NCBI GenBank assembly: GCA_033761985.1
Contig: JANRMB010000084.1
Span: 1 to 49,471 of the forward strand
Origin: Candidatus Sumerlaeia bacterium
Lineage (GTDB): Bacteria > Sumerlaeota > Sumerlaeia > SLMS01 > JAHLLQ01
DNA: 49,471 nt
Reading direction: 5' to 3'
Shown: one piece after another, positions 1 to 49,471 of the stretch
How positions within the stretch are numbered: the first letter of the stretch is position 1
Layout: each line of letters begins with the position of its first letter
Made by a program: the position numbers and the translations under genes
The notes under the pieces: model-generated
Told to the model about the DNA's origin: nothing
The model's database searches: none
The model's input: only the letters and a program-made list of their open reading frames with translations

Positions 1-137
1 GCATCACCCTCTACAGTGAAACTGCTGAGTCTCCCATCGTGGATTCCGTCCGATTTTTCTATCAGGATAGCACCTTGGGCGAGGGGACGCTCGTACAACC
101 CCAAGCGAAATCAGGCGGCAGTAGTTTGGGCAACTAA
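1..137 (+). CDS. 3' end of an upstream CDS (partial, C-terminal ~44 codons)
   Basis: Frame 3 is open from the window edge to TAA at 135-137 (...VRFFYQDSTLGEGTLVQPQAKSGGSSLGN*). There is no start in the window. The next gene starts 5 nt later. Function unknown. Confidence 0.35.
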   Translation, partial: ITLYSETAESPIVDSVRFFYQDSTLGEGTLVQPQAKSGGSSLGN

Positions 138-142
138 TCAAA

Positions 143-778
143 ATGAATCAGAATCATTTTCTCCTTATCCTTTCTGTTTTCATCCTCGTATTTGCCTCTC
201 CGGTATATCCGCATGGAGAAAACACACGCGGTCTCACCAACAAGAATTTGTTGGAGCGCGTGATCCCAACAGACCGAAACATTCTTCATCCAGTGAATGA
301 GCACCTTTTTACTTCTGATGATGGTACAACGGAAAGCGTGGCGCTTCATTTGATGGAAGTTGCCCTGGGTAAAAAGCCGGAGAATCCCACTTGGGGAAGC
401 TGGCATGGTTTGCAATCCGTCCCTCTTTTTAGCGGTGATGGTGAAACACCAAAACTCAACGATCATACTTACGCACACTTTGTTCTCTATTCAGAACAGG
501 GGGACACTCTTGCCAATACCTATGAAGGGCGGATCCCGGTGATGACGATAATCGGCGTGGGTGATTCCACTATTCAAACCATCCTCAAAAACATGAAGCG
601 GGGAGAAAAGCGCTTCTTTCATCTTCCTGTGTCCCCGTTGATTCAAAGCGGCTGGTTTGATCCCTCACTCGCCGAAAAACCTGTCTCTCCTGAATCCTAC
701 ATCTTTATGGAGGCAACGCTTCTGCACATCAAACCACCCATACGCGAGGCTCTAAACTCCTTCACACTAACCGAGTAA
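143..778 (+). CDS. Secreted hypothetical protein with a degenerate FKBP-like (PPIase-fold) C-terminal half
   Basis: 211-aa ORF with a signal-like N-terminus (MNQNHFLLILSVFILVFASPVYP). The stretch YEGRIPVMTIIGVGDSTIQTILKNMKRGEKRFFHLP...IFMEATLLHIKP matches the FKBP fold pattern by eye. The family call is tentative. Confidence 0.5.
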   Translation: MNQNHFLLILSVFILVFASPVYPHGENTRGLTNKNLLERVIPTDRNILHPVNEHLFTSDDGTTESVALHLMEVALGKKPENPTWGSWHGLQSVPLFSGDGETPKLNDHTYAHFVLYSEQGDTLANTYEGRIPVMTIIGVGDSTIQTILKNMKRGEKRFFHLPVSPLIQSGWFDPSLAEKPVSPESYIFMEATLLHIKPPIREALNSFTLTE

Positions 779-884
779 GATCATCCCAAAAATGAGAGGT
801 TTCAACCCATCAAACAATTTCACCAAAACATGGCCAAGAGTAGATAAATCCCAAACCCTCGACTCCCAGGAAAAGGAATACACC

Positions 885-2279
885 ATGATACAAAAGCATC
901 AAATCCCCAAATTATTCGCCGCAATCGCCACCGTGCTCACCTTGTGTCAAACATCCGTGTTTGCCGCGGGGAGCGCTGCACAGCCTGCCATCTACACACG
1001 TGCGGAATGGAGTGCTCGTGCTCCCCAGTGCGCCATCTCCGTGGAATCCTCTCTGGACAGGGCGGTTATTCACCATACAGCCATCGCCTCGGATTACAAC
1101 ACCACCAGTTGGTCCACCACATCTGCAAACATTCGCGCCATTCAAAACTCCCACATGGATGGCAACGGTTGGTGCGATATAGGTTATCACTTTCTTGTGG
1201 ATAAACTCGGAAACCGTGCGGAAGGTCGCCAAGGATCACTCACACAGCTTACCCGCGGTGCCCATGACAGCGTGAATACCGCCAGCTTTGGATTCAACTG
1301 CATGGGCTCCTACCATTATGCCAACGATCCCGAACCACCATCGGTTATGCGCGAGGCTCTCTATGACTTGATTGCTTGGCGCATGCCCGATCCCTACACA
1401 GCGCTTGGTTCCGGTACTTACGGTGGGAACACCGTTGGCTTCCTAGCCGGCCACCGCGACGTGATTGCCACGGCATGCCCCGGTGACAAGTTGTACACCT
1501 ACATCGGAACTAACTATTCCGGCGGTGAGGCACGCCTCGCCATTAATTCCCGCATCACTGGAAATGGTGGTGGCTCTCAGGATATCATCGTGGATAACGT
1601 GGCACCTGCCTACGTTGAAGCAGGCTCCTGGGGGACAGGTGCTTCACCCGGTTACGGCGAGGGAACTTACCGCTTCGCCACAGCGGGGAACGCCAGCACC
1701 AACGCCACATGGACGGTAAGTGTCCCCACGGCTGGCACCTATGATGTCTCCGTGTACTACCTCGCCTCCACCAATCGCTCCACCGGGGCAGCCTACGAAA
1801 TCGCCACCTCCACGGGAACGGCGAATGCCACAATCAATCAAACCCTGAACAGTAATTCCTGGGTCTCCCTTGGAGTGCACTCCTTCAACGCTGGCAATAC
1901 GACCGTACGCCTGAACGCAGCCACCAGCACCGGCGGAAGCGGAGTGGTAGTCATCGCCGATGCCGTCAAGCTGACTCCTGCTGCGCCACCTCCCCCTCCA
2001 CCACCCGCAGCGCCTTCAAGTCTTGCAGGTACCGCACCCAATAACACCAGTATCTCTCTAACTTGGGTGGATAACTCCAGCAACGAAACCGGCTTTACGC
2101 TGGAACGCAAAAGGGGCACTGGAGCCTACGCGGTTGTCACTACCACTGGAGCCAACGTGACCAGTTTCCTGAACACGGGTCTCAGTAAAAACACCAGCTA
2201 CACGTTCCGCGTGAAGTCCATCAACGGAAGCGGCAGCTCTGCCTATTCCAATGAAGTTACGGTGAAAACTCCACGGTAA
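885..2279 (+). CDS. Secreted N-acetylmuramoyl-L-alanine amidase (PGRP/Amidase_2 domain) with a middle beta-rich domain, poly-Pro linker and C-terminal fibronectin type III domain
   Basis: PGRP/Amidase_2 motifs: AVIHHTA, IRAIQNSHMDGNGWCDIGYHFLVD, GAHD...N..SFGF, LAGHRDV..TACPGD. Linker PAAPPPPPPPAAP. FN3-like tail ISLTWVDNSSNETGFTLERK...YTFRVKSINGSGSS. The ATG at 885 (MIQKHQIPKLFAAIATVLTLCQTSVFA signal peptide, AGGAAAAGGAA upstream) is preferred over the ORF-track start at 792. Confidence 0.85.
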   Translation: MIQKHQIPKLFAAIATVLTLCQTSVFAAGSAAQPAIYTRAEWSARAPQCAISVESSLDRAVIHHTAIASDYNTTSWSTTSANIRAIQNSHMDGNGWCDIGYHFLVDKLGNRAEGRQGSLTQLTRGAHDSVNTASFGFNCMGSYHYANDPEPPSVMREALYDLIAWRMPDPYTALGSGTYGGNTVGFLAGHRDVIATACPGDKLYTYIGTNYSGGEARLAINSRITGNGGGSQDIIVDNVAPAYVEAGSWGTGASPGYGEGTYRFATAGNASTNATWTVSVPTAGTYDVSVYYLASTNRSTGAAYEIATSTGTANATINQTLNSNSWVSLGVHSFNAGNTTVRLNAATSTGGSGVVVIADAVKLTPAAPPPPPPPAAPSSLAGTAPNNTSISLTWVDNSSNETGFTLERKRGTGAYAVVTTTGANVTSFLNTGLSKNTSYTFRVKSINGSGSSAYSNEVTVKTPR

Positions 2280-2298
2280 ACTCTAAAGACTCCAAATC

Positions 2299-2334
2299 AA
2301 AGCCTCCAGTCCTTCGATTGGAGGCTTTTCTTTT
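2299..2334 (+). terminator. Rho-independent terminator after the amidase gene
   Basis: Stem AAAGCCTCCA (2299-2308) pairs with TGGAGGCTTT (2319-2328) across a 10-nt loop, followed by TTTTCTTTT. Confidence 0.7.
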
Positions 2335-2435
2335 GCCGAATTATCCACAAATTATGAGAAATCTAACACAAAAAAATCGCAGTTGCACACGGTTTATTCC
2401 TGAGAAAGGAAGGTCTCAAATATGGAGGCAAGCTC

Positions 2436-3263
2436 ATGAATACAATCTCCTTGGAATCAGTCGTCATCGAACTCGATAACGCGTTCAATCGCGGTGACTT
2501 AGGTACGGTGTTGGATTTTTATCATCCCGATGCCATTTTGGTTTCGGAACCCGGGAAAGTTCTACGGGGCATCGACCAAATCCGCGATTTCTTTTCCCGA
2601 ATCCTGGAATTGGGTCTCCTCGCAAAACAGCACCAAACCTGTACATTAACGACTTCGGACACCGCCCTATATCTTGCTCGTTGGGAATTACGATCACCCC
2701 ATGGACGCTCCAGCTACAAAACCGCCACAAGTGTTTTCAAAAAAACTTTCCAAGGCGAATGGAAGCTGATCATCGATAATGCCTTCGGTACAGAAGCGAT
2801 AAATCCAGGCCAGTCGGTTCTTTCCCATTCAGTAATCATTCCCCCAAGCCAAGGTACACAGCTTCATGTACTTGGTACCGAGATACTCTTGAAAATTGCT
2901 TCGAATGCAACCCATGGGAGCTTTTCCATTATTACTGCTATGGATTCACCGGGCGGCGGACCACCACCCCATGTTCATCATCAAGAAGATGAAGTGCTCA
3001 TCGTGCTGGAAGGGGAATACGAGTTCCTGCTGAATGGCCAATCTTATCGAGGAGGATGTGGTACTATTGCCATTCTTCGCCGGGGGGAAACTCACACCTA
3101 TCGAAGGGTGTCCCCAGATCAGGGAAGGCTCATGGCCTTCATTATACCGGGAGGTTTTGAGGACTTCTTTGCGGGCATCAGTCGAGCTTCAGAAAAAGGT
3201 GAGCTCTCTCCCGATGTTATCACCGCCCTTGCCAAAGATCATCAGTTGGAGTTCCGAACCTAG
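2436..3263 (+). CDS. SnoaL-like/DUF4440 (NTF2-fold) domain fused to a cupin domain protein
   Basis: The N-terminal half (LDNAFNRGDLGTVLDFYHPDAILV...WKLIIDN) is typical of the NTF2-like fold. The C-terminal half has the cupin metal motif GGGPPPHVHHQEDEVLIVLEGEYEF...GETHTY. Confidence 0.7.
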   Translation: MNTISLESVVIELDNAFNRGDLGTVLDFYHPDAILVSEPGKVLRGIDQIRDFFSRILELGLLAKQHQTCTLTTSDTALYLARWELRSPHGRSSYKTATSVFKKTFQGEWKLIIDNAFGTEAINPGQSVLSHSVIIPPSQGTQLHVLGTEILLKIASNATHGSFSIITAMDSPGGGPPPHVHHQEDEVLIVLEGEYEFLLNGQSYRGGCGTIAILRRGETHTYRRVSPDQGRLMAFIIPGGFEDFFAGISRASEKGELSPDVITALAKDHQLEFRT

Positions 3264-3266
3264 CCG

Positions 3267-3950
3267 CTACTCCACTTCTCCCACTGCAGGGATTCCCAAC
3301 TGTTCATGGAAGTGGTTGAACTCCCGAATCACCTTGCTCGCCAGCACCTTGTACCCCGCTCCGTTGGGGTGAACCTGATCGAGCAACAGGCTTCTGCGTC
3401 CGAGGATATCCTCGAGTATATCGGAAACCAGAATGCATCCCATTTCTTCGGCGAGCGCCTTGTACGCCTCATCATACTCCGGACCGTAAAACAACCCACC
3501 GTCCACCCCCAGCAGAGCCACCACCGCTCCGGAATCCTGTATCCGCTGCACCACCTCGCGCAGGTGACGAAACGCCACGTCCACGGGGACGTTTTGCCGA
3601 AGGTCATTCCCGCCGAGAGCCACCAGTACCAAACGGGGGTTATGGGCCAATACGTCGGATTCCAACCGAGCTAGCCCCTCATCTGTTCTGTGCCCTGAGA
3701 CCCCGGCATTGATCACCGGTTCACCCCAGGCCGTGCTCAGGTAGTAGGGATAGTTTTCCGTGGGGGCAACGGCCACTCCTTCGGTAAGACTATCCCCCAG
3801 CGCCACGATGGGTCCCGACTTGACGGAATCCAAGTGGCGGACTTCCCACCGAGTCTCAGGCCGCGGCCAGAAGAACCACGCCACCGCCGCCAAGAAACAA
3901 ATCCCCAAAAGGGTTTTGGGGGTGATCAGTTTGCTGAATTGTTCGGCCAT
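3267..3950 (-). CDS. SGNH/GDSL-family hydrolase (arylesterase/lipase-like), membrane-anchored or secreted
   Basis: Block I IVALGDSLTEG, block II GVSGHRT, block III LVALGGND, block V DQVHPN. N-terminal hydrophobic anchor LLGICFLAAVAWFFW. Confidence 0.85.
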   Translation of the reverse strand: MAEQFSKLITPKTLLGICFLAAVAWFFWPRPETRWEVRHLDSVKSGPIVALGDSLTEGVAVAPTENYPYYLSTAWGEPVINAGVSGHRTDEGLARLESDVLAHNPRLVLVALGGNDLRQNVPVDVAFRHLREVVQRIQDSGAVVALLGVDGGLFYGPEYDEAYKALAEEMGCILVSDILEDILGRRSLLLDQVHPNGAGYKVLASKVIREFNHFHEQLGIPAVGEVE

Positions 3951-4129
3951 TCCCGTATAATCACCCTTCTCCTGCTTCAGGCTTGGTCACTCCCCAGTTC
4001 GGAGGAAACCACAGATCATATACAAAGAGCATACCTCTTTTGGTGCAATCCCATAACTGCCCTATCGAGCAATCACAGGGAAGTTTATCTCGTGTTAGCC
4101 ATCAACCTCAAATTTGAAGAGGTGCTTCC

Positions 4130-5407
4130 ATGAATAGTCGCTTCCTAAACAAACGGGTTCTTCTAGGGGTGGGCTTTTCCCTCCTTGCGGGATGTTCATC
4201 AGAGCATGGGGGGGCACAAAAAGGAGCCGCCCCCACGGAACCGGTTGTGATGACGGTCCAGCCCAAACAAGAAACACTGGAACGGGCATTCCTGTTTACC
4301 GGTAACCTGGAGGGAATTGAACAAGTGGAGATTCGCCCCCGGGTGCAGGGATTTGTGGAGGCGATTCACTTTCTCCCGGATAGTCTGGTGGAAAAAGGGG
4401 AGCTTCTGTTCACCATCGATCCCAAACCATACCAGGCAGCGCTGGATTCTGCAAACGCACGGTTGCTGGGCGCACAAGCCGATTTGGAAGTGGCCATGGC
4501 GGAATCGGTTGCAGCCGAGGCAAGGGAGCAAGTGGCGAAGTTAAGACTCGATCGAGCCAAAAGCCTCTCCCTTTCCCAAGCTGTTCCAGAGCAGGAAGTG
4601 GATGATCGTGAAGCGGAATTCAACGTTGCCCGCGCAGAGGTGGGTTCCGCCAAGGCCGGTATCCAATACGCCAAGGCGAATGTGGAATCAGCAAAAGCGG
4701 ATGTGGCCACCGCCGAACTTAACCTTGGTTACACCCGGGTAAACTCTCCCATCGAGGGGCGCATCGGTAGAAATCTGGTAGATTTGGGTGCCTTGGTGGG
4801 GACAAACGAGCCCACGCTTTTGGCAACCGTAATCAATGATTCCCAAGTGTATGCCTACTTCACCACCAGCGAATCGGAGTTGTTTACCATACGCCGCTGG
4901 AGAGCCGAACAAGGACTCTCGGAAGTCAATCCCCGCGAGGCGATTCCGGCCTTTCTCGCTCTCCCCGATGAAAGCGACTTTGTTCATCCGGGGGCCTTTG
5001 ACGCGGCAGACAATCAGTTGGAGGCCGGCAGCGGCACTATGTTGGGGAGGGCGCGATTTGATAATCCCACTCGCCTTCTCATACCGGGAGCTTACGTCCG
5101 GCTTCGGATCCCCTTGGAAGAGTACACCGCCAGTATGGTCCCCGAGGTTTCCATCTCCCGCGATCAGGGGGGGAACTACATCCTGCTGGTGCGCGAAGAT
5201 AACACCGTGGAACGCCTCTCGGTTGAAACAGGAGAAAAAAAACAAGGCTGGCAGGAAATCCGAACCACGCTTCCGGAAAACAGTCGCGTCATAACGCAGG
5301 GGCTTCTTCTCGCACGCCCGGGAAGCAAAGTCATTCCCAACGTGGATGAACGCTTCAGCACCCTTTCGCAAGATAGCGCCAACTCCCCGACTACTTCCAC
5401 CCCCTGA
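4130..5407 (+). CDS. RND efflux periplasmic adaptor (membrane fusion protein) lipoprotein
   Basis: Lipobox LLAGC. Coiled-coil hairpin region (QAALDSANARLLGAQADLEVA...). Motifs GYTRVNSPIEGRIG and PGAYVRLRI are typical of the HlyD/AcrA family. It sits directly upstream of the RND pump with an 11-nt gap. Confidence 0.9.
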   Translation: MNSRFLNKRVLLGVGFSLLAGCSSEHGGAQKGAAPTEPVVMTVQPKQETLERAFLFTGNLEGIEQVEIRPRVQGFVEAIHFLPDSLVEKGELLFTIDPKPYQAALDSANARLLGAQADLEVAMAESVAAEAREQVAKLRLDRAKSLSLSQAVPEQEVDDREAEFNVARAEVGSAKAGIQYAKANVESAKADVATAELNLGYTRVNSPIEGRIGRNLVDLGALVGTNEPTLLATVINDSQVYAYFTTSESELFTIRRWRAEQGLSEVNPREAIPAFLALPDESDFVHPGAFDAADNQLEAGSGTMLGRARFDNPTRLLIPGAYVRLRIPLEEYTASMVPEVSISRDQGGNYILLVREDNTVERLSVETGEKKQGWQEIRTTLPENSRVITQGLLLARPGSKVIPNVDERFSTLSQDSANSPTTSTP

Positions 5408-5418
5408 CGGATCATCCT

Positions 5419-8400
5419 ATGTTCTCCGATTTCTTTATCCGACGGCCAATTTTTGCCACGGTCTTTAGTATCCTGATCCTCGTGATGGGGATCGTTGGCT
5501 TTCTCCGTTTACCGGTGGATCGCTACCCCGACATCACTCCGCCTGTTGTTCGTGTCACCACCAATTTCCCGGGTGCCGATGCCCGCGTGCTTGCGCAAAC
5601 CGTTGCCGCGCCCATTGAACAGGAAGTGAATGGTGTGGATGATATGCTCTACCTGAGCAGCACTTGCGCCAGCAACGGCACCTATCAGTTGGACATTACC
5701 TTTGAGCAGGGGACAGACGTGGATCTGGCGGCCATTCTGGTGCAAAACCGGGTGAGCATCGCGGAACCACGTCTCCCGGAAGAAGTTCGCCGCCAGGGGA
5801 TCGTTACTCGCAAGCAATCCAGCAACCTGGTACAAGTGGTCAGCCTTCTCTCCCCCGATGGCTCACGCGATGACCTCTTTCTTGCCAACTTTATGGCCTT
5901 GAATATCAAGGATGAGCTTACAAGGATTCCCGGTGTGGGAGGCACCACCCTGCTTCCGGAGAAGGATTACTCCATGCGGATCTGGTTGGATCCGCTGAGG
6001 CTAAAAGCCAGAGGCCTCACGGTTTTGGAAGTGCGGGATGCCATCCAGGAGCAGAATATTCAAGTGGCTGCCGGGCAGTTGGGGCTCCCCCCGGCACCCG
6101 AGGATTTATCGTTTCAGTTTACGGTGCGCACCAAAGGCCGGTTGAGCGAACCCGCTGAGTTTGAACAAATCATCGTCCGTGATTTTCCCGATGGGCGTGT
6201 CGTTCGTTTGGGTGATGTGGCCAAGGTGGAGTTGGGTGCCCAATCCTATTCCACAAAAAACTACGTGAGTAACACAGCGGGCGTTTCCCTTCTCCTCTAT
6301 CAACTCCCTGGTTCAAACGCCTTGGAAATGGCAAAAAGTGTTGAAGCGGCCATGGAAGAGCTCTCCCGCAACTTCCCACCCGGTGTGGAGTATCGCCTGA
6401 TGTATGACTCCACCGTGTTTATCGAAGAGTCCGTAAAGTCGGTATACAAAACACTGGTGGAGGCCTTCCTGCTCGTCTTTCTTGTGGTGCTGGTTTTTCT
6501 TCAAAACTGGCGGGCAACGTTGATTCCCACTCTCGTCATTCCCGTGGCTCTTGTGGGGACTTTCGTCCTCATGGCGGCGCTGGGTTTTTCCGTGAACATG
6601 CTCACACTTTTTGGATTGGTACTCGCCATCGGTATCGTGGTGGACGATGCCATCATCGTGGTGGAAAACGTGGAACGTCTCATGGCGGAAGGATTGTCGC
6701 CGTTGGAGGCCACCTTCAAGGCGATGCGGGAAATCAGTGGAGCCATTCTGGCCATCTCTCTGGTTTTGATGGCGGTGTTCCTTCCCACAGCAGCCCTCAG
6801 CGGTCTCACCGGGGAACTCTATCGCCAGTTTGCGCTCACCATCGCGGCCAGCACGTTCTTTTCTGCGGTCTGTGCTCTCACCCTGAGTCCGGCACTTTCA
6901 GCGGTGTTTCTCCGTCCCCACGTCGAACACAAAAAAGAGTGGCTGGCCACACGTTTATTCAACAACGCCTTCGAGGCACTATCCCGCTATTATGCCGCTT
7001 TTGTGCGCCTCTCCATCAACCTTTGGTTTATCAGCCTGCCGCTCTTCCTATCAAGTATCGCCTTAACCTACTATCTTGTCACCACTGTCCCCCAGGGATT
7101 CCTCCCCCCGGAAGATCAGGGGGTGATCATGGTGGATGTAACGCTTCCTGATAACGCAGCCCTTGGCCGAACGGATGAGCTAATGCTGTCGCTCAGTGAG
7201 GAAATCATCGAAATTGAAGGAGTGGACAGATTGGTGACACAGGTGGGAACCAGCTTCATCAGCGGTTTTGGTTCCAACTATGGCTCCATCGTTGTTGTTT
7301 TGAAGCCTTGGAAGGAACGCGAAAAAAAACACCGATCCGCCTTTGTGATCCTGAATGAAATTCGCCCCCTTTTTGGCAAGTACCCTGAGGGATTTGGATT
7401 CGCATTCAATCTTCCTTCCATCCCCGGTTTGGGTGCCACTGCGGGTTTTGATATGCGCTTGCAGGATCGCGCCGGATTGGGGACGGAGGTCCTCAGCGCC
7501 TCGGTACAAAACGTATTGGCCGAAGCCCGAAAAGATCCCCGTATTTCGCAGATCTTTAGCAGCTACCGCCCCGGTGTTGCCCAGTATTATGTGGATATCG
7601 ACCGCGAGCGGGTGAAGAAACTGAACATCCCCCTGAGCAGCGTTTTTGCAACACTGCAAACAGCTCTCGGCTCTGCCTATATCAATGATCTCACCCTGTT
7701 TTCCCGTGTGTATCGAGTGTATGTTCAAGCGGATACACCCTTCCGAATTGAACCGGCCGATATTGGCCGATTGGAAGTGCGCAACGCCGATGGGGACATG
7801 GTTCCCGTCTCCACCTTTGCCCGCGTAGTGGAGTCCTTTGGTCCTTCCAAAGTGGAGCGCTACAACCTCTATGAAAGCGCCACCATTACCGGAGCCGCTG
7901 CTCCAGGAATCAGCTCCGGGGAATCCATCGCCCTGATGGAAGAAGTTGCCGATCGCGTTCTACCCCAGGGAATTGGTTACGAGTGGACGTCCATGGCCTA
8001 TCAGGAAAAACGCGTCGGCAACCAGGGGGTGTACGTCTTCATCCTGGGAATTTTCGTCGTCTTCCTCATTCTCGCTGCTCAATATGAAAGCTGGCTGGCT
8101 CCGGTCTCTGTTATTCTCTCCATCCCGCTTGCGGTGCTCGGAGCCATGGTGGGGTTAATCTTCCGCGGCATGGACAACAACATCTACACACAGGTTGGCT
8201 TGGTGCTACTCATCGCTCTGGCTGCAAAAAATGCCATCCTGATTGTGGAATTTGCACGGGAACAAAAAGCCCACGGAAAGACAACTCTTGAAGCAGCGGT
8301 GGAAGCCTCTCGACTACGCTTCCGCCCGATTCTGATGACGAGTTTTGCATTTATTCTGGGAGTTGTTCCGCTGATTGAAGCAGAAGGCGCGGGAGCTGCC

Positions 8401-8535
8401 GCACGTCAGGCGCTGGGTACTGCGGTATTTAGCGGAATGGTGGGGGCCACTCTTTTCGGCCTCTTGTTTATCCCTGTGCTCTACGCGGTCGTGGACTGGA
8501 CTGGGGACGCACTCCTAAAGCGTTCGTCCCGCTAA
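5419..8535 (+). CDS. RND efflux transporter permease (AcrB/HAE1-like)
   Basis: 1038 aa. N-terminus FFIRRPIFATV. Motifs AIGIVVDDAIIVVENVER and LLIALAAKNAILIVEFA. 12-TM architecture with two large periplasmic loops. Confidence 0.95.
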   Translation: MFSDFFIRRPIFATVFSILILVMGIVGFLRLPVDRYPDITPPVVRVTTNFPGADARVLAQTVAAPIEQEVNGVDDMLYLSSTCASNGTYQLDITFEQGTDVDLAAILVQNRVSIAEPRLPEEVRRQGIVTRKQSSNLVQVVSLLSPDGSRDDLFLANFMALNIKDELTRIPGVGGTTLLPEKDYSMRIWLDPLRLKARGLTVLEVRDAIQEQNIQVAAGQLGLPPAPEDLSFQFTVRTKGRLSEPAEFEQIIVRDFPDGRVVRLGDVAKVELGAQSYSTKNYVSNTAGVSLLLYQLPGSNALEMAKSVEAAMEELSRNFPPGVEYRLMYDSTVFIEESVKSVYKTLVEAFLLVFLVVLVFLQNWRATLIPTLVIPVALVGTFVLMAALGFSVNMLTLFGLVLAIGIVVDDAIIVVENVERLMAEGLSPLEATFKAMREISGAILAISLVLMAVFLPTAALSGLTGELYRQFALTIAASTFFSAVCALTLSPALSAVFLRPHVEHKKEWLATRLFNNAFEALSRYYAAFVRLSINLWFISLPLFLSSIALTYYLVTTVPQGFLPPEDQGVIMVDVTLPDNAALGRTDELMLSLSEEIIEIEGVDRLVTQVGTSFISGFGSNYGSIVVVLKPWKEREKKHRSAFVILNEIRPLFGKYPEGFGFAFNLPSIPGLGATAGFDMRLQDRAGLGTEVLSASVQNVLAEARKDPRISQIFSSYRPGVAQYYVDIDRERVKKLNIPLSSVFATLQTALGSAYINDLTLFSRVYRVYVQADTPFRIEPADIGRLEVRNADGDMVPVSTFARVVESFGPSKVERYNLYESATITGAAAPGISSGESIALMEEVADRVLPQGIGYEWTSMAYQEKRVGNQGVYVFILGIFVVFLILAAQYESWLAPVSVILSIPLAVLGAMVGLIFRGMDNNIYTQVGLVLLIALAAKNAILIVEFAREQKAHGKTTLEAAVEASRLRFRPILMTSFAFILGVVPLIEAEGAGAAARQALGTAVFSGMVGATLFGLLFIPVLYAVVDWTGDALLKRSSR

Positions 8536-8554
8536 GGCCGGTTTCCCTGTCACC

Positions 8555-9007
8555 CTATTTTTGCTGCAACGCAGCGATTGCTTCCTTTACCTCACAGAGC
8601 GGTTTTATGCCCTTCACTTCTTGCCGGAGCATCTCCAGATTCGCTTCGGCAAACTCTTTTTCCATGCGGCTCATGGCATCGTCCAAAAGGCGGTGAACAC
8701 CACAAAGCTTTGTATGACCGGGGATGCCCAGCGGGCACCGGGTAATCCGTTGGGGCGAGGCATCCACCGCCTTGAGCACATCAAGGAGCGAGATTTTTGC
8801 TGCGGGTAACGCCAGAACAAAACCCCCATTCAACCCGCGTTGCGAATTGATGAGGGCTGCTTTCACCATTTGTTGAAGGATTTTGGAAAGATAACCTTGG
8901 GGAACTTTTGTGGCCTCGGCAATCACAGCAGAGGTCATGGGAACCCCCTCGTGTTGGGCCATGTGAACGGCCGCGCGGATGGCATATTCCCCGGTTGTGG
9001 TGATCAT
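8555..9007 (-). CDS. Rrf2-family transcriptional regulator (IscR/NsrR-like)
   Basis: N-terminal wHTH: TGEYAIRAAVHMAQHEG...IAEATKVPQGYLSKILQQMVKAALINSQRGLNGGFVLA. Cys residues in ITRCPLGIPGHTKLCGVH are possible cluster ligands. Confidence 0.9.
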   Translation of the reverse strand: MITTTGEYAIRAAVHMAQHEGVPMTSAVIAEATKVPQGYLSKILQQMVKAALINSQRGLNGGFVLALPAAKISLLDVLKAVDASPQRITRCPLGIPGHTKLCGVHRLLDDAMSRMEKEFAEANLEMLRQEVKGIKPLCEVKEAIAALQQK

Positions 9008-9101
9008 GGAATCGTACTTTCCTTGTTTACAACAAGTTACTTTTGAATGCAGACGGATGCAAAAGCGATTCCATGATCATCATCAAGGGAAATGCCGTTC
9101 C

Positions 9102-10580
9102 TTACTCCGATTTTTGTGTGTCGAAGTATTGCTGAAGAATCGCTGCATCCTTCGCGCTCATCGCCAAATTCGGGTTCTCCTTCAAAATGTTTTCAATCTT
9201 CATCGCCATCACGGGCGCTTCAGACTGCATGGCATCCATGGCAGGAAGTTGAGGAGCGGTCCAGGTGGGTGTTAGAAAGACAAACACGTCTGTTTCCCGG
9301 ATAATCCGAGACTCATTGGCGAAGAGGTATTTCAACACCGGGATATCCTTCAATACAGGGAAGCCTTTGTCTTCCACCGTGTTGAAGCTGCGGCGGATGC
9401 CCCCCAGTTTGTACGTTTGTCCCTGTTCCAATGTAAGCTCTGCCTGTACATCCTGATCGGAGTAAATGGGGAGCCCCACCTTATCGATTCCCACCGGGCT
9501 GCTGAGGGAGAAAGCCACGTTCATCCGGGCCCCCTCCATGGCGATCACCGGCGCCACAGCCAAGGCAAAACCTTCACCACGTACTTCACCCGCTTTGCGC
9601 ACCAGAATCGCCCGCCCCAAGTCACGGTTCACGGTATACTCGAAAGTAGGTACTTCAATCCCCGAGGCTACTGTCCCCACTGTCCCCGTCGTCACCGTGA
9701 GATTGGTTTCCGCCATCGTCTTGGCTTTCCCCTGATCGATGAGGTAATTCAGGAACTTCGCAACGGCCGCCGCGTTCACCGTTAGGAAGCCATCAAAACT
9801 CCGGGATTGGGAGTTGAAGGTGCCGCCGGTGGTGGGCTTGCTGTTCTCCGTACTCAAGTCTACCCGGGCATCACCTGCCACAGCGGTCTTCCAGAAGTCC
9901 CAGTCCAACCCCAAGCTCGTTTGGTCAATTTCCGTCAGTTCAATCACTTCCACCCCAAGGTCAATCTGAGGAGAGGGAATATCAAAAAATTCAATGTGCG
10001 CCAAAACCCGACCAAAGTCACTCGGTGAATCCTGAATGTAGATCGTATTGGTGGAGTTATCCCCCTGAATTCGCCCGTCGGGAGAAAGGGCAGTGGCGCG
10101 AATGAAATCCGCAACCTCCGACGCACTCCGGTACTTGGTGCGGTAACTGAACACAACGAATCCCGTCATGGAACGGAAGTTGGGAACGTCGTAAGCCTTG
10201 ATCGCTGCATCAATGCTCTCCAACTGAAACTCGGGGACGTTCACCTGAATCCAAGATTTGAACCTACCATCCGGCTGGGGATTGTAGGCCGTGTTTACAT
10301 TTCCTTTTTCCAGAGCTGCAATCGTGCGCATGTAGGGGAGCAGTTCATAAGGGTTTGCGTATTGCAGATGGTACACCTTCGTCACGTAGCGGTTCATCTC
10401 CAGCTTATCACCGGAACGCAAAATCCGGAAGTCATCGGTGCCGGCAACAACATCGCGGTTCAGATTCACGTTTTCATCCTGGCGATTGTCCGCCACGGCG
10501 GGTTGTTGCTGGGCATACGTCATTCCCTGAACAAGGGTGGCGAGTACCGCCGCAGCAAGAGTGTAAAACTTAAAATTCAT
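9102..10580 (-). CDS. Short secretin-family outer-membrane channel (GspD/PilQ-like)
   Basis: Signal peptide MNFKFYTLAAAVLATLVQGMTYA. Two Secretin_N-like modules. Secretin core IDLGVEVIELTEIDQTSLGLDW. C-terminal signature GFPVLKDIPVLKYLFANESRIIRETDVFVFLTP. At 492 aa it is short for a secretin. Confidence 0.85.
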   Translation of the reverse strand: MNFKFYTLAAAVLATLVQGMTYAQQQPAVADNRQDENVNLNRDVVAGTDDFRILRSGDKLEMNRYVTKVYHLQYANPYELLPYMRTIAALEKGNVNTAYNPQPDGRFKSWIQVNVPEFQLESIDAAIKAYDVPNFRSMTGFVVFSYRTKYRSASEVADFIRATALSPDGRIQGDNSTNTIYIQDSPSDFGRVLAHIEFFDIPSPQIDLGVEVIELTEIDQTSLGLDWDFWKTAVAGDARVDLSTENSKPTTGGTFNSQSRSFDGFLTVNAAAVAKFLNYLIDQGKAKTMAETNLTVTTGTVGTVASGIEVPTFEYTVNRDLGRAILVRKAGEVRGEGFALAVAPVIAMEGARMNVAFSLSSPVGIDKVGLPIYSDQDVQAELTLEQGQTYKLGGIRRSFNTVEDKGFPVLKDIPVLKYLFANESRIIRETDVFVFLTPTWTAPQLPAMDAMQSEAPVMAMKIENILKENPNLAMSAKDAAILQQYFDTQKSE

Positions 10581-10879
10581 GAGGGGCTCTCCTCAACGGG
10601 AAGTGATGGTAAAACTCTCATCTGCAAGGCTTGCTTGTAGGGCGTGTTCCCCCGACTGCTTTTCCAGAGCAAAAGCGAGAGGAGCATCGGCCTGAAGGGC
10701 ACGTAACGGAGATGTCGTTTCTGAACAGAGCGTTTATTGACGGATAAACTGGATGTCAATGTCTATTTATACAAAAGAGATAATCCTTGTCGTGATTATA
10801 GGTATCCATTCATTCCATCACCAGCGCATACTTCTTGCACCATCGCTCCTATCAAACTCTCTCTTCGGCACCCCTCCTC

Positions 10880-11140
10880 ATGGCTTCACCCCTTCCCGAC
10901 CCCGCAGATCTTTCCCGCATCATCGAAATGGCCTGGGAGGATCGCACCCCGTTCGAGGCGATTGAGCGGCTCTATGGTCTTCGGGAGCCGCAGGTCATTG
11001 CCCTGATGCGGCGCCGCTTGAAGCCCCGGAGTTTTGCTCTTTGGCGCGAGCGGGTGAGTGGTCGTAAAACGAAACACGCCAAACTCCGCTCCAGCGACGT
11101 CACCCGCGCCTACTGCCCCACCCAGTACAAACCCCGGTAA
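10880..11140 (+). CDS. DUF2805 / TIGR03643-family small protein
   Basis: DLSRIIEMAWEDRTPFEAIERLYGLREPQVIALMRRRLKPRSFALWRERVSGRKTKH matches the family as I remember it. The ATG at 10880 is preferred over the TTG at 10835. Confidence 0.75.
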   Translation: MASPLPDPADLSRIIEMAWEDRTPFEAIERLYGLREPQVIALMRRRLKPRSFALWRERVSGRKTKHAKLRSSDVTRAYCPTQYKPR

Positions 11141-11269
11141 CTTTACCCTTTTCAGGCTACTTGGCCGCCAAACTTTATTTGGTGCCCACCAAGAAAATCA
11201 TTATTTTGGGGTTGACGAATTCATCACCCGTTTGGATCAGTCGAGGTTATCTTACCGAAAGGGAACATC

Positions 11270-11983
11270 ATGAATAAACAAACCACCACCTCGCGAAAGC
11301 CTTCGGGCTTCACACTTATCGAACTGCTGATCGTTGTTGCGATCATAGCCATCCTCGCCGCCATCGCCGTACCGAACTTCCTGGAAGCTCAAACACGGTC
11401 AAAAATCTCCCGCGCCCGCGCCGACATGCGGACTGTTGCCACCGCGCTTGAAGCGTACCATGTCGATAATAATAAATATCCAACAACCCCTCCAAACATT
11501 AGCTGCCCAACAACTCAACCTCTTGTTGATGATTGCGATGGATTTACACCTTCGTTGTTCCGCCAATTTGGCACGCTAACCGTTCCAGATTTGATCACCA
11601 CACCTATTGCTTACATCACCTCGCAAATCCCTGATGTTTTCAAAGTCGGTAAGTCCGTTGATGCAGGTCCTCAACTTGGAAAACCATGGTCTGCGGGTAA
11701 TGATCGTGACCGAGCTTTTTTGTATCTCAATTTAGTCCAAGCTGATCTCTCATTTGGATTTTTCGAATCACAACAGGGCCTTGAAGATGGTAGAAATTCT
11801 TTTGGTGGTTGGCAGATGAGAAGTCTTGGGCCATCATCTTCTTATTCAGGGGGTTCAACGTTTAGTTACATCAGCATAAATGCTGTCTACGATCCAACAA
11901 ACGGCACCGTTTCCCTTGGTCATATTATCCGTAACCAAAAAGACGCAGAAGGCACAAATCAAACAGACACACAAACTGACTAA
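11270..11983 (+). CDS. Prepilin-type N-terminal cleavage/methylation domain protein (type IV pilin / pseudopilin-like)
   Basis: Class III signal and N-terminal helix: SGFTLIELLIVVAIIAILAAIAVPNFLEAQTRSKISRARADMRTVATALEAY. The C-terminal motif YDPTNGTVSLGHIIR is shared with the paralog at 16646-17203. Composition drops after about nt 11460. Confidence 0.9.
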   Translation: MNKQTTTSRKPSGFTLIELLIVVAIIAILAAIAVPNFLEAQTRSKISRARADMRTVATALEAYHVDNNKYPTTPPNISCPTTQPLVDDCDGFTPSLFRQFGTLTVPDLITTPIAYITSQIPDVFKVGKSVDAGPQLGKPWSAGNDRDRAFLYLNLVQADLSFGFFESQQGLEDGRNSFGGWQMRSLGPSSSYSGGSTFSYISINAVYDPTNGTVSLGHIIRNQKDAEGTNQTDTQTD

Positions 11984-11984
11984 G

Positions 11985-12016
11985 TGAGTTGGCCCAATGA
12001 AATACGGGCCAACTCA
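11985..12016. terminator. Hairpin between convergent genes (possible bidirectional terminator)
   Basis: TGAGTTGGCCC (11985-11995) pairs perfectly with GGGCCAACTCA (12006-12016) across a 10-nt loop. Flanking T/A runs are weak on both strands. Confidence 0.5.
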
Positions 12017-12047
12017 TTACATTTCGAAATATGATAATTTACATTTA

Positions 12048-13271
12048 TCATTCTACCTGAAGAACGACATCGGGACTGTTGAGCGTTAACTGCGATGAAC
12101 TTTGTAAGAATGTAATTTTTCCTGCTTCATATTCAGGGTGAGTTTGAAGAAAATTTGTTGATGTAACCCTTTGTTTTATGAAATTGTAAGTATTGCGACC
12201 CGCTTCTGCGCCCTTCAGTACTATTATGCCATTGTTTTCTGGGAATCTTTTCTCAATATATGAATAGTAGATATGGCCATTGTGGTAACTCATATCTATA
12301 TCTTCATATCTCCAAGCGCCATTCAATGCGTTAGTATTAGAAATTGATTGAGCTGCCGACCAATTCCCGGTAAGGCTTCCTTTACTGTGATAAACGATAG
12401 ATTCATTGTTTGGAGTTATGTACATATAAACATATTGGCCATTTCTTCCTGCATTAGGATCGAAGACTACGCCTGGACGTTCTTTAGGTGTTGGATTAGT
12501 GCTAGAATAACCAATCTCCATAAAGTTGTTAGTTGAGTTTATTGAGCCAACGGGTAGTTGTGTATAATAGCAATTATAGAAAACATTGGTAGCGATAAGC
12601 CAATTGCTGTTGCCAGAATTCAAAGCGGAATCATTGCTAATGAACATTGTATCTGGACGTTCAGATGGTATGGATGTATGATTGATTGTATGGATATTTT
12701 TTGAAATCCAAGTGGTAGTACCAATAGCTTTCTCTGCTATGATATAAGATGTTCTGTAGTTATTAGTACCTTGTTGCAGGAGTTCTTCAGTAATCCATGT
12801 CGTGGCGATATAGTAATTCCCATTTACTTTGGCAATTGACATTCTAGGTGTTGATGTTGCGGCATTTCCCAAGTAATGAGGTTGTGACCATGTTGTACCC
12901 GCATTTGAACTCTCAATAAAATATAGGCCATCAATTTGTGTTCCATTTATAGAAATTGATGAATTGAATACACAATATATTACACCATTATGAGATATCA
13001 TATCTCTCATTCCAAAGGTTGACTCACCAGTTGGTAAGGTAATTCTTTTATGTATTCCGCTATTCGAATCATACAAATAGGTGTAGAACGTTGTTGTGCC
13101 AGTACCAGGTATATAACTATATAATAAATAATGTTTATTGCTTGTTGAATCGTAAGCTATTACAGGTTCAGATGCTTTTAATTCGGGGTCAGTTATTACG
13201 TTTGGAGGATCGGGCGTGAATGAGATTGCTATACTAGGAATAAGAATTAGTAACAGAGTTTTTTTCATCAT
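12048..13271 (-). CDS. Secreted hypothetical protein, BNR/Asp-box-like beta-propeller (sialidase-fold candidate), low G+C
   Basis: 407-aa ORF with signal peptide MMKKTLLLILIPSIAISF. Asp-box-like SSNAGTTWSQP and IGTTTWIS. Rich in S/T/N/Y. G+C is clearly below the flanks (60-nt spot counts of 32-45 %). Function is speculative. Confidence 0.7.
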   Translation of the reverse strand: MMKKTLLLILIPSIAISFTPDPPNVITDPELKASEPVIAYDSTSNKHYLLYSYIPGTGTTTFYTYLYDSNSGIHKRITLPTGESTFGMRDMISHNGVIYCVFNSSISINGTQIDGLYFIESSNAGTTWSQPHYLGNAATSTPRMSIAKVNGNYYIATTWITEELLQQGTNNYRTSYIIAEKAIGTTTWISKNIHTINHTSIPSERPDTMFISNDSALNSGNSNWLIATNVFYNCYYTQLPVGSINSTNNFMEIGYSSTNPTPKERPGVVFDPNAGRNGQYVYMYITPNNESIVYHSKGSLTGNWSAAQSISNTNALNGAWRYEDIDMSYHNGHIYYSYIEKRFPENNGIIVLKGAEAGRNTYNFIKQRVTSTNFLQTHPEYEAGKITFLQSSSQLTLNSPDVVLQVE

Positions 13272-13464
13272 AGTTCTCCTTTATGGTTTTATTTACGTAT
13301 CAAAAAGTTTTTTTATTTGTCAAGCCTTTTGTTTTTGGTAAAAAATCATCGTTCCCCACCACAATTCATTGCGTACCCTTGGCCCTTTTGGTTAGATTCC
13401 CTTTCGTGTGGTGCCAGCGGCCCATACCGTATTTTGTTCCCCTTCTGAAGGAGTACCCCCGGCC

Positions 13465-14565
13465 ATGATGGATATGAATGAGATGCTCAAGATCATGGTG
13501 CAGCGCAACGGTGCCGACTTGCACCTGCGCGTGGGCAAAACACCCGTCATGCGCCTGGGGGGCGGTCTTGCCCCCGTTGATCCCGACGTTCTCACCCCCG
13601 AGGACACCGAGCGCCTCATGCGGGAAATTACTCCCCCCCGTTACCAGCAAATGCTGCAGGAACACGGCAGCGCCGACTTCGCCTACTCCTACTCCGAACA
13701 AGCCCGCTTCCGGGTGAACGTCATGAAAGCCCGCGGTGTTGTCGGCATTGTAATGCGTCTGATCCCCAGCAAGCTTCTCCCCTTCGATGTTCTCGGCCTT
13801 CCCAAGGCCAGTATTGTGGAACTCCTTCACGCCCACCGCGGCATGTGCGTCATCACCGGCCCCACGGGTTCCGGAAAAACCACCACGCTTGCCACGATGA
13901 TTGACTATATTAACGAGAACCGTGACGCCCACATCATCACCATCGAAGACCCCATCGAATACACCCACCCGCACAAGAAATCCATCGTCACCCAGCGCGA
14001 GGTGCACGTCGATACGCCCTCCTTCTCCTACGCATTGCGGGGCGCCCTTCGTCAGGACCCGGATGTGATCCTCGTGGGGGAGATGCGCGACCTTGAAACC
14101 ATGGAAGCCGCCCTTACCGCCGCGGAAACCGGTCACTTGGTTTTCGGAACTCTCCACACCATCTCCGCCGCCGCCACCATCGACCGTATTATCGACGCTT
14201 TCCCCCACAGCCAGCAGGAGCAAATCCGCTCGGTTCTCGCCGTGGCGCTTAAGACCATCATTGCCCAAACGCTTCTTCCCCGTTTGGAAGGCAAGGGCCG
14301 CGTCGCCGCCTACGAGATACTTCACTGTATTCCCGCCGTGCAGAACTTGATCCGCGAAGGGAAAACCAACCGCATTATCTCCACTATCCAGACCTCCATG
14401 AAGCACGGGATGGTCTCCATGGACGACTACCTCTTCAACCTCTACAAAGCGAAGAAGGTTGATGGCGAAGTAGTGCTGGAACGCGCTCACTATCCCGATG
14501 AATTACGTGTCAAGATGCTTGGCTTGGCGAAGGATGAACCGGAAGAGGAAGAACCCGCCATCTAA
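13465..14565 (+). CDS. pilT: Type IV pilus retraction ATPase PilT
   Basis: Walker A GPTGSGKTTTLA. Asp box/Walker B DPDVILVGEMRD. His box TGHLVFGTLHT. PilT signature AIRNLIREGK-like (AVQNLIREGKT). The ATG at 13465, preceded by GAAGGAG, is preferred over the ORF-track start at 13408. Confidence 0.93.
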   Translation: MMDMNEMLKIMVQRNGADLHLRVGKTPVMRLGGGLAPVDPDVLTPEDTERLMREITPPRYQQMLQEHGSADFAYSYSEQARFRVNVMKARGVVGIVMRLIPSKLLPFDVLGLPKASIVELLHAHRGMCVITGPTGSGKTTTLATMIDYINENRDAHIITIEDPIEYTHPHKKSIVTQREVHVDTPSFSYALRGALRQDPDVILVGEMRDLETMEAALTAAETGHLVFGTLHTISAAATIDRIIDAFPHSQQEQIRSVLAVALKTIIAQTLLPRLEGKGRVAAYEILHCIPAVQNLIREGKTNRIISTIQTSMKHGMVSMDDYLFNLYKAKKVDGEVVLERAHYPDELRVKMLGLAKDEPEEEEPAI

Positions 14566-14690
14566 GGAATCGGGCGGGGGAGGGGGAATCTCTGTGTTGG
14601 GCATCGGTCTCATCCCTTCGTCACGTACTTCAGTACGCTCCTGGGGCTTCGCCTTGCCCGCCTTGATCTTCCCCCTCCCCGCCCGATTCC
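14566..14690. repeat. G-rich 22/23-nt inverted repeat enclosing 80 nt, immediately after the pilT stop
   Basis: Left arm GGAATCGGGCGGGGGAGGGGGAA (14566-14588). Right arm TTCCCCCTCCCCGCCCGATTCC (14669-14690). The arms are complementary except for a single-C indel. The interior contains the small hairpin CGTAC-TTCA-GTACG and a GGGCA/TGCCC pairing. Confidence 0.8.
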
Positions 14691-14835
14691 TTCTCGGAAG
14701 TTTGTGCTCAAATTGATGTCAATAAGGTCAGTAAGGTCAAATTGGCCCCATTGTCCAGATTGACTTTACCTCAATCCCCTATCCTCATCATCCTTGAAAT
14801 CGATGTTAAAATCACTGCTTGGAGTTCAGATGACG

Positions 14836-14860
14836 CCGGGCCGTTGGCCCTCGGTTTTGT
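14836..14860 (+). terminator. Intrinsic-terminator-like hairpin, about 270 nt downstream of pilT
   Basis: CCGGGCC-GTT-GGCCC(T)CGG stem with a 1-nt bulge, followed directly by TTTTGTTG on the + strand. Confidence 0.5.
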
Positions 14861-14871
14861 TGCATGGTTGG

Positions 14872-14902
14872 TATACCTAGGCCGTTGGCCTAGGCTGGTA
14901 TA
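14872..14902. repeat. Second GGCCGTTGGCC-core hairpin
   Basis: TATACCTAGGCC-GTT-GGCCTAGG(CT)GGTATA. It shares the 11-nt core GGCCGTTGGCC with the hairpin at 14836-14854. Confidence 0.6.
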
Positions 14903-15010
14903 AGGCCGCACCCTTGGCGCTGGATTTTCTCGATACCCTCCTAATCACCTTTGGACCCGGTTCACGCAGTCGCCCCATTTATCTTTGTGATGTGAACGAC
15001 CGAGAACACC

Positions 15011-15046
15011 ATCCTGTTTATCCTTTTCATCCTGCTCATCCTTGTG
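15011..15046. repeat. Four tandem 9-nt units ATCCT-NNNN (minus-strand reading AGGAT[G/A])
   Basis: ATCCTGTTT / ATCCTTTTC / ATCCTGCTC / ATCCTTGTG start at 15011, 15020, 15029 and 15038. A further ATCCC lies at 15055. A related cluster lies at 14774, 14781 and 14790. Confidence 0.8.
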
Positions 15047-15104
15047 AATTCCCCATCCCTGCTATCGATGATAAGAAATCAGTTTTGTGTTTTTGTGGCC
15101 CTGC

Positions 15105-15608
15105 TCACTCCTCCCGGATCATCCGGATCGGTCGTTGATCCATCTCCTCGATTTCCTTCAACAGTAACTCCCGCTGTTCCGGAGTGAGAATCGTTGCAAA
15201 GTTGCTCATATGGCCGAGCATTCTTCCTGCAATCCCCCTCGGCACATGTTCGTTTTCCTGCAGTAGGCGCTCCACCAATTCCAAATCTCCGGGTGATTCC
15301 ACAATCTGCCGGATCGTGCGCAGGCGCATTTGCCGAAGTTCCTCAAAATCACTCTCTGTATTCTCACGAATCACCGCCACCATTTCAGTGAGCTTCTCGC
15401 GTTGATCTTCATTGAGGTTAAGCTTGTTGGAAATCAAATCCACATCGGGGGCCATGGGGGGCATGCCGGGGGGTGGAACCATGGGGAAAATCAGATGATT
15501 CTTGGGACTGAAGAGCAACCAGCCCAGCACCAGACACACGCAGAGCAATCCCACGTTCAATCCGGCGGAAAGCCACAACAGTCCGTTTCGTTTGTACCAA
15601 AGTTTCAT
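15105..15608 (-). CDS. CpxP/Spy-like periplasmic protein (LTXXQ-motif, 'periplasmic heavy metal sensor' family), membrane-anchored
   Basis: N-terminal TM LLWLSAGLNVGLLCVCLVLGWLLF. Motifs LNLNEDQREKL and LTPEQRELL. The start overlaps the stop of the upstream anti-sigma gene by 4 nt. Confidence 0.75.
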   Translation of the reverse strand: MKLWYKRNGLLWLSAGLNVGLLCVCLVLGWLLFSPKNHLIFPMVPPPGMPPMAPDVDLISNKLNLNEDQREKLTEMVAVIRENTESDFEELRQMRLRTIRQIVESPGDLELVERLLQENEHVPRGIAGRMLGHMSNFATILTPEQRELLLKEIEEMDQRPIRMIREE

Positions 15609-15997
15609 GGCTTCACCTCCTGTGGGGAAGATTCCTGCGGTTGAATCAACTCGCGCGTTGCCGTTTCCAAGGGATCGTACTCCAGCGCCGGAAGAAAAAC
15701 CGAACCCGTCAGAGTGCCGCTCAGGGTTGAATCTGTCGGTGAGCCGATTCCTTGGGGAAGCAGCAACAGCATCGCCACCAGAAAACAGGTGATCCCCAAG
15801 ACAAAACCCCCCAACCCGTAGGCGAAGCGGAGAGCCAACGGTTCCATGGGGTCGCTGAGTGCCAACACTTCACCGCTGCTTTGATGCTGCCGAACCACGG
15901 CAACGCTGGCCATTACCCGCGCCCGGAAGGCACTTCCTTCCGGGGCTTGGGGGAGTTCCGCCAATCCCTTTTCTATGCGTTCGTCCAGTTCATTCAT
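15605..15997 (-). CDS. Putative membrane-bound anti-sigma factor
   Basis: 130 aa with a single TM (LGGFVLGITCFLVAMLLLL). It has 4-nt overlaps with the ECF sigma gene upstream and the LTXXQ gene downstream. The call rests on position and topology, with no diagnostic motif. Confidence 0.55.
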   Translation of the reverse strand: MNELDERIEKGLAELPQAPEGSAFRARVMASVAVVRQHQSSGEVLALSDPMEPLALRFAYGLGGFVLGITCFLVAMLLLLPQGIGSPTDSTLSGTLTGSVFLPALEYDPLETATRELIQPQESSPQEVKP

Positions 15998-16635
15998 GAT
16001 TCCACCTCAGCACGTTGTTTCAAGGTTTGACGCCCGCGGGAGAGCAACGACTCCACGGCTTTTTCAGTCAATTCCAACGCTCCAGCGATTTCCTTCATGC
16101 TTTGCTCCTCCTGATAAAAGAGCATCAACACCATGCGTTGGCGGGCTGGTAGCTCGGCAATCCAACGACTCATCAAATCCCGCGTCTGAGATTGATGCAA
16201 CCGCTCCACCAAACCGGGGGAGTCATCGGGTACTTCCCGGGTGTCATCCCACTGGTCGGGGCGTTTTTTCCTTAAAACATTCATCGCTTGGTTGGAAAGA
16301 AGCGTCGCCAACCAGGAGCGCAGCGGCCGCTCGGGTTTCCACCGGGAGGCATGCGTCCACAACTTGAGAAACACTTCCTGAGCCACGTCCTCGGCTTCGT
16401 CGAGATTTCCCAGAATGCGAAAAGCAAACGTGCGCGCCCACTGTTCATGTTCTAGAAGAAGGATTTCAAAGGCGTCGGCGTCACCGCGTCCCACACGGGC
16501 CATCAACTCAGCCTCGCGACCCATTGGCGCCGAAGTACCTTGATAGGATCGGGTTTTTGGTGAGCTCGACCAAAAACCCTGAACCTGTTCGGTCCATCCC
16601 TGAAACAATCGATTTCGGTTTACGAATTCTCTCAT
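15994..16635 (-). CDS. ECF-type RNA polymerase sigma-70 family factor
   Basis: Region 2: DADAFEILLLEHEQWARTFAFRILGNLDEAEDVAQEVFLKLW. Region 4: LPARQRMVLMLFYQEEQSMKEIAGALELTEKAVESLLSRGRQTLK. The start is ambiguous: GTG 16665, ATG 16635 (chosen) or ATG 16524 (MGREAELMARV, classic ECF N-terminus). Confidence 0.88.
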   Translation of the reverse strand: MREFVNRNRLFQGWTEQVQGFWSSSPKTRSYQGTSAPMGREAELMARVGRGDADAFEILLLEHEQWARTFAFRILGNLDEAEDVAQEVFLKLWTHASRWKPERPLRSWLATLLSNQAMNVLRKKRPDQWDDTREVPDDSPGLVERLHQSQTRDLMSRWIAELPARQRMVLMLFYQEEQSMKEIAGALELTEKAVESLLSRGRQTLKQRAEVES

Positions 16636-16645
16636 GGGCTCGGGT

Positions 16646-17203
16646 CTACTCCTGAGGACCGTCACTCGTGCGCCAAATGTCTCCGGCGCTTACGGTACCG
16701 TTGGTGGGGTCGTATCGTATATACGTGCTTCCGGAAGTTGAATCCTCCCAGGGGGCTTTATTGTAACCCGGATAGAAAGTGATGTCAAAGTGATCGGGGC
16801 GTTGATCAGGGCCGAAACTCGCCAGCGCATACCGCGACTCCGCATCGATGGGCGTGGCGCCGTAGGCGAAGTTCCCTCCAATCCGGAAGCTCCCCGCCTG
16901 AAGATCGATGCCGTTGAAGATATCCTTGGGGATATCAGTCAAGTAGGAAACGGGGGTGGTAAGGGGAATCAATCGCTGAAACAACGGCACAAGGGTGCTG
17001 GGCGGGTATTTGTTGGCGTCGGCGGCATAGGCTTCCAGCGCCGTGGCGATGGTGCGTTGATCTGCTTTCACCCGCGCCACCTTGCTTCGAATTTGGGCTG
17101 TGAGCAGGTTTGGCATCGCGATACCTGCCAGGATGGCGATGATGGCCACCACCACCAGTAGTTCAATCAGGGTAAATCCGTAGCGGAAATTGTTCATTTT
17201 CAA
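16646..17203 (-). CDS. Prepilin-type N-terminal cleavage/methylation domain protein (pilin/pseudopilin-like), paralog of 11270-11983
   Basis: YGFTLIELLVVVAIIAILAGIAMPNLLTAQIRSKVARVKADQRTIATALEAY. C-terminal YDPTNGTVSAGDIWR. Confidence 0.9.
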   Translation of the reverse strand: MKMNNFRYGFTLIELLVVVAIIAILAGIAMPNLLTAQIRSKVARVKADQRTIATALEAYAADANKYPPSTLVPLFQRLIPLTTPVSYLTDIPKDIFNGIDLQAGSFRIGGNFAYGATPIDAESRYALASFGPDQRPDHFDITFYPGYNKAPWEDSTSGSTYIRYDPTNGTVSAGDIWRTSDGPQE

Positions 17204-17212
17204 GCACCTCCT

Positions 17213-17764
17213 TCAAGGTCTTCCGGGGAACATCCCGGGGGGTGGACCCAGCATCAGCATGGGCGGTTCGCCGGCATCGAGTTTCTTCTCCAGCTTTTCC
17301 ATGAACTTCGCCTGCTCATCTTCAGAAAGATTTTTAATGGGGCTGATGGGGCTTTCTTTGAGCCGTTCGATGAAAAGCTGCTTCATCTTTTCCCGCTGCT
17401 CATCGTTGAGCGTGGCCCGAACCTTTTGGAAGCGCTCGCGGGCTTCTTCCGGAGACTTGGGCGGCCCCTGTTCCATCAACCCCTCAATTGTTTTCTTTTG
17501 TTCCGCCGAAAGATCCAACTGCGTTTCCATTAGGTGCCGCATGTTGGCGCGCACATCCGAGGGGCTGCTGGGATTCGGAAACGGAAGATTGCGCGTGTTG
17601 CTCTCAGTTGAAGCGGGGCCTTGGGCGGAAGCAAACACCGGCCGGGGAGCAGCGGAAGGCCCCACAAGAAAGGGCCGCAGTTGATAGGCGGAAAAAGTAA
17701 GTCCAGCAATGAGGAGGACTACCGCCGAACCCATTAGGGCCCGTTTGCGGGAATTGGATTCCAT
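17213..17764 (-). CDS. Second CpxP/Spy-like LTXXQ-motif periplasmic protein
   Basis: TM/signal anchor LMGSAVVLLIAGLTF. Repeated motifs LDLSAEQKKTI, LNDEQREKM and LSEDEQAKF. The Pro/Gly/Met-rich tail GPPPGMFPGRP resembles PPPGMPPMAP in the paralog at 15105-15608. Confidence 0.7.
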   Translation of the reverse strand: MESNSRKRALMGSAVVLLIAGLTFSAYQLRPFLVGPSAAPRPVFASAQGPASTESNTRNLPFPNPSSPSDVRANMRHLMETQLDLSAEQKKTIEGLMEQGPPKSPEEARERFQKVRATLNDEQREKMKQLFIERLKESPISPIKNLSEDEQAKFMEKLEKKLDAGEPPMLMLGPPPGMFPGRP

Positions 17765-17860
17765 GAGATCTGAACCTCCGGGCGTGTTCTTCTGTAGGGG
17801 GAACGAGATTGAGGGGGGAATCCTTCGCTGTGATTTTACAGGAAATGAGAAAAGTTTTCT

Positions 17861-18427
17861 TTAATCCTCAATTTCCCGGGCAAATGCCTCAGGGAGTCCG
17901 TGGTTGCGGATGTATTCCTCGGCAAAAGGTGGCAAATCGGTTTCCCTCCACCACCCAAACCCCGGAGCACCGGCCCACACCAATCCGATTCGAACAAACC
18001 CAAAAAACACCAGAGCCACGGCAAATAGAATAAGGAAGCGTCCCAGCACTGCATCATACCGGGAAAGGCGGGGGAGAAGCCGTTTCTTTACACTCGGAGG
18101 AATTAGCAACAGAATCGAAGAAGCCGCAAACAACAAGGCGAACACAACCCCCAGCGGGTGATACCCAAACCCCATGGCCCATTCTCCTTGCAGGTAAGAC
18201 GTCACGGAACGAGTCAAACCACACCCCGGGCATGGGTAGCGAGTGGTGGCATAGAAGGAACAGGATTGCGGCAAATCCCCCCCGACCGGTGTCAGCAGAA
18301 AAGCTCCCATGGCAAAACCCACTGCCCCCAGGGCATTGGCCAGCGGATGCAGAAACACGCGCATGGTACCGTGGAAGGGGATGGCGAGAAAGGCCCGGTA
18401 GGCACTGGTGAGGGTTTGCAGGTTCAT
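17861..18427 (-). CDS. DUF2752-family membrane protein
   Basis: CPGCGLTRS motif (the CPxCGxTR signature of DUF2752) followed by hydrophobic helices. The ATG at 18427 (MNLQTL) is preferred over the upstream ORF start at 18571. Confidence 0.7.
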   Translation of the reverse strand: MNLQTLTSAYRAFLAIPFHGTMRVFLHPLANALGAVGFAMGAFLLTPVGGDLPQSCSFYATTRYPCPGCGLTRSVTSYLQGEWAMGFGYHPLGVVFALLFAASSILLLIPPSVKKRLLPRLSRYDAVLGRFLILFAVALVFFGFVRIGLVWAGAPGFGWWRETDLPPFAEEYIRNHGLPEAFAREIED

Positions 18428-18650
18428 GGCGTGAGAATTCGGCGCTTGGGTGCCAAAAATCAAGCACGGAAGAGGGGTGCATCGCGGGAATCGTTTCCGC
18501 AACCACGGAGAATCACCCTCCGCTTTATGCAGGAAAATGGGGTTGTTGTGTGTTTTCCCTTGAGGTGACACCGGGTTATCCGAAGTGTTTTGCCCTCACA
18601 CAACAGGACAACGCGAAAACCGGGCGTGGTTCTTGTATCTGTTTTTGTGC

Positions 18651-18668
18651 TTGTGAAAAAAATCACAA
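18651..18668. promoter_or_regulatory. Perfect TTGTGA-N6-TCACAA palindrome (CRP-family-type half-sites) just upstream of the nuoA RBS
   Basis: TTGTGA (18651-18656), AAAAAA, TCACAA (18663-18668). GGAG lies at 18672-18675 and the nuoA ATG at 18686. It matches the CRP core TGTGA-N6-TCACA. It could instead be a 5'-UTR hairpin. Confidence 0.35.
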
Positions 18669-18685
18669 AGCCGGAGTAAACCTCT

Positions 18686-19093
18686 ATGGTTCATCTGCTC
18701 ACCGCCTCCGCTTCCCCTATTGCCGAGGCCTATCTCCCCATCCTGCTCATGTTTTGCGTGGCACTTGGGTTTGCTGTAGCCAACACCATTCTTTCCACCA
18801 TTCTCGGACGCAAGCGGCCCAACCCCGTAAAGAGTGAGCCGTACGAATGCGGTGTCCCCTCCGTGGGAAGCGCCCGTTCCCAAGTGAACGTTCGGTTTTA
18901 CCTCGTTGCCCTGCTCTTCCTCCTCTTTGATATGGAACTCATCTACATCATCACTTGGGCACTCGCATTGCGCCAGAATGCAGCAGTACCGGGTTTTGTT
19001 GTTTTCAGCATGGCGCTTATGGGCGTTTACATGGTGATTCTCTTCCTTGGACTTCTCTACGAATGGAAAAAAGGAGCCCTCTCATGGACATAA
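18686..19093 (+). CDS. nuoA: NADH-quinone oxidoreductase subunit A
   Basis: SEPYECG...[19 protein letters not shown]. Three TM helices. First gene of the nuo cluster. Confidence 0.93.
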
Positions 19094-19629
19094 AAAATGA
19101 AGGACTAATCATTCAGCCGGGCGTTGGCACCGGTGAGGGAATTCAATCCGAACTGCTGACTATGCAGGCTCCGGAAAATGCCCTGACCAAAACCGTTTCC
19201 GAGGCCATCAGTTACTGTCGTCGCAATGCGATTTGGCCCGTGATGATGGGCCTCTCCTGTTGTGCCATTGAAATGATGGGAACCGCAGCTTCACGGTTCG
19301 ACCTTTCCCGTTTCGGCGCCGAGGTGTTTCGCGCCTCACCCCGTCAGGCCGACCTAATGATCGTGGCCGGTACGGTAACCAAGAAAATGTCTCCCGTTGT
19401 GCGCCGCATTTATGATCAAATGATGGAACCCAAATGGGTCATCGCCATGGGTGCCTGCTCCTCCTGCGGTGGTATGTACAACGTTTACAGCGTTCTGCAG
19501 GGTGTGGATGAAGTGATCCCCGTGGATATTTATGTTCCCGGATGCCCTCCCCGCCCCGAAGCCCTGATCTACGCCATCATGCAGCTTCAGCGTAAAATCC
19601 GCCAGGAACCCGTTTACCTCTTCGATTAA
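19084..19629 (+). CDS. nuoB: NADH-quinone oxidoreductase subunit B
   Basis: N2 cluster ligand motifs [18 protein letters not shown] and [10 protein letters not shown]. The ATG at 19084 overlaps the nuoA stop by 10 nt. The ORF-track start at 18955 lies inside nuoA. Confidence 0.93.
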
Positions 19630-19653
19630 TTCCCTCACCCCATCGGAACGATT

Positions 19654-20226
19654 ATGGCCGTTGATCTTGAACAACTCAAACAACTGTTGAACAACAAGTT
19701 GAAGGAACATTTTGGCGAGGCTATCCTCTCCATCACCCAATCCCATGGCGAGCTTACCATTCTGGTGGAGAAGGCTCCCATTCTGGCCATCATGAAGTTT
19801 CTTCGTGATGATACGGATTTCCAGTTCAACTACCTCAGCTACATGACCGCGGTGGATTACAGCGCCCAGGCGCGCACACCCCGTTATGACGTTGTCTATA
19901 ACCTCTACAGCGTTCCCAAAACCCACCGTGTTCGGATAAAAGCGCACGTTTCCGAGGAAGACCCCACCATCGATTCCGTCTTCCCCGTGTGGTCTGGAGC
20001 CAATTTTCAGGAACGCGAAGCCTATGATATGTTCGGCATCACCTTCAAAGGGCACCCCGATCTTCGCCGCATCCTGATGCCCGAAGACTGGGAAGGCCAC
20101 CCTCTCCGCAAGGATTTCCCCTTGGGCGGCGTGAAGAGCTTCTACTTCAAGCGCTCCAGCGATCCCCACGTCGGCGAGCCCAAGTCTCTTGTTCCCCGTA
20201 TTCGTGTTCAGCAATCGGACATCTAA
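19654..20226 (+). CDS. nuoC: NADH-quinone oxidoreductase subunit C
   Basis: [42 protein letters not shown]. Confidence 0.93.
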
Positions 20227-20265
20227 CTCTCCTCTCCCCTCAAGTCCCTCGGAAAGAAGCACTCC

Positions 20266-21474
20266 ATGGCCATTCGCACTGTTGAAAAATCCTATTCCAA
20301 TCTGGAAACCATGACGATCAACATGGGACCTCAGCACCCCTCCACACACGGGGTGTTGCAGGTGATTCTTGAGTTGGATGGCGAAACCGTGACCTCCCTC
20401 AAGCCCGTTCTCGGTTATCTTCACCGCGCCAAGGAAAAGCACGCCGAACACAAAACCTACCACCAATTCATCCCCTACACCGACCGGATGGATTATCTTT
20501 CACCGATGAGCAACAACACGGCGTTTGTGATGACCGTGGAGAAGGCTCTGCAGATTGAAATTACTCCCCGCTGCAAATACCTCCGTACGCTGCTTTGTGA
20601 ATTGGCCCGTATTTCCGCCCACCTTCTCGCCATCGGGACGGGTGCGTTGGAGCTTGGCGCCATGACGATTTTCATGTGGAGCTTCACTGAGCGCGAAAAA
20701 CTCTACGATATTTTCGAATTCATCTCCGGCGCACGTTTCACCGTTTCTTACATGCGTGTGGGGGGTGTTGCTCGTGCGGATTATCCCGAATGGCGTAAAC
20801 GCGTTCGCAAGTTCATCACTGAGTTCCCCAAAGTTCTTCAGGAAATGGAAGACATGATGAACGGGAACGAGATTTTCCTCCAACGCGTGATTGGCGTGGG
20901 CAAAATCTCGGGTCAGGAAGCCCTCGATCTCGGGCTTTCCGGTCCCACCCTCCGTGGTTCCGGGATTGATTGGGATATCCGGAAGGACAATCCCTATCTT
21001 GCCTATGAGGAATTCGATTGGGAAGTTGCCGTGGAAACCGAAGGCGACTGCATGTCCCGCTATTTGGTGCGGATGAAGGAAATGTATCAGTCCACCAAGA
21101 TTGCGATGCAAGCGCTCGATGCCTTGGAAAAACACCAGGATCAGCCGATGAACATCGATAATCCCAAGGTGATTTTCCCGTCCAAAGATCGCGTCAAGAA
21201 ATCCATGGAAGATCTGATCCACCACTTCCTCCTCGCTTCCGAAGGTTTCAAAGTTCCCCCTGCGGAAGTTTACCACTCCATCGAGGCTCCCAAAGGTGAA
21301 CTTGGGTTCCACTTGGTTTCCGATGGTAGCTCCAAAGCGTATCGTCTCGGCATCAAGAGCCCCTCGTTCAACAACCTTCAAGGTCTTCGCCGCATGGGTG
21401 AAGGCGCTCTGCTTGCCGACGTGGTGGCCATTATTGCGAGTATCGACCCCGTGATGGGCGAGGTGGATCGCTAA
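20266..21474 (+). CDS. nuoD: NADH-quinone oxidoreductase subunit D
   Basis: NMGPQHPSTHGVL, ISAHLLAIGT, IEAPKGELGFHLVSDG, ASIDPVMGEVDR. Confidence 0.95.
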   Translation: MAIRTVEKSYSNLETMTINMGPQHPSTHGVLQVILELDGETVTSLKPVLGYLHRAKEKHAEHKTYHQFIPYTDRMDYLSPMSNNTAFVMTVEKALQIEITPRCKYLRTLLCELARISAHLLAIGTGALELGAMTIFMWSFTEREKLYDIFEFISGARFTVSYMRVGGVARADYPEWRKRVRKFITEFPKVLQEMEDMMNGNEIFLQRVIGVGKISGQEALDLGLSGPTLRGSGIDWDIRKDNPYLAYEEFDWEVAVETEGDCMSRYLVRMKEMYQSTKIAMQALDALEKHQDQPMNIDNPKVIFPSKDRVKKSMEDLIHHFLLASEGFKVPPAEVYHSIEAPKGELGFHLVSDGSSKAYRLGIKSPSFNNLQGLRRMGEGALLADVVAIIASIDPVMGEVDR

Positions 21475-21791
21475 TGACGTACGTTTGGATTTTTGTCGTT
21501 GTTCTGGCCCTGCTTCTGGTGCACCGCACCGCGGAGCACCTCCTGTGTCAAGGTCCCGGTTCCAAACGCAAAAAACATTTGTTTGAGGTTGGTACGGCCG
21601 TATTCCTCGCATTGGCGTGGCTTGCCGGAGCCCTTGCGGTTCTGCTGAACAATAACCTCCGTATGGAGTATCTGGGGCTGGTGGTGCTCTGCACTCCCTT
21701 CGTATTGGGTGGAATTGGGTTCTTTACGTTTTTGAGCTTCATGGTGTTTCGCCAGGAGCAGGAAAAAGATCAATGGAATGACCGGAGATAA
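21474..21791 (+). CDS. Small hypothetical membrane protein (about 3 TM) inserted between nuoD and nuoE
   Basis: 105-aa ORF. Its ATG overlaps the nuoD stop (TAATG). It has three hydrophobic segments (IFVVVLALLLV, VFLALAWLAGALAVLL, VVLCTPFVLGGIGFFTFLSFMVF) and ends 5 nt before nuoE. I recognised no family. Confidence 0.6.
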   Translation: MTYVWIFVVVLALLLVHRTAEHLLCQGPGSKRKKHLFEVGTAVFLALAWLAGALAVLLNNNLRMEYLGLVVLCTPFVLGGIGFFTFLSFMVFRQEQEKDQWNDRR

Positions 21792-21796
21792 TTGCT

Positions 21797-22267
21797 GTGT
21801 TGAACATTTTGAAAGATGAAACCGAGCGTATCGAGCGGCTCTTTGAAAAGTACCCCAGTCGCCGTTCCGCCATGCTCCCCCTTCTCTGGATGGTGCAGGA
21901 AAAAACAGGTTGGGTATCCCAGGAGGCGATGGAAGAGGTTGCCGAGATTCTCGCCGTAACCCCCGCCGAGGTGTATGAAGTTGTTTCCTTCTATACCATG
22001 TTCCAGCAACGGCCCACGGGGAAAACGCACATCGCGCTGTGCGATACCCTTGCCTGTGCTATTTGTGGGACCCACGAAATCGCTGCCTACCTTGAGGAAA
22101 AATACGGGATCGAAGTCAAAAAAGTCACCAAGGATGGCCGCTTCTCCTTGGAGTTGGTGGAGTGCATCGGCGCTTGTTCCATGGCTCCTGCGTTGCTCGC
22201 CAATGAGGACCTTCACGGGAATTTGACCCCCGAGAGCCTCGATCAGTTGATCGCCAGCTGCCCCTAA
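21797..22267 (+). CDS. nuoE: NADH-quinone oxidoreductase subunit E
   Basis: GTG start. 2Fe-2S ligands in CDTLACAICG and ECIGACSMAP. Thioredoxin-like fold pattern. Confidence 0.92.
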   Translation: MLNILKDETERIERLFEKYPSRRSAMLPLLWMVQEKTGWVSQEAMEEVAEILAVTPAEVYEVVSFYTMFQQRPTGKTHIALCDTLACAICGTHEIAAYLEEKYGIEVKKVTKDGRFSLELVECIGACSMAPALLANEDLHGNLTPESLDQLIASCP

Positions 22268-22312
22268 TTCGCCCTCTTCCGCAATTTTTCACCCTGACGA
22301 AGGATTCATCTC

Positions 22313-23674
22313 ATGTCGATTACTGAACTGGAGCGAGTACTCCTCCCGAATATCGAAAAAAATGAAACCGAGTGGCTCTCTGCCTATAAAGCGCAGGGCG
22401 GCTATGAAGTTGCCCGCAAGGCGCTCGGCATGACCTGCGAGGAAATGATTCAAATCGTCAAGGATTCCGGCTTGCGGGGTCGTGGTGGTGCCGGTTTCCC
22501 CACAGGGATGAAGTGGAGCTTCCTCAACAAAAAGGATTCCCCCCGTTATCTTTGTATCAATGCCGACGAATCAGAACCCGGTACCTGCAAGGACCGCCCC
22601 CTGATGGAGCAGCGGCCCCACACGCTCCTCGAAGGAATTATCTGCTCCTGCCTCGCCCTTGAAGTACAATCCGCCTACATCTATATTCGCGGGGAATATT
22701 ACAAGGCCGCCAAGATTTTGAACAAAGCCATCGAGGAAGCCTACGAAGCAGGATTCCTTGGGGAGAACATTTTCGGTGTTCAAGGCAAGAAGGTGGACAT
22801 CGTGGTGCATCGCGGTGGTGGTGCGTATGTTTGCGGTGAGGAAACTGCTCTGCTCACCAGCTTGGAAGGGTATCGTGGATATCCCAAGCTGAAACCGCCG
22901 TTCCCTGCTGTGGCTGGACTTTACGGTAAACCCACCATCATCAACAATGTGGAAACTATCATCAACATTCCGTTCATTCTGAAGAATGGGGCGGAGTGGT
23001 TTAAGAAATGGGTTCATGAAAAAACCACCGGTCTTCGGTTGTATTCCGTATCCGGGCACGTGAAGCGTCCCGGCGTTTATGAACTTCCCCCCACCGTCAC
23101 GCTCAAACAGTTGATTTTCGATATCTGCGGCGGCATTCGGAATGATCACGAATTGAAGTGGGTCATCCCCGGTGGTTCTTCGGTTCCCTGGCTTCTGCCC
23201 CATCAGATTGATGTTCCGTTGAGCCATGAAGGCGTAGCGGCGGCGGGTTCCATGCTTGGTTCCTCTGCAGTGATGGTGATGGATCACACCGTTTGCCCCG
23301 TCTGGGCGCTCGCCAACCTTTCCCACTTCTACCAACACGAGTCCTGCGGTCAGTGCACCCCCTGCCGCGAAGGCACGGCATGGATGTTCAAGATTGTTCA
23401 GCGTATTGAGGACGGTCATGGTACCATGGCTGACTTGGATGCCTTGTACAGCATTGCCGGCGAAGGGAAGCCTGGAAGCGGCATGATCTCCGGGAAGTCC
23501 ATTTGTGCCTTGGGCGATGCCGCCGCCTGGCCTGTGGGTTCCGCCATTGCCCAGTTCCGCAACGAGTTTGAAGAACACGTTCGCCTCGGTTATTGCCCCT
23601 ACAAAAACAAACGCTACTGGATGGCGAACGGCCGTTTTGTGAACGAGCAGTTCCACCCACATAAACACCATTGA
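22313..23674 (+). CDS. nuoF: NADH-quinone oxidoreductase subunit F
   Basis: FMN/NADH site GRGGAGFPTGMKW and ADESEPGT. N3 cluster ESCGQCTPCREG. Confidence 0.95.
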   Translation: MSITELERVLLPNIEKNETEWLSAYKAQGGYEVARKALGMTCEEMIQIVKDSGLRGRGGAGFPTGMKWSFLNKKDSPRYLCINADESEPGTCKDRPLMEQRPHTLLEGIICSCLALEVQSAYIYIRGEYYKAAKILNKAIEEAYEAGFLGENIFGVQGKKVDIVVHRGGGAYVCGEETALLTSLEGYRGYPKLKPPFPAVAGLYGKPTIINNVETIINIPFILKNGAEWFKKWVHEKTTGLRLYSVSGHVKRPGVYELPPTVTLKQLIFDICGGIRNDHELKWVIPGGSSVPWLLPHQIDVPLSHEGVAAAGSMLGSSAVMVMDHTVCPVWALANLSHFYQHESCGQCTPCREGTAWMFKIVQRIEDGHGTMADLDALYSIAGEGKPGSGMISGKSICALGDAAAWPVGSAIAQFRNEFEEHVRLGYCPYKNKRYWMANGRFVNEQFHPHKHH

Positions 23675-23681
23675 TTCCCGC

Positions 23682-23722
23682 CGGGGAGGTCTGTCATCAC
23701 AGGGCCTCCCCGATAACTTTTT
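23682..23722 (+). other. GC-rich hairpin in the nuoF-nuoG spacer
   Basis: CGGGGAGG (23682-23689) pairs with CCTCCCCG (23705-23712). A TTTTT run at 23718-23722 is separated from the stem by ATAAC, so this is not a canonical intrinsic terminator. Confidence 0.4.
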
Positions 23723-23769
23723 CGACCTCTTCTTCGCCTCTCCCTACTCTGAAGGACGTATTTTCCACC

Positions 23770-26454
23770 ATGACGCGACCTCTTCCCGCCCAACCCGCCG
23801 CCGGTACCGGAGCCACTTCCGGTTATCCCCAGCGAGCCGCTGGTATTGCCAACGCCCTGGACGGAGTTCCTGAGTCGGAAATTCTGACCGTCACTCTCAA
23901 CGGCAAAACCGTGAAGGCTCGCAAAGGCGAGACGATCATGGAAGTGTGCCACCGGGAGAACGTGTTTGTACCCCACTACTGCTGGCACCCTGCGCTCAGC
24001 ATCGCCGGTAACTGCCGCCTTTGCCTTGTGGATGTGGAAAAGGCACCGAAGCCTCAGATCGCCTGCCAAACCCAAGTGGCGCCCAATATGGTGATCAACA
24101 CGGAAAACGCCAAGGCCAAGGAAAACCAGCAGTGGATGATGGAGTTCCTGCTCGTTAACCACCCCCTCGACTGCCCTATTTGCGACCGTGGCGGCGAGTG
24201 CCAACTTCAGCGTTATTCCATGGAATATGGTACTACCCACACCCGCATGGCGGATCAGAAACGCAAGTTCATCAAGCCCCAAGCCGACCCGCTGATCGAT
24301 ATCGAACGCAATCGCTGCATCATGTGTACCCGCTGCGTGCGCTTCACGGATGAAATTGGTGGCGAACACGTGATGGGCGTTTTCGATCGTGGCAACGGCA
24401 ACTACATCGGAACGTTTGGTCAGGGCCCTGTTTCCAACATTTTCTCCGGGAACGTGATTGATCTCTGCCCCGTGGGTTGCCTCACCAACAAGAAGTACCG
24501 CTTCAAAGCACGCCCCTGGGAACTGAAACAAACCCAGTCCACCTGTGATCATTGCGCTTCGGGCTGCAAGGTCACTTCCTGGACCCGGAATGAGAAGTTG
24601 TACCGTTGCACTCCTCCCTCCCGGAAGAACCATGATTCCTTCACCATCAACGAGGACACGGAAGAATTTATCTGTAACCAAGGGCGTTTCGCCAGCGATT
24701 ACGGATTCAGCGCCGCCCGGTTGGACGAAGCAAAAATCATCATCGCTGATCGGTTGACTCCCACCTCGTTCCAGAATGCTTTGGATCGCGCCGCCAAAGA
24801 TTTGCAAGCGGTTGTGGCCGCTCATGGCCCAAGCTCCGTGGCGATCACGGTTTCCCCACGGACTACCAACGAGGAAGCTCTGGCGATTCGCGCTCTGGCC
24901 AACAGCGTGTTGAAAACCCCCAATCTTGAATGGCGTTACGGTTTCGCTTCTGATGCCGCTGCCGATGCTGTTTCCCTCGCTCTGAAGCATGCCACAGGTT
25001 CTTTCGAGCAATTCCCCGATGTGATTGTGGTGGTAAACGGTCAGTTGGAACAACAGGTGCCTGTAACGGCGATGCTGATTCAAGAGCATGCCCGCCGGCA
25101 TGGTTCCAAGCTGGTGTTGCTTGGTCATCATCACAGCGCCTACTTGGCTGCCCACGCTACCAAACAATTCTACAATCAGCCCGGCCGCACCTCGGTTGTG
25201 GTGGAAGCACTTGCCAAGGCTGTTGCTGGGGATGAAGCCTCCAAGGGTGAACTCTCCACAATTCTGAATCAAACCGATGCGGAAGTCTCCGCGTTGATCG
25301 CTCTTCTTCAATCTGCGGAACGTGGGTTGGTGGTGGAAGGATTGATGGATTTTGAAGGGGCGATGATTGCTGCGGAAGTACCCGCCACCATCAACTTCAC
25401 CAAGGCGCTCGGTGCGGAGAAGTGGGGTTATCTTCCCTGCGTTACCCAGCGTAACGCCGTGGGCTTATGCCGACTTGGCGTGGAGTCCAAGGGGTTGAAG
25501 CCAAGCGAGCTTCTTCCAGCCATCAAGTCTGGCAAAATCAAGGCTCTTGTTGCCTTCGGCGCGGATTCTCTTACGGCGTTTGGCGATTACGCCTCGGTTG
25601 CTCCTGTTCTGGATCAACTCCCGGTGTTTGTCATCGCCGACTACTTCGATACACCTCTTACCCGTGTTGCGACTACCGTGTTCCCCCTTACCACCAATCT
25701 GGAGCGCACCGGTACCTTTGCCGATATCGAGGGGAACCTTGCGCTTCTCAATCAGTCGGTTGAGCCGCAGGGTGATTCCCGTTCCGCGTTGGAAATCGCT
25801 GCTGGTCTCGGCAAGTCCCTCGGTAGCGATGCTGTGCCCGCAACGCTGGAGTCCGCATGGGCGGCCTTCCGTAAAGAAGTTGCTCCTGCTTCCACGCTTC
25901 CGATTCGTGGTTTGGAATTGGAAGGGAGCACCAACTCCGCAGATTTCGTTGTGGTGGATAACAAATCCCAAGCTCGTAATCGCAGCACCAGTTACAACCC
26001 AGGAAGCTATCGCAAGGATGGGCTCAATCTTCGGGGCACTCTCCCCTCGGAGGCTCTGGCCGTTCCGCACGCTTCTGTGGAGCTTGAGACCGGTGAAAAA
26101 GGCTTCGTGCTTCTCTGGGGTCCCAGCGTGTTGAGCAAAGGCCATGTGGAAAACCAATCGCCCATCGCTGAAACCCTTCTTCCCAAGCCCTTCCTGGAGA
26201 TTCAACCCCAGGATGCGTTGGAGATGGGTCTGGAAAAAGATCAGTTTGTGATTCTTCACATCGGCGATCGCCGCGCCAAAGCTGCGATCAAGTACAGCCG
26301 TGGTACTGCACCCGGTTGTGTGTATCTGACCTCTGGCGGCTACGGCGCTTTCGATGCCGCGTCGCTTGGTGGTCCTGCTGTTGTGACTCTTGAACCATTG
26401 AATGAAAAAGCCCCCAATCAAGGAGAAACCCTCGTTCCGCAAGAGCAGCACTAA
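23770..26454 (+). CDS. nuoG: NADH-quinone oxidoreductase subunit G
   Basis: 2Fe-2S CWHPALSIAGNCRLCLV. HPLDCPICDRGGECQLQ. RCIMCTRCVRF. Molybdopterin-oxidoreductase-like remainder. The ATG at 23770 is preferred; a TTG at 23671 overlapping the nuoF stop is an alternative. Confidence 0.93.
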   Translation: MTRPLPAQPAAGTGATSGYPQRAAGIANALDGVPESEILTVTLNGKTVKARKGETIMEVCHRENVFVPHYCWHPALSIAGNCRLCLVDVEKAPKPQIACQTQVAPNMVINTENAKAKENQQWMMEFLLVNHPLDCPICDRGGECQLQRYSMEYGTTHTRMADQKRKFIKPQADPLIDIERNRCIMCTRCVRFTDEIGGEHVMGVFDRGNGNYIGTFGQGPVSNIFSGNVIDLCPVGCLTNKKYRFKARPWELKQTQSTCDHCASGCKVTSWTRNEKLYRCTPPSRKNHDSFTINEDTEEFICNQGRFASDYGFSAARLDEAKIIIADRLTPTSFQNALDRAAKDLQAVVAAHGPSSVAITVSPRTTNEEALAIRALANSVLKTPNLEWRYGFASDAAADAVSLALKHATGSFEQFPDVIVVVNGQLEQQVPVTAMLIQEHARRHGSKLVLLGHHHSAYLAAHATKQFYNQPGRTSVVVEALAKAVAGDEASKGELSTILNQTDAEVSALIALLQSAERGLVVEGLMDFEGAMIAAEVPATINFTKALGAEKWGYLPCVTQRNAVGLCRLGVESKGLKPSELLPAIKSGKIKALVAFGADSLTAFGDYASVAPVLDQLPVFVIADYFDTPLTRVATTVFPLTTNLERTGTFADIEGNLALLNQSVEPQGDSRSALEIAAGLGKSLGSDAVPATLESAWAAFRKEVAPASTLPIRGLELEGSTNSADFVVVDNKSQARNRSTSYNPGSYRKDGLNLRGTLPSEALAVPHASVELETGEKGFVLLWGPSVLSKGHVENQSPIAETLLPKPFLEIQPQDALEMGLEKDQFVILHIGDRRAKAAIKYSRGTAPGCVYLTSGGYGAFDAASLGGPAVVTLEPLNEKAPNQGETLVPQEQH

Positions 26455-26585
26455 ATCCCTTCCCAAAAGGGAATGGAATAGCCGTTGACTCTGGAGCCCA
26501 TCCTGCAAAGAACCATGGCCATCCAAACATCACTGGCCGAACTTTACCGGGAAATCTGCTCCGTTGACTTCGAGATCCGCCGCCT

Positions 26586-28016
26586 ATGACGCTCATTAAT
26601 CTGCAACCAGTCTTTGATTTTCTGGGAATTTTCCTTGGGGGACCCGCCACGGCATTGGTGGTTGTTCTCGCACTTCTCAAGATATTCATTATTCTTCAAC
26701 ACGTCTTGTTGATTGTACCGCTCACTGTTTGGGCTGAACGCCGCATTATCGGGTTGATTCAGGATCGTCCCGGCCCCAACCGCGTTGGCCCCTTCGGTTT
26801 GCTTCAGGGTTTGGTGGACGGTATCAAACTTTTGATGAAGGAAGACTTTATCCCGAAAGGTGCCGATCGTACTCTCTACCTGATGGCCCCTTCTCTGGTG
26901 GTTGTTCCCGCGTTTATGGCGATGTGCATTATCCCCTTCGGTCCGATTATCGAAGGCGAAGCTCTTCTTCAACTGTACACCCTTTTTGGTCTTCAGGGAA
27001 TGTATACCCCCAACAGTACGCTGCCGATTGCGATTTCCAACCCAAGCATTGGTATTCTGTATGTTTTCGCCATCACCTCTGTGGGTGTTTACGGTATTAC
27101 CATGGCGGGCTGGGCGTCGGAGAATAAGTGGTCGTTGCTCGGCGGTATTCGTGCTTCCGCGCAAATGATCAGCTATGAAATCAGCATGTCGATGTCGATC
27201 ATCGGCGTTCTGCTGATTGTGGGCTCTCTGAACTTGTACGACATTATTGATTCCCAAAACGATATCCGCTTCTGGAACGTGTGGGCTCAGCCCGTGGGTT
27301 TCTTCCTTTTCCTGGTTTCCATCATCGCTGAGACCAACCGTCTGCCCTTCGACTTGGCGGAAGGGGAATCCGAGCTTACGGGTGGTTTCCACACAGAATA
27401 TTCCTCGATGAAGTTCGCGCTGTTTTTCCTGGCGGAATACACCAACATGATTACTGCTTCCGCTTCTTTGGTGGTGTTGTTCCTCGGTGGCTACAACATC
27501 GTTCCCCAGGAATGGATTGTTTCGGGCATCAACGCCGGGCTTGCTTTCATTTCAGATTCCCAAGCCGGTATCACATTCCCGTCCCAGTTGGGATTGATCA
27601 TCGCCTCGGTACTTGCTCCGGGTGGTTTGGCGATCAAAATCGCCGCTGTGATTCTGTTGATGATTATGCTCCGCGCCATGTGGCCGCGTATGCGTTACGA
27701 TCAGGTGATGAACCTTGGTTGGAAAGTGATGCTGGTCGCTGGTTTGATCAACTTGGTCATTACGGCTGTGGGTGTTGCGCTTCTTTCTCTGTGGGGAGCT
27801 CAAACAGCAGCGGGTGGTACTCAGGAAGCTGTTCAACAAGCCATTAGTGAAACCATTCACAACTACAAGTTCCTGATTGGAATCGTCACTCTGGTGCTTC
27901 TCGTCATTGCCGACCGCGTGTATCAAGCGCGTCGCCGTCAGGAAATCAAAACCAAATACCGCACGTTCAATGCGGGTCGTCGGGCTCTTGCACCCATGAC
28001 CGCGGCGAGCCGTTGA
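26586..28016 (+). CDS. nuoH: NADH-quinone oxidoreductase subunit H (with C-terminal extension)
   Basis: AERRIIGLIQDRPGPNRVGPFGLLQ, ETNRLPFDLAEGESELTGGFHTEYS, AEYTNM. At 476 aa it is longer than the typical NuoH as I remember it. Confidence 0.93.
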   Translation: MTLINLQPVFDFLGIFLGGPATALVVVLALLKIFIILQHVLLIVPLTVWAERRIIGLIQDRPGPNRVGPFGLLQGLVDGIKLLMKEDFIPKGADRTLYLMAPSLVVVPAFMAMCIIPFGPIIEGEALLQLYTLFGLQGMYTPNSTLPIAISNPSIGILYVFAITSVGVYGITMAGWASENKWSLLGGIRASAQMISYEISMSMSIIGVLLIVGSLNLYDIIDSQNDIRFWNVWAQPVGFFLFLVSIIAETNRLPFDLAEGESELTGGFHTEYSSMKFALFFLAEYTNMITASASLVVLFLGGYNIVPQEWIVSGINAGLAFISDSQAGITFPSQLGLIIASVLAPGGLAIKIAAVILLMIMLRAMWPRMRYDQVMNLGWKVMLVAGLINLVITAVGVALLSLWGAQTAAGGTQEAVQQAISETIHNYKFLIGIVTLVLLVIADRVYQARRRQEIKTKYRTFNAGRRALAPMTAASR

Positions 28017-28083
28017 GTGTTGAACCGTTTCATGTGCCAACTTGTGAATCCCTATCTGACTTGTACCATAAGGAGTGTGAACC

Positions 28084-28617
28084 ATGCTGGTTGAACTGGC
28101 AAAAGGCTTCGGTATAGCCGGAAAACACTTGCTGAAATCGTTTCTTCCGCAAAACCGTGTTACGGTGGAGTACCCGGAAGTACGGCGTGAACAGCCGGTC
28201 TTCTTCCGTGGTCGCCATCGCCTTCAACGGTATTCGGATGGGTTGGAGCGTTGTGTCGGCTGTGCGCTGTGCGCAGCAGTATGCCCGAGCGAGGCCATCT
28301 ATCTGGAAGCCAAGGAAAACTCACCCACCAACCGTGTTTCCCCGGGTGAGCGGCATGCAGAGCTGTATCAGATTCACCTTCTCCGCTGTATTTTCTGCGG
28401 TTTCTGCGAAGAGGCCTGCCCGGAGGATGCCATCGTTATGGGCCCCACGTACGAGCTCGCCTCCGACCGCCGTCCCGACTTCATCGCCAACAAAGAAGAC
28501 ATGCTCGACCCCGTTGAAAAGGGGTTCGGCGATTACCACGTTTATGACCCCTACATTTCCCACGTGACGCCTGAATCCGATCAGAGCGCGAAAGCAGATC
28601 CATGGGCTTTGACTTGA
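28084..28617 (+). CDS. nuoI: NADH-quinone oxidoreductase subunit I
   Basis: Two 4Fe-4S motifs: CVGCALCAAVCP and CIFCGFCEEACP. Confidence 0.95.
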   Translation: MLVELAKGFGIAGKHLLKSFLPQNRVTVEYPEVRREQPVFFRGRHRLQRYSDGLERCVGCALCAAVCPSEAIYLEAKENSPTNRVSPGERHAELYQIHLLRCIFCGFCEEACPEDAIVMGPTYELASDRRPDFIANKEDMLDPVEKGFGDYHVYDPYISHVTPESDQSAKADPWALT

Positions 28618-29147
28618 TTTATACCCTTCTTTACATCCTGACTCTTGTTTCCGGCATTCTGGTGCTGACGCTCCGGGATACAGTGAAGAGCGCCATGGCT
28701 CTCGTACTGTTGATGCTCTCCCTCGCCTGCCATTACTTCTACATGGGGCAGGAGTTCATCGGCGCTATTCAGATCATCGTCTATGCGGGCGCCATCATGG
28801 TGCTTTTCCTGTTTGTGATTATGTTGCTGAACGTTCGGGAGCAGGAAATCACTCCCTGGTATCTTCGCAATTCCCGTTACATGGCGGGTGTTTTCTCCGC
28901 CGTTTTCTTCCTGATTCTGGCCTTTGGAATCAGCGTTTTCGGTACCGATGACATCGAGGGCTTTTCCGCCACTCCTCCTTCTATTGTGGAGCTTTCCACC
29001 CTTCTGACCACCAAGTATTTCCTTCCGTTCATCCTTACTTCCGTTCTGCTCCTCGTTGCCGTAATTGGCGCCGTGGTAATGGGTCGCCGATTCGATCCAG
29101 AAACGGGTGAGGAATACATCCCAGAAGATATCGAAAGCGCATCCTGA
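28602..29147 (+). CDS. nuoJ: NADH-quinone oxidoreductase subunit J
   Basis: FIGAIQIIVYAGAIMVLFLFVIMLL. Five TM pattern. Overlaps the nuoI end by 16 nt. Confidence 0.9.
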   Translation: MGFDLIYTLLYILTLVSGILVLTLRDTVKSAMALVLLMLSLACHYFYMGQEFIGAIQIIVYAGAIMVLFLFVIMLLNVREQEITPWYLRNSRYMAGVFSAVFFLILAFGISVFGTDDIEGFSATPPSIVELSTLLTTKYFLPFILTSVLLLVAVIGAVVMGRRFDPETGEEYIPEDIESAS

Positions 29148-29152
29148 TACCC

Positions 29153-29458
29153 ATGGAACCAAACTTTCTCAACACGCTGATTCTTGCTGCCACGCTCTTC
29201 ACCATCGGTATTTTGGGGGTGATGTGGAAACGAAACGCCATCTCGTTGTTCATGATGGTGGAACTGATGCTGAATGCCGCCAATTTGGCATTTGTTGCAT
29301 TTGCCACGCAATTTGGTCTGATGCAGGGGGGCGCGTTGGTGCTCTTTATCATGACGGTTGCCGCTTCTGAAGCTGCCGTGGGTTTGGCGATTTTTATCGC
29401 CATCTTCCGCTCTCAACGCCATATCCGGGCGGATGAACTTGACACTTTGCGGGGCTGA
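29153..29458 (+). CDS. nuoK: NADH-quinone oxidoreductase subunit K
   Basis: 101 aa with 3 TM. MVELMLNAANLAFVAF and AASEAAVGLAI. Confidence 0.93.
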   Translation: MEPNFLNTLILAATLFTIGILGVMWKRNAISLFMMVELMLNAANLAFVAFATQFGLMQGGALVLFIMTVAASEAAVGLAIFIAIFRSQRHIRADELDTLRG

Positions 29459-29522
29459 CTTCTCCCTATCTTCACACCATTCAACCGCCTTCGGGACATT
29501 TTGAACCTCAATTCCACACAGG

Positions 29523-31265
29523 ATGGGAACTTCTCCTTCCATGTTCTCTGAAATCACTGCCTACGTTCCCCAAATTGGGCTGCATGAAGTTGCTCCGTTT
29601 TTGATCCTCCTGTTGGGGGGCCTTTTCGTTCTTGCTTTGGATGCCGTACTGGATTTGGTCATCAAGGGAATCACCCCCGGTCGTCGGGATAGTGTCCTCA
29701 CGGCTACTACTTTGGCCACCATCGTGGTTGCCGGTGCAACGTTCCTCCTGAACTTCCTCGGCGCCACCGCGGAACCCTTCCTCGAAGGCTCGCTGCGCTC
29801 TGATGAGTTTGCCAAGTGGGGTGCTTTGGTCATTCTTTTCGGTGGTTTGGTGTTTACCATCCTTGCTCCTCCTGTTTTGCACGAACGCAAACTCCCTGCC
29901 GGTGAAATGTATGCGTTGTTGCTTTTTGCTCTGTTCGGTATGACGATGCTTGCCGTGGCCAATGAGTTAATTGTGGCCTTTATTTGTATCGAAATTCTCT
30001 CCCTTGCCTTGTATGTGATGGTGGGTGTTGACCGCCGGAGCCGCAAATCTGCCGAGGCTTCCTTCAAGTATTTCATCCTTGGTGCGTTTGCTTCTGCATT
30101 CTTGGTTTTGGGGATCGGGTTCATTTTCGGTGCCACCGGAACCACTCAACTCTTCGGCACACAAAGCGAAACTGCCAAAGTTCTTGCCAATCGCGCCGCT
30201 GGCCTTCCCTACGGCCTTCCTCAGGATCAACCCTCCTACAATTTGGGCATCGATCAAATACTGGCATCAGGTGAACGGTTGGTGGTGGTGGACAAGCCGG
30301 TGGCGGAGATGGCGGGCGAAAATGTGGTCACCACAATGGATGCCGTGGTGAAGACTGCTCCACTCAATCCCGTTTGGGTGTTCATGGGTTTTGCCCTGAT
30401 TTTGGTGGGGCTTTGCTTCAAACTCTCCCTCGCACCGTTTCACATGTGGGCACCCGATGTTTATGAAGGCGCTCCCACAGTTACCGCATTGCTGGTGGCC
30501 ACCTCCTCCAAAGTTGCGGCGTTTGCCTTCCTGATTCACTTGGTGGAGGCGATGAACTTCTGGCCGTACTTCCCCAAGGCTGCTGGCCCCTTGCTTTCCG
30601 CTGTGGCAATCTTGTCGATTCTTTGGGGGAACGTAGCCGCGGTGGTTCAAACCAATATCAAACGTATGCTGGCGTATTCTTCCATCGCTCACGGTGGGTA
30701 CATCTGTGTGGGGATCGCCACGCTGGTTGCGCCCACCGTCTTTTCTGATGACCTCGCACTTCAGCAAGTGCGGGAAGCAATAGTCTTCTACTTGTTTGGT
30801 TATACGTTGATGAACGTGATCGCCTTCGGTATCGCCTCTTACCTCAACCGCAATGGCGATACGGAAATTCGGCACTACCGCGGCTTGGCCTCCCGTCGTC
30901 CCTGGGTTGCTGCTGCCATGAGCCTCACGATGATCAGCCTGATGGGGCTTGCGATTCCCGGTACGGTTGGTTTCTGGAATAAGTACATGGTGGTGAAAGA
31001 AGCGATTAGCGCTGAGTTGTATATTCTTGCTTCCGCGGTGATTATAGGTTCGGCAATTTCCGCCTACTACTACCTGCGTTTGGTGGTGGCGATGCACATG
31101 CAACCTGCCGACTCCGGTCCTCAGGCTGATATTGAACCCGTTTGTTTTACCAAAGGAAATCATGTGGTGCTATCCAGCCATGGAACACCGTTTATTCTGG
31201 GCCTTACCACCGGGATGATTATCCTCTTCGGTGTGATTCCCTTCCTCTTTTTTGCGTTGGGGTAA
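29523..31265 (+). CDS. nuoN: NADH-quinone oxidoreductase subunit N (placed before nuoL/nuoM)
   Basis: Aligns by eye with E. coli NuoN as I remember it: IEILSLALYVMVG..KSAEASFKYFILGAFASAFLVLG, FKLSLAPFHMWAPDVYEGAPTVTALLVATSSKVAAF, QTNIKRMLAYSSIAHGGY, YRGLASRRPW, GSAISAYYYLRLV. Confidence 0.9.
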   Translation: MGTSPSMFSEITAYVPQIGLHEVAPFLILLLGGLFVLALDAVLDLVIKGITPGRRDSVLTATTLATIVVAGATFLLNFLGATAEPFLEGSLRSDEFAKWGALVILFGGLVFTILAPPVLHERKLPAGEMYALLLFALFGMTMLAVANELIVAFICIEILSLALYVMVGVDRRSRKSAEASFKYFILGAFASAFLVLGIGFIFGATGTTQLFGTQSETAKVLANRAAGLPYGLPQDQPSYNLGIDQILASGERLVVVDKPVAEMAGENVVTTMDAVVKTAPLNPVWVFMGFALILVGLCFKLSLAPFHMWAPDVYEGAPTVTALLVATSSKVAAFAFLIHLVEAMNFWPYFPKAAGPLLSAVAILSILWGNVAAVVQTNIKRMLAYSSIAHGGYICVGIATLVAPTVFSDDLALQQVREAIVFYLFGYTLMNVIAFGIASYLNRNGDTEIRHYRGLASRRPWVAAAMSLTMISLMGLAIPGTVGFWNKYMVVKEAISAELYILASAVIIGSAISAYYYLRLVVAMHMQPADSGPQADIEPVCFTKGNHVVLSSHGTPFILGLTTGMIILFGVIPFLFFALG

Positions 31266-31271
31266 GTTGAC

Positions 31272-31601
31272 TTGATTTCCAAGTGCTTTCTTTCTCCATC
31301 CGCCTTTCAACAGGTTTGCCTGATTCTGGACCCCTCGCGGGTTTATTTGCAGAATCGTGGTGATGTTGTGGCGGAAGTGGAATTCCGTGAGTTGCCGTAT
31401 TTCTTTGTTCTGCGTTCGCGGGATAAATGGCAGGAAGGCAAACCCGATCCGCACCATGTGCAGGTAAAGGGCGCCAATACTTTAGGGCTTTTTTTCGAAG
31501 CGAACTCAGCTGCCGATCAAGGCGATAAGACAGTCTTCGTTCCCTGGGCGAACGTTATTAGTTTCAGTATTCCCAATGACTCGACACCTTCTGGAGATTA
31601 A
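31272..31601 (+). CDS. Hypothetical soluble protein between nuoN and nuoL (start uncertain, no ATG)
   Basis: The open frame fills the 342-nt nuoN-nuoL gap almost exactly. A TTG at 31272 is preceded by GGGG about 9 nt upstream. The frame is the same as nuoN, separated only by TAA (31263-31265) and two codons. The 3' end carries the nuoL RBS (GGAGA). I recognised no family. Confidence 0.45.
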   Translation: MISKCFLSPSAFQQVCLILDPSRVYLQNRGDVVAEVEFRELPYFFVLRSRDKWQEGKPDPHHVQVKGANTLGLFFEANSAADQGDKTVFVPWANVISFSIPNDSTPSGD

Positions 31602-31607
31602 CGTTTC

Positions 31608-33875
31608 ATGATTGAACACGTTTGGCTCATTCCGCTGATCATGTTGTCAGCCGCTCTCATCAACGGCCTTCTGGGCCGGAAGCTGGGCGTACTTACCGGT
31701 CACATTGCTTGGATATCCATGGCTTCCTGTGCCGTCATATCCTTCCTGATTTTTGGTGAAGTATGGGCAGCAGCCCATCACGACCACCACTGGCCCGGTG
31801 TCGAAGTTTCCCTTTGGTCCTGGTTCAATATTCCGAATGCCTTTGGTCCTGATCGCCACTTTGTGCTCGATTTGGCCTTCAAGGTGGATCAACTCACTTC
31901 CCTTTTCCTCTGCTTCGTTTCATTCATCGGTACTCTGGTGTTCATTTATGCCACTGGCTACATGAAGGAATACCATGATGGGCATTTGGAAGCCGACCCC
32001 GGTTATCCACGGTTCTTTACGTATGTGTGCCTCTTCGCCGCCAGCATGTTTGTGTTGGTTCTGGCGGATAACCTGGCGGTGATGTTCATCGGTTGGGAAG
32101 GCGTGGGGCTTTGCTCCTACCTGTTGATTGGTTACTTCTACGAAAAACAATTCAGCGAAACCCTGAGCTGCTCCGATGCGGGGCGTAAGGCGTTTGTGAT
32201 GAACCGGATCGGTGACGCGGGTCTGGTTGTGGGGATGGGGATTTTGTTCTGGGGTCTGGGAACGCTCAAGTTCTCTGAAATCAATACGATTCTCACCACC
32301 AAAACACTTCTTAACGGCGAGCCACTTTCCGCTGGTTTCTTCTACGGTGGTGCGTTGATCACGGCAGCTTCCTTGGCGATGTTCCTCGGTGCCACAGGTA
32401 AATCAGCGCAGATTCCCCTCTTTACCTGGCTTCCCGATGCCATGGCCGGCCCCACGCCTGTTTCCGCGTTGATCCACGCCGCCACCATGGTGACCGCCGG
32501 GGTGTACATGATCGCCCGGTTGAATGTGGTATACTTCCTTTCTCCCACCACGATGGCCACAATTGCCACCATCGGTGCCCTGACGGCGTTCTTCGCTGCG
32601 ACGATGGCGTTGACTCAGCGGGGCATCAAAAAGGTTCTCGCTTATTCCACGGTTTCCCAATTGGGTTACATGTTCCTGGGCCTTGGCGTTGGAACCATGG
32701 CCGGGGGGATTTTCCACGTATTCACCCACGCGTTCTTCAAAGGCTGCCTCTTCCTTTGCGCTGGTTCAGTGATTCACGCCATGCATCACGAAGAAGACAT
32801 GATGAAAATGGGCGGCCTGAAAAAGTATATGCCCATCACATGGATTTGCTACTTTGTGGCAACGCTGGCGATTGCGGGTATATTCCCCTTCGCGGGCTTC
32901 TTCTCCAAGGATGAAATCCTCTACCACGCTTATCTGTATGCCGGTTCCGGCTTCCCCATTCTCTGGTTGCTTGGGTGTATTACCGCGTTGCTCACCGCCT
33001 ATTATATGGGGCGCTCGTTGTTCCTGACCTTCCACGGCGGCACCGAGCGGATTGATCACCACACTGCGGAACATCTTCATGAGTCTCCCCTGAACATGAC
33101 CGCCCCCCTGATCATTCTGGCGGTCTGCTCTCTGGTTGTGGGTTTCCTGAACGTGCCAAAAGCCTTTACGTTGATCCCGGTTTCCAAGGCCGAGTTCCAC
33201 CATTTCCTTGCGCCCGTGGTTGATGCGGGTGCGGAGTTTGTGGCCAAAGAACAATTGAAAACAAAGTGGGATTATGAGGCGGGCGAGGAAATCTACGGCA
33301 GCCTTGTTTTGGCACAAGCCAACGGTTTGGCTGATTCCGCCATCGCCACCAAGGAAAACAAAACACTCGAAGTCAATCTCGCCATCGTTTCCAGCGTGAT
33401 CGCGTTGTTGGGACTCAGCTTCTCGCTCCTGTTGTTTGGTCGTGGTGTGAAGAACCCCGAAAAATTGCCTTCCGGTTTGGGCGCCATTTCCTACTACTGC
33501 TGGGGCTGGGATTGGTTCTACAGCAAAGTATTCAAGGATGGTACCATGTCTCTGAGCCGTAGCGTATGGCTAGTGGACAAAGGCTTCATCGATGGCATGG
33601 TGAATGGTGTTGCGGAGTTTTGCCGTGAGCTTGGGGAATCCGCCCGCCAACTGCAAACGGGTCGTGTACAGGCCTACGGGTTGGTCATGGTCATCGGTGT
33701 CTGCGTGTTTGTAGCATACTTCGCTCTTGGTTTGAGCACTTTCCTTGGGGAATCCTACCAGCGCGAAGAACCCCGTGAAACGACCTCTGTTTTGATTCAA
33801 TCTCCCGCACCCAACTCCGGGGCATCCCGTTCGGCAGCACCCGTTGTGGTTGCCACAACAGAAGGAAGCTTCTAA
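31608..33875 (+). CDS. nuoL: NADH-quinone oxidoreductase subunit L
   Basis: MFIGWEGVGLCSYLLIGYFYEK, GKSAQIPLFTWLPDAMAGPTPVSALIHAATMVTAGVY, AYSTVSQLGYMF. At 755 aa it carries insertions or extensions relative to E. coli NuoL as I remember it. Confidence 0.93.
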   Translation: MIEHVWLIPLIMLSAALINGLLGRKLGVLTGHIAWISMASCAVISFLIFGEVWAAAHHDHHWPGVEVSLWSWFNIPNAFGPDRHFVLDLAFKVDQLTSLFLCFVSFIGTLVFIYATGYMKEYHDGHLEADPGYPRFFTYVCLFAASMFVLVLADNLAVMFIGWEGVGLCSYLLIGYFYEKQFSETLSCSDAGRKAFVMNRIGDAGLVVGMGILFWGLGTLKFSEINTILTTKTLLNGEPLSAGFFYGGALITAASLAMFLGATGKSAQIPLFTWLPDAMAGPTPVSALIHAATMVTAGVYMIARLNVVYFLSPTTMATIATIGALTAFFAATMALTQRGIKKVLAYSTVSQLGYMFLGLGVGTMAGGIFHVFTHAFFKGCLFLCAGSVIHAMHHEEDMMKMGGLKKYMPITWICYFVATLAIAGIFPFAGFFSKDEILYHAYLYAGSGFPILWLLGCITALLTAYYMGRSLFLTFHGGTERIDHHTAEHLHESPLNMTAPLIILAVCSLVVGFLNVPKAFTLIPVSKAEFHHFLAPVVDAGAEFVAKEQLKTKWDYEAGEEIYGSLVLAQANGLADSAIATKENKTLEVNLAIVSSVIALLGLSFSLLLFGRGVKNPEKLPSGLGAISYYCWGWDWFYSKVFKDGTMSLSRSVWLVDKGFIDGMVNGVAEFCRELGESARQLQTGRVQAYGLVMVIGVCVFVAYFALGLSTFLGESYQREEPRETTSVLIQSPAPNSGASRSAAPVVVATTEGSF

Positions 33876-33878
33876 TCC

Positions 33879-35630
33879 ATGCTACTCTCGCTTATTCTCT
33901 TTCTTCCACTTATTCTTGGAACGCTGACGTTCTTCTTCGTTCCGGCAAAAGTCACCAAATACGCGGCGTTGCTGAATGCGGTGCTCACCTTCGGCCTTTC
34001 ATTGTATGCTGCCATGACCTTCGATTGGTCGGGGAATTTCTCCCAGGAAGTGTATTTGTTCGGTAAAGCGGTGGAGACCACCTTCCAACACCACTTCCAC
34101 GCTCCTTGGCCGTTGTTTGAACAATACCGGATTAGCTACACGGTGGGTGTGGATACCCTCGGGATGCTCATGGTTCTGCTGACCACCTCCTTGGGAATCA
34201 TCGCAGTGCTTTGCTCCTTCAGCGCCATTGAAGAACGGGTGGAGGAGTTCTACTTCTACCTGATGGTTCTTCAAACCGGTGTGCTGGGCGTGTTCATGGC
34301 GCTCGATCTGTTGCTGTTCTTCATGGCCTATGAAGTGATGGTTCTTCCGCTGGCGTTCCTAATCGGGATCTATGGTTCCAAGAATCGCCTGTATGCCACC
34401 ATCAAGTTTGTGATCTACTCACTGGTGGGTTCCTTGGCGATGTTCCTCGCCATCCTATGGATTTACTACAACGGCATTCAATCCTTCTGCTTGGAAGCCA
34501 TCCTTGCGGCAGATCTCGGCCCTGGGTTCCAGCGCGACCTTCCCTTCCTGGCCATGATGCTCGCCTTCCTTATCAAAGCCCCTCTCTGGCCATTCCACAC
34601 TTGGCTCCCCGATGCCCACACCGAGGCTCCCACGGCAGGTTCTGTGATTCTGGCCGGGGTTCTTCTGAAGACGGGTATCTACGGGATGCTTCGGTTTGCG
34701 ATTCCCTTGTTCCCAATCCCTGCGGTGAGCTTTGCTCCCATCTTCACTTGGCTTGCCGTGATTGCGATTATCTACGGGGCCATGTGTGCCATGGTGCAAA
34801 CGGATGTGAAGAAGCTGGTGGCGTATTCCTCCGTCAGCCACATGGGCTTCATCATTCTGGGGATTTTCTGCTTCAACGGTCCCGGCCTCAGCGGCGCAAT
34901 CATTCAAATGATCAACCACGGCATTTCCACCGGCGGGTTGTTCCTTGCGGTGGGGATGATCTACGAGCGTCGCCACACTCGTGAGATGTCCGAGTTTGGT
35001 GGTTTGGCGAAGAACCTCCCCATCTTTGCAGCACTCACCATGGTGATGATGCTCTCATCCGTGGGCCTTCCCGGGCTGAACGGTTTCGTTGGTGAATTCC
35101 CGATTCTCATCGGTTCGATGAAGAACATGCCGATGATCATGGAAGCTCAGGCGAACCCTGACGGGCTTTACGCCGCGCTTGGGATGCTGAACTACACTTG
35201 GGTAGTGGCCGCGCTTGCTGCCTCCGGGGTGATTTTCGGCGCTGTGTATCTTCTGATCATGTACCAAAAAGTGTTCTTCGGCAAACTGGAGAACCCGGAA
35301 AACATCGGCCTCAAAGATTTGAACTTCCGCGAGATTTTCCAGCTCACAGTGCTTTCCATCGCGGCGCTTGTTATTGGCCTTTTCCCGAACCTTTTGTTGA
35401 AGCCCATTCAGCAAACCACGGACTATACTTTGGAATTGGTGGCCGGACCGCTGGAAGCCTCAAACAACGAGCAATCCATCGCTGCATTCATGGAGCAGAA
35501 AGCTTCCGGGGCCGCACACGGTCATGGTCATGCGGATGATGCGCACAGCAAAACTTCTGATGGGCACGATTCCCATTCTTCCGATGCCACCAGCGGATCC
35601 AATCACGGTGAAGCCGATCACTCCCACTAA
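33879..35630 (+). CDS. nuoM: NADH-quinone oxidoreductase subunit M (His-rich C-terminal tail)
   Basis: LIKAPLWPFHTWLPDAHTEAPTAGSVILAGVLLKTGIYGMLRF, AYSSVSHMGF. Tail AAHGHGHADDAHSKTSDGHDSHSSDATSGSNHGEADHSH. Confidence 0.93.
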   Translation: MLLSLILFLPLILGTLTFFFVPAKVTKYAALLNAVLTFGLSLYAAMTFDWSGNFSQEVYLFGKAVETTFQHHFHAPWPLFEQYRISYTVGVDTLGMLMVLLTTSLGIIAVLCSFSAIEERVEEFYFYLMVLQTGVLGVFMALDLLLFFMAYEVMVLPLAFLIGIYGSKNRLYATIKFVIYSLVGSLAMFLAILWIYYNGIQSFCLEAILAADLGPGFQRDLPFLAMMLAFLIKAPLWPFHTWLPDAHTEAPTAGSVILAGVLLKTGIYGMLRFAIPLFPIPAVSFAPIFTWLAVIAIIYGAMCAMVQTDVKKLVAYSSVSHMGFIILGIFCFNGPGLSGAIIQMINHGISTGGLFLAVGMIYERRHTREMSEFGGLAKNLPIFAALTMVMMLSSVGLPGLNGFVGEFPILIGSMKNMPMIMEAQANPDGLYAALGMLNYTWVVAALAASGVIFGAVYLLIMYQKVFFGKLENPENIGLKDLNFREIFQLTVLSIAALVIGLFPNLLLKPIQQTTDYTLELVAGPLEASNNEQSIAAFMEQKASGAAHGHGHADDAHSKTSDGHDSHSSDATSGSNHGEADHSH

Positions 35631-35656
35631 AATCTTCCAACTTTGAAATCCCAATT

Positions 35657-35693
35657 AACGGCTGGATCGACTGATCCAGCCGTTTTGTTTTTC
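35657..35693 (+). terminator. Rho-independent terminator of the nuo operon
   Basis: Perfect 12-bp stem AACGGCTGGATC / GATCCAGCCGTT with loop GACT, followed by TTGTTTTTC. Confidence 0.85.
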
Positions 35694-35811
35694 TTTGGGA
35701 ATCGGTGGAAATCATACCGATGAAATGCTTGCGGTGGTTTCTGCTTTGTGGATAAATCCCTCCAAAATCACTCCACCTCATCAGGCCTATCTCGTGGACT
35801 TACAACAATCA

Positions 35812-37200
35812 ATGTTGCTTTTGGAAGGATGTTCCCTTCTGGCCACGTTTGATGACCAGAATCGTGAATTGCACGATGTGGATATCCTCATTCGCGGGGG
35901 ATTGGTGGCCGAAATTGGTTCGGGGCTTCGCAACCGCCTGTCCCTTCCGGCAGATGTTGCGTATCTGGATTGCCGAAACGCTTTGGTGATGCCAGGGTTT
36001 GTAAACGTTCACCACCACCTGTTTCAGTCGCTGACGCGTGTGGCTCCGGAAGCCCAAAACGTGGGGCTGTTTGATTGGCTTCGAACAAATTATCAGGTCT
36101 GGCAACACCACACGCGTGAAACGCTTCGGGCTGCGGCGCGGCTTTCCTTTGCGGAGTTGCTGCTGAGCGGAGTCACCACCACCACGGATCACCATTACCT
36201 TTTCCCCACGGCGCAATCCGCCGACTGGTGGGACGAAACCATTTTCGCGGCCCGGGATTTGGGAATTCGCTTTCACGCCACACGGGGGAGCATGACTCTA
36301 GGGGTGGATGAAGGCGGACTTCCTCCCATGAGTCTGGTGGAATCCACCGACCGAGTTCTTGCCGATTATGCCCGGGTGATTGAGACGTACCACTCGAGCG
36401 ACCCCACGGCGATGACGCGTATAGCTCTCGCCCCCTGCGCACCGTTCAACGTTTCGGAGGACTTGTTTCGGGAAACCGCCCGGCTGGCTGAGCAGTATGA
36501 TGTTCTTCTGCACACCCATTTGGCGGAAACGGATGACGAAACCGCGTATTGTCTGGAGCGGTTTGGTTGCCGGCCTTTGGATTACATCGCCCGCTTGGGT
36601 TGGGAAAGTCACCGGGTGTGGCTGGCCCATTGTGTTACGTTGAATACCGAGGAAATTCGTCGTTTTGCCGATCAGGGAATCGGGGTGGCTCACTGCCCTT
36701 CTGCCAACGCCCGGTTGGGGAGCGGTGTGGCACCAATCAAGGCCATGCTGGAGGCCGGGGTTCGCGTCGGGATCGGTGTGGATGGCTCTTCCAGCAACGA
36801 TAGCGGTTCTTTTGGCAAGGAAGTACGGTTGGCGTTTCTGCTGCAGCGGAGTGCGCACGGTCCTGATGCCGTTACCGCTCGCCAGATGCTCCGTGTGGCA
36901 ACTCGTGGGGGCGCTTCGATTCTCCACAACTCCAGAATTGGGCGTTTGGAGGTGGGATCCTGCGCCGATGTTCAGGTGATTCATCTGGATCGACTGGAAT
37001 TCGCCGGGGGCGGAAGTCGCGACCCCTTGGCAACCGTCGTTTTTTCTGGACTGGACGCTCCTGTTGATTATAGCCTTGTCAACGGACGCTTTACAGTGTT
37101 CGAACAGCGTCTCGCCAATCTCTCCACAACAAAAGTGGTGAACGAGGCAAACGCCGCCACGAAGACTCTGTATTCGCATTCCACCACACCGGCACGCTAA
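35812..37200 (+). CDS. Amidohydrolase, 8-oxoguanine deaminase-like (COG0402 cytosine/guanine deaminase group)
   Basis: Metal motif PGFVNVHHHLFQSLTR. Also HTHLAET, WLAHCV, GVAHCPSAN.RLGSG and GIGVDGSSSND. Overall it resembles the 8-oxoguanine deaminase family as I remember it. The ATG at 35812 is preferred because the ORF-track start at 35695 abuts the terminator. Confidence 0.75.
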   Translation: MLLLEGCSLLATFDDQNRELHDVDILIRGGLVAEIGSGLRNRLSLPADVAYLDCRNALVMPGFVNVHHHLFQSLTRVAPEAQNVGLFDWLRTNYQVWQHHTRETLRAAARLSFAELLLSGVTTTTDHHYLFPTAQSADWWDETIFAARDLGIRFHATRGSMTLGVDEGGLPPMSLVESTDRVLADYARVIETYHSSDPTAMTRIALAPCAPFNVSEDLFRETARLAEQYDVLLHTHLAETDDETAYCLERFGCRPLDYIARLGWESHRVWLAHCVTLNTEEIRRFADQGIGVAHCPSANARLGSGVAPIKAMLEAGVRVGIGVDGSSSNDSGSFGKEVRLAFLLQRSAHGPDAVTARQMLRVATRGGASILHNSRIGRLEVGSCADVQVIHLDRLEFAGGGSRDPLATVVFSGLDAPVDYSLVNGRFTVFEQRLANLSTTKVVNEANAATKTLYSHSTTPAR

Positions 37201-37210
37201 CCCTCCTTCG

Positions 37211-38368
37211 ATGATCAACTCCTCCATGGATATGACTCCGCTCCCCATCAACAACGCAAACGATCGGATGCAGCCCTTCGATCGTGGCGAGTATCAGGAA
37301 TTGGTCTACGTGGTGGATGATGAAGAGGCAGTCTGTAAAATGCTGGGGCGCTTTTTGGAACGTTCCGGGTATCAGGTCAAAACTCTGCTCTCCGGCATGG
37401 AAGCTCTTCAGCAGATGCGCATCGATCACCCCATCGCCATGATCAGTGACATTCGGATGCCTGATCTTGATGGGCTGGATCTTCTGAGCCAAGCCATTCT
37501 CTTCGACCCCGACATGGTGGTGATTTTGATGACCGGTGCTCCGAACATGGAGATCACCATTGAGGCGCTGCGGTCCGGGGCGACGGATTTTCTCCCCAAA
37601 CCGTTGGACATGAAGTTTCTTCGCGGCGCTCTCATCAAGGGCGTGGAGCGGCGTCGAGCACGGATGCTGAGCCAGAAACGCCAGAAGTTTCTGGAAGTGG
37701 AAGTGAGCAAGCGCACTCGGGAACTCACCGATGCGTTCATGGAAATTCAGAAAACGTATTCCCAAATTCAGCAGGCGTATGAAGGTTCCATCGAGTTGCT
37801 TCGCCGGGCCTCCAGTCTTCGGGACAACGATACGGGTGAGCACATCGACCGGATTCGCCTGTATTCCTCGGCGTTGGCGAAGGCGATCGGCCTGCCAGCG
37901 GAACAAGTGCAGCTTCTGGAATCCGCCTCCCCCATGCACGATATCGGGAAGATTGGTATTCCCGATGATATTCTTCACTGCCCGGGACCGCTGACGCTGG
38001 AGCAGTACGAGTTGATGAAACAGCATACCATCATCGGGCATAATCTGTTGCGCGGGTACGAGGAGCCACTCCTGAAGGCGAGTGCGGAAATCGCCCTTAC
38101 CCACCATGAACGCTATGACGGAAGCGGTTATCCGTATGGGATTTCCGGCGAGGATATTCCCCTGTTTGGGCGCATTGTGGCGATTGTGGATGTGTGGGAT
38201 GCCCTGACACAATCGCGTTGCTACAAACCTGCTTTCTCCATCGATAAATCCACCCAAATTATGGAGGATCAACGGCACAAGTTTGATCCGGTGATTCTAA
38301 GCAAGTTTTTTGAGATTATTCCACAGCTCACGGCTATTGGGAACTCGATTAAGGTACCGCAGCCTTGA
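37211..38368 (+). CDS. Response regulator with HD-GYP domain (c-di-GMP phosphodiesterase, RpfG-like)
   Basis: REC domain: VYVVDDEEAV...ISDIRMPDLDGLDLL...ILMTG...DFLPKP. HD-GYP domain: HDIGKIGIPDDIL...HHERYDGSGYPYG. Confidence 0.9.
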   Translation: MINSSMDMTPLPINNANDRMQPFDRGEYQELVYVVDDEEAVCKMLGRFLERSGYQVKTLLSGMEALQQMRIDHPIAMISDIRMPDLDGLDLLSQAILFDPDMVVILMTGAPNMEITIEALRSGATDFLPKPLDMKFLRGALIKGVERRRARMLSQKRQKFLEVEVSKRTRELTDAFMEIQKTYSQIQQAYEGSIELLRRASSLRDNDTGEHIDRIRLYSSALAKAIGLPAEQVQLLESASPMHDIGKIGIPDDILHCPGPLTLEQYELMKQHTIIGHNLLRGYEEPLLKASAEIALTHHERYDGSGYPYGISGEDIPLFGRIVAIVDVWDALTQSRCYKPAFSIDKSTQIMEDQRHKFDPVILSKFFEIIPQLTAIGNSIKVPQP

Positions 38369-38376
38369 GTGAGAAA

Positions 38377-39819
38377 ATGGAAAGTCCCGCCGATTACGAC
38401 TTGATTATCCTCGGTGGGGGAGTCTGTGGGTTGGCGGCGGCTTATGAAGCTCTCAAGCAGCAGCCATCGCTCCGGGTCTTGTTGATTGAAAAGGAGTCTA
38501 CCCTTGGGGGGTTGGCTCGATCGCTTCAATTGGGGCAACAACGGGCCGATTTTGGTCCGCATCGTTTGCACACGGAAATCCCCGAGGTTCGGAAGTTTCT
38601 TCTGCGCTATGCCCAGAAGGAACTTGAAAGTGTAAAACGGAAGTCTGCAATGCTGCTGCGGGGCGAGTGGATCGATTATCCCCCCAAGCCCTTGGAGATT
38701 CTTCGGGTTCTGGGTCCGGTGGCTGTGGCGCGGGTTTTTCTCCGTTTCGGGTTGGAAACGCTGGGTCGCCTTCTCAATCCGGGTTCAGCAAAACGGCAAC
38801 CAGACAACTTTGAAACCGTTATGGCGGCGGCCTTCGGCACGGAACTCTACCGCCTGATTGTATTGGATTACACGCGCAAGGTTTGGAAGTTGAATCCCAA
38901 ACGCATCCACGGAGACATCGCCCGGGTTCGGGTGAGTGCCGGGGGGTTGCAGCGGATGGTGAAGCGCCTCTTTGTGAAAGAGAAGGCAGGGCAGGAGACG
39001 GCGCTTCCTCAGTTTCTCTACCTTCCAGGTGGTGTGGAAACCCTGATTCACAAACTTGCTGCGGACACCGAGCGGATGGGGCTAAGCACTCAGCTCAACG
39101 CCGCAGTTGCTGGACTTGAGCGCACGGGTGGGATTTGGAGCGTGCAACTGGATTCCGGTGATATTTATACCGCCCAGCGGGTACTCTCCACAATTCCCGT
39201 CACGGAACTGGGTCAGCTTCTGTTGTCAAAAACCCCGAGTTCGCGCGTCGCAAAGGCGCTTACGGATGCCCGCTTTATCGCAAACTTTCTGGTGGCCTTG
39301 AGGGTCAAGAGGGACCGAATCACAGAGAATCAGTGGCTCTATTTCCCGGGGAAGGAAACACTCTTCAACCGGGGGTATGAGCCCAAGAATTTTTCGGAGT
39401 CCATGGGGGCTCCGGGAGAAACACTCATCCTTTTTGAAGTGACTTGCTACGAAGGCGACCGCATTTGGCAGATGACGGATGAGGAACTCGTGCGCCGCAC
39501 GCTGAAGGATTGCCAGCGGATTGGGCTCGTTTCACCCATGGAGGTTCAGGAAACCCTTGTCTTCCGAATTCCTCAAACGTATCCCCTTTATGACTTGGGC
39601 TACCGCGAGCGGATGCAAAGCGTTTGGAATTATCTTTCCGATTTTCCCGGTTTGCTGAGCACCGGACGCCAAGGGTTGTTTCTTCACAATAACATGGATC
39701 ACAGTATTTTCATGGGATTTGAGGCAGCCCGGTGGCTCCAGAAAAATTCTCCGGAACAAAAAACCGACTCCTGGTATCGAAGGGTTTCGGAGTTTCAAGC
39801 GTTCCGGATTGTGGACTGA
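38377..39819 (+). CDS. FAD/NAD(P)-binding oxidoreductase (amine oxidase / protoporphyrinogen-oxidase-like fold)
   Basis: Dinucleotide motif YDLIILGGGVCGLAAAY...VLLIEKESTLGG. C-terminal GRQGLFLHNNMDHS. The ATG at 38377 is chosen; a TTG at 38365 overlapping the upstream stop is an alternative. Confidence 0.75.
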   Translation: MESPADYDLIILGGGVCGLAAAYEALKQQPSLRVLLIEKESTLGGLARSLQLGQQRADFGPHRLHTEIPEVRKFLLRYAQKELESVKRKSAMLLRGEWIDYPPKPLEILRVLGPVAVARVFLRFGLETLGRLLNPGSAKRQPDNFETVMAAAFGTELYRLIVLDYTRKVWKLNPKRIHGDIARVRVSAGGLQRMVKRLFVKEKAGQETALPQFLYLPGGVETLIHKLAADTERMGLSTQLNAAVAGLERTGGIWSVQLDSGDIYTAQRVLSTIPVTELGQLLLSKTPSSRVAKALTDARFIANFLVALRVKRDRITENQWLYFPGKETLFNRGYEPKNFSESMGAPGETLILFEVTCYEGDRIWQMTDEELVRRTLKDCQRIGLVSPMEVQETLVFRIPQTYPLYDLGYRERMQSVWNYLSDFPGLLSTGRQGLFLHNNMDHSIFMGFEAARWLQKNSPEQKTDSWYRRVSEFQAFRIVD

Positions 39820-40409
39820 TGCTTCCAACCAGTCCTTACATCTTGCCTTTTCCCAGGCGATTCGCCCTCCGCATTCCCAGAGTATCACGATTGCCCATGA
39901 TTGAATTACTTCCGTGTAAACAAAATCCCGTGCCTGTGTTGATTCTGGCTTTTGTGTGCCAAACAGCATTCGGGGTGATTACCCTTGATGTTGCCACTCC
40001 AGTTACGGGGGGTGGTGTGGTGCAGGGTTCTACTTTGGAGCTTTACTCCTCCGTGGGGCAAACGGTTGCAGCCAATTCAACGAGTTCAAACCTGAATCTA
40101 ATTCCAGGGGTTGCGGCTGGCGATATCCTCAATCCCCAGGCTCGCTGCAAAGATGCCACGGTTCAATTAGTGGGCGGATTGGCGACGCTTACGGTGGAAC
40201 AAGTGGATGACGGAAGCAGCGACAACAGGGGTATTTCCACACGCACTCTTTCCAAAACCGAGTTTAGTTCCTCGGATGTGGGTGTACAAACGGTACAGCT
40301 CACCGTGCGGGATTTTCGTGGTTTGGAGAGTACTTGTGATTGCCTGGTCACGGTGCTGGCCAATCAGGATCCCGAGGGGAATTCCCTTTGGATGATCCTT
40401 GGAAACTGA
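39819..40409 (+). CDS. Secreted protein with an Ig-like/HYR-like beta-sandwich domain
   Basis: Hydrophobic signal segment PVPVLILAFVCQTAFG. Domain pattern CKDATVQLVGGLATLTVEQVDDGSSDNRGIS...VQTVQLTVRDFRGLESTCDCLVTV (Cys-bounded, D.GS.D motif). Start is uncertain: ATG 39819 overlaps the upstream stop (TGATG), and ATG 39897 is the alternative. Confidence 0.6.
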   Translation: MLPTSPYILPFPRRFALRIPRVSRLPMIELLPCKQNPVPVLILAFVCQTAFGVITLDVATPVTGGGVVQGSTLELYSSVGQTVAANSTSSNLNLIPGVAAGDILNPQARCKDATVQLVGGLATLTVEQVDDGSSDNRGISTRTLSKTEFSSSDVGVQTVQLTVRDFRGLESTCDCLVTVLANQDPEGNSLWMILGN

Positions 40410-40480
40410 TCTCCCTTTTCCTCTCAATCCCATTTGCACATCCACATATTCGCCTCATTTCTCTTCTTCTGGATTCATAA

Positions 40481-41968
40481 ATGAACAAGCTTTTTTTCAC
40501 CACATGCTTTGCACTCCTTTGTGGAGTTGCACCATTTGCAGAGTTGTCCGCCCAAACTTTACCGAACTCGTTTACCTATCAGGGTACACTTGTGAATGAT
40601 GGTGTACCCGCCAACGGTAACTACAACTTTGAGTTTTTGCTCTACACTGCGGCAACAGGTGGAACGCAAATCGGCGCCACACAATCAGCCGTCAATGTCC
40701 CTGTCAGCAATGGATTCTTTACATTGGCGTTGGATTTCGGGAGCGATCCATTCAAAGGGGATCGTCGGTTTCTGGAGATTCGTTCGGCTCCCACAGGAAC
40801 TCCCCTGTCCCTGTTGGCTCCGCGCTTGGAGCTTCGTGCCCAGCCCTATGCACTCTATGCCAAGGAATCCGGTTCCACCGCCACGTTGGAAACCACCAGT
40901 GGTGATCTCGTTTTTTCCAACGGTTCCCGAACAAACCTCAGCAATCTTCGAGTGAATTCCCTGGCTTCGGAAACGGGTGAAGAAATCCTCAAAGTTACCA
41001 GTGATGAAGGGGCCGTGGCGATTGGTGACACGGCAACCGACGCTCGGTTTAAGGTGCGCGGAATTGATGGAATTGCTCTGCTTCTCGACGTGGTGGACGA
41101 TAACGATGAACCGGCATTTGTTGTGGATTTCGATCGTAAAGTCGGCATCAACATTGCCCCCAGCACCACCGACCGTGTTCGCATTCAAGCCGAAAGTACC
41201 GATACCACTGCTCTTCGCATTTTGGACAATTCCAACAACGTGATGGTGGAGGTGGATCGCGACGGTGACTTTGAGGTTTTTGATTCCACCAACAATCCCA
41301 ACGCAGTGTTGATGCAAGTCTCCTCCAGCACGGGAAATACCGGGATAGGACGTTCTGCCTACGACGATACCCAATTCAACATTCGCGGTAGTTCTGGTGA
41401 TAGCTACTTTCTGAATGTGGAAAACTCCTCCGGTGATGATTTGTTCAGTGTTCGCCCCAGTTTTGGGGTCAGCGTTCAGGGGAATTTCAACGTTACCAAC
41501 GGCTCCAAAAACTTCCTAATCGATCACCCCCAAAACCCCGATACCCAGTGGCTTTCCCACAATGCGGTGGAAGGCCCCGGGTACTACACGCATTATCAGG
41601 GAACGGTGACACTCAACGCCGAAGGCCGTGCGGAGGTGGCGCTCCCTGCGTATTTTGAGTCGCTCAATGGCGGCACAGGGGCTTCCATCCACTATCAACT
41701 CACCCCGATCGGGGCGGCGATGCCACAACTGCACATCAGCCGCGAGGTAAAGGGGAACAGCTTTGAAATCGCCGGAGGAGCTGCCGGAGCCAAGGTCTCT
41801 TGGTTGGTAAATGCGGAACGGCGCGATCCCTACGCCCTGGCTCACCCCTATGAGGCGGAAACAGAAAAATCCTCTCGTGAAAAAGGCTACTTCGCCTATC
41901 CCCAAGGCTACGGAGCCACGGCGGAAAAAGGCGTGGGAAGCATTCCCCAGCAGGGTGAATCGAATTAG
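40481..41968 (+). CDS. Secreted tail-fibre-like / surface fibre protein
   Basis: Signal peptide MNKLFFTTCFALLCGVAPFAELSA. N-terminal module FTYQGTLVNDGVPANGNYNFEFLLYTAATGGTQIG...VSNGFFTLALDFG, common in 'tail fiber domain' proteins. C-terminal module KNFLIDHPQNPDTQWLSHNAVEGPG...YFESLN...YQLTPIG, which recurs in such proteins as I remember them. Confidence 0.65.
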   Translation: MNKLFFTTCFALLCGVAPFAELSAQTLPNSFTYQGTLVNDGVPANGNYNFEFLLYTAATGGTQIGATQSAVNVPVSNGFFTLALDFGSDPFKGDRRFLEIRSAPTGTPLSLLAPRLELRAQPYALYAKESGSTATLETTSGDLVFSNGSRTNLSNLRVNSLASETGEEILKVTSDEGAVAIGDTATDARFKVRGIDGIALLLDVVDDNDEPAFVVDFDRKVGINIAPSTTDRVRIQAESTDTTALRILDNSNNVMVEVDRDGDFEVFDSTNNPNAVLMQVSSSTGNTGIGRSAYDDTQFNIRGSSGDSYFLNVENSSGDDLFSVRPSFGVSVQGNFNVTNGSKNFLIDHPQNPDTQWLSHNAVEGPGYYTHYQGTVTLNAEGRAEVALPAYFESLNGGTGASIHYQLTPIGAAMPQLHISREVKGNSFEIAGGAAGAKVSWLVNAERRDPYALAHPYEAETEKSSREKGYFAYPQGYGATAEKGVGSIPQQGESN

Positions 41969-42083
41969 TTTGAGAGAACCGACGAGATTCTCACGCTGTG
42001 AATCTCAGCAGATAAAACTCTGGAAATAAGCGCAAGTTATTTGGTTCTGTATGCCCAAGTGTCCTGAATCCATAAACCCAAAC

Positions 42084-42404
42084 TCAAGCTTGTGTATCAA
42101 ATGCATCAATCCGTTTTGATATCTGTTCGGGATTTCTCTTTCCATGAAAAACCCCCAAGACAACAAGTTTTGAGTGATTCTCAAGATAAACAATCGAATA
42201 AGGGAATCGTTTGAGAAGGTGCCTTCGTGTTCCCAAATACGAAAGCCTTGTTAAATGAGGTTCTTTGGAAATAGACTCTAACCCTATCTCCACTTGTAAC
42301 AAAAAATCAACGCCCAGACCCACCAATTTACTCTCATACCAGAAAAACGCCTCGGTGATATCACGCTCTGCCTCTGGTCTAATAACTAACTTTTTGTCGC
42401 TCAT
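42084..42404 (-). CDS. Type II toxin, ParE/RelE family
   Basis: 106 aa. Pattern L.I.PEAERDI.EAFFWYE...YSIVY......VVLGVFHGKRNP. Overlaps the upstream antitoxin by 4 nt. Confidence 0.8.
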   Translation of the reverse strand: MSDKKLVIRPEAERDITEAFFWYESKLVGLGVDFLLQVEIGLESISKEPHLTRLSYLGTRRHLLKRFPYSIVYLENHSKLVVLGVFHGKRNPEQISKRIDAFDTQA

Positions 42405-42625
42405 CCTTTTTTCTCAAGAATCCTGCGTTTCACATCCTCCCATGAAGAACCTGACTCAGGATCAAGATGAAATGCGGCCATCCGTTCTTCAATCATCCTT
42501 TTTTCCTGAACGTTCGGTTCCATAACAATACCTTCGCTTGCGATGGAATCCCAAATGTCTTCGACTAGTTTGATTCTTTCTTGAACCGGAAGAGCAAGAG
42601 CCTCAACAAGAGCAGATTGTTTCAT
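42401..42625 (-). CDS. Type II antitoxin, 'putative addiction module component' family (PF09720/TIGR02574-like)
   Basis: LALPVQERIKLVEDIWDSIA...WEDVKRRI. The ATG at 42625, preceded by GAGGA at 7-nt spacing, is preferred over the GTG at 42649. Confidence 0.75.
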   Translation of the reverse strand: MKQSALVEALALPVQERIKLVEDIWDSIASEGIVMEPNVQEKRMIEERMAAFHLDPESGSSWEDVKRRILEKKG

Positions 42626-42730
42626 TGAATCATCCTCTGGTAAAAACACTTTCAGTTGATACCAAGGCTATCATGGGGCTTCATGCAAGGGTATTTTGTC
42701 AGTCCATCACCCGGAGGAAGGAAAAAACTG

Positions 42731-43288
42731 ATGAAGTCAGAAAAAGAAAAAATGCTCGCCGGCGAACTCTATTCCGCTGCTGATCCCGAGCTTGTGGAGG
42801 CCCGGCTTCGCGCCCGCACGTTGCTGCGTCAATTCAACGATACCCCCGAGAGCGATGATTCCGGGCGTCACCTGTTGCTTCGCCATCTTTTGGGCTCTGC
42901 CGGTAACAACTTTCTCATCGAGTCCAACTTTCACTGCGACTACGGGTTTAACATCCATGTGGGGGAAAACTTCTACGCCAACTTCGATTGTGTGATACTC
43001 GATGTTTGCCGAGTCACCATCGGGGCCAATTGTTTCATGGCTCCCGGGGTGCATATCTATACCGCCACGCACCCTTTGGATGCCCGGGAACGCAACTCGG
43101 GACTCGAGTACGGCAAGCCCGTTACAATCGGGGAGAACGTGTGGCTTGGCGGTCGCTGCGTCATCAACCCCGGAGTCACGATTGGTGACAACGTGGTGGT
43201 CGGTTCGGGAGCGGTGGTGGTGAAAGACGTCCCAGCTAACGTTGTGGTTGGGGGAAACCCTGCAAGGATTTTGAAGACGCTGGGGTAA
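42731..43288 (+). CDS. Maltose/galactoside O-acetyltransferase-family hexapeptide-repeat acetyltransferase
   Basis: N-terminal Mac-type segment [34 protein letters not shown]. Hexapeptide repeats [49 protein letters not shown]. The ATG at 42731 is preceded by GGAGGAAGG. Confidence 0.88.
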
Positions 43289-43346
43289 CCCCCACCGCTC
43301 CATTCTTCTTGCTCACCACCACAACCTCGGGGTTGGATTTCAACTT

Positions 43347-44162
43347 ATGACCCCGCGACCCGACCCCTCCATTCGTTCACATTTGCTGGGCTCCACACCT
43401 GTTCTGTTGGAGCCTGCCACCGATCATGAGCAGCAGCTTTTTGCGCAGCTTGCGTTGAACAGGCTTCCGCGGCACGTGGCAATCATCATGGATGGCAACG
43501 GGCGGTGGGCGAAGCAGAGGTCCTTGATGGAACGCATCGAAGGACACAAGGCCGGGATTGGAAGCGTTCGGGAGTCGGTGCGGAGTGCGGCCCAACTTCG
43601 TTTGAAGGCTCTGACGCTTTACGCGTTCTCCTCGGAAAACTGGAGTCGCCCAGCGCACGAGGTCACGGCGCTGATGTCCTTGTTGGAGTCTTTTCTCATC
43701 AAAGAGATCCCCGAGCTGATGGAAAACAACATCCGGTTGGTGGCGAGTGGTGATCTTGCGCGGCTGCCGCGTTCGGTGCAGAACAAACTTTCCCACACCA
43801 TGGAAAAGACCGCCGGCAATACGGGAACCGTGTTGAATTTGGCGTTGAGCTATGGGGGGCGTCAGGAACTGGTGGATGCCTGCCGGGCACTTGCCACCAA
43901 GGTCGCCAACGGGGAACTGAATCCGGAACAAATCACCGAGGAGGCGCTGGCTCAACACCTCTACCAGCCCGAGCTGGGCGATCCGGAATTATTGATTCGC
44001 ACCAGCGGGGAACAACGGGTGAGTAACTTTCTTTTGTGGCAAATTGCCTACACAGAGTTTGTGTATCTGCCGGTGTTGTGGCCCGATTTCCGGAGGCTGC
44101 ATTTTCTGGAGGCTCTGGTTCTCTACCAACAACGGGATCGGCGCTTCGGCAAAGTGAGCTAA
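43347..44162 (+). CDS. uppS: Isoprenyl transferase / undecaprenyl diphosphate synthase
   Basis: PRHVAIIMDGNGRWAK, GHKAG, LTLYAFSSENWSRP, LNLALSYGGRQE, LLIRTSGEQRVSNFLLWQIAYTEF...WPDF. Confidence 0.95.
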   Translation: MTPRPDPSIRSHLLGSTPVLLEPATDHEQQLFAQLALNRLPRHVAIIMDGNGRWAKQRSLMERIEGHKAGIGSVRESVRSAAQLRLKALTLYAFSSENWSRPAHEVTALMSLLESFLIKEIPELMENNIRLVASGDLARLPRSVQNKLSHTMEKTAGNTGTVLNLALSYGGRQELVDACRALATKVANGELNPEQITEEALAQHLYQPELGDPELLIRTSGEQRVSNFLLWQIAYTEFVYLPVLWPDFRRLHFLEALVLYQQRDRRFGKVS

Positions 44163-44166
44163 CGCC

Positions 44167-45540
44167 GTGGGTGTACTTCCGGCCGAGCGATTTTGGCGGC
44201 TGGCTTGGCTGCTTGCCGTGGTTTGGGCTTTTGCGTTGGCTGTGGTTTTTCGGCAAACGTCCGCGGACTCCTCATTTCCCAAAGTGGATGCCATCGCCTT
44301 TTACACTGCCGGTAGTTTGGCAGCCGAAGGCCGTTGGAATGCCATGTACACCGCCCGTGCGGAACGCCGGAATGTGGCGATGGATGTTGCGCCCGTAGGG
44401 GCGATGCCCGGCGCACCGCTGGAATTTTCGCTTATCACCGTGAGGACTTCATCGGAGTGGCGAGAATCGGCGCTGGCGCAGGGTTATCCGGATTCGAATG
44501 CCCCACCGTTTGCCTATACCCCTGGGTATGCGGTGCTGTTTCAGGGGTTGGCGCTGCTTCCGTGGCGATGGGCCACATTCATGTGGGATGCCCTGAATCT
44601 CCTGATTTTTGCCGGTGGACTGGCGCTGTTCTGCCGGGATGCTTCCGAACGCCACGGGTCGTTGATCTTAGCGGTCGCGTTATTGTTGCTTCCACTTGCG
44701 CACCCGCTTCAGTTCTCGCTCTTCTGCGGTCAGGGAACGCCGATGATTGTGGGTGCCGGGTTGATTCTGTTTTCTACGGCGGCGGGTCGATTGGGGGCTG
44801 TCCCCGCAGGGGTGCTTGGCGCCGTTTGCGGGGTGGTGCTTTTCAGCAAACTTCTGCCGATATTGTGGGTTGTGCCGCTTTTTGCGGTCAGACGTTGGGC
44901 GCTTGTGAGTGGCGTACTTGCGGGTGTGGCGATTGTGTTGGTGTTGGGGCTCGTGGTGGCGCCGTGGGGCGCTCATCTGCAGATGGTCGATACGGCCCGG
45001 GCGCTTCTTTCCGGAGTGCAGTACTGGAGCGGAAATCAATCACTCGAGGCGTTTGTGGGGCGCTTTTGGTATTCCACCAACCTTACGCAGATGCCGGGCA
45101 CGGCGGTGGAGCCGTTCATCCTAGGGGGCATTCTGAAAGGTGCAAAACTGCTTCTCTTACTGGGATTGCTCATCTTTACGCTGCGTAGCAAAGCCGGGCT
45201 TCCAAGGCTTGGTGTCTTGTGGCTGATGCTCCCGGCTCTGCTTCCCCACCTGAGTTGGAGCCATTATGGATTGTATGCCGTACCGGCATTGATCCTCTGC
45301 GGGGCCAGCGTGTTGGAGTCTTCGTCGCAGGGTTGGCGGAGAGGATTACAATGGGGAGTGCTGATTCTTCTCGGGATTGCGTGGGGAATGAATCCCGACT
45401 TTTGGAAGATACTGGTGGAGGGGGGAACGGGAGGAGCGGGTGTTCAAACGCTGTTCCGGATTGCCGTGGGGCTTCCGTTTCTGGCGATGTTGGGCGTATG
45501 GACGTGGGCATTTGGAAGTACGATTTTAAGGAACGAATAG
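44167..45540 (+). CDS. Polytopic membrane protein, DUF2029/GT87-like glycosyltransferase candidate
   Basis: GTG start 4 nt after uppS. More than 10 hydrophobic helices. The early loop PPFAYTPGYAVLF...LPW resembles the GT-C/GT87 pattern. The family call is tentative. Confidence 0.6.
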   Translation: MGVLPAERFWRLAWLLAVVWAFALAVVFRQTSADSSFPKVDAIAFYTAGSLAAEGRWNAMYTARAERRNVAMDVAPVGAMPGAPLEFSLITVRTSSEWRESALAQGYPDSNAPPFAYTPGYAVLFQGLALLPWRWATFMWDALNLLIFAGGLALFCRDASERHGSLILAVALLLLPLAHPLQFSLFCGQGTPMIVGAGLILFSTAAGRLGAVPAGVLGAVCGVVLFSKLLPILWVVPLFAVRRWALVSGVLAGVAIVLVLGLVVAPWGAHLQMVDTARALLSGVQYWSGNQSLEAFVGRFWYSTNLTQMPGTAVEPFILGGILKGAKLLLLLGLLIFTLRSKAGLPRLGVLWLMLPALLPHLSWSHYGLYAVPALILCGASVLESSSQGWRRGLQWGVLILLGIAWGMNPDFWKILVEGGTGGAGVQTLFRIAVGLPFLAMLGVWTWAFGSTILRNE

Positions 45541-45611
45541 ATCTACCAGCAATCGATAATGATGTCGCGTATAATTGACTTTGAATTAACTGATTCCTAA
45601 TATGTTTATTT

Positions 45612-45786
45612 CACGCAAAGGCGCAAAGAACCGCGAAGAGCGCAAAGGAGCAGTCTTTTCATTTGAAGATAAATAGATGGGGAATTTCTTATCGGGCATT
45701 TATTTTATTTTACTTAGCTTCTTAATTTGGAAGCATTTTTACAAAAAACTTTGCGCGCTTTGCGGTTCTTTGCGCCTTTGCGTTAA
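45612..45786. repeat. MITE-like element: 34-nt inverted repeats built of GCGCAAAG sub-repeats flanking a 101-nt AT-rich core
   Basis: Left arm CGCAAAGGCGCAAAGAACCGCGAAGAGCGCAAAG (45614-45647). Right arm CTTTGCGCGCTTTGCGGTTCTTTGCGCCTTTGCG (45749-45782). 32 of 34 positions are complementary. Confidence 0.75.
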
Positions 45787-45863
45787 ACTACTTAATTGTT
45801 TCGTTCACTTTCCCATAATCGTACATTCAAAATTTTATCAGGACAAATCTTTAGAGGACGAGT

Positions 45864-45898
45864 ATAAATAAAGAATGGGATTCCGAAGAAACCCATCC
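45864..45898 (-). terminator. Rho-independent terminator of the TPR lipoprotein gene
   Basis: Minus-strand reading GGATGGGTTTC-TTCG-GAATCCCATTC (11-bp stem with one mismatch and one G-U, UUCG loop), followed by TTTATTTAT. Confidence 0.7.
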
Positions 45899-45932
45899 TT
45901 GCTATCCTTGATATCGATGTAACTTTCCCTGC

Positions 45933-46571
45933 TCACAACGTGGTGGGATCGATTCCCTTTTCGCTAAGTTTTTCCTGAGCGGGAACGTATTTCTCATTCT
46001 TCTTGTAGGCCATTTTGTAGTCTTCGGTAGCCGCGGCGGTGTCGCCTTTGGCTTCCAGAGCTTCACCCCGGAGCATGTAGGCGGCTTCCAAATCGTCGTT
46101 TTCCTCGATGGCGGAATTGGCGTCATTCAAGGCTTTGTCGTACTCGCCTTGATCGTAGTGCAGACGCCCGCGGTTTACGTAGGCTTCGGCATAATCGTCG
46201 TTCAGTTCAATTGCCTTGTTGAAATCGGCCATGGCAGCGGCTTGGTTCCCTTGGCGGTAGTGGAGCACGCCACGGTTGTTGTAGGCCTGCTCGTATTCTT
46301 CATCAATCTCGATGGCCTTGTTATAGTCTTCCATGGCGGCTTCGAATTCACCGTTTGCCACGCGGCTGAGGCCACGGTTAAGGCGTGCCTTTTTGTCTTC
46401 GGGGTTTACGCTGAGAACTTTGTCAAAGACCTCAATGGCGTCGGGATATTTTTCGTCGTTATACTTGGCCAAACCACGGGAGATATCGGAGGTACGGCAT
46501 CCGGTTGTGACAAGGCCCGTAAGGGCAACAACGCCAAGGGCGAGGAGGATGGAAAAGTGACGTGAAAGCAT
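45933..46571 (-). CDS. TPR-repeat lipoprotein
   Basis: Lipobox LVTTGC. Five or more 34-aa TPR units (A..YN.G........A..DFNKAIELN..YAEAY.NRG). Confidence 0.88.
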   Translation of the reverse strand: MLSRHFSILLALGVVALTGLVTTGCRTSDISRGLAKYNDEKYPDAIEVFDKVLSVNPEDKKARLNRGLSRVANGEFEAAMEDYNKAIEIDEEYEQAYNNRGVLHYRQGNQAAAMADFNKAIELNDDYAEAYVNRGRLHYDQGEYDKALNDANSAIEENDDLEAAYMLRGEALEAKGDTAAATEDYKMAYKKNEKYVPAQEKLSEKGIDPTTL

Positions 46572-46648
46572 GGTGTGATACTCTGAGGTAGATTCGAAGG
46601 ATTGATAACTGTTTGCTTGGTTGAATCAAGCCGGAAAACCAATGAGGC

Positions 46649-48208
46649 TCAAGGGTAGAAGGGATTATCCATAAAAATTCGTGTGGCCCATGCAATCTCC
46701 GCAGGCTCTTGCACACGCTGAACACCCGTGGGGCTCATCTCCGTGCAGCGCATGGCCTGAATGAGTGTCCACTGGCCGTTTTTTCTTTCCAGCCGAGCCT
46801 CCAACGCCTGGGTGGGGAACTCACGATCGTTTTCCATCCAGCGGATGGGGAAGTAAACCAGTGCCTGATCGGGGTTCTGGGGATTTACATAAACCAACGG
46901 ATCACCGTTGAGTACTCCATATTTTTCGTATCCGATGGCGTTTTGCCGCGCCACCTTCAAATGGACAGAAAGATCAGCCAGCACCCCCTGCGCCCAGGCG
47001 AGCAATTCCGGAGGGGCCGGTGCCAATTCGGGAGTGGCATCCTTTGCCGTGAATACAGGGGGAGCGGGTGTTGGCTCCGGAGTGGGGGAGGGCTCGGCAG
47101 TAGGGACGGGTGTGGGTTGCTCCAGAGCGATGACTGGCTGCGAAGGGGTCGCTAGAGCCGGATCCGTAAGGGCGGGTGTGGAATCTGTTCCGGAGGCGCT
47201 CCGTTCCTCGTTCTGTTTACGCATCTGTTCGTAGGATTGGCTGAGCGTTTGGTTTCCCACCGGGCTTGTATCGAAGACCCAGTCGATGCCCATCCCGAAA
47301 CCCACCACGCATAAAGCTCCCACAGCCACCACCGCCATCCAGGGAAGAAACGGAGCCAGGGCGTCCACGGTGGACTCCAGCCACTGGCGCGATTTTTTGG
47401 GTGGGCCGAGGTCATCGTCGGGGTCTGCGAGGGACTTCGAGTTGCTGCTCAGCACCGGATTGAGGGTGCGCTGATTGATGCGTTCCGAAGAGAAGCTGAT
47501 GGCCTGAGTGCTTGGGCCGCCGATGGCTTGGCGCACGAAGGCGGCGTTTGGGGGAACCTTGTCCACACACTCCAAGTGAAGCACCAGTTGGCGCCAAAGA
47601 TTGAGATCGGCCTGAGGATCAAGGGCTCCTCCCGCAAGAGCGGCGAGTTCCAGCGCCACATCCGAGCAAAAGGTTTGATCCACCACGTTCATCACCAAAA
47701 GCGGCCGCACCCAAGTGTAGGCGGATTTATCATGAAAAATCGAGGACTGGGTGTAGTACACCATCAATGCCAGGAGTTCGGGATCTTTGTAGGGCTGCTT
47801 ATGGCAACGGAAGGAATCCTGAAAACGACTATACCAATCGGGGAGTGAGCTCCTGAGCTCCGTGAGCATTTGCGGAGTGGTTTCGCGACTGAATTCCGAG
47901 AGCGTTTGACCCAGCACATGGCAGCACAGCGCCCAAAATACGGGTTCCTCGAGATGCTGTGTTCGGCCATCCCGCACTCGTTTGATGGCATCCTCGGGCT
48001 GAATGGCGGCCAAATCCGAGAGAGTTTGTTCAATGAGTTCCGCCAAAGCAGGGCGATCCTGCGCCAACAACCGGGAAGCCACCAGCAACCGCGCTGCGCA
48101 AAACGCCAAATCCTCCTGCCGTACCAAGGACGTCACCGGTTGGTTTGCCGAGTCCCGCACGGATTTGCCCTGTTCCACCCGGGCCTTGTAAATGTCCAAT
48201 TCCTGCAT
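46649..48208 (-). CDS. Hypothetical single-pass membrane protein with Pro/Thr-rich linker
   Basis: Long ORF. The ATG at 48208, preceded by GGAG at 10-nt spacing, is preferred over the TTG at 48271. One TM (FLPWMAVVAVGALCVVGFGMGI). Linker PTPVPTAEPSPTPEPTPAPP. I recognised no family. Confidence 0.7.
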   Translation of the reverse strand: MQELDIYKARVEQGKSVRDSANQPVTSLVRQEDLAFCAARLLVASRLLAQDRPALAELIEQTLSDLAAIQPEDAIKRVRDGRTQHLEEPVFWALCCHVLGQTLSEFSRETTPQMLTELRSSLPDWYSRFQDSFRCHKQPYKDPELLALMVYYTQSSIFHDKSAYTWVRPLLVMNVVDQTFCSDVALELAALAGGALDPQADLNLWRQLVLHLECVDKVPPNAAFVRQAIGGPSTQAISFSSERINQRTLNPVLSSNSKSLADPDDDLGPPKKSRQWLESTVDALAPFLPWMAVVAVGALCVVGFGMGIDWVFDTSPVGNQTLSQSYEQMRKQNEERSASGTDSTPALTDPALATPSQPVIALEQPTPVPTAEPSPTPEPTPAPPVFTAKDATPELAPAPPELLAWAQGVLADLSVHLKVARQNAIGYEKYGVLNGDPLVYVNPQNPDQALVYFPIRWMENDREFPTQALEARLERKNGQWTLIQAMRCTEMSPTGVQRVQEPAEIAWATRIFMDNPFYP

Positions 48209-48300
48209 GCGCTGCCGCTCCTGTAAGACTCCCGTCTTGACGTGGTACTCCCACTCTTCACGAGATGGCAAATCCTAAGTTTCCCAAAGTGTCTCAGCGA

Positions 48301-49113
48301 ATGAATCTTCAGCGGTTTCGAGCCCTCGTGGTGCAACTCCATGAGACCCAGAACACCAGCAGCATGGTTCATCTTCTCACCCCCGGCCACGGCCCGTTGG
48401 CTCTCTGGGTAAAAGGGCTTCGCCGCAAGGGGAGCGAATACCGGCAATCCTCCCTGCAACCACTCAATTATCTGGAAGTCACCGCCGCGCTTCACGGCGA
48501 TTCTGATGTCGCCACCCTGCGTGATGTGGAACTCCTCGTCCCCTGGGAACCCCGGCGACTGGACTCCAACCTTCCGCAACTTCTTCCTTTGGCCTTGGGC
48601 TCCTTGGCGGTGGAGGTGCTCCACAAAAGTACTGAAAACGGCCAACCCATCGAAGAGGAGTTCGCCGCACTTCTTCAAATGCTCGAGTGCATTCAAACCG
48701 GCGACTTTGTGGAGGAGCCGCACATTTTACTGACACTATGGCTCGGGATGCTTCAACTGCTGGGGTATCTTCCGTTGATTGCTCCGGAAGTTCTGCGCCC
48801 TTGGCCGGCGGAACTCCCCAAACCCACCCACTTTCTCCTGCACAGCGAGAATGCCCTCGTCACCCTTCCCCCGGCGGGGCGCGAAGGAGAGGCTTTTCAC
48901 TGGCCCAACCTCCCCATCGGTTCCGGGGAGTTCTTGCCGCTTCCTCCCAAGGGAGTACGCGCTTTGTACAATACTGAAAAAGGCGAACCACTCACGGCTG
49001 GGGTAACGTTGGGTGAAACCCTGCAAATGATCAACGCCCTCAGCCGATTTTTGGAATACACGCTGGACCTACGATTTGCCAGCCGGGATTTTTTGGAGTC
49101 TTGTTTTCAGTAA
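48301..49113 (+). CDS. recO: DNA repair protein RecO
   Basis: N-terminal OB-fold pattern FRALVVQLHETQNTSSMVHLLTPGHGPLALWVKGLRRKGS...LQPLNYLEV. Central helical region LWLGMLQLLGYLP. It aligns by eye with E. coli RecO from MNLQRF (ATG 48301). Confidence 0.75.
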   Translation: MNLQRFRALVVQLHETQNTSSMVHLLTPGHGPLALWVKGLRRKGSEYRQSSLQPLNYLEVTAALHGDSDVATLRDVELLVPWEPRRLDSNLPQLLPLALGSLAVEVLHKSTENGQPIEEEFAALLQMLECIQTGDFVEEPHILLTLWLGMLQLLGYLPLIAPEVLRPWPAELPKPTHFLLHSENALVTLPPAGREGEAFHWPNLPIGSGEFLPLPPKGVRALYNTEKGEPLTAGVTLGETLQMINALSRFLEYTLDLRFASRDFLESCFQ

Positions 49114-49146
49114 ATTGGCCTTGGATTGACTAATCGTTTCATAAAT

Positions 49147-49172
49147 GGCTCGTGATTTATGAGCCGATTTTT
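49147..49172 (+). terminator. Candidate terminator after recO
   Basis: GGCTC-GTGATTTAT-GAGCC followed by GATTTTT. An alternative AT stem is TCATAAAT/ATTTATGA. Confidence 0.4.
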
Positions 49173-49471
49173 GAACTGGCATGCATCGACTTGGGCGAAG
49201 CTATGGCGATGGAAGTGTTAAATCGTCATCAGAATGATTTACTGCTTTTCTCATAATTGCTCAGTGAATTGTTAGAGATCACACGGATTCGATTAAATGT
49301 GAAATATTAAAATAATTGATATCGTTTGGTTTAGGTTCTTTTCTTCTGGGATTTTTTCTTGATTACTCTGGTTGATTTTGAAAAGAAAAACGGAATCGTC
49401 AATTTTTCTAACACAAAACGGTCTTTACAACGTGGCGTTTATCCGTACACCTCCCGCGTCCCTGGCTAGGC

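Follow-up and report, generated by a model that had tools for sequence, protein, structure and literature searches.

A 9-nt-phased ATCCT array behind a Spy/CpxP-like gene of a Sumerlaeia bacterium as a probable arm of a dispersed intergenic repeat

The phased ATCCT/AGGAT arrays in the spacer between pilT and an LTXXQ (Spy/CpxP-like) gene of Candidatus Sumerlaeia bacterium are probably one-armed copies from a family of repeats dispersed between genes, and not a device specific to this locus. Since the main array is one of three partial copies of a widespread intergenic repeat present in the window (the whole stretch of 49,471 nucleotides that was analysed), a regulatory RNA dedicated to the Spy/CpxP-like gene is an improbable reading of it. 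The family, whose units read ACAGGAT or CAAGGAT, appears to have been undescribed until now: literature searches by sequence strings gave nothing relevant, and no Rfam family or paper describing the repeat was found.

The spacer and its phased array

The features of the locus are the following.

13408-14565, plus strand: pilT (T2SSE ATPase), convergent with the LTXXQ gene
14561-14697, plus strand: long G/C-rich hairpin beginning at the pilT stop codon, with 22-nt arms that are 91% complementary
14718-14765, plus strand: second 9-nt tandem, GTCAATAAG x2.6; it pairs with CCATTGTCCAGATTGAC to give a small hairpin with 9-nt periodicity in the arms as well
14838-14860, plus strand: terminator-like hairpin GGGCCGTTGGCCC, then TCGGTTTTGT (site detection)
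14877-14895, plus strand: hairpin CCTAGGCCGTTGGCCTAGG, related to the hairpin at 14838-14860
15105-15608, minus strand: LTXXQ / Spy-CpxP family gene, the final gene of a minus-strand run
15605-15997, minus strand: anti-sigma-like ORF of the same run
15994-16665, minus strand: ECF sigma gene of the same run

The stops of pilT (14565) and of the LTXXQ gene (15105) delimit a 539-nt spacer between convergent genes. The first-pass annotation saw no credible ORF here, and a coding explanation of the array was rejected: the minus strand is closed in every frame across it, and a search with the concatenated six-frame protein translations returned nothing at E <= 10. The array itself was found exactly where it had been described, with ATCCT at 15011, 15020, 15029 and 15038 in exact 9-nt phase, ATCCC at 15055 and 14774, and ATCCT at 14781 and 14790. 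Tandem Repeats Finder reports a period of 9 with 3.7 copies at 15010-15042. Of 2000 dinucleotide-preserving shuffles of the spacer, 0 placed four ATCC at a constant spacing (every phase from 5 to 15 nt being allowed), only 0.3% placed three, and no comparable phased run of any other 4- or 5-mer exists across the 49-kb window. The phased array is non-random. The earlier expectation of about two motifs by chance is adequate for the 5-mer ATCCT (6 observed vs 1.2 +/- 1.1 in shuffles) and too low for the 4-mer ATCC (9 observed vs 4.6 +/- 1.9).

The hairpin at 14561-14697 is significantly stable (-75.2 kcal/mol, z = -6.7, matched by 0 of 200 shuffles); it probably forms the 3' end of the pilT transcript and lies outside the repeat family. 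A search of the window region against Rfam with cmscan (E <= 10) gave only chance-level miRNA matches, located on this hairpin. The plus-strand terminator hairpin proposed previously at 14836-14860 was detected at 14838-14850 as a terminator-like site with TCGGTTTTGT, and the sequence GGYTGGTATA follows both it and the related hairpin at 14877-14895. Beyond the pilT-proximal hairpin the fold of the plus-strand spacer is not significant (z = +0.4), nor is there exceptional stability on the minus strand at 14700-15104 (z = -1.2, with 16 of 100 shuffles equally stable). Between 14300 and 15800, no promoter-like site was found on either strand (1.2 expected); on the minus strand terminator-like sites were lacking as well, including downstream of 15105.

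A single syntenic relative was found, a 5967-nt contig of GCA_041443025.1 (JGI 3300059473), whose LTXXQ protein (P0002) is 83% identical and whose spacer between pilT and the LTXXQ gene measures 725 nt. There the JGI gene caller places a 37-aa ORF beginning 66 nt past the stop, which is the offset of the ATG at 15039; the shared offset hints at collinearity only. Protein-guided scans of metagenome and genome collections found no other orthologous spacer, and nine loci of PilT relatives (75-80% DNA identity) have other downstream genes and no similar spacer.

Copies in the window and the family in relatives

Three copies of the repeat, all in the same orientation, and one associated hairpin are found in the window.

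14774-14809: copy A, a full single arm with plus-strand units ATCCC, ATCCT, ATCCT, ATCGA and terminus ATCGATGTTAA
15011-15074: copy B (the main array), seven plus-strand units, ATCCT x4, ATTCC, ATCCC, ATCGA, with terminus ATCGATGATAA
45895-45923: copy C, ATCCT-TGCT-ATCCT-TGAT-ATCGATGTAAC, oriented as A and B
45871-45900, minus strand: hairpin AAGGAUGGG ... CCCAUUCUU, then UAUUUAU (as seen in the MFE structure, the segment as a whole having a non-significant z-score)

Copy B starts 30 nt past the LTXXQ stop and would sit in any 3' UTR of the LTXXQ operon. Its diverged units are ATTCC at 15048, ATCCC at 15055 and ATCGA at 15064, and its minus strand reads TTATCATCGAT-AG-CAGGGAT-GG-GGAATT-CA-CAAGGAT-GA-GCAGGAT-GA-AAAGGAT-AA-ACAGGAT. 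An 18-nt unit of the copy is duplicated in tandem (88% identity); the duplication lengthened it and gave rise to the conspicuous four-fold phase. Copy A is laid out as ATCCT-N4-ATCCT-N4-ATCGATGTTAA with ATCGA (14799) in phase, and reads TTAACATCGAT-TT-CAAGGAT-GA-TGAGGAT-AG-GGGAT on the minus strand. Copy C lies 30 kb from the array and 8 nt past the stop of an unrelated TPR gene (45933-46571, minus strand). The motif ATCCYN4ATCCYN4ATCGATG, matched exactly by copy A, has 3 matches in the window (2 of them exact) vs 0.09 expected. An arm profile built from the left arms of metagenome elements matches copy A at 14780-14817 (model positions 5-42, E 2.8e-5), copy B at 15019-15041 (E 0.03) and copy C at 45895-45920 (E 0.03). 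CAAGGAT is the variant of the heptamer seen in the window copies. All three are single arms; no inverted partner was found for them, the best candidate (17 nt, 82%) being part of the pilT coding sequence at a distance of 480 nt.

Outside the window, the composite ATCCY-N4-ATCCY-N4-ATCGATG(T)TAA, common to copies A and C, has at least 120 matches in metagenome contigs vs an estimated ~3 by chance. The family is abundant in soil and sediment metagenomes, several contigs hold multiple copies, and an acidobacterial genome has two copies between gspE and gspF. Its metagenome copies adjoin unrelated genes. Four other Sumerlaeia loci (46 kb) contain 0 copies, which fits a lineage-specific expansion. 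BLAST against plasmids and phages gave no match and IMG/VR only 3, and among 18 relative loci Rfam recognised nothing except an unrelated Acido-Lenti-1 match. A looser class of ACAGGAT arrays with differing outer motifs extends over more than 12 phyla, Nitrosomonas and Chloroflexota included; no recurrent neighbouring gene family was found across 43 cross-phylum loci, a clustering that leaves aside the loci of the ATCGATGTTAA family.

The anatomy of the family was established from 36 complete elements, with column statistics from the 33-34 having sufficient flanking sequence. Each is 60-254 nt long and consists of a purine-rich flank, TTAACATCGAT and at least two ACAGGAT heptamers spaced by NN, followed after a loop of 2-190 nt by the mirror image and a T/C-rich flank; GAT recurs every 9 nt because the heptamers are spaced by two free bases. 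The motif columns are 70-100% conserved, and covariation between the arms is absent at the NN positions, whose pairing in arms of the same vs different elements is 0.21 vs 0.43, 0.32 vs 0.27, 0.44 vs 0.47 and 0.29 vs 0.31. The arms have a fixed polarity: the 5' arm is the GGAT arm, with the ATCC arm behind it, in 47 cases vs 5 in the composite family and in 22 vs 1 in the cross-phylum class. The elements are intergenic, only 1 of 125 falling inside a long ORF. Flanking genes are arranged in tandem in 31 cases, convergently in 11 and divergently in 8. Single arms are common among the metagenome relatives; relative to the flanking genes ~40 are GGAU-sense and 32 AUCC-sense, without strand bias. 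The ATG within CATCGATG varies in the family, and its reading as a start codon was rejected.

The spread of the composite bears on three other explanations. Were the array a neutral minisatellite, its four-fold phase would be a recent slippage duplication without selected meaning and its likeness to sequences elsewhere would be due to chance. The 18-nt duplication of copy B speaks for this, as do the perfect simple tandem repeats that make up 55 of 126 arrays of the genome scan and the calculation that, when only 3 of 9 columns vary, chance alone leaves a 5-nt core unchanged in ~5% of cases. Slippage gives the copy number of B and not the composite shared by A, C and the metagenome loci, and it leaves the shared pyrimidine-rich prefix without account. 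As a full explanation the minisatellite, which we consider unlikely, is largely refuted; it remains as the expansion mechanism of copy B.

Very unlikely is a plus-strand sRNA, in which copy A would be a C/U-rich anti-Shine-Dalgarno-like seed of an RNA ending at the hairpin 14838-14860. The tract CCUCAAUCCCCUAUCCUCAUCAUCCUU is indeed C/U-rich and the terminator-like site lies ~30 nt beyond copy A, and apart from this nearby hairpin the idea, raised in the first-pass annotation, gained no positive evidence. Against it stand the lack of promoter-like sites, the non-significant plus-strand fold and the lack of an Rfam match, as well as the composition of the tract, which is the ATCC arm with its pyrimidine-rich prefix as in family copies at unrelated loci.

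It is extremely unlikely that the array is an iteron-like operator read by a local DNA-binding regulator, for instance one encoded in the ECF sigma operon. Direct repeats that keep a core and leave the spacers free would suit it, as would the neighbouring ECF sigma / anti-sigma / LTXXQ operon; the site is located between convergent 3' ends where promoter-like sites are absent, the motif is also found behind an unrelated gene 30 kb away and at unrelated loci elsewhere, and neither a GC-skew switch nor a replication gene nearby suggests an origin. The earlier fallback of an array of protein sites at the DNA level is the nearest of the previous readings, in that the relatives conserve the motif and have free spacers that vary independently in the two arms. 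A replication origin with DnaA boxes was rejected too, there being no GC-skew switch and the units departing from TTATCCACA at the last three bases. The units also bear short resemblances to what we take to be the XerD arm of dif (ATGTTAAAT), boxA (TTTAACA), the MOB-P nic core (YATCCTG|Y) and 16S rRNA helix 24 (AACAGGAUUA).

In the dispersed-repeat explanation, a complete element is a polar inverted pair of heptamer arms around a loop, as displayed by the relatives. Such elements could fold as a long hairpin of 7-11-bp helices broken by 2x2 mismatches, and the U/C-rich tract that follows the hairpin on either strand would probably make them bidirectional terminators or insulators, or RNA 3'-end structures. 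The T-rich tract that follows the arm in 33% of cases (vs 4% background) speaks for the explanation. The heptamers and the terminal 11-mer are probably kept by a putative sequence-specific factor and not by selection for pairing. As the window copies are all single arms, a hairpin or terminator function is inapplicable to A and B; a hairpin with a U tract, a short one, is present at copy C only. The 5' half of this hairpin (45871-45900) is the innermost GGAU unit of copy C. The predicted structure resembles a terminator of the TPR gene, and the inner unit of copy C would supply one half of it in an incidental role. The single arms of the window are probably without a dedicated regulatory role, their function being at most incidental.

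Several observations count against this explanation. No trans-acting factor linked to the family was found, so its spread and conservation are unaccounted for, and a clear T tract is seen in only 33% of relatives. Copies A, B and C are co-oriented, and two of them are GGAU arrays right after minus-strand stop codons, exactly as a role at the RNA level predicts. The dispersed-repeat explanation also makes no use of the coincidence that the heptamer is what we take to be the best-known CsrA-binding motif.

Comparison with mobile elements and uptake sequences

Another possible origin of the family, to which we give a small chance, is from MITEs, the heptamers being subterminal transposase sites, CATCGATG the end and TTAA (or TA) the duplicated target; the window arms would then be solo terminal repeats that deletions left behind, which is equally doubtful. 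Inverted arms are present in the 36 complete relatives, with fixed outward polarity, and the many copies between genes, the conserved terminal 11-mer with TTAA on both sides, the frequent single arms and the apparently lineage-specific presence are as expected for MITE remnants. The TTAA at both ends is part of the conserved motif, and the purine- and pyrimidine-rich sequences beyond it are not directly repeated; a target duplication cannot be shown because TTAA itself is palindromic. Across ~250 loci, arms standing 0.6-3.5 kb apart enclose housekeeping genes and no transposase. The loop varies in length and sequence even within one contig, plasmids and phages are unmatched, and a heptamer that recurs in more than 12 phyla beside differing outer motifs is unlike known MITE families. 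With the bacterial MITEs RUP, Correia elements and Nezha the family shares the size of 60-250 nt, terminal inverted repeats, an intergenic location, solo ends and possibly a capability for terminator or promoter activity. It differs from them in the lack of a partner transposase and of a demonstrable target-site duplication, in its heterogeneous internal sequence and in arms made of a 9-nt-phased heptamer conserved far beyond one lineage.

REP, BIME and REPIN sequences are likewise short, multi-copy and intergenic, occur as singletons, as inverted dimers with variable linkers and in clusters, expand in a lineage-specific manner and have proposed roles in termination and mRNA 3'-end stabilisation. 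The present repeat is similar, with 3 copies per 49 kb in the window, at least 120 metagenome loci, and both singletons and inverted dimers in intergenic positions. The ACAGGAT heptamer is common to several phyla, which REPs are not known to be. A REP unit is a small hairpin or imperfect palindrome with a GTAG or CGTC tag (PMC3733652), whereas neither a stem-loop, self-complementarity nor such a tag is present within the arm consensus TTAACATCGAT-NN-ACAGGAT-NN-ACAGGAT. No transposase or RAYT gene tied to the family was found in the relative loci examined: the two RAYT-like ORFs in the fetched loci (L145, L215) are flanked by GTAG REPs of their own, with the arms 0.7-2 kb away.

The uptake sequences of Neisseria (DUS) and Pasteurellaceae (USS), whose inverted pairs act as terminators, resemble the family in that a motif and not a helix is conserved, in singles or inverted pairs with unrelated loops between genes, and in that the motif would be kept by protein recognition with the hairpin as a by-product. 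They differ in being far denser (~1 per kb), in occurring also within genes, in being restricted, as far as is known, to one bacterial family, and in lacking an internal 9-nt repeat.

CsrA, small RNAs and the meaning of the repeat

The minus strand of 15011-15074 carries the GGA motifs CAAGGAUG, GCAGGAUG, AAAGGAUA, ACAGGAUG and CAGGGAUG in the CAGGA(U/C/A)G / ANGGA form. The repeat of CsrB is CAGGA(U/C/A)G and the SELEX core of CsrA is ACARGGAUG; we take the window units CAAGGAUG and (A)CAGGAUG to match these, and the resemblance to a CsrB-type repeat noticed earlier is thereby borne out. The proposal built on it, a CsrA-titrating or CpxQ-like 3' UTR sRNA of the Spy/CpxP-like gene, found no support. 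The composite motif occurs three times in the window, once behind the TPR gene; metagenome copies stand beside unrelated genes, and single arms show no strand bias; most relatives are inverted pairs, where base pairing would engage the GGAU arm; and neither an Rfam match, a significant fold nor a delimiting promoter or minus-strand terminator was found.

The likeness to the CsrB and RsmZ sRNAs consists in the multiple (C)A(A)GGAU(G) motifs within a non-coding stretch. The differences are that the GGA motifs are not presented in hairpin loops (several are paired in the MFE structure), that the 9-nt spacing leaves no space for hairpins between them, and that no discrete gene is delimited by promoter-like or minus-strand terminator-like sites within 14300-15800. 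The array is instead a dispersed DNA repeat found in two orientations, not a single gene, and cmscan (E <= 10) detected no similarity to CsrB, CsrC, RsmX, RsmY or RsmZ. For an RNA of the CpxQ type, a minus-strand terminator-like hairpin with a U tract is absent downstream of 15105, as is an Rfam match. By tblastn csrA was not found in the 49-kb window or in the fetched relative loci, a result that is weakly informative.

It is conceivable, at a rather low probability, that the GGAU heptamers are candidate targets of an RNA-binding protein, either of the CsrA family or similar to it. Whichever side RNA polymerase comes from, the GGAU arm of a complete element would be the first to be transcribed, and the competition of binding with the hairpin might, though we think it improbable, tune termination and read-through. 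That B and C are multi-site platforms in the LTXXQ and TPR 3' UTRs is similarly doubtful. The fixed polarity with GGAT 5' (47:5 and 22:1), for which a plain hairpin does not account, is in favour of such a platform, together with the match of the units to the CsrB repeat and SELEX core, the sequence kept without pairing covariation, the T-rich tract after the hairpin and the sense-strand GGAU arrays of B and C straight after stop codons. The separation of sites i and i+2 is 18 nt, the reported optimum for dual-site CsrA binding. Conservation of the heptamer across phyla also favours it and requires a widely conserved factor, and CsrA, present in most phyla and in ~30% of genomes (PMC13443453), fits this need. 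The evidence against comprises the balanced ~40 GGAU-sense and 32 AUCC-sense metagenome arms, the location of the GGA motifs of complete elements within helices and outside loops, the lack of a significant GGA-presenting fold in the window, the unmatched Csr and Rsm families, the csrA searches (with their weak informativeness), the terminal TTAACATCGAT, which is left without explanation, and the occurrence of the array class also in Nitrosomonas and Chloroflexota. With comparably modest chances, the polar elements, their GGAU arm coming out of RNA polymerase first, might be protein-tunable terminators or insulators, for which a CsrA-family binder would be the obvious candidate.

At the level of the locus, the dispersed-repeat explanation removes an unsupported story of a CsrA sponge or CpxQ-like sRNA for an envelope-stress operon, the signal stemming from a dispersed repeat. 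At the level of the family, a 9-nt-spaced heptamer found in more than 12 phyla with fixed polarity and conserved without covariation points to a sequence-specific factor acting at intergenic boundaries. If the heptamers do serve as an RNA-level platform, they would constitute a previously undescribed, cross-phylum class of cis-elements and, outside Gammaproteobacteria, the first non-coding elements that titrate CsrA or are controlled by it, with the array in the LTXXQ 3' UTR as a multi-site member. Should the factor be CsrA or another global RNA-binding protein, titration or channelling of CsrA outside Gammaproteobacteria would become testable.

The window arrays are single arms of a dispersed repeat family

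The phased arrays lie in the 539-nt spacer separating the convergent pilT and LTXXQ genes. The LTXXQ gene is the last of a minus-strand run that includes an ECF sigma factor and an anti-sigma-like ORF, and by its PilT relatives the organism belongs to Sumerlaeota (formerly BRC1).

Spacer features and the three repeat copies A, B and C (copies read on the minus strand)
pilT, plus strand, stop at 14565, convergent with the LTXXQ gene
14561-14697, very stable hairpin from the pilT stop codon (-75 kcal/mol, z = -6.7)
14718-14740, second 9-nt tandem, GTCAATAAG x2.6, one arm of a small hairpin
14774-14809, copy A, TTAACATCGAT-TT-CAAGGAT-GA-TGAGGAT-AG-GGGAT
14838-14860, plus strand, terminator-like hairpin with T run
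14877-14895, hairpin related to the one at 14838-14860
15011-15074, copy B, TTATCATCGAT-AG-CAGGGAT-GG-GGAATT-CA-CAAGGAT-GA-GCAGGAT-GA-AAAGGAT-AA-ACAGGAT
LTXXQ gene (Spy/CpxP family), minus strand, stop at 15105, convergent with pilT
45895-45923, copy C, TTA-CATCGAT-AT-CAAGGAT-AG-CAAGGAT-GG

The phased array described in the first-pass annotation was reproduced: ATCCT occurs in the window sequence at 15011, 15020, 15029 and 15038, with a period of 9 and 3.7 copies according to Tandem Repeats Finder. Four ATCC in any fixed phase were found in 0 of 2000 dinucleotide-preserving shuffles of the spacer, and no other 4- or 5-mer forms a run of this kind across the 49-kb window. The spacer holds 6 ATCCT (1.2 +/- 1.1 expected) and 9 ATCC (4.6 +/- 1.9 expected). 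Copy B is built of a tandemly duplicated 18-nt unit (CATCCTGTTTATCCTT / CATCCTGCTCATCCTT, 88% identical) and is extended by the diverged units ATTCC (15048), ATCCC (15055) and ATCGA (15064); the first cluster (14774, 14781, 14790) is followed by an in-phase ATCGA at 14799. The earlier statements that the region holds no credible ORF and that a plus-strand terminator-like hairpin is present also stand, since every minus-strand frame is closed across the array, the six concatenated frames of the region gave no protein match at E <= 10, and the hairpin at 14838-14860 has a T run. Apart from the hairpin at 14561-14697, the spacer folds no better than its shuffles (z = -1.2 minus, +0.4 plus); it has no Rfam match and no GC-skew switch.

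The final LTXXQ codons (P-I-R-M-I-R-E-E, 15108-15131) themselves form a 9-nt repeat whose sense-strand units are ATCCGGATG / ATCCGGGAG. On the plus strand this gives GGAT at 15116 and 15125, 9 nt apart and inverted relative to array B, which is probably a coincidence. Upstream in the same strand run, a 183-aa ORF (17213-17764, minus) with LSAEQ / LNDEQ motifs looks from its sequence like a second LTXXQ-type periplasmic protein; it has no Pfam match at E <= 0.01.

A repeat search placed 14780-14809, 15019-15048 and 15045-15074 in one family, and both clusters terminate as ATCC(T/C)-TGNN-ATCGATG(T/A)TAA. With a profile built from relatives, copy C was recognized as ATCCT-TGCT-ATCCT-TGAT-ATCGATGTAAC, 8 nt past the stop codon of an unrelated TPR gene (45933-46571, minus). 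Allowing <=2 mismatches, ATCCYN4ATCCYN4ATCGATG is matched 3 times in the window, twice exactly, versus 0.09 expected. The arrays A, B and C are thus single arms of a dispersed repeat family. All three have the same orientation and lack an inverted partner in the window, with the partial exception of copy C, whose inner unit forms with a short degenerate partner a hairpin (45871-45900, minus) followed by UAUUUAU; as modelled, it has the appearance of a terminator for the TPR gene.

The 390-nt spacer between this gene and the convergent GT87 gene (44167-45540, plus) also holds a long inverted repeat (45609-45787; 39-nt arms, 92% complementary, 101 nt apart, with GCGCAAAG-like units). It parallels the pilT-LTXXQ spacer, with a big hairpin by the plus-strand gene and a repeat arm by the minus-strand gene.

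For the LTXXQ protein just one relative was found (83% identity), encoded on a syntenic contig of 5967 nt; protein-guided scans of metagenome and genome collections yielded nothing, and next to PilT relatives the downstream genes differ and no similar spacer is seen. Across 46 kb from four further Sumerlaeia loci no arm copy occurs, which suggests a lineage-specific expansion of the family. The 366-aa PilT is identical between the window and the GCA_041443025.1 / JGI 3300059473 contig, whereas the adjacent LTXXQ proteins share only 83% and the spacer there is 725 nt long versus 539 nt. This contrast (13408-15608) may stem from strongly uneven constraint or from recombination with a boundary within the spacer. 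Between the pseudopilin gene and pilT the window carries a 407-aa ORF (12048-13271, minus) without Pfam match, in a stretch of GC 0.42 versus 0.53 for the window. In the related 5967-nt contig this gap is only ~650 nt with no gene called, so the ORF appears to have been inserted in this genome.

Relatives in other genomes

A one-genome-per-species scan for ATCCT-N4 x4 yielded at least 126 arrays; of those listed, 55 repeat perfectly in tandem and the other 71 are imperfect. Among the imperfect arrays listed the spacer bases are clearly non-random (G 0.61, T 0.47, N, A 0.52), which defines the unit as A-ATCCTGT-N. In at least 47 listed arrays G starts at least two of the three spacers, and 23 of these 47 have a phased AGGAT array <=200 nt upstream, giving a long inverted repeat; such a partner accompanies 0 of the 24 other imperfect arrays listed. 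The inverted elements listed come from Acidobacteriota, Desulfobacterota, Gammaproteobacteria, Nitrosomonas, Poribacteria, Dehalococcoidia, Anaerolineae, Armatimonadota, Kiritimatiellota, Leptospirales and Bacillota. Their outer motifs depend on lineage, e.g. TGTCTGAATC in Desulfamplus and Poribacteria. In metagenomes, ATCCYN4ATCCYN4ATCGATGWTAA has at least 120 matches versus ~3 estimated by chance, with only 3 in IMG/VR; plasmids and phages gave no match to the repeat motif.

ATCCTG arrays ending G(A/G)TTCAGACAA (left side TGTCTGAATC) occur in Poribacteria, Dehalococcoidia, Desulfamplus and others (loci L010, L019, L028, L033, L037, L038, L054, L061, L080, L091, L111, L115 and L124), frequently with tandem reiteration. 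Desulfamplus magnetovallimortis has many copies of a ~180-nt palindromic element. At L108, an Acido-Lenti-1 RNA (Rfam RF01687, 45.9 bits; 5953-5998, minus) lies ~500 nt from an ATCCTG array.

In the acidobacterial Ca. Versatilivorator (L071), two elements separate gspE from gspF within what seems to be one operon, and their arms end in ATCCTGTGCATCGATGTTAA, as window copy A does. A conserved-loop element beside a T2SS/T4P ATPase gene is found in L071 (2062-2482) and in L218 (5737-5887), both Acidobacteriota. The two appear to occupy orthologous positions, judging for L218 by loop and flank similarity by eye. The window copies likewise adjoin pilT; since the cross-phylum loci share no recurrent neighbour gene family, the link to pilus genes is probably a coincidence.

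Anatomy of the element and the CsrA reading

The complete elements extracted from the scans, without redundancy, number 36 and are 60-254 nt long (median 81 nt). In consensus they run from a purine-rich flank through TTAACATCGAT, ga, ACAGGAT, g/n and ACAGGAT to a loop, and then through the mirror image to a T/C-rich flank; the window lineage has the heptamer variant CAAGGAT. The motif columns are 70-100% conserved, including in left arms, which were chosen by the terminal 11-mer only, the heptamers being no criterion. The family conserves sequence and not pairing, as arms of the same element pair at variable columns no more often than arms of different elements.

Arm pairing at variable columns (same element; different elements)
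column 12: 0.21; 0.43
column 13: 0.32; 0.27
column 21: 0.44; 0.47
column 22: 0.29; 0.31

At column 12, the first variable one after ATCGAT, same-element arms pair below chance and a purine is preferred in both arms, which looks like avoidance of a perfect palindrome.

Relative to the ATCC arm, the GGAT arm is on the 5' side in 47 cases versus 5, and in 22 versus 1 in the cross-phylum class (looser ACAGGAT arrays). The elements sit between genes; only 1 of 125 is inside a long ORF. With gene calls serving as rough ORF proxies, the contexts are tandem (31), convergent (11) and divergent (8), and the median gap to flanking ORFs is 23-29 nt. Single arms are common, and by the same rough proxies their strand is unbiased with respect to the flanking genes. 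T-rich tracts come after 33% of arms versus 4% in the background.

The first-pass annotation had proposed a regulatory RNA for the Spy/CpxP-like gene; this proposal is not sustained, because the motif occurs at unrelated loci and the window shows no sRNA-like gene structure or fold. The likeness to CsrA motifs is nevertheless genuine: the arrays carry CAAGGAUG and CAGGAUG, the classical CsrA sites by consensus. The GGAU arms could be candidate binding sites of a CsrA-type protein on RNA, and two features of the family agree with such a platform: in the elements the GGAU arm is always the first to be transcribed, and sequence is conserved without pairing covariation. We consider it unlikely, however, given the objections just raised, the unbiased strand of single arms, the position of the GGA motifs of complete elements within helices and the lack of matches to Csr and Rsm families. 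The 49-kb window holds no csrA. CsrA is found in ~30% of bacterial genomes, in most phyla (PMC13443453).

Placement and possible role of the family

The arm family resembles REPs and MITEs in being interspersed, intergenic and palindromic, but fails the defining tests of both. No mobility gene for it was found among the loci, where arms 0.6-3.5 kb apart flank housekeeping genes. REPtron-like layouts, with RAYT-like genes between GTAG-tagged palindromic repeats, are seen in L145 (580-1250) and L215 (4850-6000). A link of these genes to the arms was rejected: both RAYT-like ORFs carry their own GTAG-type REPs, distinct from the ATCGATGTTAA arms on the same contigs. No Rfam family covers the elements and a literature search by sequence strings returned nothing relevant. 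The family appears to be undescribed so far and is best filed as REP- or MITE-like among interspersed intergenic palindromic repeats.

Of the earlier proposals, an array acting at the DNA level comes closest to the evidence, with the correction that it is a dispersed repeat and not a local operator. The 9-nt phase arises because GAT every 9 nt is built into the arm, and the four-fold phase of copy B results from the 18-nt duplication. Complete elements probably act as bulged hairpins, serving as terminators or insulators, with the heptamers recognized by a putative trans-acting factor; the window arms probably have no dedicated role. The family is of interest for the heptamer it shares across phyla, for its constant arm polarity and for having no trans-acting factor assigned to it.
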